Shown here: positions 1 to 24,000 of the stretch, piece by piece
How the letters are laid out: every line of letters begins with the position of its first letter
Numbering within the stretch: the stretch's first letter is position 1
Origin: Ketobacter alkanivorans
GTDB lineage: Bacteria > Pseudomonadota > Gammaproteobacteria > Pseudomonadales > Ketobacteraceae
Reading direction: 5' to 3'
DNA length: 24,000 bases
Assembly: GCF_002863865.1 (NCBI RefSeq)
Contig: NZ_CP022684.1
Coordinates: forward strand, 3,143,990-3,167,989
The notes under the pieces: model-generated
What the model saw: the letters and a program-made list of their open reading frames with translations, nothing else
What the model was told of the DNA's origin: nothing
The model's database searches: none
Made by a program: the position numbers and the translations under genes

Positions 1-1133
1 TGCGCGTGCAGCGCTTTACCCTCAGTGTGCACAGTTTGGCGTTCGGGGTGTATTTGGGGGGGTTGAATCAATATCTCACTGTAGGTGGGCTGGAGTCCGG
101 TGCGGTGGCCTGGTGGCTGATCGTACCGTTGATTGGCGGCCTGTTGATGGGGCTGCGTACGGGGCTGGTGTGGATCGTGATCGCTCTGCTTTCCAGTCTG
201 ATCCTGTTCTACCTTGAAACCCATGGCCACACCTTCCCCAATCTGACTCCGCCAGAGGCCCGCAATGCCCAGCGCGTGGTGCTGGTGGTGGGTGAGTTCC
301 TGGCGGTGCTGATATTGATGACCGCTTACCTGACTCAGATCGAAACCTCGGAACGCAGCCTGGCGCAGAAGAATGCATCGTTGCAGCAACAAGTGGCGCG
401 AGCAGAAAGCGCCGAAGCGGCCGCAGTGGAGGCTTCCGCTGCCAAAACCCGCTTTCTGGCCAACATGACCCACGAGCTGCGCACGCCGCTTAACTCTATT
501 CTGGGGTTCTCCCGCCGGGTTTCGCAGCAGTTGGATGCCCAGCTCAACGAGCGGCAGCGAGACGGCCTGCAACTGGTGGTGGATAACGGCGAGCAAATGT
601 TGCGGCTGGTGTCGGATCTGCTGGAACTGTCGGAGCTTGAAGCAGGCAAATTGCAGCTCGGGCGCAGCGCAATGAATCTGCGTGAAACCGTGAGCCTGTT
701 GTTGCCTGACATGCAGCGTAAGGCCGGTCAGTTTGGCCTTGATGTCGTGGCAGATGCCCCTCTGCCCGAAGTGCTGATCCATGGCGATCTGTCCCGTCTA
801 AAGCGGGCGCTGGAAACCCTGTTGCGACATGCGGTGCAATATTGCCCGCAAGGGGTTATACGTGTCTCAGGACAGATCAGTGGGCAGGCCGTAGGTGAAC
901 AGCGCTGGGTGATGCGGGTGCATTGCGAACAGCTTTGTTTCAACGATGAGCAGCTGCAACGCATATTTGATCGGTACGATCACCTGCACAGTCTGTCCGA
1001 GCGGCCTGATCTGGTATCCGGTTTGGCCATGGTGCTGGCCCGTGAGTTCGTGCGTCGTCATGGGGGCGACTTGCAGGTAAGCCCGCATCCGCAGCGGGGA
1101 ACCCTCTACCAATTAACTCTGCCGTGCGGTTAA
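1..1133 (+). CDS. Membrane HisKA-type sensor histidine-kinase-like protein, N-terminally truncated by the window edge, with a degenerate HATPase_c domain
   Basis: ORF 6..1133 stays open in the same frame back to the window start. It aligns to residues ~75 onward of the next ORF, so about 75 aa are missing. It has hydrophobic N-terminal helices, a coiled-coil linker and the H-box FLANMTHELRTPLNSILGFS. The C-terminal part has kinase-like spacing (LETLLRHAVQY ... RIFDRYDHLHS ... SGLAMVLAREFVRRHGGDL), but the N, G1 and G2 box residues are replaced. Confidence 0.8.
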   Translation, partial: RVQRFTLSVHSLAFGVYLGGLNQYLTVGGLESGAVAWWLIVPLIGGLLMGLRTGLVWIVIALLSSLILFYLETHGHTFPNLTPPEARNAQRVVLVVGEFLAVLILMTAYLTQIETSERSLAQKNASLQQQVARAESAEAAAVEASAAKTRFLANMTHELRTPLNSILGFSRRVSQQLDAQLNERQRDGLQLVVDNGEQMLRLVSDLLELSELEAGKLQLGRSAMNLRETVSLLLPDMQRKAGQFGLDVVADAPLPEVLIHGDLSRLKRALETLLRHAVQYCPQGVIRVSGQISGQAVGEQRWVMRVHCEQLCFNDEQLQRIFDRYDHLHSLSERPDLVSGLAMVLAREFVRRHGGDLQVSPHPQRGTLYQLTLPCG

Positions 1134-1198
1134 GAGCAGGTTTGGCGCACGGTTGAGATTCAGGCACTATACTGATGTGAAAGGGATTTCATTGGAGA

Positions 1199-2539
1199 GT
1201 GTCGTTGGAGGGATTGCTGAATCAGCTGCTGAATTGCGGTTGGGATGAGGATAAAACCGATCCCATCCAGTTGCGGCGTATTCGTACCATCACTGGCACA
1301 TCTCTTCTGCTTATATTGTTGGGTATTCCTTTTCTGCTGCGTGCCTACGAATGGCACATTTCCTTGCGCATGGTTACGGTGCCTGCGGCCATGCTGCTGG
1401 CGATCACATCCATCGCTGTCTTGGGTTGGTTTAAGAATTATCACATCAGTACCCAGTTGGTGGTCTTGGCCATTTATGTGGCCGGTGCCGGTGCTGTATT
1501 AACCAGTGGCGGGGTTGGCACCTCGGCGGTGGGTTGGTGGTTTCTGGTGCCGTTGCTGGCGGGGTTGCTGCGGGGAATGAGCAGCGGCCTGAGCTGGGGT
1601 GCCATAGTGCTGCTTTCTATGTATGCCTGCTACTGGGCCGAAGGCCACGGAATTCCGCTTCCGGATCTGACGCCGCCTGAACACGTTGCCGCCCAGCAGT
1701 TGATGCAAGCCCTGGGTGTGACCTGTGCCACCCTGATATTGATCAGTAATTACCTCGGCCAGATCGGCCACTCCGAGCGGATCCTGGCAGAGCACAATGA
1801 ACGTCTGTCCAGGCAGGTGGAGCGGGCAGAGACTGCCGAACGTGAGCTGACGGTGGCGGTGGAATCGAAAACCCGCTTTCTGGCCAATATGAGCCATGAG
1901 ATGAAAACCCCCCTGAATGCCATTCTGGGGTTTTCCAAACGCCTGCAGCACCGGGCGTCGGATAAGCTCGATGAGCGCGAGCAATTGGCCCTGGGCCAGG
2001 TAGTGAATCACTCAGGTAATATGCTTGCCCTGGTCAACGACCTGCTTGCTCTGGCGCAACTGGATGCAGAGACTCCTCAAGAGCCGAAACGCAGCCCGCT
2101 GGATCTGAAGGAGTTGTTGGTGCGCACAACCCAGGAGCTGGCACCGGTGGCGGGCAGGTTTGATCTGCAATTGATGATGGAGGCTGAGGACAGCCTGGTG
2201 ATCGAGGCCAATGGTGAACAGATCACACAGGCAGTCGGCGCGCTGGTTCGTCATGCGCTCATGTATGCCAAGCAGGGAGTGGTGCGTCTTACACTCGGTG
2301 AGATGACCCAAGGTGCTCTGATTCAGGTGCTGTACCCTGGCGAATTGTCGGAGGCCGGCAAACAGCGTCTGTTCGATCGTTATAATCACCTGCACAGTCA
2401 GAACGGCCGCGACGTGGGGATGTCTGGCCTGGCGCTGGCCCTGGCGCAGGAGCATGTGCTGCTGCACGGTGGGCGCATTGGCGTCAGTTCCGATCCGGCG
2501 GCCAGCAATGTCTGTTTCAATCTTTACCTACCGAGTTGA
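1199..2539 (+). CDS. Membrane HisKA-type sensor histidine-kinase-like protein, paralog of the upstream ORF, with a degenerate HATPase_c domain
   Basis: 446-aa ORF with multiple N-terminal TM helices and the shared motif GHGIPLPDLTPPE (GHGHTFPNLTPPE in the paralog). H-box is FLANMSHEMKTPLNAILGFS. C-terminal region is GALVRHALMYAKQG ... RLFDRYNHLHS ... MSGLALALAQEHVLLHGGRI. The start is uncertain: GGAGA at 1194-1198 abuts the GTG at 1199, so TTG at 1205 is an alternative. Confidence 0.8.
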   Translation: MSLEGLLNQLLNCGWDEDKTDPIQLRRIRTITGTSLLLILLGIPFLLRAYEWHISLRMVTVPAAMLLAITSIAVLGWFKNYHISTQLVVLAIYVAGAGAVLTSGGVGTSAVGWWFLVPLLAGLLRGMSSGLSWGAIVLLSMYACYWAEGHGIPLPDLTPPEHVAAQQLMQALGVTCATLILISNYLGQIGHSERILAEHNERLSRQVERAETAERELTVAVESKTRFLANMSHEMKTPLNAILGFSKRLQHRASDKLDEREQLALGQVVNHSGNMLALVNDLLALAQLDAETPQEPKRSPLDLKELLVRTTQELAPVAGRFDLQLMMEAEDSLVIEANGEQITQAVGALVRHALMYAKQGVVRLTLGEMTQGALIQVLYPGELSEAGKQRLFDRYNHLHSQNGRDVGMSGLALALAQEHVLLHGGRIGVSSDPAASNVCFNLYLPS

Positions 2540-2590
2540 TTCCCATCAACTAAGCAGCAATTTGCCCATAAAAATTTGGTAAAACTGTTT

Positions 2591-2633
2591 CATTTGCAAA
2601 TGCAGCAAATTATCATTTACACCCAATGCAAAT
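2591..2633. promoter_or_regulatory. Operator-like AT-rich region upstream of the iron-binding-protein gene, with weak Fur-box resemblance
   Basis: Perfect 12-bp palindrome CATTTGCAAATG at 2591-2602. Three GCAAAT hexamers at 2595, 2605 and 2628. An AATTATCATTTAC core at ~2608-2620 matches roughly half of the classical GATAATGATAATCATTATC Fur consensus by eye. Confidence 0.3.
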
Positions 2634-2647
2634 ACAGAGGTTTACCT

Positions 2648-3709
2648 ATGAAAAAGCGTGTAATGAATATCCTTTCGCCGGTTTTTACGCTGGCCCTGTC
2701 AGCGATGGCGCTCGGTGGGATCGCAGGATGCAGCGATCAGGATAGCGCCAAGTCAGAGGCGGAAGCCGGGCAACCTACTGAAATAGTAGTGTATTCGTCA
2801 CGTAATGAGCATTTGGTCAAGCCTCTGTTTGACCGCTTCACCGATGAAACCGGCATCAAGATCTCCTACATTACCGATGGCGAAGGCCCCCTCATGGCGC
2901 GTTTGCAGGCCGAAGCCGAGCGGACCCCCGCAGATCTGCTGATCACGGTAGACGCCGGTAATCTCTGGCAGGCGGCCAATATGGGCCTGTTGCAGTCCAC
3001 CGAGTCCGAGGTGTTGGAACAGAATATCCCGGCCAAATATCAGGATTCCGAGAATCGCTGGTTCGGTCTGTCCATCCGGGCGCGCACCATTGTCTACTCC
3101 ACTGAACGGGTTAAACCGGAAGAACTTTCCACCTATGAAAACCTGGCGACCGCAGCCTGGGATGGCCGCCTGTGTCTGCGTACGTCCAAAAAAGTGTATA
3201 ACCAGTCGCTGGTGGCGACCCTGATTGAGCGCCATGGCGAGCAACGTACCGAAGAGATCGTGAAAGGCTGGGTGGATAACTTGGTCACCGATGTGTTCCC
3301 TAACGACACCTCGCTGATGGAGGCCATTGTGGCAGGGCAGTGTGATGTGGGCATCGTGAACACCTACTATTTTGGTCGCATGCAGGCAGAGGACCCAGCC
3401 ATCCCCATGGCATTGTTCTGGCCCAACCAGCTTACCTCGGGAGTACATGTGAACGTTTCCGGTGCCGGTGTTACCCGACATGCCAAGCACCCCGCCCAGG
3501 CAAGGCAACTGCTGGAGTGGTTGGCCCAAGGAGAAGCCCAGGCCATGTTTGGTGGCCTCAATATGGAGTATCCGGTTAACCCGGCAGTGCCAGTGGATGA
3601 TCTGGTGAAATCCTGGGGCGAGTTCAAAGCCGATGATCTGAACGTGGAAGTGGCAGGTCGACGGCAGGCTGAAGCCATCAAGTTGATGGATCGTGCCGGT
3701 TACCGCTAA
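2648..3709 (+). CDS. Fe(3+) ABC transporter periplasmic substrate-binding lipoprotein (FbpA/AfuA-like)
   Basis: The track ORF starts at TTG 2576. ATG 2648 is preferred because it is preceded by AGAGG and gives the signal peptide [28 protein letters not shown] with a lipobox Cys. The body resembles ferric-binding proteins ([10 protein letters not shown]..., [27 protein letters not shown]). Confidence 0.85.
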
Positions 3710-3721
3710 ATCCCCCGCACG

Positions 3722-5371
3722 ATGACCGCTACCGTCATCGCCCGCCCCCAACCCTACTTGCCCAAACTGTTGCGGCGGGTGGGGTTGTTGCGCGCCTGCG
3801 CCTTGCTTTTGGCGCTGATGGTGGGCGCACCCCTGCTGGTGATTGCCTTCAGTTGGGGCGACGTTAATGCCGAGATCTGGTTGCATCTGGCCCAGACTCA
3901 ATTGTTCCGATTATTGGGCAACACCTTTGTTCTGGTGCTGGGAGTGGCGGTTCTGGTGCTGTTGATCGGTGTTCCCCTGGCCTGGTTCACCGCCACCTGC
4001 GACTTTCCGGGGCGGCGGGTGTTTGATGTGGTTCTAATGCTGCCTCTGGCCGTGCCTGCCTATGTTATGGCCTTTGTTATGGTGGGGTTGCTGGATTACG
4101 CAGGCCCGGTGCAGGGCGCCCTGCGGGACTGGTTCGGCCCCCAACTTTCGTTTAGTTTTCGGGGCACCTTCCCCGTGGTGCTGGTGATGTCGCTGGTGCT
4201 GTACCCCTATGTTTACATGCTGGCCCGCAGCGCCTTTTTGTCACAGGGGCGCGAGCCGCTAGAGGCAGCGCGAGTGCTGGGATATGGCCCCTTGCAGGGC
4301 TTTCTGCGGGTTGCGTTACCCATGGCAAGGCCTGCGATTATCGCCGGTTTGTCGTTGGCGCTGATGGAAACCCTGGCGGATTTTGGTGCGGTGGCGGTGT
4401 TCAATTACGATACCTTCACCACCGCCATTTATAAGGCCTGGTACGGTTTTTTTGATCTGCAAACAGCCGCCCAGTTGGCCTCACTATTATTGGTTATCGT
4501 GCTCAGCGGTCTTTACCTTGAGCGCAGCGGGCGTGGCTCGGCCCGCTATTTTCAAAATGGGCGGCGGCGTAATTCTAGCGCCCGCATAGCCTTATCCGGC
4601 TCCCGCGCCTGGTTGGTGTCCGCTTGGTGTGGGTTGGTGTTTCTGGTGGCCTTTGTGATTCCAGTGGGGCATCTGTTGCTGTGGATAATTCAAGGTGCCT
4701 GGCGCGGTTTGGATGAACGCTACCTGGGGTTGGTCGGGCATACACTCACCCTGGCTGCCATCGCCGCAGTGGTGACGGTGATCGCCGCCTTCCTGCTGGC
4801 GCTCTATCGTCGCACCTACAAGGGCGCGCTGTCTGGTGGAATCGTGCGGCTGGCCACGGTGGGCTATGCACTGCCGGGCTCTGTGCTGGCGGTGGGGATC
4901 ATGCTCAGTTTCAACTGGTTGGATGCCTGGGCAGCCCAACTGCAAACCGCCCTCGGCCTCAGCGTACAGCCCATCTTCGTCGGAGGCGTGCTGGCGTTGC
5001 TGCTGGCCTACACCACGCGCTTTCTGGCCGCCGCGTTCGGCCCGGTAGAAACCAGCCTGGATCGCATCAAACCCTCGATTCCCGAGGCCGCCGCCATTCT
5101 GGGGGCCCGTCCACCGGAGATCGTGCGCCGTATCTACCTGCCCATGCTGGCGCCGGGCCTGCTTACCGCCGCGTTGCTGGTGTTTGTGGATGTTATGAAA
5201 GAGATGCCAGCGACCTTGCTGATGCGTCCATTCGGCTGGGATACCCTGGCCGTGCGCATCTATGAAATGACCTCCGAAGGCCTTTGGCAGCAGGCGGCCC
5301 TGCCGGGGTTATCTATCGTATTGGTGGGGCTGGTGCCGGTGGTTATTCTGGTGCGCCGATCCGCCCGCTGA
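3722..5371 (+). CDS. Iron(III) ABC transporter permease, fused two-module type (FbpB-like)
   Basis: 549-aa polytopic membrane protein starting 12 nt after the binding-protein stop. It has two permease modules, each with an EAA-like loop ([26 protein letters not shown] and [26 protein letters not shown]). Confidence 0.85.
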
Positions 5372-5453
5372 CCCTAACGGCACGCACACCTTAGTCAACC
5401 GCTCTACACCACTGGCCACGTGCCTCCGACCTGAGTACAATTGCCCCCCTCAA

Positions 5454-5499
5454 TTTGGTACAAACAAGCTAACCCCCAACAGCATTGTTTTGGTACAAT
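5454..5499 (+). promoter_or_regulatory. Candidate gcv promoter/operator: direct repeat TTTGGTACAA (x2) with extended -10 TGgTACAAT
   Basis: TTTGGTACAA occurs at 5454-5463 and 5489-5498, and a third GTACAAT at 5435-5441. TGGTACAAT at 5491-5499 fits an extended -10 about 24 nt upstream of the gcvT ATG. No good -35 was seen. Confidence 0.25.
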
Positions 5500-5522
5500 C
5501 GTGCCAAAACAGGAGACCAAGC

Positions 5523-6605
5523 ATGGCCCAGCGCACAGCTCTATACAACAGCCACCTGCAATCAGGTGCCAAAATGGTGGATTTTGGCGGCTGGGACATG
5601 CCTATCAACTACGGTTCCCAGATCGAAGAGCACAACAGCGTGCGTACCGACGCCGGTATGTTTGATGTCTCTCACATGACCGTAGTGGATGTACAGGGGG
5701 CGGACTGTCGGGCCTATCTGCAGAAATTGCTCGCCAACGACGTGATCAAGCTCAAGACTCCCGGCAAAGCCCTCTACAGCGGCATGCTCAATGAAAAAGG
5801 CGGCGTGATCGACGATCTCATCGTCTACAACATGGAAGGCTGGTACCGGGTAGTAGTGAATTGCGCGACCCGTGAAAAAGATCTGGCCTGGATGGAAAAA
5901 CAGAGCGCAGGATACGATGTCAGCATCACCGAGCGCCCCGACTTCGCCATGATCGCCGTACAGGGCCCCAACGCCATCGCCAAAACCTGCGCCGTAGTGG
6001 GTGAGCCTAAAGCTGCCGTCATCAACAGCCTCAGCATCTTTCAGGGCCTGCCTGCCCAGGACTGGTTTATTGCCCGCACCGGCTACACCGGCGAAGATGG
6101 CCTCGAAATCATGTTGCCCAACGAACAGGCTCCCGGCTTTTGGCAGCAACTGATCGAAGGCGGCGTGGCTCCCTGCGGATTGGGCGCGCGCGATACCCTG
6201 CGCTTGGAAGCCGGTATGAATCTGTACGGTTCCGACATGGATGAAACCGTATCCCCACTGGCCGCCGGTATGGGCTGGACCATCTCCTGGGGCCCAGAGG
6301 AGCGCGACTTCATCGGCCGATCCTCATTGCAACAGCAAAAAGTAGACGGCGTGGACTTCAAACAGGTGGGCCTGGTGCTGGAAACCCGTGGCGTGCTCCG
6401 CGGTCACCAGAAAGTCATCGTAGAAAATGTAGGCGAGGGCGAAATTACCAGTGGTACATTTTCCCCGACCTTAGGCTATTCTATTGCTCTGGCGCGGGTT
6501 CCCGCCGCCACCGGCGATGTCGCCCAAGTGGAAATTCGAGGCAAGCTGCACGACGTCAAAGTCGTCAAAGCCCCCTTCGTCCGCAACGGCAAACAGGTTT
6601 TTTAG
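5523..6605 (+). CDS. gcvT: Glycine cleavage system aminomethyltransferase (T protein)
   Basis: [32 protein letters not shown]... is a typical GcvT N-terminus. ATG 5523 is preceded by AGGAGA (5511-5516). The track start at TTG 5490 is probably too long. Confidence 0.95.
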
Positions 6606-6655
6606 TTCAAATTTTTAACTCTTTTTTAAACCTTTATCAGTTCTGAGGAATGATC

Positions 6656-7042
6656 ATGAGCGAAATACCAACCGAATTGCGTTACCTGTCGTCACACGAA
6701 TGGGTTCGGGTAGAAGACGGCGTTGCCACCATCGGCATCACAGCTCACGCCCAAGAAGCCATGGGCGATCTGGTGTTTGTGGAAACCCCCGAAGTCGGCA
6801 CCACCCTGGCCGCGGGTGACGAAGCCGGTGTCGTTGAATCCGTAAAAGCAGCCTCCGACATCTACACCCCGGTGTCTGGTGAAGTGGTGGAAATCAACCC
6901 GCTATTGGAAGATGCCCCTGAAACCGTCAACTCCGATCCCTATGGCGATGGCTGGATGTTCAAAATTGAGATCGCCGACGGTGCCGAGCTGGAAAACACC
7001 CTCACCGCCGACGAATATCAGGCACAGATCGAAGACGAATAA
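6656..7042 (+). CDS. gcvH: Glycine cleavage system H protein (lipoyl carrier)
   Basis: [17 protein letters not shown]... with the lipoyl-lysine motif [14 protein letters not shown] 6656 lies 7 nt after GAGGA. ATG 6650 is the alternative start. Confidence 0.95.
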
Positions 7043-7070
7043 GTCGGTTGTAAAAACCGTCGCCGTAAAC

Positions 7071-7097
7071 AGCCCGATTCTTGCCAGTCGGGCTTTT
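7071..7097 (+). terminator. Weak intrinsic terminator/attenuator hairpin between gcvH and gcvPA
   Basis: AGCCCGA (7071-7077) pairs with TCGGGCT (7088-7094) around a 10-nt loop, followed by TTT. The stem and T-tract are short, so this may only modulate the H:P ratio or stabilise the mRNA. Confidence 0.35.
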
Positions 7098-7119
7098 GCA
7101 TTTATATCAGGACCCCAAC

Positions 7120-8499
7120 ATGCCCTACATTCCCCACACCGACGATGACGTAAAACGCATGCTCGACACCATCGGTGCCGACAGCATTGATGATCTGTTT
7201 GATGAAATCCCCAAAGACATCATCGCCCAGCCGCTGCAACACGTTCCAGCCGGAAAATCCGAGATGGAAACCACCCGCATCATGAGCGATCGTGCCGCCC
7301 ACGACAGCGGCAACCTGTGTTTTATCGGCGCGGGAGCCTACGAGCATCACATCCCGGCCGCCGTGTGGGAAATCGCCGGGCGCGGGGAATTCCTCACGGC
7401 CTACACACCCTATCAGGCCGAGGCCAGTCAGGGCACCTTGCAGGTCATCTACGAATTCCAATCCATGATCGCCCACTTAAATGGCATGGACGTCTCCAAC
7501 GCCTCCTTGTACGACGGCGGCTCCGGTCTGGCCGAGGCCGTGCTGATGGCCGTGCGCGCCAACCGCAAATCCAAATCCAAAAAAGCACTGGTGCTGTCCA
7601 GCGTTAACCCGCTCTACCGTCAGGCCACCACCAACATCGTCGAAAACCAGGGCCTGGAATTAGTAGAAGTGCCTTATTGCAGCGCGCAGGGCACCACCCC
7701 GGTGGATGCACTCAAGCACTTCGAAGGGCAAGACTTCGCCGCCCTCATCATCCAGCAGCCCAACTTTTTCGGCTCACTGGAAGACGTAGACGCACTAACC
7801 GACTGGGCACACGCCCACGGCATGCTGGTCATCGCCTCCGTCAACCCCACCTCACTGGCCATCCTCACCCCGCCCGGTGAATGGGGCGAAACTGGCGCCG
7901 ACATCGCCACCGGTGAAGGTCAGCCCCTGGGCGTGCCCTTGTCCTCCGGCGGCCCCTATTTCGGATTCATTACCTGCAAACAACAGCACGTGCGCCAGAT
8001 GCCTGGCCGCATCATCGGCCGCACCGTAGACATGGAAGGCCGCCCCGGTTTTGCCCTCACCCTGCAAGCCCGCGAGCAACACATTCGCCGCTCCAAAGCC
8101 ACCTCCAACATCTGTACCAACCAAGGCCTGGCCATGACCGCCGCCACCGTGTACATGAGCTTGCTGGGGGCAGATGGCTTAGAGCAAGTGGCCATTGCCA
8201 GCCACAACAACACCCAATCATTGTTAGAAAAACTCACAGCCATCGACGGTGTAGAGAAAGTCTTCAGCGCCGCCACCTTCCATGAAGTCGTCATCAGCCT
8301 GCCATTGAAAGCCACCACAGCGCTGAAAAAAATGGCCAAGCGAGGCATTCAGGGCGGGCTGGATTTGGGCGAGTACTACCCCGAACTCAGCAACTGCATA
8401 TTGTTATGTGCCACTGAAACCAAAACCCAAGCGGACCTTGATCGCTATGCCACCGTGCTGGCTGAAGTATTGGCCGACACCACAGAAGGAGCGCAGTAA
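7120..8499 (+). CDS. gcvPA: Glycine dehydrogenase (decarboxylating) subunit 1 (P protein alpha)
   Basis: [31 protein letters not shown]... is typical of the split P-protein N-terminal subunit. ATG 7120 is preferred over the track start at 7081, which lies inside the hairpin. Confidence 0.93.
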
Positions 8500-9956
8500 T
8501 GCTTATTTTTGAAAAAAGCCAAAGCGGACGCCGCGCCACCTCGCAGTCCCCCAAAGCACAACAACTTAAAGGCACCATCCCCGAAGGTTTGCTGCGCAAG
8601 CAAAAACCCTTGATGCCCGAAGTAGGCGAGATGCAAGTCGTGCGACACTACACCAACCTGTCGCGCAAAAACTTCAGCATCGACACCCAGTTCTACCCGC
8701 TGGGTAGCTGCACCATGAAATACAATCCACGGGGCGCACATCGTGCTGCCATGCTGCCAGGCTTTCTTGGCCGCCACCCCCTGGCACCGGAACAACATAG
8801 CCAAGGCTACCTGGCTTGCCTGTACGACCTGCAAGAAGTACTGAAAGACGTCACCGGCATGAAAGGCGTATCCCTCACCCCCATGGCCGGTGCCCAGGGT
8901 GAATTCGCCGGTGTCGCCATGATCCGCGCCTACCACGAAGCCCGCAACGACCACGAACGTACCGAAATCCTCATCCCCGAAGCGGCCCACGGCACCAACC
9001 CGGCCACCGCCGTTATGTGTGGCTACAAAGTGCGTGAAATACCCGTTAACGCCGACGGCGACGTTGACGTTGATGCCTTAAAAGCCGCCGTCGGCCCTCA
9101 CACCGCCGGACTGATGATGACCAACCCATCAACCTGTGGCGTGTTTGAACGAAAAATAAAAGAAATCGCCAAAACCGTTCACGAAGCAGGCGGGCTGCTC
9201 TATTACGATGGTGCCAACCTCAACGCCATCCTCGGCAAAGTGCGCCCCGGCGACATGGGCTTTGACGTGCTGCACATGAACCTGCATAAAACCTTCGCCA
9301 CGCCACACGGCGGTGGCGGCCCCGGCGCAGGCCCGGTTGGAGTAGGCGAGCGCCTGCTGCCCTACCTGCCCACGCCCATCGTTGGCAAAGAACACGTCAA
9401 TGGCGCCGACCACTATCGCTGGCTTACCGAAAAAGACATCCCCGGCACCATCGGCCGCCTGTCTACCTACATGGGCAACGCCGGTGTACTGCTGCGCGCC
9501 TACTTCTACGCCAGCGTACTGGGTAAAGAAGGCATGCACCGCGTCGGCGAATTCAGCACATTAAACGCCAACTACATGATGAAAAAAGCGGAGCAGGCCG
9601 GGTTCCAATTGGCCTACCCCAATCGTCGTGCCACCCACGAATTCATCATCACCTTGAGCAAGCAAGCGAAAGAGCTGCACGTGAGCGCCATGGACTTCGC
9701 CAAACGCATGCTCGACTACGGCTACCACGCACCCACCACCTATTTCCCATTACTGGTGCCCGAGTGCTGGCTGATCGAACCCACCGAAACCGAATCCCCG
9801 GATGAGTTGGACGGCTTCATCGAAGCCATGGTTAAAATCCAGAAAGAAGCCGAAGAAACACCAGACCTGGTAAAAGGCGCGCCCTATACCCAACCTGTGA
9901 GAAGGTTGGATGACGTGAAGGCGGCAAGGGAATTGGATTTGGTGTGGGGGAAATAA
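8499..9956 (+). CDS. gcvPB: Glycine dehydrogenase (decarboxylating) subunit 2 (P protein beta, PLP-binding)
   Basis: ATG 8499 overlaps the gcvPA TAA stop (TAATG), consistent with translational coupling. The PLP-lysine context is [18 protein letters not shown]. Confidence 0.93.
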
Positions 9957-9989
9957 AAACGTAACGAATACGGTTTAAAAAGATCAAAC

Positions 9990-10030
9990 AAAGAGGGTGG
10001 CTGCCTGTGTCATAGGGGCCACCCTCTTTA
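9990..10030 (+). terminator. Rho-independent terminator of the gcv operon
   Basis: AAAGAGGGTGGC (9990-10001) pairs perfectly with GCCACCCTCTTT (10018-10029), a 12-bp stem. The 3' arm ends in TTT and is followed by A. Confidence 0.7.
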
Positions 10031-10257
10031 TCCAGGAAGCTTCTGATTATCTCAACAATTTATCCTGCATCCAAAAATTCGTAAATAATCTCAGCAGCTG
10101 ATGTAATGTTGAGCCTTTGTTGACCTTTTCTATCAAAGCGAAAAGTTCGCTAATTATACGGCAACTATAATGGGGTGCGCGTAACAGTGCGGCTCGATGA
10201 AAATACTGGCACAGTGAAAACAACCCACCCAACATGGGAACAGTAGCGGAGAGTTAA

Positions 10258-10614
10258 ATGGATAAAATTCAGGAATTTCTTGAGCGCGAGTTTGATTGCC
10301 TTTTAAATGATCCGGAATTTGGTGAAGGTGGTTTTATGGTAATCGAAGATAGGCTACGCAAGGCGCCATCATACGTAGATGTTTTTGTCCAAAAGCTAGG
10401 GCTTCCTCTAAGTAATGCCCATAGAATGTCTTTAAGCTTTATCATTATTATGGTGTTGCCGTTGGCGCCCTGTGTGGATCTTATTCGAAAGTATGATGAC
10501 GACCAAACGTTATATGATTGGGATCATACCGAAGAAGATATTGAAAACCCTATGACGATGGAAGAGTACGAAGTCTGGCTAAAAGAGCAGATGAAACTAG
10601 ATGGTAGGGTCTAG
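10258..10614 (+). CDS. Hypothetical acidic protein with no recognisable family
   Basis: 118-aa ORF whose ATG is preceded by GGAGAG. It sits in a visibly AT-rich stretch compared with the flanking genes. The C-terminus is acidic (YDDDQTLYDWDHTEEDIENPMTMEEYEVW). Confidence 0.5.
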   Translation: MDKIQEFLEREFDCLLNDPEFGEGGFMVIEDRLRKAPSYVDVFVQKLGLPLSNAHRMSLSFIIIMVLPLAPCVDLIRKYDDDQTLYDWDHTEEDIENPMTMEEYEVWLKEQMKLDGRV

Positions 10615-10726
10615 CGTCGAGTTGGGAAAGAAACAAAAAATGGGGTAGGTCTTTGATTTTGGTAAACACCTGATATAGTGATCAGTAAATCAACAACTGC
10701 CAGCAGATCACAGAGGGCTAATCATA

Positions 10727-11563
10727 ATGGCCGAATCAGAATTAGAAGAACAAACCTCCTTTCTGGAAGACCTGAAAGAAACCTTACGCCGTGGCAAAAC
10801 CATCGACGGCTACGATTACAAAGCCAAAAAGCGCTATTACGAGCCTGCGCCGGAACAAAACCACGGTGAAGCGTTTACCCAGGTGGTGGAAAGCCGCCGC
10901 TCGGTACGTAAGTTCACCGATAAGCCCATTCCCAAGCACGTGTTGGATGCTTGCATTGATCTGGCGCTGATTGCCCCCAGTTCCTGCAATCTGCAGCCTT
11001 GGGAGTTCCATGTGGTGCAGTCCCCCGATAAAAAGCAAAAGCTGGTGGAAGCCTGCATGAGTCAGAATGCAGCGACCACAGCGGCAGAGCTGATTGTGGT
11101 GGTGGCCCGTACCAACAATTGGCGCAAAATTGCCAAGCTGAATATCGAGCAATGGCCGCAGCCCAAGATCCCCAAACACTGGAAGGAGTTCTACACCAAG
11201 GGTGTGGCGTTCACCTATTGGCAGGGGCCGTTTCATGCGGTGGGCGTAGTGAAGAAAGCCTTCACCAATCTGGCCGGTGCGTTCCGCCCGATGCCTCGTG
11301 GCCCGTTCACCAAATCCGATATGCGGGTGTGGGCGATTAAGAGCACGGCATTAGCAGCCGAGAATCTGATGCTGGCGTTCCGGGCCTATGGTTTTGATTC
11401 CTGCCCCATGGAGGGTATGGATGAGCAGCGGGTACGCAAGTTGCTAAAACTGCCCCGCGATGCCGAGGTGGTGATGGTTGTCGGTGCCGGTGAGCGTGCC
11501 AAAGATGGTGTGTACTTCCCACGGGTTAAGTTTGATCGTGAGAATTTTGTTCGCTACGTTTGA
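10727..11563 (+). CDS. Nitroreductase-family (FMN-dependent) oxidoreductase
   Basis: SRRSVRKFTDKPIPKHVLDACIDLALIAPSSCNLQPWEFHVV is the characteristic nitroreductase N-terminal motif. There is a C-terminal GFDSCPMEGMD motif, and AGAGGG lies upstream of the ATG. Confidence 0.85.
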   Translation: MAESELEEQTSFLEDLKETLRRGKTIDGYDYKAKKRYYEPAPEQNHGEAFTQVVESRRSVRKFTDKPIPKHVLDACIDLALIAPSSCNLQPWEFHVVQSPDKKQKLVEACMSQNAATTAAELIVVVARTNNWRKIAKLNIEQWPQPKIPKHWKEFYTKGVAFTYWQGPFHAVGVVKKAFTNLAGAFRPMPRGPFTKSDMRVWAIKSTALAAENLMLAFRAYGFDSCPMEGMDEQRVRKLLKLPRDAEVVMVVGAGERAKDGVYFPRVKFDRENFVRYV

Positions 11564-11700
11564 GTGGGTTTAACCTGAGCAGAAAAGCTAAGAAGCCCAA
11601 AAGGTTGGGTGATCAATGATGCTTTGGATGAGTATCTGGCCCAGGTCGAAACGGGGCAGGTTGTTGATGGCGGTGAAGTGATGCAATACATGATCCCCAA

Positions 11701-11725
11701 GCCGCTCGATGCTACAGCGAGCGGC
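11701..11725. other. 8-bp GC-rich hairpin in a convergent intergenic region (possible factor-dependent or bidirectional terminator)
   Basis: GCCGCTCG (11701-11708) pairs with CGAGCGGC (11718-11725) around a 9-nt loop. There is no T-tract on either strand. Confidence 0.3.
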
Positions 11726-11769
11726 TAAAGCAAACCCTAAACATCTGACCAAGCACCCTAAAATAATAA

Positions 11770-12342
11770 TTAGAACCGCAGATTAAAGCCAACGCTCAGC
11801 AGGCTGACATCTTGCTCGATAATGGTGTATTCCGCTTCCAGTTGAGCAATGTTGCCCATGTTGACCCCAACGCCTCCGCCAACGGACAGGCCAGTGTCTG
11901 ATTCGCCGAAATCGTTTCCAGAATAAGATGAGTTAACAGTCACGTCTTCTTTGAGCAGGCCTGCTCGTACTTTGAAAAATACGGTGCCCTCGGAGCGATA
12001 GGCAAAATACAGTGCGGTGGTTTCTATTTCGGCTGAGCCATAATAGATATTTTGGCCGCCGGAAAAGCTGATTGAGCCAGAACTGTTGCGTTCAAACTCT
12101 ATGGCAGGGCCTTTGCCAAAATTGTATCCGAGTAAAAAGCCGCCACCAGTCGGGTCGCTGGCATTTTCAATATCCACTTGAAAACTACCGCCCTTAACCC
12201 CAACGTAAACACCTTGATCTTGCGCGTAGACAGAACCACACGCAGCCATAGCAATGGCAGATGCCAAAAATTTCGAATCTTTCTGTGAGGGAATGTAACG
12301 AACAGGGTCAGGTGCAAGCACCTTCCAAAAACACCAGTTCAA
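11770..12342 (-). CDS. Small outer-membrane beta-barrel protein (OmpA-like/OMP_b-brl type)
   Basis: Signal-peptide-like KFLASAIAMAACGSVYA followed by QDQG. It shows alternating amphipathic beta-strand patterning with Gly/aromatic residues, and a C-terminal SVGFNLRF ending in Phe, typical of BAM substrates. The start is ambiguous: TTG 12342, GTG 12321 (overlaps the upstream gene by 14 nt), TTG 12267 or ATG 12249. Confidence 0.7.
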   Translation of the reverse strand: MNWCFWKVLAPDPVRYIPSQKDSKFLASAIAMAACGSVYAQDQGVYVGVKGGSFQVDIENASDPTGGGFLLGYNFGKGPAIEFERNSSGSISFSGGQNIYYGSAEIETTALYFAYRSEGTVFFKVRAGLLKEDVTVNSSYSGNDFGESDTGLSVGGGVGVNMGNIAQLEAEYTIIEQDVSLLSVGFNLRF

Positions 12343-12709
12343 ACCGACCTACGATCAAGCGATCACCGTCTTCAATAACCGCCATCTCCATAGGCTCACC
12401 GTTAACGATGCAGCCTTCGCTGTCTGGGTGGGTGGTAATCATCCACTGATCTTCACTGTGCTCTATGCATAGGTGATACGCTAACAGGCCTGGATCTCGA
12501 ATATAAAAGTCAACGCCACTGGCGGAGCCCAGGCTCCAGTGATTCTGATCTTTATGGGGTTTCAGCACCATCTCCAAGCCCCGCAGGGGTGCCGATAAGA
12601 TGATGAAGCGTGCATAGGGGCAAGGTTGGCGTGATTCCCGTTGAAAATGACGATGCAGCGGAAAGGGGGTGATGGTGTGCAATATACGGTTGTGTGCAGC
12701 CGATCCCAT
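12308..12709 (-). CDS. Divergent FHA-like domain protein
   Basis: ATG 12709 lies 6 nt after a strong AGGAGG. The C-terminal ~75 aa (WSLGSASGVDFYIRDPGLLAYHLCIEHSEDQWMITTHPDSEGCIVNGEPMEMAVIEDGDRLIVGRFELVF) follows the FHA pattern (G-x, xxxH, S-x-G..NG, GD..xxG). The canonical GR and SRxH phosphothreonine-contact residues are replaced by GS and LAYH. Confidence 0.6.
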   Translation of the reverse strand: MGSAAHNRILHTITPFPLHRHFQRESRQPCPYARFIILSAPLRGLEMVLKPHKDQNHWSLGSASGVDFYIRDPGLLAYHLCIEHSEDQWMITTHPDSEGCIVNGEPMEMAVIEDGDRLIVGRFELVFLEGACT

Positions 12710-12855
12710 GGCCAGCCTCCTTGAGAGGTATCCTGATTACGGCTGAAATAATGCCCTCTATAGGTTTATAAAAATAGAGGAAAAGGTCACAATATCCTGG
12801 GCAATAGTGGTGATGGTAAGATAAAAACAACAGGTTACGAGGGAACACACTTCCA

Positions 12856-14541
12856 ATGGGCATGCTATCCAACCCGGTAAAAGATGTTAAACGGCTAAAT
12901 GAGATCTTTTCCATTCTGATCAAATATGGCTTTGGCGACATGATGCGTCGCATGGGGTTATCCAATACGGTGGAGCACACCAGCCGTTTTATGCGGGCAC
13001 CGATTTCTAATGAGCTGCTTAATATGAAGCCGCCGGAGCGTTTTCGTTGCGCCATCGAAGAGATGGGCCCAACTTTTATCAAACTGGGGCAGATACTGGC
13101 AACGCGGGTGGATCTGTTCAGCCAGGATATGATTCACGAGTTGGAAAAGCTGCAGGATAACGCGCCGGTGTTGCCCTATAGTGAGGTCGAGCCGCTGATT
13201 GAGAAAGCCTTGGGCGCACCGCCTGCCAAAGTATTTCGTTATGTGAATGAGTTGCCGCTGGCCAGTGCATCCATGGCGCAGGTGCATGAGGCGATGACCA
13301 AGAAAGGCGAGCGGGTGGTGTTGAAAGTGCGCAAGCCTGGGGTGAAATCCACCATCGAGGCGGATCTGCGTTTGATGCACAGTATGGCCCGATTGTTGGC
13401 GATTCAATCGGTGGAGTTGCGTCGTTATCAGCCAGAGGAAATGGTGCGTGAGTTTGATCGTTCGTTGAAGCGCGAGCTGGATTTTACTATTGAGGCCAAG
13501 AACGCAGAGCGCATCGCCAAGAATCTGCGCAAATTTAAGTGGCTGAAGATTCCCAAAATCTACTGGCAGTGGACCAGCGAAACACTGAATGTGCAGGAGT
13601 TTGTTCAGGGTATATCCGCTAAGGATCCGGAAGCATTGGATAAAGCCGGGCTGGATCGCGAAGTGTTGGCGTTACGTGGCTCGCAGGTGGCGTGGAAATG
13701 TATGTTGGAGGATGGCCTGTTTCACGCTGATCCACACCCCGGCAATTTTTACGCGTTGCCTGGCAATGGTATTGCCATGTTGGACTTTGGGATGGTGGGC
13801 AAGCTCAGTTACCAGCGTCGTGAGCAAATGATTCGTTTGGTGCGATCCATCATTTTTCAAGAGACCGATGCCGCAGCCGCTGTTCTGGTGGAGTGGAGTA
13901 ACAGTGATAATGTGGATGTGGAGGCGCTGGCCCGTGAATGTGGCGAATTGATCGAGCAGTATTACGGCTTGCCCCTGAATGAAATTGATATTCCGCAGAT
14001 CCTGCTTGATTGCATGGCGTTGATGCGCAACTACGATTTGGTGTTGCCTTCGGACATCACCTTGGCGGCCAAAGCGTTTATTACATTGGAAGGGTTTGGC
14101 CGCTTAATAAAACCGGACTTCAATTTGATGGAGGCAGCGGAGCCTCTCATCAAGGATCTGATTAAGAAGCGCTATCACCCTGCGCGCCTGGCGCGCTCTT
14201 TGGGCAGTCGTGCCATTCGCTTTGTGGATAAAGTATACGAGGCACCTTCTGAATTACCGCAACAGCAGCATCGTGGCTCATCACAAAAACTCGATGCGTA
14301 TTTGATTGACAGGCTGTCTTATCGGTTAGAGGATGCCAGCTATCGGCAAACGCAGGCAATCTACGATGTGGGTTTTCTGCTTGTGTTTACGCTTATGTTG
14401 ATTACCTCACACGGCCCGCGTATTTATGACATCAGTGTGCTGAACGTGATCGGTTTGTTGGGTGTTCTGGGGGTAACCGGCAATGTGTTCCGTGTGCAGG
14501 TGGTGACTTGGTGGCAGCGTAAAAAACGGGATCTGAACTAA
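12856..14541 (+). CDS. ABC1/UbiB-family atypical protein kinase with C-terminal TM helices
   Basis: FIKLGQILATRVDLFSQDMIHELEKLQDNAPVLPYSEV, ASASMAQVHEA, VVLKVRKPG and FHADPHPGNF are the signature ABC1/UbiB motifs. The hydrophobic tail is VGFLLVFTLMLI ... VIGLLGVLGVTG. It is not in a ubiE-ubiJ-ubiB context, so it is not called ubiB. Confidence 0.88.
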   Translation: MGMLSNPVKDVKRLNEIFSILIKYGFGDMMRRMGLSNTVEHTSRFMRAPISNELLNMKPPERFRCAIEEMGPTFIKLGQILATRVDLFSQDMIHELEKLQDNAPVLPYSEVEPLIEKALGAPPAKVFRYVNELPLASASMAQVHEAMTKKGERVVLKVRKPGVKSTIEADLRLMHSMARLLAIQSVELRRYQPEEMVREFDRSLKRELDFTIEAKNAERIAKNLRKFKWLKIPKIYWQWTSETLNVQEFVQGISAKDPEALDKAGLDREVLALRGSQVAWKCMLEDGLFHADPHPGNFYALPGNGIAMLDFGMVGKLSYQRREQMIRLVRSIIFQETDAAAAVLVEWSNSDNVDVEALARECGELIEQYYGLPLNEIDIPQILLDCMALMRNYDLVLPSDITLAAKAFITLEGFGRLIKPDFNLMEAAEPLIKDLIKKRYHPARLARSLGSRAIRFVDKVYEAPSELPQQQHRGSSQKLDAYLIDRLSYRLEDASYRQTQAIYDVGFLLVFTLMLITSHGPRIYDISVLNVIGLLGVLGVTGNVFRVQVVTWWQRKKRDLN

Positions 14542-14639
14542 GGTTAACTTACAGTAGCCGTCAGCCAGAAAACTAACGTTCATGGGCCGTTGCAAAGCCA
14601 GCCGGTGAACGCTAGTTTCAAGCTTTCGACGCGTTGCTT

Positions 14640-15074
14640 TTACCAGGCCTTGTAGGGCAGGAATTTTCCGTTCATGGTGATGACAACACGATCACCTTTT
14701 GGGTTCTCTTCCTTTTCCACTTCCATAGAAAAATCGATGGCGCTCATAATGCCGTCACCGAATTTTTCCTGAATCACTTCTTTCAATGTTTCACCATAGA
14801 CGCCTACTATTTCATAGAGTCGGTACACCAGAGGGTCGGTGGGCACTGCTTGATCCCAAACCTTAGTGGGATATTTTTGCAGAGCGGTACAGATGTCGGC
14901 ATCTAAACCCAATAGGTTGCACAAGGATTCTGCGGTTTCTTTAGGCATGCTGTTCATGCCCATGCAGGCGGAGGTGGTCCATACCGGTGACATGCCAACG
15001 GCATTGCCGATTTCTTCCCAGCTTAAGCCTTTGCTTTCTTTGGCGGCGATGATGGTTTTTGCTACTTCACTCAT
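14640..15074 (-). CDS. cynS: Cyanase (cyanate hydratase)
   Basis: MSEVAKTIIAAKESKGLSWEEIGNAVGMSPVWTTSACMGM... and the C-terminal DFSMEVEKEENPKGDRVVITMNGKFLPYKAW are typical CynS. ATG 15074 is preceded by AGGAGA. The track start at 15227 adds an implausible 51-aa leader. Confidence 0.9.
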   Translation of the reverse strand: MSEVAKTIIAAKESKGLSWEEIGNAVGMSPVWTTSACMGMNSMPKETAESLCNLLGLDADICTALQKYPTKVWDQAVPTDPLVYRLYEIVGVYGETLKEVIQEKFGDGIMSAIDFSMEVEKEENPKGDRVVITMNGKFLPYKAW

Positions 15075-15293
15075 GCTGATTCTCCTGCGGGTCTTTATCG
15101 GTTTAAAGAGGGTTCGGTTCCCCTTTTTGGGCGTTGTGTCAGGTGCAAAGCATCTTAATGGTGCGTCTATGACGGATAAAAAATCGCAGCTGCACCGAAA
15201 GCGATTTGATAACCAGATAGAAAGCACTGTCTGTGCCAGGTTTCAGAAGGCGTGGTTTTCAGTTGAGGAAATGGAGGGAAAGGCAGGGCGAGT

Positions 15294-15764
15294 TCAGTGA
15301 TAGGGGCCTTCAGCCAGTTCTTCTGCGGTAGCATTGCGAACGTTGCGCACTTCGGCCGAGAAGTGTAACTGCAAACCCGCATAGACGTGATTGCCATCCA
15401 CAGTGATGTTGTCAGCATCCATCGCTACGATGCGAACCGGCACGGGGCCATCCTCGGTCTGGGCTGCGATCTGCATACCGATTTCAAGTTCGGCTTCACC
15501 TTCCAGCAAATGCCTTGGAACGGTCTGTAACAGTTCCTCGTCGCGAAAGCCATAGCCGTGTTCTGGTTGCACTACCGCTTCCACCCGGTCACCGATGGAC
15601 TTGCCCTCCAGGGCGCGCTCGAAACCTACCGGCATTTGGCTGTGGCCGTGGATGTACAGCATGGGCAGTACACCTTCGGTTGTTTCCAGCAGTTCTCCGG
15701 CCTGATCGCGGATGGTGATATTCAGAGCCACCAGTTTGTTGTTTTGAATGGTTTCTTTGCTCAT
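15294..15764 (-). CDS. FKBP-type peptidyl-prolyl cis-trans isomerase, SlyD/FkpB-like (no His-rich tail)
   Basis: LVALNITIRDQAGELLETTEG..PMLYIHGHSQMPVGFERALEGKSIGDRVEAVVQPEHGYG ... DGNHVYAGLQLHFSAEV matches an FKBP fold with an insert-in-flap domain. The start is either ATG 15764 or ATG 15791, and neither has a clear SD. Confidence 0.8.
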   Translation of the reverse strand: MSKETIQNNKLVALNITIRDQAGELLETTEGVLPMLYIHGHSQMPVGFERALEGKSIGDRVEAVVQPEHGYGFRDEELLQTVPRHLLEGEAELEIGMQIAAQTEDGPVPVRIVAMDADNITVDGNHVYAGLQLHFSAEVRNVRNATAEELAEGPYH

Positions 15765-15802
15765 ATTGGCTGCTGCTGCATCCTGTATCAAAATCTGGGC
15801 AA

Positions 15803-15830
15803 TAAAAAAGGGCGATGGATTCGCCCTTTG
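15803..15830 (-). terminator. Rho-independent terminator for the minus-strand gene at 15849-16427
   Basis: On the minus strand the sequence reads AAAGGGCGAATCCATCGCCCTTTTTTATT. A 7-bp GC stem (plus-strand coordinates 15809-15815 and 15821-15827) is followed by a T6 tract. Confidence 0.7.
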
Positions 15831-15848
15831 TTTGTAACCTGCTCCGGC

Positions 15849-16427
15849 TTAGTAGGTCAAGCTGGAGAAGTGATCTGCGATGTGGAAGGCATTCGCCAGT
15901 TCCCACTGATCATAAGTCAGGTTGCCGTAGGCAAAGTGGGGATACAGTTCACCAGTGAAGTTCTGGAAATCACTGATGGCGTTACGGATACGCAGAAAGG
16001 CTTCTGGCAGCGGGCCGTCATCGGGGATTTCAGGGCCGGGCACTGGGGCAGCTAGGTCGTGGCTCATAAAGCCCTGGGCAACAAAGGCGTTAAAGCCGAT
16101 TTTGTTGATGGCCTGGGTGGCAGGCGGATCGTTCTCAGGGAAGCCGTACAGCGCGCCCTCTGCGGTCATGGCCAGGTGGTTAAGCACCTTATACAGCGAC
16201 CATTCCTGCTGCATTTCCAGAGTGTCCAGGTTGTTTTCGATCAAGGCCAGCTCAACCAGTGCGTCGTTCAGGCTCTCAAAGCGCAGGGCGCGGCCATTGT
16301 TGCTACAACCGGTCAGTGAACCCAGGCCGGCGGCGGCAGCCACCCCAACAGACAGGCGCAGGAAACTCTTTCGACTCATGGTGGTGGGCGCGTTCAGCTC
16401 ACCCATGTTATTGTTTTTATTGCTCAT
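15849..16427 (-). CDS. DUF1569/DinB-like four-helix-bundle protein with a Tat-like signal peptide and lipobox
   Basis: The N-terminus has SRKSFLRLSVGVAAAAGLGSLTGC, an RK variant of the twin-arginine motif followed by LTGC. The C-terminus LYPHFAYGNLTYDQWELANAFHIADHFSSL resembles the DUF1569 signature. The family call is from memory. Confidence 0.6.
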   Translation of the reverse strand: MSNKNNNMGELNAPTTMSRKSFLRLSVGVAAAAGLGSLTGCSNNGRALRFESLNDALVELALIENNLDTLEMQQEWSLYKVLNHLAMTAEGALYGFPENDPPATQAINKIGFNAFVAQGFMSHDLAAPVPGPEIPDDGPLPEAFLRIRNAISDFQNFTGELYPHFAYGNLTYDQWELANAFHIADHFSSLTY

Positions 16428-16565
16428 AACTCACTCTCTACATGCTTGGTCAATTGGGAAAGGAACAGTTGTGACAGCTCTAGTATTCGATTATAAAGAG
16501 GTGCAGTACAGGAAGCGCCCGTCCATAGGGATGGGCGCTTGTAATAGACCTATAAGGTGGTGTGA

Positions 16566-17531
16566 ATGATTCGCGTAAAGTGGTTGCACAATGCGGATAT
16601 TGCGGATGGTGGCAGGGATCTTATCAGTCAGTGGCAGCAGCAAGGTGGCGTCATCTGGATTGACATGTCAGACGAACCCGATGCCGATGAGGCCAAGCTG
16701 CTGACCAGCCTGGGATGCCACATGCTTGCCGTGCAGGATGCCCAGCGTCAAAGGCATCCCCCCAAGTTTGAAGACTTTGAAGACAATACCTTTGTGCTGT
16801 ATCGAGGTTTTGAGTCGTTTGAAAAGGATGTCAGTATCAAGCACGTGCAGGTTTCGTTCTTTATCAGCAAGAACTGTCTGATCACACGGCGTAATGGCGT
16901 ATCTTACGGGGTGGAAAGTCTGTGGAATGCGTCGGAAGATCTGCCCAAGTTTTTACATTCCCCCGCCATTTTGTTCACGCGAATTGTAAATCAGTCGCTG
17001 GCGCAATACACCAAGCGCATGCTGGAGCTGGAGGATGTGATCAGTCAGATGGAAGACGAGATGCTGGACTCACCCACTGACAGCCTGATGCAGCGCTTTG
17101 TGATGTATCGTTCCCGTCTGCGCAAGCTGAATCGGGTGTTCGGCTATCATGAAAAAGTATTCGGAGCGATTATCAAAGAATCAACACCGGTACTGGATAT
17201 GAGCGATGCCACGCTGTATCACCCCATGCAGGATGTGTACGACAAGTGCGAGCGGTTGTACAGTCTGACGACATTGTACTATGAGCAGTGTGGTGATTTG
17301 ATTGATGGTTATATTTCTTTGACGTCTCATCAACTGAATAAAACCATGCAGGCGCTAACCGTGATTACGGCGATCTTTGTTCCATTGGGCTTGCTGTCGG
17401 GTATTTACGGTATGAACTTTGAGAACATGCCTGAGCTGCATTCCCAAAATGGCTATTACATTCTATTGGGCGTGATGGCTACTGTGGCGATCACGCTGTT
17501 GATCTTCTTTCGCAGAAGGCGTTGGCTGTAA
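16566..17531 (+). CDS. corA: CorA-family divalent-cation (Mg2+/Co2+) transporter
   Basis: It has a soluble N-terminal domain followed by two C-terminal TM helices flanking the signature GIYGMNFENMPEL (the YGMN motif). Length is 321 aa. Confidence 0.88.
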   Translation: MIRVKWLHNADIADGGRDLISQWQQQGGVIWIDMSDEPDADEAKLLTSLGCHMLAVQDAQRQRHPPKFEDFEDNTFVLYRGFESFEKDVSIKHVQVSFFISKNCLITRRNGVSYGVESLWNASEDLPKFLHSPAILFTRIVNQSLAQYTKRMLELEDVISQMEDEMLDSPTDSLMQRFVMYRSRLRKLNRVFGYHEKVFGAIIKESTPVLDMSDATLYHPMQDVYDKCERLYSLTTLYYEQCGDLIDGYISLTSHQLNKTMQALTVITAIFVPLGLLSGIYGMNFENMPELHSQNGYYILLGVMATVAITLLIFFRRRRWL

Positions 17532-17553
17532 CAGGGTCTGCAGAATGCATTAA

Positions 17554-17871
17554 TCAGGCCTTGTTGTGTGCGCTGGCGTATTTAAGCAGCTCGTCGGCGA
17601 CTCGCTCCCGTATTGCGTTTTGATCATTTGAATCCAGGCCGTATTTTTGCGCCAGAATCTCAAAGTCTTCACTTTTTAACGAAACCGTCAGGCGAGGGCG
17701 AACCGGTTTTTTGTTGTAAGGCAAGCCCAGGATTTTGCGGATCTGGTCAGGTGGATTCAGGTTGCTGTCCAGTGCTGCTTGTTTGATGGCGCGCTGGGCT
17801 TCTGCCGATACGTCAAATGCAACCTGCACCGCTTTGATAGCCTGTTTTTCTTTTTGCCAACGTTCATTCAT
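17554..17871 (-). CDS. Small hypothetical protein, possibly a tandem ribbon-helix-helix DNA-binding protein; last gene of the PspA operon
   Basis: Two segments fit a strand-helix-loop-helix pattern: VQVAFDVSAEAQRAIKQAALDSNLNPPDQIRKILGL and RLTVSLKSEDFEILAQKYGLDSNDQNAIRERVADELLKYA. The start is ATG 17871 (MNERWQ...) or GTG 17904, and neither has a strong SD. It lies 88 nt downstream of the PspA stop. Confidence 0.5.
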   Translation of the reverse strand: MNERWQKEKQAIKAVQVAFDVSAEAQRAIKQAALDSNLNPPDQIRKILGLPYNKKPVRPRLTVSLKSEDFEILAQKYGLDSNDQNAIRERVADELLKYASAHNKA

Positions 17872-17959
17872 GCTGATCTGCCTGTACGCACAACGCGACG
17901 CCACTCAATTGAGTAGGGTCGCGCTGCTTGGGTTGCGGTTTAATGGTTAAGTCTTCCGG

Positions 17960-18652
17960 TTACTGTTTTCCTGCTTTTATACGCGCTAAAATGTCTGCCG
18001 CTGATGCGGATTCACCTTTGATGCCCGCACTTTCCAGTTTGCTGTCCAGATCATTGCCCGACATCTCTTTCTCCAGCAGCTCGCCTGCTTCCATTTGATC
18101 CTGCTTCATTTCCTGACGGGCTTTGATGCGCTCCAGTGATTCCCGCGCAGAGTTTAACGTAGAGTTGTTGGATGCTACGTTTTCTACTACTTGCTCGGTG
18201 GCCTTTTGCACGCTTTCTGTGGTGCGCACAATGGACAGTTCCCGTTCGTGGTCGGCAATTAGCTTCTCGGCCTTTTTAATATGGGCTTTGAGTTGCTCGA
18301 CCTGGCCGGTTAAGCGCGCCACAATGGCATCTTGTTCGGCTTTATTGTTTTCCAGGGTGGCGATCTTGCCTGCTACTTCCAGTGCCAGTGCTTCATCATT
18401 CTGATCCAGAGCTTTGCTGGCATAGGTTTCATGATTGCGAATTTCTTCCACGAAGCTACTTACTTTGCGCTCAGCCTGCATCTTGCGAGCCATGACCTCT
18501 GTAAGGTTGTGCTTGGCTTGCCCGATGCTGGCTTTAGCGTCGACGATTTCCTGCTCGAAAATACGAACACCATTTGAGTCAACAATGGCATCACCCATTT
18601 CCCTTACGCCACCGCGCAGTGCGGTCCAGATTTTATTTAATACGCTGCTCAT
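17960..18652 (-). CDS. PspA/IM30-family (ESCRT-III-like) protein, YjfJ-like
   Basis: MSSVLNKIWTALRGGVREMGDAIVDSNGVRIFEQEIVDAKASIGQAKHNLTEVMARKMQAERK... is a long coiled coil typical of PspA_IM30. GGAGA lies 6 nt before the ATG. It starts 38 nt after the upstream YjfI-like gene. Confidence 0.88.
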   Translation of the reverse strand: MSSVLNKIWTALRGGVREMGDAIVDSNGVRIFEQEIVDAKASIGQAKHNLTEVMARKMQAERKVSSFVEEIRNHETYASKALDQNDEALALEVAGKIATLENNKAEQDAIVARLTGQVEQLKAHIKKAEKLIADHERELSIVRTTESVQKATEQVVENVASNNSTLNSARESLERIKARQEMKQDQMEAGELLEKEMSGNDLDSKLESAGIKGESASAADILARIKAGKQ

Positions 18653-18690
18653 GATCGTTCTCCGAAGATGGTTTGTTAAATGCCTGATGG

Positions 18691-19098
18691 CTACACAAGG
18701 TAATTTTCGATGGCTTCCAGTGCGTCGTAAGCGTTGGAGGCCAGGGTGATCAATTCTTTGCAGACTTCGTTAAAGCTGCTGCTGGTGGCCATGGCTCCAA
18801 ACACAACGTAGTAATCTTCTACGATCGCAAAGGAACTCAAGGGCATTGCTACATTCAATTCAAGCATGGTTTTATTGAGTTCGGCGATGCGCTTGGGCTG
18901 AATTTCGGTTTGCTTGCACAGATACGTAATGCACAGTATTTGGGTGTCGGTGATGGTAACGAATATCGGCATGGCATCCAGCTCCGATACGATTACCTGC
19001 AGCACCTCCTGCTCGCCGTGAATGGGTAAACAATCGAAGGTGTGCCCTTCGTAATTCACTTGTCCCAGTTGATAGGTGAGTTCCTGAATTTGGGTCAT
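18691..19098 (-). CDS. YjfI/DUF2170-like protein (secretion-chaperone-like fold), first gene of the PspA operon
   Basis: Motifs are PIFVTITDTQILCITYL ... MPLSSFAIVEDYYVVFGAMATSSSFNEVCKELITLASNAYDALEAIENYL. Its size and its position directly upstream of a PspA-family gene match the E. coli yjfI-yjfJ arrangement (from memory). ATG 19098 has AAGGAGA 9 nt upstream. The track start at 19122 lies inside an operator palindrome. Confidence 0.65.
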   Translation of the reverse strand: MTQIQELTYQLGQVNYEGHTFDCLPIHGEQEVLQVIVSELDAMPIFVTITDTQILCITYLCKQTEIQPKRIAELNKTMLELNVAMPLSSFAIVEDYYVVFGAMATSSSFNEVCKELITLASNAYDALEAIENYLV

Positions 19099-19117
19099 CG
19101 GCTGTCGTCTCCTTTTT

Positions 19118-19170
19118 GACATATTATGTCGATAAGGTTAAGGTTAGACCTCTATGACATAACATGTCAA
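19118..19170 (-). promoter_or_regulatory. Leftward promoter of the yjfI-like/PspA operon with two palindromic operators
   Basis: Palindromes are GACATATTATGTC (19118-19130) and GACATAACATGTC (19156-19168). Read on the minus strand: TTGACA (19170-19165) as -35, an 18-nt spacer, TAACCT (19146-19141) as -10, then the second palindrome just upstream of the SD. Confidence 0.55.
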
Positions 19171-19194
19171 GTGTTTCTGTTTAAGGGCCTAAAA

Positions 19195-19235
19195 GCTTGC
19201 TATTGTTCGGTCTCTCTATAGCAAGCAAGTATAGA
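19195..19235. repeat. Overlapping inverted repeats at the centre of the divergent intergenic region
   Basis: GCTTGCTAT (19195-19203) pairs with ATAGCAAGC (19218-19226) across a 14-nt spacer. TCTATA (19215-19220) pairs with TATAGA (19230-19235). Confidence 0.4.
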
Positions 19236-19255
19236 AAGGTATAACAATACAAATA

Positions 19256-19297
19256 TTGACATAATATGTCGAAAAGTCTAACTTGACATATTATGTC
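19256..19297 (+). promoter_or_regulatory. Rightward promoter of the NfeD/flotillin operon with two palindromic operators
   Basis: TTGACA (19256-19261) as -35 is embedded in the palindrome GACATAATATGTC (19258-19270). After a 17-nt spacer comes TAACTT (19279-19284) as -10. The palindrome GACATATTATGTC (19285-19297) lies immediately downstream, and the GGGGAG SD follows at 19305. Confidence 0.55.
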
Positions 19298-19314
19298 TTC
19301 TGTTGGGGAGTAAC

Positions 19315-19965
19315 ATGGAAGCGTTCTTTGCTAATATTTTTCACTATCCTACTGTTTTCTTTACGGTTTTGTTGCTGGTGTTGGCGGTATACTGGTTTTT
19401 CGCCATCCTCGGAATGATCGATATTGATGTGCTGGATCTGGACATGGATGTTGATGCGGATGTGGATGTTGATCTGGAAGGGTTAACTGGTTTGGCGGGG
19501 CTGTTGGTAACCTTGGGGCTGACCGGCGTGCCTGTGACGGTGGTCGTTACCTTGTTGTCGCTGTTGGCTTGGTTGGTCAGCTACTTTGTGGTGCATTTGT
19601 TCTTTTTTTGGGAGCCTGGCTCCCTGATGGGGTATTTGGTAGGTACGGCGGTGGTGCCGTTGGCTATCGCGGTATCGATACCGGTTACCGCGCAATTGAT
19701 CAAACCTTTGAAGCCTTTGTTTAAAAAAGCATACACGCCACCACCGGAGAAAGTACTGCTGGGGCGTACTTGCAACGTGCGTTCAACCCGCGTAGACGAG
19801 GCATTCGGCGAGGCGGCTGTGGATCTGGATGGTGCCAGTCTGATTCTGCGGATTCGCGCCAAGGCTGATGCCGGGCTCAAGCGGGGTGATGCTGTGGTGT
19901 TGATCGAACATCGGCCCGAGGACAATACCTATTGGGTTGTTCCGGAGCATGAGTTTAAAAAATAA
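19315..19965 (+). CDS. NfeD-like / YqiJ-family membrane protein with a C-terminal OB fold
   Basis: ATG 19315 lies 4 nt after GGGGAG; the track start is TTG 19303. It has several TM helices, an acidic loop DIDVLDLDMDVDADVDVDLE, and an NfeD-type C-terminal beta domain (LLGRTCNVRSTRVDEAFGEAAVDLDGASLILRIRAKADAGLKRGDAVVLIEH). It sits directly upstream of a flotillin gene, as in yqiJ-yqiK. Confidence 0.8.
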   Translation: MEAFFANIFHYPTVFFTVLLLVLAVYWFFAILGMIDIDVLDLDMDVDADVDVDLEGLTGLAGLLVTLGLTGVPVTVVVTLLSLLAWLVSYFVVHLFFFWEPGSLMGYLVGTAVVPLAIAVSIPVTAQLIKPLKPLFKKAYTPPPEKVLLGRTCNVRSTRVDEAFGEAAVDLDGASLILRIRAKADAGLKRGDAVVLIEHRPEDNTYWVVPEHEFKK

Positions 19966-20025
19966 CATTCATTTTTAATTATTAGTTCTGATTTAGTCGT
20001 TAATTCTAATAGAGGTACGGAAGCT

Positions 20026-22113
20026 ATGGATCTATCAATCATCATGCCTGTTCTAACGGTGGTGGGCTTTATTCTGCTGGTTTTGGTGGGGCTGTTATCC
20101 CTATTCAAGGCATTCTATATCAAGGTAGATCAGGGCAAGGCGCTGATTGTAAACGACATGTCATCTACGCCTAAGGTGTATTTTACAGGTGCGATGGTTT
20201 TACCGGTCATTCACCGCCGGGAGATCATGAAGATATCGGTGATCACATTAGAGATTGATCGTCGTGGCAAAGATGGCTTGATCTGTAAAGATAACCTGCG
20301 AGCGGATATCAATGTAGCATTCTATCTGCGCGTGAATGAAACCGCTCAGGATGTGCTGAAAGTTGCGAAAGCGGTAGGGGTTGAGCGAGCCTCCAGCAAA
20401 GATGCTGTTAATGAGCTATTCAATGCCAAATTCTCAGAGGCCCTGAAAACCGTGGGCAAGAAGATGGATTTTCTGGAACTGTTTGAAAACAGAATTCAGT
20501 TCCGTGATCGCATTATAGAAGTCATCGGTGAAGATCTTAACGGCTACGTATTGGAAGACGTGGCAATTGATTATCTTGAGCAGACTCCGAAATCCGCACT
20601 GGATCCTTACAATATCCTCGACTCCGAAGGTATTCGTCGGATTACCGAAATCACCGCCACCCAGAATGTTGAAACCAATCGTCTGGAGCGTGATGAAGAA
20701 CTTGAGATCAAGCGCAAAAATGTGTCCACCAGAGAGGCCATGCTGGAACTGGAGCGCCAACAGTCCGATGCCGAAGCCAAGCAGCAGCGCGAAGTAGAAA
20801 GCATCCGCGCCCGCGAACAGGCTGAAACACTCAAAGTTAAAGAAGAAGAGCGTCAGAAAGCGGAATCGGCGCGTATTTCTGCGGAGGAATCCATTCAAAT
20901 AGCAGAAGAAAACAAATGCCGCCAGGTAGAAATCGCGGGTAAGAATCGCGAGCGTGCAGTGGCTATCGAGCACGAGAAAGTTGAAAAAGCACGTCAGCTG
21001 GAAGTGGTGAATCGTGAACGTGAAGTTGAACTGCAAACCATTGAGAAAGAAAAAGCGCTGGAAGAAGAACGTAAGATAATCGCCAATACCATCAGTGAAC
21101 GTATTGCGGTTGAAAAGAAAGTGGCGGAAGAGGAAGAACGCATTAAAGACGTGCGCACTATCTCTGAGGCAGAGCGTTCCAAGCAGGTGAAGGTTTTGGA
21201 TGCGGAGGCAGATGCTCAAGAAGATCTGGTGAAGCATGTTAAGAAAGCTGAGGCCGAAGAATTGATGGCCACGCATCGCGCTAAAGAGATCAATGTCATT
21301 GCTCAGGCGGAGCTGGAAGCGGCTGCCAAGCAGGCTGAGGCCCAGATCAAGCGCGCTGAAGGCACTCAGGCCGAAGAAGCGGCTTCTGGATTGGCTGCGG
21401 CCAGAGTGCAGGAAGCCAAGGCGGTGGCATTGGAGAAAGAAGGTATTGCCAAGGCTAATGCTGATCAGGCGCAAGGCATTGCACGTGCCCGTGTGATCGA
21501 AGAGCAGGCTGCGGCCAACGAGAAGCAAGGCTTGGCTGATGCTCATGTGCTGGAAGAAAAACTGGCTGCGAAAGCGCGCGGTGAGAAGGAAATCGGCATG
21601 ACCGAAGTGAAGGTTATGGAAGGCAAGTTAACTGCCCAGGCCACCGGTGATGAAGCCATCGGTCGCGCTGCCGCAATCGCTGAGCGTGAGAAAGGTTTGG
21701 CAGCAGCAGAGATTATTCGTGAGAAAGCCCGTGCAGAAGCAGAAGGCCTGACCGATAAGTTCGATGCGATGAACAACATGAGCCCGGAAGCTCGTGAGTT
21801 TGAAGAGCTGCGTATGCGTCTGGAGCTGGCCTTCGAGGAAGTCATGGCAACAATTGCGGCCAATAAAGATATCGCTAAAGAGCAAGCGGATGTGCTGTCT
21901 GCAGCGTTGTCTAAAGCCAAGATCGAGATTGTTGGTGGCGAAGGGGATTACTTCAATAGCTTTGCCAAGGCGCTGTCGGTAGGTAATGCGATTAACGCGG
22001 TGTCTGGTAAGAGCCCTGTAGTACAGCAGGCGTTAAGTAAGCTGATGAGTCTGGGGGGCGGAGAGCAACCCGTTGCAACTGCACCGGATGTGGCAGTTGA
22101 TAAAGAAGCGTAA
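20026..22113 (+). CDS. Flotillin-family SPFH/Band-7 protein (YqiK-like) with a very long coiled coil
   Basis: It has an N-terminal TM helix (IIMPVLTVVGFILLVLVGLLSLF) and an SPFH domain (YIKVDQGKALIV ... LICKDNLRADINVAFYLRV ... LEDVAIDYLEQTP). An E/A/K/R-rich coiled coil of several hundred residues follows, with flotillin-like EA repeats. Confidence 0.9.
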   Translation: MDLSIIMPVLTVVGFILLVLVGLLSLFKAFYIKVDQGKALIVNDMSSTPKVYFTGAMVLPVIHRREIMKISVITLEIDRRGKDGLICKDNLRADINVAFYLRVNETAQDVLKVAKAVGVERASSKDAVNELFNAKFSEALKTVGKKMDFLELFENRIQFRDRIIEVIGEDLNGYVLEDVAIDYLEQTPKSALDPYNILDSEGIRRITEITATQNVETNRLERDEELEIKRKNVSTREAMLELERQQSDAEAKQQREVESIRAREQAETLKVKEEERQKAESARISAEESIQIAEENKCRQVEIAGKNRERAVAIEHEKVEKARQLEVVNREREVELQTIEKEKALEEERKIIANTISERIAVEKKVAEEEERIKDVRTISEAERSKQVKVLDAEADAQEDLVKHVKKAEAEELMATHRAKEINVIAQAELEAAAKQAEAQIKRAEGTQAEEAASGLAAARVQEAKAVALEKEGIAKANADQAQGIARARVIEEQAAANEKQGLADAHVLEEKLAAKARGEKEIGMTEVKVMEGKLTAQATGDEAIGRAAAIAEREKGLAAAEIIREKARAEAEGLTDKFDAMNNMSPEAREFEELRMRLELAFEEVMATIAANKDIAKEQADVLSAALSKAKIEIVGGEGDYFNSFAKALSVGNAINAVSGKSPVVQQALSKLMSLGGGEQPVATAPDVAVDKEA

Positions 22114-22170
22114 TGCATAGGAAACATTGGGGGTGAACGCCCCCTAAACAGGAATGTTGAGGGTCAGTAA

Positions 22171-24000
22171 GTGACAGTGAGTCAAACAGCATCTGAACAG
22201 CAGGTCGAGTCGGCGGTTTCTCAGGGCTCCGCTTATGAAGTCATCCGTAACCGATTGATTGATCAGGGTAGTCAGTTAGAGGCACTGGCTACACAGATAA
22301 ACCAACAGCGCATGGACGAATTCGGCTCCACCGAGCTCAATGTGATCGGTCGTACACGGGTACGTACCGAAAACAACTGTGTAGCGCGGGATATTGTGCG
22401 TGCCGGAGACTATTTGCTGTTTGGCTACAACGTTTTTATTGGCCTGAAACAGACCACCTCGGTGGAGGATGTGTTTTCGCTTTATCGGCTGGTGGAAGGA
22501 GACGGGTCGCTGGATATGGAGCCAGTGGCGACAGAGTCGACTTTCTTAGGTGATGCCCGGTTTGTGTCGGACTTTAACGAGCTTTACACCTATTACAAAA
22601 ACACGTTTCTAACTCAGTTGCGAGTAAAGGATGGACGCCTGCTGGCAGCGTTTCAGATCGGTGAACGTGATACCGATATCCGGGTGTTTCGTTGGTCGGT
22701 ATCGGCCGATGGTAAAACAATAGAGTACATTGATAACCGTGGTGAGCGCGATATTGAGTTGCCGCCGGCCTGGGATTTCGAATGGCAAGAGGTGAGCAGG
22801 GAGCTGATGGTGGATGGCCGTCATCCTCATATCAATGTTTTGGACACGATTTTTGTAGACACCATTCACGGCGATCTGACCATTAAAGTAGAGAACAACA
22901 CCCGCAGCGGTCAGGGTATCTATTCTGAGCCGGTGGAAGATGTAAACCAATCCCTGGACGATGCTGATTTTTATTTTGCGGAAATAGGGCAGTTGATACT
23001 GCTGCGCATCAAACCCTATCAAGAAGAAGCGTGGCGGCATTTGGTATTTAATCGCCTGAATAACAGCGTGGTGCGCATTGATGCTATCGGTGACAGCTGT
23101 CAGCAGTTGCCAGAGGATCATGGCATTGTTTTTCCGGGCGGTTACTATTTGCAAACTGGCGACTATAAGACCTTTGATGAGCCTCTCTATGGGCTGCGCT
23201 TTCGTCGGGTAATTCGCTCTCCCAATGGGGAAGATGTGCTCTATGTGTATTACCAGGCTGAGCAGGGTGTAGTCGCCCTTTATCCTTACAACATGATTGA
23301 AAAATCATTGCGTAATCCAGTTTATGGCCACGGCTATGGGCTTTTTGAGGATGGTCGCATGGTGGTGTTCTCTGCTGATGATGAGCCGACCCGCGTGCAC
23401 CCTATGCAAATCTGGCAATCTCCGTTCTTTAGTGATGTGCATGCCAGTCAGGCCCAGCAGTCGCAAAGTTTCTTTGGTCGTATTGGTAATGCCGAGCTGG
23501 TGCGTGGTATATCCGATTTGTTCAGTGTTGTGCAGCTGATTCGCAACCCTGAGGCAGCATCTGCCCATTACCTTGAATTGTGCAAATACGCGTCGCGTTT
23601 GTTCGACCAGTATCACTGGCTATCGGACAAAAGCCTTACGGATGTTCACGGCGTATTAAAGTCCATCATCGAATCCGGCGAGTTGGTGCTGGATGAGTAT
23701 GAAAAAGTTCAGAGTATTCGAAAAAGCTCGCAGCAGGCATTGTTGCAGGCCGAGCAGTCTGTTGCTGATCTGATCAAACAGTTGCAACCGGATGGCTGGA
23801 CGGTGCCGCAGCCGTATATGACCGCTATGATGGATATTCGAAAATTGCGCGGGCATTTGCTCACGATTTTAGAGTATCGTTATATCGATCAGGTACGTAT
23901 TCATGAGCTGGATGGCAAGCTCATGAACAAGCAAGGGTTTATCGCCGAGCGCACCATTGAATTCCTGGCCCAGGATGATTCGCTTGATCCATTCTATGAT
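22171..24000 (+). CDS. Large uncharacterised protein, 5' part only (at least 610 aa, runs off the window): coiled coil, then a beta-rich propeller-like region, then a helical region
   Basis: This ORF is not in the supplied track. I translated it by hand. GTG 22171 follows an in-frame TAA (22168-22170) and a GAGGG SD (22159-22163). There are 610 sense codons with no stop through base 24000. Translation begins VTVSQTASEQQVESAVSQGSAYEVIRNRLIDQGSQLEALATQINQQRMDEFG... It starts 57 nt after the flotillin stop on the same strand. All track ORFs in 22609-23856 are antisense to it. Confidence 0.75.
   Translation, partial: MTVSQTASEQQVESAVSQGSAYEVIRNRLIDQGSQLEALATQINQQRMDEFGSTELNVIGRTRVRTENNCVARDIVRAGDYLLFGYNVFIGLKQTTSVEDVFSLYRLVEGDGSLDMEPVATESTFLGDARFVSDFNELYTYYKNTFLTQLRVKDGRLLAAFQIGERDTDIRVFRWSVSADGKTIEYIDNRGERDIELPPAWDFEWQEVSRELMVDGRHPHINVLDTIFVDTIHGDLTIKVENNTRSGQGIYSEPVEDVNQSLDDADFYFAEIGQLILLRIKPYQEEAWRHLVFNRLNNSVVRIDAIGDSCQQLPEDHGIVFPGGYYLQTGDYKTFDEPLYGLRFRRVIRSPNGEDVLYVYYQAEQGVVALYPYNMIEKSLRNPVYGHGYGLFEDGRMVVFSADDEPTRVHPMQIWQSPFFSDVHASQAQQSQSFFGRIGNAELVRGISDLFSVVQLIRNPEAASAHYLELCKYASRLFDQYHWLSDKSLTDVHGVLKSIIESGELVLDEYEKVQSIRKSSQQALLQAEQSVADLIKQLQPDGWTVPQPYMTAMMDIRKLRGHLLTILEYRYIDQVRIHELDGKLMNKQGFIAERTIEFLAQDDSLDPFYD

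Follow-up and report, generated by a model that had tools for sequence, protein, structure and literature searches.

Six genes in two divergent operons

The 24,000-nt stretch of Ketobacter alkanivorans DNA analysed here (the window), read together with its extended contig (L001), carries six genes in two divergently oriented operons separated by a 216-bp region (Table 1). Both the six open reading frames (ORFs) and the palindrome copies in the divergent region, which had been noticed in an initial annotation of this DNA, are real, and the gene identities proposed there were right, including a PspA/IM30 protein and a YjfI-like DUF2170 protein encoded on the minus strand. The DUF2170 gene, whose start at 19098 is preceded by an AAGGAG ribosome-binding site, lies directly upstream of the PspA_IM30 gene, an arrangement that is a defining trait of the bac class of operons; its product also matches PDB entry 8q8o ('DUF2170 family protein', E 5e-7). 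PspA counterparts with 40-89% identity were found by tblastn in 76 of 80 related genome loci, and in three of the four remaining loci the sequence is interrupted by a contig end.

The NfeD/YqiJ-like and flotillin labels given to the first two plus-strand genes are supported by the relationships to YqiJ and YqiK, although NfeD has no Pfam match in the 216-aa protein and the Band_7 Pfam model gives none to the 695-aa flotillin. The 216-aa protein combines N-terminal transmembrane helices with a C-terminal beta-rich domain and shares 41% identity with the P. aeruginosa gene product (PA3730). Its kinship to YqiJ is visible only with a family profile: single-sequence BLASTP against E. coli YqiJ was not significant, whereas hhalign of the family profile (A2) against the same protein gave 92.5% probability (E 5e-7), and YqiJ_N was weakly matched by two members of the family. 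The 695-aa protein aligns with E. coli YqiK over 455 aa (BLASTP, 5e-41), and is 64% identical to a P. aeruginosa 'flotillin family protein' (P0223) and 100% identical to a protein from a Ketobacter sp. MAG.

The last plus-strand gene continues beyond the window, and extension of the contig past position 24000 gave a complete product of 1761 aa, composed of DUF3686, a coiled coil with DUF7902 (E 2e-22) and an AAA+ domain (AAA_5, 4e-6; AAA, 7e-6) with Walker A (PPGYGKT) and Walker B (MLYLDD) motifs; the giant third protein is an AAA+ ATPase. By sequence it does not belong to the Vps4/meiotic clade: a phmmer search of the PDB with the C-terminal 561 aa retrieved only RuvB (E 1e-3). The ATPase may still be a functional analogue of Vps4.

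Table 1. Genes, predicted operators and putative promoter elements in the window
Feature	Position	Strand	Basis or remark
Proposed autorepressor, 105 aa	17554-17871	-	Conserved family; AF2 model; gene order
PspA/IM30 (ESCRT-III-like), YjfJ/BacB type	17960-18652	-	PF04012 (PspA_IM30), E 7e-40
DUF2170/YjfI/BacA-type protein, CesT/T3SS-chaperone fold	18691-19098	-	PF09938, E 8e-38
Predicted operator, proximal, DUF2170-PspA-RHH promoter	19118-19130	.	Exact GACATATTATGTC; between -10 and ribosome-binding site
Putative -10 TAACCT, minus-strand promoter	19141-19146	-	18 bp after TTGACA; below consensus-scan threshold
Predicted operator, distal (19156-19168, 1 mismatch), fused to TTGACA -35 (19170-19165)	19156-19170	-	
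Predicted operator, distal (19258-19270), fused to TTGACA -35 (19256-19261), yqiJ-flotillin-ATPase promoter	19256-19270	+	
Putative -10 TAACTT, plus-strand promoter	19279-19284	+	17 bp after TTGACA
Predicted operator, proximal, plus-strand promoter	19285-19297	.	Abuts -10; covers expected transcription start
YqiJ/YuaF-like membrane protein, 216 aa, BacC (PA3730) counterpart	19315-19965	+	Family-profile match to YqiJ
Flotillin/YqiK-family SPFH protein, 695 aa, long coiled coil, BacD (PA3729) counterpart	20026-22113	+	YqiK match
Giant DUF3686-AAA+ protein, BacE (PA3728) counterpart	22171-24000 (N-terminal 610 aa)	+	PF12458, E 3e-203

Paired palindromes at the two promoters

Four copies of GACATAWTATGTC occur in the divergent region, giving eight strand-matches where 0.05 are expected, and no shuffled sequence reached eight. 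The consensus is a 13-bp palindrome of 6+1+6 design, GACATA-W-TATGTC. In an alignment of 75 loci, the distal site is fused to TTGACA in all but one, a TAnnnT hexamer follows 16-18 bp downstream of the TTGACA, and the proximal site comes immediately after it; the position of the site at 19118-19130 is kept throughout. The initial annotation placed the palindromes identically relative to the -35 element in the two directions, which is true of the distal sites and not of the proximal ones, since the distance from distal to proximal site is 27 bp on the yqiJ side and 38 bp on the DUF2170 side. Of 12 divergent loci, 10 keep the plus-strand spacing at exactly 27 bp, and TAATTT, TAGTTT, TAGATT or TAAATT occupies the place of TAACTT in 10 other divergent loci with this spacing.

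A sigma-70 consensus scan did not call the proposed promoters and reported hexamers inside the palindromes instead, because the two -10 hexamers (TAACTT and TAACCT) match TATAAT at only three of six positions; conservation in the 75 aligned loci is accordingly the basis of the promoter assignment. Operators that overlap the -35 element and the stretch just past the -10 fit an autoregulated repressor that occludes both promoters, in line with the repression envisaged in the initial annotation. When the literature was searched for the operator sequence, only unrelated primers came up.

The sixth gene and the distribution of its putative operators

The sixth gene, a 'small ORF' at the end of the PspA operon, had been overlooked as the likely reader of the palindromes. 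Its 105-aa product has 441 homologous clusters, none of them with a Pfam domain; searches with the protein itself gave nothing at E <= 10 among Pfam or PDB profiles, nothing in NCBIfam, and no significant similarity, by sequence or by profile, to any ribbon-helix-helix (RHH) family, and hhalign of one half against the other detected no repeat in RHH register. The family alignment contains the invariant residues K13/Q16/F19/D20 and R58/P59/R60/L61/T62, located in two predicted strands. An AF2 model of moderate quality (pLDDT 75; E15-17 H23-35 H40-48 / E63-65 H67-77 H84-104) has a beta-alpha-alpha unit twice, with a 14-residue linker, an elongated last helix and no strands other than E15-17 and E63-65.

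The best Foldseek neighbours of this model are AvtR, F TraY and DndE, all statistically weak (E 0.68-3). These three are described in the literature as single-chain proteins with two RHH units, and AvtR represses its own gene. They share with the 105-aa protein the predicted strand-helix-helix/linker/strand-helix-helix layout and the long last helix; there is no detectable sequence kinship, partners and targets differ, and the 105-aa protein would act on a perfect 6+1+6 palindrome that occurs in pairs at sigma-70 promoters. In the PspA operon of the Shewanella type, the last gene is described by Ravi et al. 2024 (PMC11237479) as one for an RHH transcription factor. That gene belongs to the family of the 105-aa protein, which we infer to be a tandem RHH protein that binds the palindrome and acts as a repressor.

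A genome survey yielded 80 loci with the small RHH gene, 77 of which have enough flanking sequence to be informative. In every one of these 77 the gene lies downstream of DUF2170-PspA and is accompanied by at least one copy of the operator, across three operon architectures; the palindrome pair upstream of DUF2170 is present in 75, with one detectable copy each in L044 and L075. The six genes are colinear in 17 other genomes and form divergent pairs in 13, and loci with more promoters have correspondingly more operator pairs: there are four sites in the 13 divergent loci and also in a Hahella locus (L083), two in 14 of the 17 loci with all six genes colinear (one, one and three in the remainder), and, in most loci of the spermine-synthase type, two sites plus one at the first gene of the operon. 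The P. aeruginosa, Halopseudomonas and Budvicia loci, the only three such controls, all lack the small gene and have no sites. This linkage, with operator pairs tracking promoters, upholds the earlier suggestion that the two operons form one co-regulated unit.

In a reverse test, 91 of 120 metagenome stretches chosen solely by the site pair have an adjoining DUF2170 gene, and in at least seven more the gene concerned is yqiJ-like, is the RHH gene itself or is a DUF2170 gene truncated at a contig end. A standalone RHH gene (L100) carries its own site pair, and elsewhere the pair also stands upstream of YidC-like insertase and SPFH genes. Two candidate regulon members were withdrawn, namely TelA (L135), where the promoter faces a truncated DUF2170 gene instead, and NhaA (L113), where there is no TTGACA fusion; the metagenome site pairs in L141, L149 and L205 are chance tandem repeats.

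Known relatives and a model of control

The locus is the Ketobacter version of a bacterial membrane-stress gene set that has been described before, and the initial view of the six-gene arrangement as uncharacterised has to be given up. Ravi et al. 2024 (PMC11237479) describe this very combination, in which CesT/DUF2170-PspA is joined by a large AAA+ ATPase, a band-7/flotillin protein and a YqiJ-like protein, and for the P. aeruginosa bac operon, PA3732-PA3727, there are a BacA crystal structure, phenotypes of mutants and a report that PA3731 is osmotically induced (PMC2587700, PMC10948618); sigma-54 dependence and negative control through BacA have been proposed for it. Judged by gene content, the window belongs to the bac class, with DUF2170-PspA, a flotillin, a YqiJ-type protein and a large DUF3686-AAA+ protein, and five genes orthologous to those of bacA-F keep the same relative order (DUF2170, PspA, YqiJ-like, flotillin, DUF3686-AAA+). 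Unlike bac, the window has two divergent units, an extra small RHH gene after pspA, and sigma-70-like TTGACA promoters with four palindromic operators where bac has a proposed sigma-54 site; Pseudomonas loci have none of these palindromes. The PLD gene (bacF) is absent from the window and no PLDc_2 gene follows the ATPase on L001. The co-directional operon, the sigma-54 promoter and the PLD gene are lineage-specific features and do not define the bac class. Since regulation differs between lineages, the inducing signal is not simply transferable from P. aeruginosa.

The second group of Ravi et al., the Shewanella/Colwellia-type operon, is composed of genes for a lipoprotein, DUF350, a TM-spermine synthase, DUF2170, PspA, a DUF4178-like protein and RHH. 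It has in common with the window the DUF2170-PspA-RHH triad and the same operator pair before DUF2170, whereas its partners are polyamine genes and DUF350 in place of flotillin and ATPase, and a third, single operator stands at its first gene. The E. coli Psp system (PspF/sigma-54, PspABC) and yjfIJ/yqiJK share a PspA-family effector with the window, whose DUF2170-PspA and YqiJ-YqiK pairs have their homologues in yjfIJ and yqiJK; E. coli, however, has these two pairs unlinked and lacks the giant ATPase. In contrast to the activator-driven Psp system, the window appears to be under repressor control, and no PspF, PspB or PspC domain was found in any ORF of the window or L001.

The reading we consider probable is that a known PspA-centred gene set for membrane maintenance here occupies two divergent operons of sigma-70 type, and that the tandem RHH product of the sixth gene most likely represses both. 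With two palindromes per promoter, the distal containing the TTGACA -35 element and the proximal lying directly after the -10 over the predicted transcription start, their placement is such that the bound repressor would exclude RNA polymerase from both promoters, and in doing so it would limit its own synthesis by negative autoregulation. Membrane stress would presumably release it. By analogy with published work on PspA and the bac operon, PspA, flotillin and ATPase, once made, may then act together on the inner membrane.

Alternatively, the two operons could be functionally independent neighbours that share a regulator and form no joint PspA-flotillin-ATPase machine. In 47 of the 80 RHH loci the DUF2170-PspA-RHH triad indeed occurs without yqiJ, flotillin or ATPase within 10 kb, Budvicia has yqiJ, flotillin and ATPase without PspA, and the regulon also reaches unrelated membrane genes. 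We nevertheless regard such independence as unlikely, given that the two gene sets are linked repeatedly (17 colinear and 13 divergent cases plus Hahella, and a colinear arrangement without the RHH gene in Pseudomonas), that both were found by RT-PCR to be co-transcribed in P. aeruginosa (PMC10948618), and that the same linkage across bacteria is reported by Ravi et al. (PMC11237479).

The palindromes might instead be operators of an unlinked transcription factor, with the small ORF encoding a PspA-associated accessory protein (an adaptor or antitoxin-like partner) that does not bind DNA. The presence of the gene and the palindrome together in 77 of 77 informative loci, and the absence of both from the three loci without the gene, make this improbable, even though co-occurrence leaves room for another conserved factor that reads the palindrome, and the site pairs at unlinked YidC-like and SPFH genes imply a binder that acts in trans and so need not adjoin its sites. 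Likewise, the lack of significant homology to any DNA-binding family and the weakness of the fold matches are offset by the repeated beta-alpha-alpha topology with invariant basic and polar residues in both strands, by the RHH label given independently to the family by Ravi et al. (PMC11237479), and by the standalone gene in L100 with its own site pair. The initial annotation proposed a role against phage or in some other form of envelope defence, which is very improbable: PspA was originally identified as a phage-shock protein, and a large ATPase under tight repression would recall some defence systems, but PADLOC gave no match for five of the proteins and only coiled-coil noise (LmuB/JetC) for PspA, the flanking genes are housekeeping ones (CorA, cyanase, glycine cleavage, Na+/H+ exchanger), related loci sit in varied chromosomal contexts without defence genes, and what is known of phenotypes in P. 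aeruginosa relates to biofilm, swarming and osmotic stress.

Our findings leave the picture of this type of system unchanged, while control of the gene set by the proposed repressor-operator switch appears to be new. The predicted circuit is conserved over many genera and can be read from sequence, it supports joint deployment of PspA, chaperone, flotillin and ATPase, and its operator gives a computational way to delimit the regulon; the 216-bp divergent region could serve as a GFP reporter in screens for the inducing stress. More broadly, the small-RHH family, which had no name before, and its near-invariant 13-bp operator may define a conserved membrane-homeostasis regulon of marine and environmental Gammaproteobacteria (Ketobacteraceae, Kangiellaceae, Colwelliaceae, Shewanella, Catenovulum, Hahella, Zooshikella and others), which would switch on ESCRT-III-like PspA with its chaperone and, depending on lineage, flotillin with the giant AAA+ ATPase, a polyamine module, a short YidC-type insertase or SPFH proteins; on this joint proposal we consider the balance to be even. 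If true, the regulon would stand beside the PspF and Lia circuits as an alternative built on a repressor, and would make the stimuli of the PspA-flotillin-AAA+ machine directly accessible to genetics.

Genes of the locus and their operon class

All six open reading frames (ORFs) proposed in the initial annotation are present (table), and with the identical metagenome contig L001 (JGI 3300028892), which extends the window, the giant ORF cut by the window end was recovered in full as a protein of 1761 aa. This protein combines DUF3686, DUF7902 and an AAA+ domain, with PPGYGKT as Walker A and MLYLDD as Walker B motif; a Vps4-type identity for the ATPase is not supported by sequence, its sole PDB sequence match being RuvB (E 1e-3). 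The labels NfeD and flotillin, originally given to the 216-aa and 695-aa proteins, find no support in Pfam but are upheld by a match of the 216-aa family profile to Escherichia coli YqiJ (92.5% probability, E 5e-7) and by an alignment of the 695-aa protein, which is 100% identical to a protein from a Ketobacter sp. MAG, with E. coli YqiK (5e-41). The Pfam Band_7 model seems to miss this BacD/YqiK-like branch, although it is a clear homologue of E. coli YqiK; the family as a whole (about 8000 matches) is without precomputed Pfam Band_7 annotation.

The initial finding is real and was mostly well read, and the module is of an already known type. Ravi et al. 2024 (PMC11237479) described an operon class uniting a CesT/Tir (DUF2170)-PspA dyad with a band-7/flotillin protein, a large AAA+ ATPase, a YqiJ/YuaF-type membrane protein and, in some cases, a PLD-family hydrolase. 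The Pseudomonas aeruginosa bac operon (PA3732-PA3727, bacA-F), whose flotillin is 64% identical to that of the window, belongs to this class, and published work on it contradicts the view that the six-gene arrangement is experimentally uncharacterised. All six bac genes are co-transcribed, osmotic shock induces PA3731, and a ΔPA3731 mutant is impaired in biofilm formation, swarming, rhamnolipid production and virulence; Bac proteins build up in a bacA mutant, and the crystal structure of BacA (8q8o) has a T3SS-chaperone fold. The functional picture first drawn for the locus, of chaperone, ESCRT-III-like polymer, scaffold and ATPase, restates published inference.

Palindromic operators at the promoters

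The 216-nt divergent region holds, as first noticed, four copies of the palindrome GACATAWTATGTC, against 0.05 expected from shuffled sequences. When promoters from 75 loci were aligned, the -35 element TTGACA was fused to the distal palindrome in all but one, and a TAnnnT hexamer stood 16-18 bp after TTGACA, followed at once by the proximal palindrome. The two sites are spaced by exactly 27 bp at yqiJ promoters (10/12) and by 30-38 bp at most DUF2170 promoters. Both putative -10 elements of the window are weak, and neither was called in a consensus promoter scan. Since the palindromes lie over the -35 and the transcription start, and the -35 is perfect, this arrangement points to repression by occlusion.

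Scanning one genome per species for the 105-aa family gave 385 encoding loci, of which the best 80 were analysed; among these, the small gene lies directly 3' of DUF2170-PspA in 77 of the 77 loci with enough flank. The divergent layout of the window (type A) recurs in 13 loci and in Hahella, with four sites, two per promoter. Type B, colinear in the order DUF2170-PspA-RHH-YqiJ-flotillin-ATPase (RHH, ribbon-helix-helix), comprises 17 loci, 14 with two sites 5' of DUF2170 and the others with 1, 1 and 3. Type C, without flotillin or ATPase (lipoprotein-DUF350-spermine synthase-DUF2170-PspA-x-RHH; 47 loci), has two sites 5' of DUF2170 and, in most loci, one more at the operon's first gene; in L055 this third site stands alone some 4 kb 5' of the DUF2170 pair, and most loci from Colwellia, Shewanella and Thalassotalea have its equivalent. 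Two surveyed loci (L044 and L075) have one detectable copy each.

The palindrome is nearly invariant while identity of the 105-aa protein falls to about 50%, and the P. aeruginosa, Halopseudomonas and Budvicia loci, all of which lack the small gene, contain no palindrome at one mismatch or fewer to the consensus. Unlike the window, Pseudomonas and Halopseudomonas have no GACATAWTATGTC site upstream of bacA, where a sigma-54 site has been proposed in published work. Their loci L082 and L084 carry, directly 5' of the called bacA start, two copies of another motif, TTACATGTGA / TCACATGTAA, which may be an operator of another regulator. In Budvicia aquatica, the cluster is shortened to yqiJ, flotillin and ATPase and lacks PspA; a rhomboid protease and a PLD-family gene come after it, and it has zero palindromes.

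A predicted ribbon-helix-helix regulator

The 105-aa ORF is a member of a conserved family comprising 441 clusters, every one annotated as hypothetical and none with a Pfam domain. In its alignment the blocks ..KAxQVAFD.. and ..RPRLTVSL.. stand out, with two helices after each of them, and the AlphaFold model (pLDDT 75) runs strand-helix-helix, 14-residue linker, strand-helix-long helix. The top Foldseek neighbours, statistically weak (E 0.68-3), are AvtR, F-plasmid TraY and DndE, which according to the literature carry two RHH units in a single chain. Sequence and profile searches gave no tie between the family and RHH families; independently, Ravi et al. (PMC11237479) assigned the gene that ends the Shewanella-type PspA operon to RHH transcription factors, and that gene falls in the 105-aa family. 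We consider it probable that this small protein is the regulator that reads the palindromes. Separately, in locus L100 a copy of the small RHH gene stands alone, with a palindrome pair of its own, neither DUF2170 nor PspA close by, and an uncharacterised 195-aa ORF after it.

Candidate regulon and wider standing

DUF2170 adjoins the pair in 91 of 120 metagenome stretches chosen on the site pair alone, and at least 7 of the remainder are of one of three kinds: DUF2170 genes truncated where the contig stops, yqiJ-like genes, or the RHH gene. On five unrelated metagenome contigs the TTGACA-fused pair lies 15-17 bp 5' of the point where a YidC/Oxa1-type insertase of short length (PF02096, ~216 aa) starts, which suggests an additional regulon member. 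On two contigs, a pair with 19-bp spacing precedes an SPFH/Band_7 protein of 307-324 aa (PF01145, E of at most 1e-32), a second SPFH gene sharing the operator. On three more, pairs precede small multi-TM proteins of 126-144 aa that lack any Pfam domain, those of L117 and L136 being clear mutual homologues. A few metagenome matches are chance tandem repeats.

Coordinates of features (bare positions, window; L handles, compared genome or metagenome loci)
Feature	Position	Strand	Remark
ABC transporter, two histidine kinases	6-2539		5' of glycine cleavage cluster
Glycine cleavage cluster	5490-9956		complete: gcvT, gcvH, split P-protein (two subunits)
105-aa ORF	17554-17871	-
PspA_IM30 gene	17960-18652	-	Pfam, E 7e-40
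DUF2170 gene	18691-19098	-	Pfam, E 8e-38
Palindromes	19118, 19156, 19258, 19285		19156, one mismatch
Putative -10 TAACCT	19146-19141		weak
Putative -10 TAACTT	19279-19284		weak
YqiJ-like gene	19315-19965	+
Flotillin-like gene	20026-22113	+
DUF3686 ORF	22171 to beyond window end	+	Pfam, E 3e-203
Type A, Hahella	L083
Third palindrome	L055:4331-4343
TTACATGTGA / TCACATGTAA copies	L082 ~2789-2822, L084 ~7896-7930
B. aquatica cluster	L085:8991-18941
Standalone RHH gene	L100:4344-4679	-	sites 4871, 4908
Insertase site pairs	L092:8920-8962, L121:389-432, L158:2044-2087, L164:3698-3738, L178:936-977
SPFH/Band_7 site pairs	L087:2101-2132, L109:2692-2723
Multi-TM site pairs	L117:3176-3220, L136:480-524, L118:410-454

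The phage-defence role envisaged at first is not borne out: PADLOC gave no matches beyond coiled-coil noise on PspA, chromosomal context varies, and the neighbours (CorA, cyanase, glycine cleavage, Na+/H+ exchanger) are housekeeping genes. The window's glycine cleavage cluster, ABC transporter and histidine kinases are unconnected with the PspA-flotillin finding.

In the mechanism we propose, the small tandem-RHH protein would repress both divergent operons and, in trans, some other membrane genes; because it is encoded by the last gene of one repressed operon, it would putatively be autoregulated. By analogy with PspA-PspF, we speculate that membrane stress may relieve repression, possibly with PspA or DUF2170 as partners. 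A literature search on the operator sequence returned nothing relevant. To the known operon class, the window adds a layout variant, in which two operons diverge, and a regulator-operator pair that is clear and apparently undescribed.

Follow-up and report, generated by a model that had tools for sequence, protein, structure and literature searches.

We found four copies of the palindrome GACAT-N3-ATGTC within 180 bp of a 24-kb stretch of DNA (the window), in the region between two divergent operons of a phage-shock-like membrane system. These palindromes are probably the operators of a repressor acting at two divergent sigma-70 promoters, and this repressor is most likely an autoregulating 105-aa protein with a predicted ribbon-helix-helix (RHH) fold. 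At the level of sequence, considerably more than a hundred marine bacterial species have kept the dual-palindrome layout.

Paired palindromes at two divergent promoters

Direct reading and a pattern search of the 24-kb window gave four exact matches to GACATANNATGTC, starting at positions 19118, 19156, 19258 and 19285. These are the four palindromes and the coordinates reported in an earlier note on this DNA, which had described them as a 13-bp palindrome unlikely to have arisen by chance. The four copies are real, but their core is better written as GACAT-N3-ATGTC (5-3-5). In the shuffle control, the mean number of matches was 0.33 and the maximum 3, and none of 100 shuffles reached the observed count. 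No further palindrome with up to one mismatch was detected elsewhere in the window, and sites with two mismatches elsewhere in the window were not above chance.

We then positioned the palindromes, which are given without a strand, relative to the promoter elements read from the sequence. The leftward promoter, preceding the DUF2170-PspA-RHH operon, has a -35 hexamer TTGACA on the minus strand (19165-19170) and, after an 18-nt spacer, a predicted -10 hexamer TAACCT (19141-19146, minus strand). Its promoter-distal operator OL1 (GACATAACATGTC, 19156-19168) overlaps the -35, and its promoter-proximal operator OL2 (GACATATTATGTC, 19118-19130) lies at about +5 to +17 of the predicted transcript; both are exact matches. 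The rightward promoter, preceding the YqiJ-like/flotillin-like/AAA+ operon, has a TTGACA on the plus strand (19256-19261) and a predicted -10 hexamer TAACTT (19279-19284, plus strand) with a 17-nt spacer. The distal operator OR1 (GACATAATATGTC, 19258-19270) is again an exact match overlapping the -35, and the proximal operator OR2 (GACATATTATGTC, 19285-19297) abuts the -10 and covers the predicted start site. The fusion of each distal palindrome to a perfect TTGACA, proposed in the earlier note, was thus found in both directions (19170-19165, minus strand; 19256-19261, plus strand). The same note had placed the second palindrome at about +1 to +20; relative to the predicted starts, it would instead occupy about +5 to +17 on the left and about -6 to +7 on the right. 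Concerning its shared GTCTAAC(C/T)T element, TAACCT and TAACTT at 18 and 17 nt are present, but the element is simply the -10 region, of which only TAnnnT is kept in relatives, and the rightward GTCTAAC lies at 19276-19282 rather than 19275-19281.

A simple promoter scanner called neither of the two divergent promoters in the window, because their -10 hexamers match TATAAT at just 3-4 of 6 positions. We also considered a second rightward promoter running through the left proximal site (TTGACA-17-TAAGGT, 19116-19144), which is not conserved in two related loci, L003 and L010, and is probably incidental. As read from their sequences, the window promoters and their orthologs are of the sigma-70 type, with conserved hexamers separated by 16-18 nt.

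The leftward operon begins with a DUF2170/YjfI-like gene of 135 aa (18691-19098, minus strand; Pfam PF09938, E = 1e-37), a family with a CesT/Tir-like chaperone fold according to the literature. The gene actually starts with the ATG at 19098, which has the Shine-Dalgarno (SD) sequence GGAGA before it at 19108-19112, and the length of 135 aa agrees with homologs and with independent gene calls. A PspA/IM30 family gene of the YjfJ type follows (230 aa; 17960-18652, minus strand; PF04012, E = 7e-40), and the last gene encodes the 105-aa candidate repressor (17554-17871, minus strand). On the other side, the first gene of the rightward operon encodes a 216-aa membrane protein (19315-19965, plus strand), a length also given by independent gene calls, with the SD sequence GGGGAG at 19305-19310. 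This protein had no Pfam match and is named YqiJ/YuaF-like from its size, position and membrane character and from the literature. It is followed by a 695-aa flotillin/SPFH-like coiled-coil membrane protein (20026-22113, plus strand) with a weak NCBIfam FloT match and 69% identity over 122 aa to the start of an annotated SPFH domain protein gene of pQBR103; a flotillin-like gene adjoins the corresponding operon in L003, L010 and beta-proteobacterial loci too. The third gene of the operon is probably that of a DUF3686 AAA+ ATPase (22171-24000, plus strand; PF12458, E = 3e-203), which runs off the window; in L003, a gene of this ATPase family comes after the flotillin-like gene. The window therefore holds what defines a YjfI/YjfJ-type phage-shock protein (PSP) operon, a DUF2170-PspA dyad beside YqiJ-like, flotillin-like and AAA+ ATPase genes. 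In passages of Ravi et al. (2024; PMC11237479), the operon class with band-7/flotillin, YqiJ and AAA+ ATPase is the first class described. We found no second gene for a DNA-binding protein near the palindromes in the window.

Conservation of the operator-promoter register

A scan of 596 Gb recovered paired palindromes in at least 120 species, compared with 2-5 expected by chance. Among the matches listed, 100 of 120 pairs were located at most 400 nt upstream of a DUF2170 gene (DUF2170-PspA), and most of the other pairs, from these same taxa, preceded further genes related to membranes or polyamines. When the whole intergenic region was aligned across three lineages, L003 and L010 included, the invariant blocks were the four palindromes (OL2, OL1, OR1 and OR2), the TT of the -35 and part of each -10. 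The leftward -10 reads TAGCCT in L003 and TAAGAT in L010 at the aligned position; the rightward -10 position reads TAGATT in L003, and the rightward arrangement of -35 and palindrome recurs in both loci.

The same register was observed in 98 non-redundant DUF2170 promoters of other species, all of which keep the proximal site equivalent to OL2. The distal palindrome was preceded by TT, giving TTGACA, in 96 of the 98 (binomial p ~1e-89), and a TAnnnT -10 was present 16-18 nt from the -35 in nearly all of them. Proximal palindromes had no TT preference (T at -1 in 28/98, not significant), and an extended 17-bp operator, TTGACAT-N3-ATGTCAA, was rejected because the TT is restricted to the distal site. 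An A at +13 of the proximal sites was enriched (66/98, p = 6e-12), which suggests that the operator may be one base longer on one side. Within pairs, the spacing from start to start varied from 27 to 39 bp and lacked helical phasing; therefore, cooperative binding is not implied. The conserved promoter geometry in other species strongly supports the dual-operator repression design proposed in the earlier note. Looping between the two promoters, which it had also raised, is not needed, since most species carry one promoter with one pair.

The proposed regulon in other species also covers a lipoprotein/DUF350/spermine-synthase operon and some small membrane proteins. At the third operon, the lone site places its GACA inside a -35-like hexamer, and a -10 reading TATTAA or TATAGA lies 17 nt away. 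On a Balneolaceae contig, the palindrome is also found inside an unrelated 47/93-bp tandem array.

The candidate repressor and its link to the palindromes

The 105-aa ORF belongs to a family of 441 unnamed proteins. Two AF2 runs gave the succession E15-17/H23-35/H40-48 and E63-65/H67-77/H84-104, that is, beta-alpha-alpha twice, with a pLDDT of 72-74. The two strands are the sole strands of the models and both are DSSP-bridged, and they would therefore pair with each other. A beta-alpha-alpha unit with a strand-paired ribbon, as in RHH proteins, is thus present in the model, and in the model only, at this pLDDT of 72-74. The best-conserved segments of the family are the two predicted strands and their basic N-flanks. 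Using Foldseek, the ten best matches of both models were all AvtR or F TraY, at non-significant scores (E 0.36-1.8, probability ≤0.6, TM 0.32-0.48). No Pfam or NCBIfam match to the protein was obtained at E ≤ 0.01, and raising the threshold to E = 10 yielded stray matches only (NikA-like in 2/24 members and RHH_10 in 1/24). Neither the whole-protein profile nor the profiles of the two halves matched a solved RHH protein among PDB sequences, the comparison of the two halves with hhalign revealed no significant internal repeat (probability 21%), and a deeper alignment of 111 sequences did not improve the AF2 model. Overall, the models predict a single-chain tandem RHH protein. In passages of Ravi et al. 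(2024), the final gene of such operons in S. oneidensis is likewise predicted to encode an RHH transcription factor.

The occurrence of the RHH gene followed that of the palindromes. Among the matches listed, all 60 loci that had been selected by the motif and had a flank of 3.5 kb or more carried the gene. When metagenome loci were picked via PspA alone, all 43 contained the RHH gene and at least two palindromes. Taken together, 103 of 103 complete motif-bearing operons have the gene. Conversely, the palindrome (up to one mismatch) was missing from all six DUF2170-PspA operons that lack the RHH gene, which come from six genera (E. coli, Halomonas, Rhizobium, P. fluorescens pQBR103, V. alginolyticus and Aureimonas), and no RHH gene was found in the plasmid records with a YjfJ-type PspA. 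The search for loci by PspA alignment gave RHH-positive relatives only, and the negatives were drawn from the plasmid collection and E. coli. The co-occurrence of RHH gene and motif was significant by Fisher's exact test (p = 7e-8), a value that includes six negatives and counts related, non-independent species separately. In Thalassotalea, the RHH ORF begins one base past the end of the preceding gene, which indicates co-transcription. This perfect co-occurrence and the tandem RHH model make ORF 17554-17871, the first choice of the earlier note, the best candidate for the regulator.

Co-occurrence of this kind tracks the whole operon and, as a sequence pattern, would fit the RHH protein, another operon product or an unlinked factor alike. 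The palindromes could thus be operators of a different, unlinked factor with a matching phyletic distribution, and the ORF could serve the PspA system in another way, for example as a structural or adaptor component. Co-occurrence by itself cannot name the binder, and the RHH assignment is statistically weak. In addition, in two Kangiellaceae loci (L039 and L075) the pair is upstream of PspA and no RHH gene lies within the 8-kb stretch, which would require the factor to act in trans at these loci; the pairs of L009, L035, L045, L084 and L095 are also far from any RHH gene and need a trans-acting factor under either reading. However, within the DUF2170-PspA-ORF core no product other than the ORF has a predicted DNA-binding fold, the ORF accompanies the motif without exception in the complete operons listed while the motif is absent from the six ORF-less operons, and the neighbourhoods contain no further conserved regulator gene. 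It is also common for autoregulated RHH repressors to be encoded at the end or the start of an operon. We therefore consider an unlinked factor unlikely, even if it is the strongest of the alternatives.

Under a second alternative, the RHH protein would bind the palindromes as an activator or as a concentration-dependent dual regulator and not as a simple repressor. AvtR, the top fold match, both activates and represses according to its concentration (PMC5569661), and the weak -10 hexamers might need activation. However, the distal operator covers a consensus -35 and the proximal operator the -10/+1 region, which are positions of steric repression and not of class I or class II activation, and 96 of 98 promoters already have an optimal -35. 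These positions make activation or dual control improbable. A role of the palindromes as 5'-UTR hairpins acting on RNA stability or translation, or as a dispersed REP/MITE-like repeat or recombination site without regulatory function, is very improbable: the proximal copies would enter the 5' UTR, 17-19 nt from the start codons, and the palindrome occurs in the Balneolaceae array, but the distal copies precede the predicted transcription starts, the hairpin is of low stability (-3.4 kcal/mol, z = -0.9) and has no Rfam match, and the copies are absent from the rest of the window and confined, across several orders, to promoters of a few functionally linked operons in a fixed -35/-10 register. 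A dispersed repeat had been named in the earlier note as one of the outcomes that would speak against its reading. The same note did not recognize the motif as that of a well-known regulator and set it apart from PadR-type sites, and our analysis agrees: a PadR operator reads ATGT-N8-ACAT, the present motif reads ACAT-N3-ATGT with a 3-nt spacer, and there is no PadR gene in the window or in the conserved neighbourhoods.

Repression by the RHH protein and comparison with known systems

Returning to repression by the 105-aa RHH protein, we infer the following mechanism from the promoter layout and the fold model. The distal operator shares GACA with the -35 TTGACA, and a bound repressor would compete there with sigma region 4. 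A repressor on the second operator, located between the -10 and about +17, would prevent the open complex from forming or the polymerase from escaping the promoter. The repressor would be the product of the last leftward gene (17554-17871); being encoded in its own target operon, it would exert negative autoregulation. The near-invariant strands KAVQVAF and RLTVSL would be paired in a single polypeptide as the ribbon that reads the DNA, and two RHH monomers would bind each GACAT-N3-ATGTC palindrome with two-fold symmetry (operator duplex TTGACATATTATGTCAA). The regulon would be a YjfI/YjfJ-type phage-shock-like membrane-maintenance system made of DUF2170-PspA-RHH and the YqiJ-like, flotillin-like and AAA+ ATPase genes. 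If this reading is true, loss of the repressor would lead to constitutive expression of the whole system. An autoregulated repressor sitting over the -35 and +1 is a textbook mechanism.

Small RHH autorepressors that bind a short palindrome or pseudopalindrome over a core promoter include CopG, Arc/Mnt of phage P22, omega of pSM19035 and MetJ. CopG (RepA of pMV158) binds a 13-bp pseudosymmetric element overlapping the -35 of its own promoter, and divergent promoters are under the control of Arc. This group and the proposed system have in common several operators per promoter and negative autoregulation. In contrast to the CopG/Arc group, a single chain of the 105-aa protein is predicted to hold both RHH repeats, so that half-site symmetry would not be required, and the gene of this protein is chromosomal, with a multi-operon membrane-stress regulon as the proposed target and not plasmid copy number or phage immunity. 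No sequence similarity between the 105-aa protein and CopG/Arc-type RHH proteins was detectable by profiles.

F TraY (PMC12117103) and AvtR (PMC5569661) are single-chain tandem RHH proteins, which bind DNA as monomers mimicking an RHH dimer and form arrays that are direct or inverted (PMC12117103, PMC5569661). The predicted beta-alpha-alpha arrangement, found twice in about 100 residues, is similar to theirs, with non-significant fold matches (E 0.4-1.8, TM below 0.5), and AvtR is also autoregulatory and acts in a divergent intergenic region. By contrast, TraY serves as an accessory factor of the relaxosome and AvtR comes from an archaeal virus, and their sites are degenerate repeats whereas the operator of the window is an almost invariant 13-bp palindrome.

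PspA/IM30 proteins are the bacterial representatives within the ESCRT-III superfamily, and the Psp system of E. coli is under PspF/sigma-54 control, with PspA as an anti-activator. For the bacABCDEF cluster of P. aeruginosa, a sigma-54 promoter and negative control by BacA (DUF2170) have been proposed (bac cluster paper). Common to the window and these systems are a PspA/IM30 protein with a DUF2170/CesT-like partner and genes of the flotillin, YqiJ and AAA+ kinds. However, its promoters are of the sigma-70 type (TTGACA, TAnnnT) and not -24/-12, and the proposed control is by an operator-binding repressor and not by an enhancer-binding activator as in Psp. The E. coli yjfIJ operon and the five other operons lacking the RHH gene have no motif. 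The YjfI/YjfJ PSP class would thus combine here a sigma-70 promoter with a proposed repressor, compared with sigma-54/PspF for E. coli psp and the proposed sigma-54 control for P. aeruginosa bac. YjfJ-type PspA systems with flotillin, YqiJ and AAA+ partners are widespread, and a defined operator, GACAT-N3-ATGTC, together with a candidate cognate repressor offers a direct experimental handle on them.

By analogy with PspA-PspF and ExsC-ExsD, we can imagine the 105-aa protein as a chromosomal tandem RHH repressor without a ligand-binding domain, switched by partner exchange, the DUF2170 chaperone or PspA sequestering or releasing it under membrane stress. This idea is speculative and stands well below repression itself in likelihood. 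If true, it would represent a third, sigma-70/RHH-based logic of phage-shock-type envelope-stress control, and PspA, flotillin and polyamine-linked membrane genes would be co-governed across marine Gammaproteobacteria and some Betaproteobacteria.

A literature search for the motif string or for SO_3764 to SO_3767 returned nothing relevant. The motif and the regulon appear to be undescribed in the searchable literature, although the mechanism is classical. In passages of Ravi et al. (2024, mSystems), an RHH factor ends CesT/DUF2170-PspA-DUF4178 operons, with S. oneidensis SO_3765/SO_3766 as the example; the RHH gene is noted there "in some cases", and these passages contain no binding site, regulon, promoter architecture or tandem repeat. 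The position of the RHH gene and its neighbourhood in that description are the same as in the Shewanella and Thalassotalea loci, and on the basis of these passages the RHH gene of Ravi et al. almost certainly belongs to the family of the 105-aa ORF of the window. Compared with the operon described in these passages, the RHH gene of the window directly follows PspA, and the flotillin operon would be a second, divergent target.

Palindromes and predicted divergent promoters in the window

Sequence reading and a pattern search both recovered exact copies of the palindrome at 19118-19130 (GACATATTATGTC), 19156-19168 (GACATAACATGTC), 19258-19270 (GACATAATATGTC) and 19285-19297 (GACATATTATGTC), precisely where the earlier note had placed its four copies. 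No fifth copy was found at one mismatch or fewer within the 24-kb window, and two-mismatch sites elsewhere in it occurred only at chance level. A mean of 0.33 matches was expected by chance, and none of 100 dinucleotide-preserving shuffles attained the observed count. The core is best written GACAT-N3-ATGTC, with an A/T-rich centre. The GTCTAAC element had been reported one base out and lies at 19276-19282.

We read from the sequence a leftward promoter on the minus strand (-35 TTGACA at 19170-19165, 18-nt spacer, -10 TAACCT at 19146-19141) and a rightward promoter on the plus strand (-35 TTGACA at 19256-19261, 17-nt spacer, -10 TAACTT at 19279-19284). In both, the distal operator, i.e. the palindrome further from the gene start, overlaps the -35. 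The proximal operator lies at about +5 to +17 from the predicted start of the leftward promoter; in the rightward promoter it abuts the -10 and spans the predicted start. The two divergent TTGACA promoters with a distal palindrome on the -35, as first proposed, are supported by the sequence and by the ortholog promoters described below. A generic promoter scanner called neither of them in the window because their -10 hexamers are weak.

Other features were observed in this intergenic region. A tandem AAGGTT AAGGTT at 19135-19146 gives two TAACCT hexamers on the minus strand. On the plus strand, the left proximal operator's TTGACA has TAAGGT 17 nt downstream of it (19116-19144), which makes a possible extra rightward promoter; this was not kept in L003 or L010, two relatives with the same divergent layout. 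Halfway between the divergent promoters, an inverted repeat distinct from the GACAT palindromes, GCTTGCTAT-N13-ATAGCAAGC (19196-19227), has a folding energy as RNA of -11.9 kcal/mol (z = -2.0); its CTATAGC part is partially conserved in two related lineages, and a second factor might bind this repeat.

Leftward, the palindromes precede a 135-aa DUF2170/YjfI-like gene (minus strand, true start ATG at 19098 after the SD GGAGA), a YjfJ-type PspA/IM30 gene (17960-18652, minus strand) and a 105-aa ORF without Pfam match (17554-17871, minus strand), hereafter the small ORF. Rightward lie genes for a 216-aa membrane protein (19315-19965), a 695-aa flotillin/SPFH-like protein (20026-22113) and a DUF3686 AAA+ ATPase (from 22171 past the window end). 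A 114-kb metagenome contig (GCA_024449705.1) is identical to the window in the palindrome region, and its independent gene calls confirm the start codons. Among named organisms, Ketobacter is the closest relative. The window genes belong to the first CesT/DUF2170-PspA operon class of Ravi et al. 2024 (PMC11237479), in which the dyad is accompanied by a novel AAA+ ATPase, a band-7/flotillin protein and a YqiJ-like TM protein. No other regulator gene was found near the palindromes in the window. The flotillin-like and ATPase genes are 57 nt apart, and a GC-rich hairpin, GGGGGTGAACGCCCCC (22129-22144), lies in this gap. It lacks a T-run on the plus strand and so might serve in processing or attenuation instead of termination. 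Elsewhere, the contents are unlinked to the palindromes: a pair of adjacent histidine-kinase genes lacking a visible response regulator (6-2539), a glycine-cleavage cluster (gcvT, gcvH, split gcvP; 5490-9956), a small FHA-domain protein (12308-12709) and a cyanase (14640-15227).

Distribution and geometry of the probable operators

Homologs of the small ORF revealed the same DUF2170-PspA-ORF order in Ketobacter, an unclassified gammaproteobacterial MAG and Thalassotalea, each with an identical palindrome upstream. A search of 596 Gb, with one genome per species, for two palindromes 8-38 nt apart gave at least 120 loci versus 2-5 expected by chance. Most precede DUF2170 genes: among the 120 loci listed, 100 have one within 400 nt downstream. 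The listed matches include Shewanella, Pseudoalteromonas, Colwellia, Thalassotalea, Kangiella, Moritella, Motilimonas, Endozoicomonas and Ketobacteraceae, as well as some Betaproteobacteria (Duganella, Pseudoduganella). In most of the other 20, the pair precedes small membrane proteins, a DUF350/spermine-synthase operon or PspA alone, or the locus is truncated by a sequence edge. Four or five listed loci look unrelated (a Balneolaceae tandem array, Sphingobium, a deltaproteobacterium and an Oscillospiraceae prophage-like region), a number in line with the chance expectation.

We compared 98 non-redundant DUF2170 promoters. TT precedes the distal palindrome, completing TTGACA, in 96 of them, whereas the proximal palindrome shows no TT preference (T at -1 in 28/98). 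TT is therefore a directional promoter feature, and GACA is common to operator and -35. A TAnnnT hexamer (TAAATT, TATCTT and others) follows 16-18 nt downstream in nearly all. A third target, the lipoprotein/DUF350/spermine-synthase operon, has one palindrome whose GACA lies inside a -35-like hexamer, with a -10 (TATTAA or TATAGA) at a distance of 17 nt. When the whole divergent region was aligned with those of two other lineages sharing this layout, the invariant blocks comprised all four palindromes, the TT of the -35 and a portion of each -10. Within-pair spacing is 27-39 bp, mostly 34-36, and tracks promoter geometry, not helical phase.

The small protein as candidate repressor

The family of the small ORF comprises 441 unnamed proteins. 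Of the loci selected by motif, all 60 with 3.5 kb or more downstream of DUF2170 encode the ORF. When metagenome loci were chosen by PspA homology alone, 43/43 complete loci combined the ORF with two or more palindromes upstream; a shorter locus so selected carried a degenerate pair. In the 10-20 kb searched, neither E. coli yjfIJKLMC nor five plasmid- or chromid-borne DUF2170-PspA operons (Halomonas, Rhizobium, P. fluorescens pQBR103, V. alginolyticus, Aureimonas) held a small-ORF homolog or a site within one mismatch, and none of 79 plasmid records with YjfJ-type PspA encoded the ORF. For the motif-independent sets, the association gave p = 7e-8 (Fisher's exact test), a rough guide only, as related species are not independent samples. 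Taken alone, this co-occurrence would also fit operators serving an unlinked factor that shares the operon's distribution, a less probable reading.

The regulator was already predicted as a ribbon-helix-helix (RHH) factor by Ravi et al. 2024, in whose account the Shewanella operon ends in CesT/DUF2170, PspA, DUF4178 and, last, the RHH transcription factor (PMC11237479). AF2 models of the small protein (24 or 111 sequences) gave beta-alpha-alpha twice, the sole two strands being bridged to each other. For both models, AvtR and F TraY alone made up the top ten PDB matches, at scores that were not significant; these two are documented single-chain tandem RHH proteins (PMC5569661; PMC12117103). 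Sequence-profile tests did not confirm the RHH fold. Conservation is highest in the two predicted strands and the basic segments that flank them (KAIKAVQVAFD, KKPxRPRLTVSL), which would fit DNA-reading elements acting on an almost invariant operator.

Most probably, the palindromes are the sites of a repressor that negatively regulates its own operon. Repressor bound at the distal operator would compete with sigma region 4 at the consensus -35, and at the proximal operator it would block the -10/+1 region, so that both divergent promoters would be controlled in parallel. We infer two tandem-RHH monomers per palindrome as the most economical stoichiometry. Looping between the promoters is unnecessary, since most species have one promoter only. 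The small protein is too short for a ligand-binding domain, so the inducing signal may, speculatively, arrive via a protein partner. In P. aeruginosa, the DUF2170 protein BacA was suggested to control its own operon negatively (PMC10948618). Activation or dual control through the operators is unlikely, given that they sit on a -35 already at consensus. An RNA-level or repeat element is contradicted by where the distal sites lie, by a hairpin of weak energy, by the lack of Rfam matches and by a promoter-locked, operon-specific distribution.

Autoregulated repressor operators are a classical kind of element; in the searchable literature we found no account of this operator, of its regulon and promoter architecture, or of the small protein being a tandem. 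The system is chiefly useful in giving experimental access to what YjfJ-type PspA/flotillin systems do and to the signal that induces them.

Loci departing from the common layout

In Motilimonas and Shewanella (L035, L045, L084, L095, L009), pairs precede genes for small predicted membrane proteins (about 100-125 aa), and in S. electrica a gene for a 264-aa protein; the regulon might extend to these genes. In two Kangiellaceae loci (L039 1486-1528; L075 1514-1554) the pair lies immediately upstream of PspA, with neither a DUF2170 nor an RHH gene within the 8 kb examined, which points to regulation in trans or a rearranged operon; in L075, YqiJ-like and flotillin-like genes follow PspA in the same direction. 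Ketobacter sp. MCCC 1A13808 (L001 5700-5775) keeps only the promoter-proximal palindrome, has TTGACC without a palindrome in the -35 region, and carries a GIY-YIG gene in place of the adjacent flotillin operon. Operator number and operon linkage thus vary even inside the genus.

On the Balneolaceae MAG contig (L018 664-1090), a similar palindrome, AGACATGGCATGTCT, recurs in every unit of a tandem array (47/93-bp period, about nine units of 47 bp) that has no relation to the phage-shock-like regulon. The Oscillospiraceae MAG (L067 2398-2445) has two GACATAnTATGTC palindromes in a divergent intergenic region of phage-like context, adjoining a gene whose product starts like an XRE-type HTH repressor; the operator is probably unrelated and its core the same by coincidence. 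Upstream of the yjfI-like gene of P. fluorescens SBW25 pQBR103, whose DUF2170-PspA operon lacks an RHH gene, we observed a different perfect inverted repeat, CTTTCATGTAAGGT-N8-ACCTTACATGAAAG (L209 4226-4261), with a third half-site 34 nt further on (4295-4310), which suggests that DUF2170-PspA operons of other lineages are under another regulator.

Follow-up and report, generated by a model that had tools for sequence, protein, structure and literature searches.

A predicted giant AAA+ ATPase of the DUF3686 family at the end of a YqiJ–flotillin gene unit in Ketobacter alkanivorans, a candidate remodeller of membrane scaffolds

Results

The window, that is, the whole 24,000-nucleotide stretch of Ketobacter alkanivorans DNA analysed here, carries a YqiJ–flotillin–ATPase unit on the plus strand, back-to-back with a DUF2170(YjfI)–PspA(YjfJ) pair on the minus strand. 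The pair consists of a gene for a 230-aa member of the PspA/IM30 family within the ESCRT-III superfamily (17960..18652, minus strand; Pfam PspA_IM30, E = 7.2e-40) and a divergently transcribed gene for a 143-aa DUF2170/YjfI-like protein (18691..19122, minus strand; Pfam DUF2170, E = 1e-37). Ravi et al. (PMC11237479, section 19) placed DUF2170 in the CesT/Tir chaperone superfamily, and through its pairing with the DUF2170 gene the pspA gene of the window is of the yjfJ type of these authors. It lies about 3.5 kb from the ATPase gene. Housekeeping genes (CorA, UbiB/ABC1 and the glycine cleavage system) surround the cassette, and the intergenic gaps among the three plus-strand genes measure 57–60 nt.

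The first gene of the unit (19303..19965, plus strand) encodes a 220-aa YqiJ/YuaF-like, i.e. short NfeD-like, membrane protein. It was recognized from its hhalign match to E. coli YqiJ (probability 87, E = 4e-6), its translation shows hydrophobic segments and an acidic linker, and its true start is probably the ATG at 19315. The second gene (20026..22113, plus strand) encodes a YqiK-like flotillin of 695 aa with an N-terminal transmembrane segment, an SPFH region and a long Glu/Ala-rich helical region. Since the Pfam models Band_7 and Flot gave no match on this protein or on the 15 orthologs scanned alongside, its identity was established from an hhalign comparison with E. coli YqiK (probability 99.9, E = 2.3e-32, 400 columns). 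In the PDB, neither the flotillin-like nor the YqiJ-like profile found a match.

After a gap of 57 nt, the ATPase gene follows on the same strand. Its first 610 codons (22171..24000, plus strand) form an open-ended reading frame that runs from GTG 22171 to the end of the window without a single stop. From the base composition of the window, the chance of 610 stop-free codons is about 1.7e-12, and the GC content by codon position (0.59 / 0.35 / 0.55) is similar to that of the neighbouring gene. As the original prediction had stated, the frame directly follows an in-frame TAA (22168–22170) and is preceded by a Shine-Dalgarno-like GAGGG (22159..22163, plus strand) located 7 nt 5' of the GTG; both signals were read directly from the sequence. 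The prediction also explained correctly why the mechanical ORF list lacks this frame: frames that run past the window end are left out. Together with the Pfam match and the ortholog lengths described below, these features establish the frame as real. By orthology, the full-length product would comprise about 1,756 aa, which would place about 3.4 kb of the gene beyond the window.

We found no plus-strand terminator between the flotillin and ATPase genes in a terminator scan. A small GC hairpin (GGGGGTGAACGCCCCC, 22129..22144, no strand assigned) lies in the gap between them; it lacks a T-run on the plus strand, and is thus no plus-strand terminator, and its fold z-score of -0.89 is not significant. 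Promoter scan matches were no better than those in shuffled sequence.

Pfam assigned residues 36–482 of the 610-aa fragment to DUF3686 (PF12458, E = 3.4e-203, 675.6 bits against a cut-off of 25), covering profile positions 2–448 of 448. The fragment therefore belongs to this family, whose name the original prediction had given correctly, if with hesitation, as DUF3686 or DNA repair ATPase-like. AlphaFold2 modelled the fragment with a mean pLDDT of 88.8 and a pTM of 0.80 from a 48-sequence alignment. In the model, a long N-terminal helix (residues 1–51, 22171..22323, plus strand; DSSP helices 3–18 and 20–51) reaches pLDDT values of 86–95 from residue 21 on. A coiled coil is the term used for this predicted helix both in the original prediction and by Ravi et al.

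The beta-rich stretch at residues 50–430, which had been called compatible with a propeller, was indeed modelled as a beta-propeller of about 28 strands (residues 57–416, 22339..23418, plus strand; pLDDT mostly 88–95). Counted from the strand list, it would have about seven four-stranded blades, with strand 57–66 probably closing the last one. A Foldseek search of the PDB with the fragment model returned 137 matches at E <= 1e-3, and the best 50 of these all contain beta-propellers at about 10% identity. Elp1, Ski8, YncE, PON1, prolyl oligopeptidase and the clathrin N-terminal domain are among the propeller matches. The remainder forms a helical domain (residues 422–610, 23434..24000, plus strand; model helices 422–609), in line with the expected helical character of residues 430–610. 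This domain comprises the end of DUF3686 and the approach to DUF7902, which occupies residues 613–695 of ortholog L004 and so starts just past the window end. The 610 residues contain no Walker A motif, as had been noted.

The window stops at residue 610, before the ATPase domain, and this part of the gene was therefore read from orthologs. Protein homologue searches with N- and C-terminal queries returned only fragments of up to 1,065 aa, and full ortholog lengths were taken from genome loci and a representative library. Four orthologs (L001–L004) with 83–85% identity and the same gene order at the locus measure 1,761–1,765 aa. Orthologs in loci of this gene order bear DUF7902 (PF25472) and AAA/AAA_5, the latter at residues 1298–1425 of the 84%-identical L004 protein. 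Among 72 complete orthologs, 70 have lengths of 1,566–1,882 aa and an invariant Walker A motif (SPPGYGKTTLMEY); this motif, SPPGYGKTT, sits near residue 1,300. The Walker B motif, LYLDD, is likewise invariant and has DD in place of the usual hDE. Hydrolysis by the family may therefore be slow or regulated. Across phyla, the AAA region retains a mean column identity of 73% in the ortholog alignment. A PDB sequence search with the full-length ortholog gave no match; a model of the C-terminal part, of moderate confidence (pLDDT 71), matched AAA+ structures.

By orthology, the reading frame thus encodes the first third of a predicted soluble AAA+ ATPase with about 1,760 residues. From the N-terminus on, the domains are a helix, a propeller with about seven blades and a helical domain (DUF3686), then DUF7902, a largely helical linker of about 600 residues, a divergent AAA+ module and, at the end, a helical tail. 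That the frame encodes the start of a giant ATPase with an AAA module to follow was borne out by these orthologs; the designation of that module as a classical AAA domain was not, as only its P-loop aligns.

We then compared gene order among loci. In 68 of 70 loci, a flotillin-like gene adjoins the ATPase gene on the same strand, and a YqiJ-like gene lies upstream in 65 of 66. In contrast, 33 of 61 loci encode PspA close to the ATPase, and the other 28 lack it. In 7 of the 33 PspA-linked loci, including those of the clade of the window, the DUF2170–PspA pair is divergent rather than co-directional. The conserved unit is therefore a YqiJ-like gene, a YqiK-like flotillin gene and the ATPase gene as the last one, to which the PspA/DUF2170 pair is an accessory. 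The predicted link to the adjacent PspA and flotillin genes holds insofar as gene order is conserved, but the constant partner is the YqiJ/YqiK-like pair and not PspA. No conserved gene was found downstream of the ATPase, where the genes vary among loci: a Na+/H+ exchanger gene follows 3' in the closest relatives, and PLD-like, rhomboid or GGDEF genes in some others. E. coli K-12 carries yqiJK without the ATPase, so flotillin function does not generally depend on it.

The unit occurs in Gammaproteobacteria, Gemmatimonadota, Myxococcota, Acidobacteriota and Bacteroidota, and copies of the cassette reside on megaplasmids, pQBR103 among them. We considered whether the cassette is a mobile, membrane-acting anti-phage or abortive-infection module with the giant ATPase as sensor or switch. 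Besides the megaplasmid copies, the similar 46–58% identity across distant phyla, which suggests horizontal transfer, and the variable, effector-like genes after the ATPase at some loci speak for it. However, PADLOC gave no credible match for the ATPase, flotillin or YqiJ-like protein (the best was IetA, E = 0.0076), the cassette of the window sits amid housekeeping genes, and the context of PspA and flotillin indicates envelope stress. We regard such a defence function as very improbable.

Database names point elsewhere again. Pfam describes DUF3686 as "ATPase involved in DNA repair", and NCBI product names of orthologs follow suit, e.g. the PGAP name 'DNA repair ATPase' for the 1,748-aa relative on pQBR103. 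In hhalign comparisons with E. coli RavA, FtsH and RuvB, only P-loop segments aligned; the RuvB alignment (43 columns, probability 95) may, speculatively, be the origin of the label. Yet the full-length ortholog gave no Pfam match to a nucleic-acid-binding, nuclease or helicase domain, linkage of the gene is strictly to membrane proteins (flotillin, YqiJ-like and PspA) and not to repair genes, and no paper that we found ties the family to DNA repair. The label has no support here. We conclude that the family is mislabelled, and a DNA repair ATPase is the least credible of the readings we weighed.

The ATPase had also been put forward as Vps4-like. In its strong form, this would make it a genuine Vps4-type (classical AAA) ATPase dedicated to the disassembly of PspA polymers, and the locus a bacterial ESCRT-III/Vps4 system. 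[quoted passage not shown] However, alignment of the ortholog profile with classical AAA proteins (NVL, Rix7, p97, FtsH) is limited to 34–67 P-loop residues, and PF00004 aligned on the full-length ortholog at profile positions 2–70 of 131 only. The second region of homology could not be aligned, and a classical AAA domain over the whole length of the module is not supported. With about four times the size of Vps4, the protein begins with a helix and propeller instead of an MIT domain; DUF3686 was the only Pfam match in the N-terminal 610 residues.

The fold matches of the modelled AAA+ module lean towards MoxR, ClpB and RuvB. Foldseek ranked the MoxR-type proteins NorQ and CbbQ first (weak matches, E = 7e-4 to 5e-3), followed by Skd3/ClpB and RuvB, while Vps4 structures were absent from the best 50 matches. 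Pfam AAA_5, the model of the MoxR type, reached 27.6 bits on the full-length ortholog against a cut-off of 22 (profile positions 2–127 of 139), and some family fragments carry the JGI name 'MoxR-like ATPase'. The hhalign match to E. coli RavA, another MoxR-type protein, was weak (probability 10). Unlike MoxR-type ATPases, the protein has no nearby VWA-domain partner (no Pfam match among the window proteins scanned), about 1,200 additional residues at the N-terminus and a DD Walker B. With the nearly constant partner being flotillin, PspA missing from many loci, and a 2025 review noting that a Vps4-like ATPase appears absent from bacteria (PMC7619361), the term Vps4-like is not supported, and we consider a dedicated Vps4-type enzyme unlikely.

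Discussion

Our analysis identifies the truncated gene at the window end as a member of a known family. The same operon, with a 'beta-propeller + coiled-coil + AAA+ ATPase' next to CesT/Tir–PspA, YqiJ–YuaF and Band-7–flotillin genes, was described in 2024 by Ravi et al. in mSystems, who also proposed the same function for it (PMC11237479, section 19, Table S3). The window agrees with that operon in its Pfam families, predicted domain order and neighbours (DUF2170/CesT-like, PspA, YqiJ-like, flotillin), with flotillin and YqiJ/YuaF-like genes upstream of the ATPase and the DUF2170–PspA pair adjacent. There is no essential difference; the clade of the window has a divergent instead of a co-directional DUF2170–PspA pair. 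Otherwise, we found no papers on DUF3686, or on 'DNA repair ATPase' together with flotillin, and no experimental work on any family member in the literature. The ATPase also goes unmentioned in a 2026 survey of SPFH proteins of P. aeruginosa.

Most likely, the protein uses ATP to remodel membrane scaffolds of flotillin and PspA or acts as a chaperone of their assembly, and the presence of remodelling ATPases (NorQ, CbbQ, Skd3/ClpB) among the fold matches is in line with such a role. Taking identity and mechanism jointly, we think it reasonably probable that this AAA+ ATPase of about 1,760 aa serves the conserved YqiJ–flotillin unit by remodelling flotillin/PspA scaffolds. In the mechanism that we envisage, the AAA+ module would assemble into an oligomeric ring. 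The N-terminal helix, the propeller and the helical region, all within the window, would form the docking or substrate-recognition end. This end would contact the flotillin/NfeD cage on its cytoplasmic side, as well as PspA polymers at loci that have them. Hydrolysis of ATP would then provide the energy to assemble or disassemble these membrane scaffolds, or to extract clients there, during envelope stress.

A precedent for such a partnership is HflK/C–FtsH, an SPFH scaffold coupled genetically and functionally to an AAA+ ATPase (PMC13220708). The DUF3686 protein differs from FtsH in several respects: the full-length ortholog has no Pfam match to a protease domain, reading of the ortholog translation revealed no obvious membrane-spanning segment, and the P-loop alone aligns with FtsH. 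Moreover, the flotillin is YqiK-like and not HflK/C. In function, the ATPase would be comparable to Vps4 in its action on ESCRT-III, or to FtsH in its partnership with HflK/C, but it belongs to neither family.

The window adds one more, truncated member to the family and no new idea, since the 2024 paper already covers both the operon and the role predicted for it. Slightly beyond that description go the propeller, modelled with high confidence and with about seven predicted blades, the MoxR-leaning fold matches and the invariant DD Walker B. For the remodelling of polymers of the ESCRT-III-like PspA/Vipp1 proteins and of flotillin (SPFH) cages in bacteria, which appear to lack Vps4, the DUF3686 ATPases are the most obvious candidate motor because of their tight gene linkage to flotillin/NfeD and their frequent linkage to PspA. 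We tentatively suggest, as an idea that may well prove wrong, that the family could be the missing ATP motor of bacterial membrane-scaffold dynamics: a giant non-Vps4 ring whose propeller would grip flotillin/NfeD cages and PspA polymers to assemble or dismantle them, and which would represent an independently evolved functional analogue of Vps4.

Results

The reading frame at 22171-24000 (+) comprises 610 sense codons and zero stops. From the base composition of the window, such a stop-free run has a chance of about 1.7e-12. An in-frame TAA (22168-22170) lies immediately 5' of the GTG start at 22171, which is preceded by GAGGG at 22159-22163, while the upstream gene ends at 22113. The open frame, its GTG start, the TAA and the GAGGG, all described in the original prediction, were found again by translation and direct reading, and GC content by codon position follows the same pattern as in the neighbouring gene. 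The frame is absent from the mechanical ORF list because that list omits ORFs running off an end, as had been supposed. We confirmed it as a real gene.

The name DUF3686, offered with some doubt in the original prediction, proved correct, since the whole profile of this family ('ATPase involved in DNA repair') matches residues 36-482 (Pfam, E = 3.4e-203). An AlphaFold2 model of the 610 residues (48-sequence alignment, mean pLDDT 88.8, pTM 0.80) places helices at residues 3-18 and 20-51, ~28 strands at 57-416 and further helices at 422-609, in agreement with the helical region anticipated at ~430-610. Counted from the strand list, the strands would form about seven four-stranded blades, the last of which is probably closed by strand 57-66. 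A Foldseek search of the PDB with this model gave 137 matches at E <= 1e-3. The best 50 of these all contain beta-propellers (for example Elp1, Ski8, YncE, PON1, prolyl oligopeptidase and the clathrin N-terminal domain), so the predicted fold class is clear and the earlier propeller reading agrees with it. Neither Foldseek (identity about 10%) nor a sequence search of the PDB revealed a close solved relative. As noted before, Walker A is absent from this 610-residue part.

Full-length orthologs were obtained from a one-genome-per-species scan, which gave 216 related stretches, of which 80 loci were kept. The nearest loci (L001-L004), from metagenome-assembled genomes of Ketobacter and other Pseudomonadales, are 83-85% identical, share the gene order of the window from CorA onward and encode ATPases of 1,761-1,765 aa. 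In the L004 protein, Pfam detected DUF3686 (45-491), DUF7902 (613-695) and AAA/AAA_5 (1298-1425), and its translation contains 'SPPGYGKTT' and 'MLYLDDIQ'. Complete ORFs were available for 72 orthologs, and 70 of them combine the invariant SPPGYGKTTLMEY with a length of 1,566-1,882 aa. The other two are truncated and end before the AAA+ module (L066:9941-12187, 748 aa; L072:9986-13153, 1,055 aa); gene decay, gene splitting or faulty assembly could account for them. Thus, the AAA module expected after base 24000 is present in orthologs, and the guess that the window encodes the N-terminal part of a giant DUF3686 AAA+ ATPase was right. By orthology, the window protein should measure about 1,756 aa, and the ATPase domain itself lies outside the window.

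Among 1.84 billion cluster representatives (50% identity), 805 belong to the family at E <= 1e-3, and the stricter threshold of E <= 1e-30 leaves 273; full-length representatives measure about 1,590-2,036 aa. Protein database searches with N- and C-terminal queries listed partial matches throughout (<=1,065 aa), and their domain lists therefore under-report the AAA module; the full-length proteins of 1,600-2,000 aa come from the genome loci and the representative library.

The AAA region is very strongly conserved: it is about 60-80% identical across phyla, and column identity in the ortholog alignment averages 73%. Its Walker B motif, 'LYLDDIQHT', is invariant (alignment of L004:13472-14851 with 26 other loci) and has Asp-Asp for the usual Asp-Glu, which suggests that ATP hydrolysis may be unusual or slow. 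Searched against the PDB, the AAA-region profile matched the classical AAA proteins NVL, Rix7, p97, VAT and NSF, plus RuvB, with matches confined to the P-loop stretch (34-67 residues, E = 3e-5 to 1e-3). Against E. coli proteins, hhalign aligned 43 columns with RuvB (probability 95), 34 with FtsH (probability 88) and 82 with RavA (probability 10). A C-terminal fragment model of moderate confidence (pLDDT 71, core 80-92) found its best fold matches in the MoxR-type NorQ and CbbQ (E about 7e-4 to 5e-3), followed by Skd3/ClpB, ClpA, RuvB and MCM. On L004, Pfam matched the AAA_5 profile nearly whole and the first half only of PF00004. Given these fold, profile and Pfam matches, AAA+ membership of the orthologs looks sound, and their clade tentatively leans towards the MoxR type. 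The databases label such proteins DNA repair ATPases, a role that finds no support in any domain detected by Pfam or in any neighbour; one may speculate that the RuvB-like P-loop gave rise to the label.

We then turn to the neighbouring genes. On the minus strand, Pfam identified a PspA/IM30 protein (17960-18652, E = 7.2e-40) and a DUF2170/YjfI protein (18691-19122, E = 1e-37). The plus strand encodes, by translation, a 220-aa YqiJ-like membrane protein whose linker is acidic and whose C-terminal domain is soluble (19303-19965) and a 695-aa YqiK-like flotillin in which a transmembrane segment at the N-terminus accompanies a long helical region rich in Glu and Ala (20026-22113). The latter aligned with E. 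coli YqiK over 400 columns (hhalign, probability 99.9, E = 2.3e-32). The Band_7 and Flot Pfam models matched none of 16 sequences (this protein and its orthologs), and a PDB profile search with the clade gave no match; a flotillin clade missed by both models is an annotation blind spot. The 220-aa protein matched YqiJ (hhalign, probability 87, E = 4e-6) and carries the Asp/Val-rich linker DIDVLDLDMDVDADVDVDLEG after its first transmembrane segment. Its ORF as listed begins at TTG 19303; the true start suggested by orthologs and sequence is ATG 19315 (MEAFF...). In E. coli K-12, no such ATPase adjoins yqiJK.

Within the 80-locus set, counting loci with enough upstream DNA, a flotillin-like gene lies directly upstream on the same strand in 68 of 70 and a YqiJ-like gene upstream on the same strand in 65 of 66, and PspA is found near the ATPase gene in 33 of 61 (26 co-directional, 7 divergent as in the window). 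The proposed linkage of the ATPase to flotillin and PspA was thus borne out: the YqiJ-like, flotillin and ATPase genes form the core unit, often accompanied by the DUF2170-PspA pair as an accessory. No plus-strand terminator was found between the flotillin and ATPase genes. Their 57-nt gap includes a GC-rich hairpin, GGGGGTGAACGCCCCC (22129-22144), with no plus-strand T-run; its fold energy does not stand out from that of shuffled sequence (z = -0.89). The evidence speaks against a true Vps4 homologue dedicated to PspA, as PspA linkage is looser than flotillin linkage and MIT and SRH features are lacking. The N-terminus is a propeller and no MIT domain was found, profile alignment covers the P-loop only and the best 50 fold matches of the C-terminal model include no Vps4 structure; as family membership, 'classical AAA / Vps4-like' found no support.

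Genes 3' of the ATPase differ among loci; in the window's clade this position is taken by a Na+/H+ exchanger carrying TrkA_N. In subsets of loci, small variable genes for a PLD-like HKD hydrolase, a rhomboid protease, a zinc-ribbon protein and a GGDEF cyclase lie close 3' (L024:15185-15874, L010:15654-16223, L008:15310-15843, L052:15234-16373), and these could serve the cassette as accessory effectors. In pQBR103, a Pseudomonas megaplasmid, the cassette is linked up with a polyamine operon of the yjf type; NCBI gives the 1,748-aa protein of the cassette the name 'DNA repair ATPase'. There (NC_009444.1, 85410-101227), one co-directional array reads PspA, rhomboid, DUF2491, DUF350, DUF1190, glutathionylspermidine-synthase-like, hypothetical, SPFH, 'DNA repair ATPase', which combines both PspA operon types described by Ravi et al. 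(PMC11237479). Such signs of horizontal spread, together with the varying effector-like neighbours, would fit a mobile defence module, to which we assign a low probability: PADLOC gave no credible match and the window context is housekeeping (histidine kinases, ABC transporter, glycine cleavage system, nitroreductase, outer-membrane protein, UbiB/ABC1, DUF1569, CorA). Two long ORFs overlap there on opposite strands: 15849-16427 (-) is probably a real gene (DUF1569, E = 1.3e-29), and the 204-aa ORF at 15955-16569 (+), without family match, is probably its shadow.

Discussion

The ATPase gene belongs to a family and operon type described before by computation. Ravi et al. (mSystems 2024, PMC11237479) reported the same operon, with Dokdonia as an example in Table S3, abbreviated operons without PspA and, now and then, a PLD hydrolase, and proposed ATP-dependent remodelling of membranes or complexes. 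Our literature search found no experimental study of any DUF3686 ATPase, and the ATPase goes unmentioned in a 2026 survey of SPFH proteins in P. aeruginosa. According to a 2025 review, bacteria appear to lack a Vps4-like ATPase (PMC7619361).

Domain architecture, extreme conservation and gene linkage are the demonstrated part of the case. Beyond them, we infer that the AAA+ module would form a ring, with the portion encoded in the window (N-terminal helix, propeller, helical domain) as the docking or substrate-recognition end. Docking targets may be a cytoplasmic flotillin/NfeD cage and, where present, PspA polymers; ATP hydrolysis could then power assembly, disassembly or client extraction of these scaffolds under envelope stress. 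Vps4 with ESCRT-III and FtsH with HflK/C are precedents for ATPase-scaffold pairing in function, but are not homologous. The window brings no new principle; the biology of the family is interesting.
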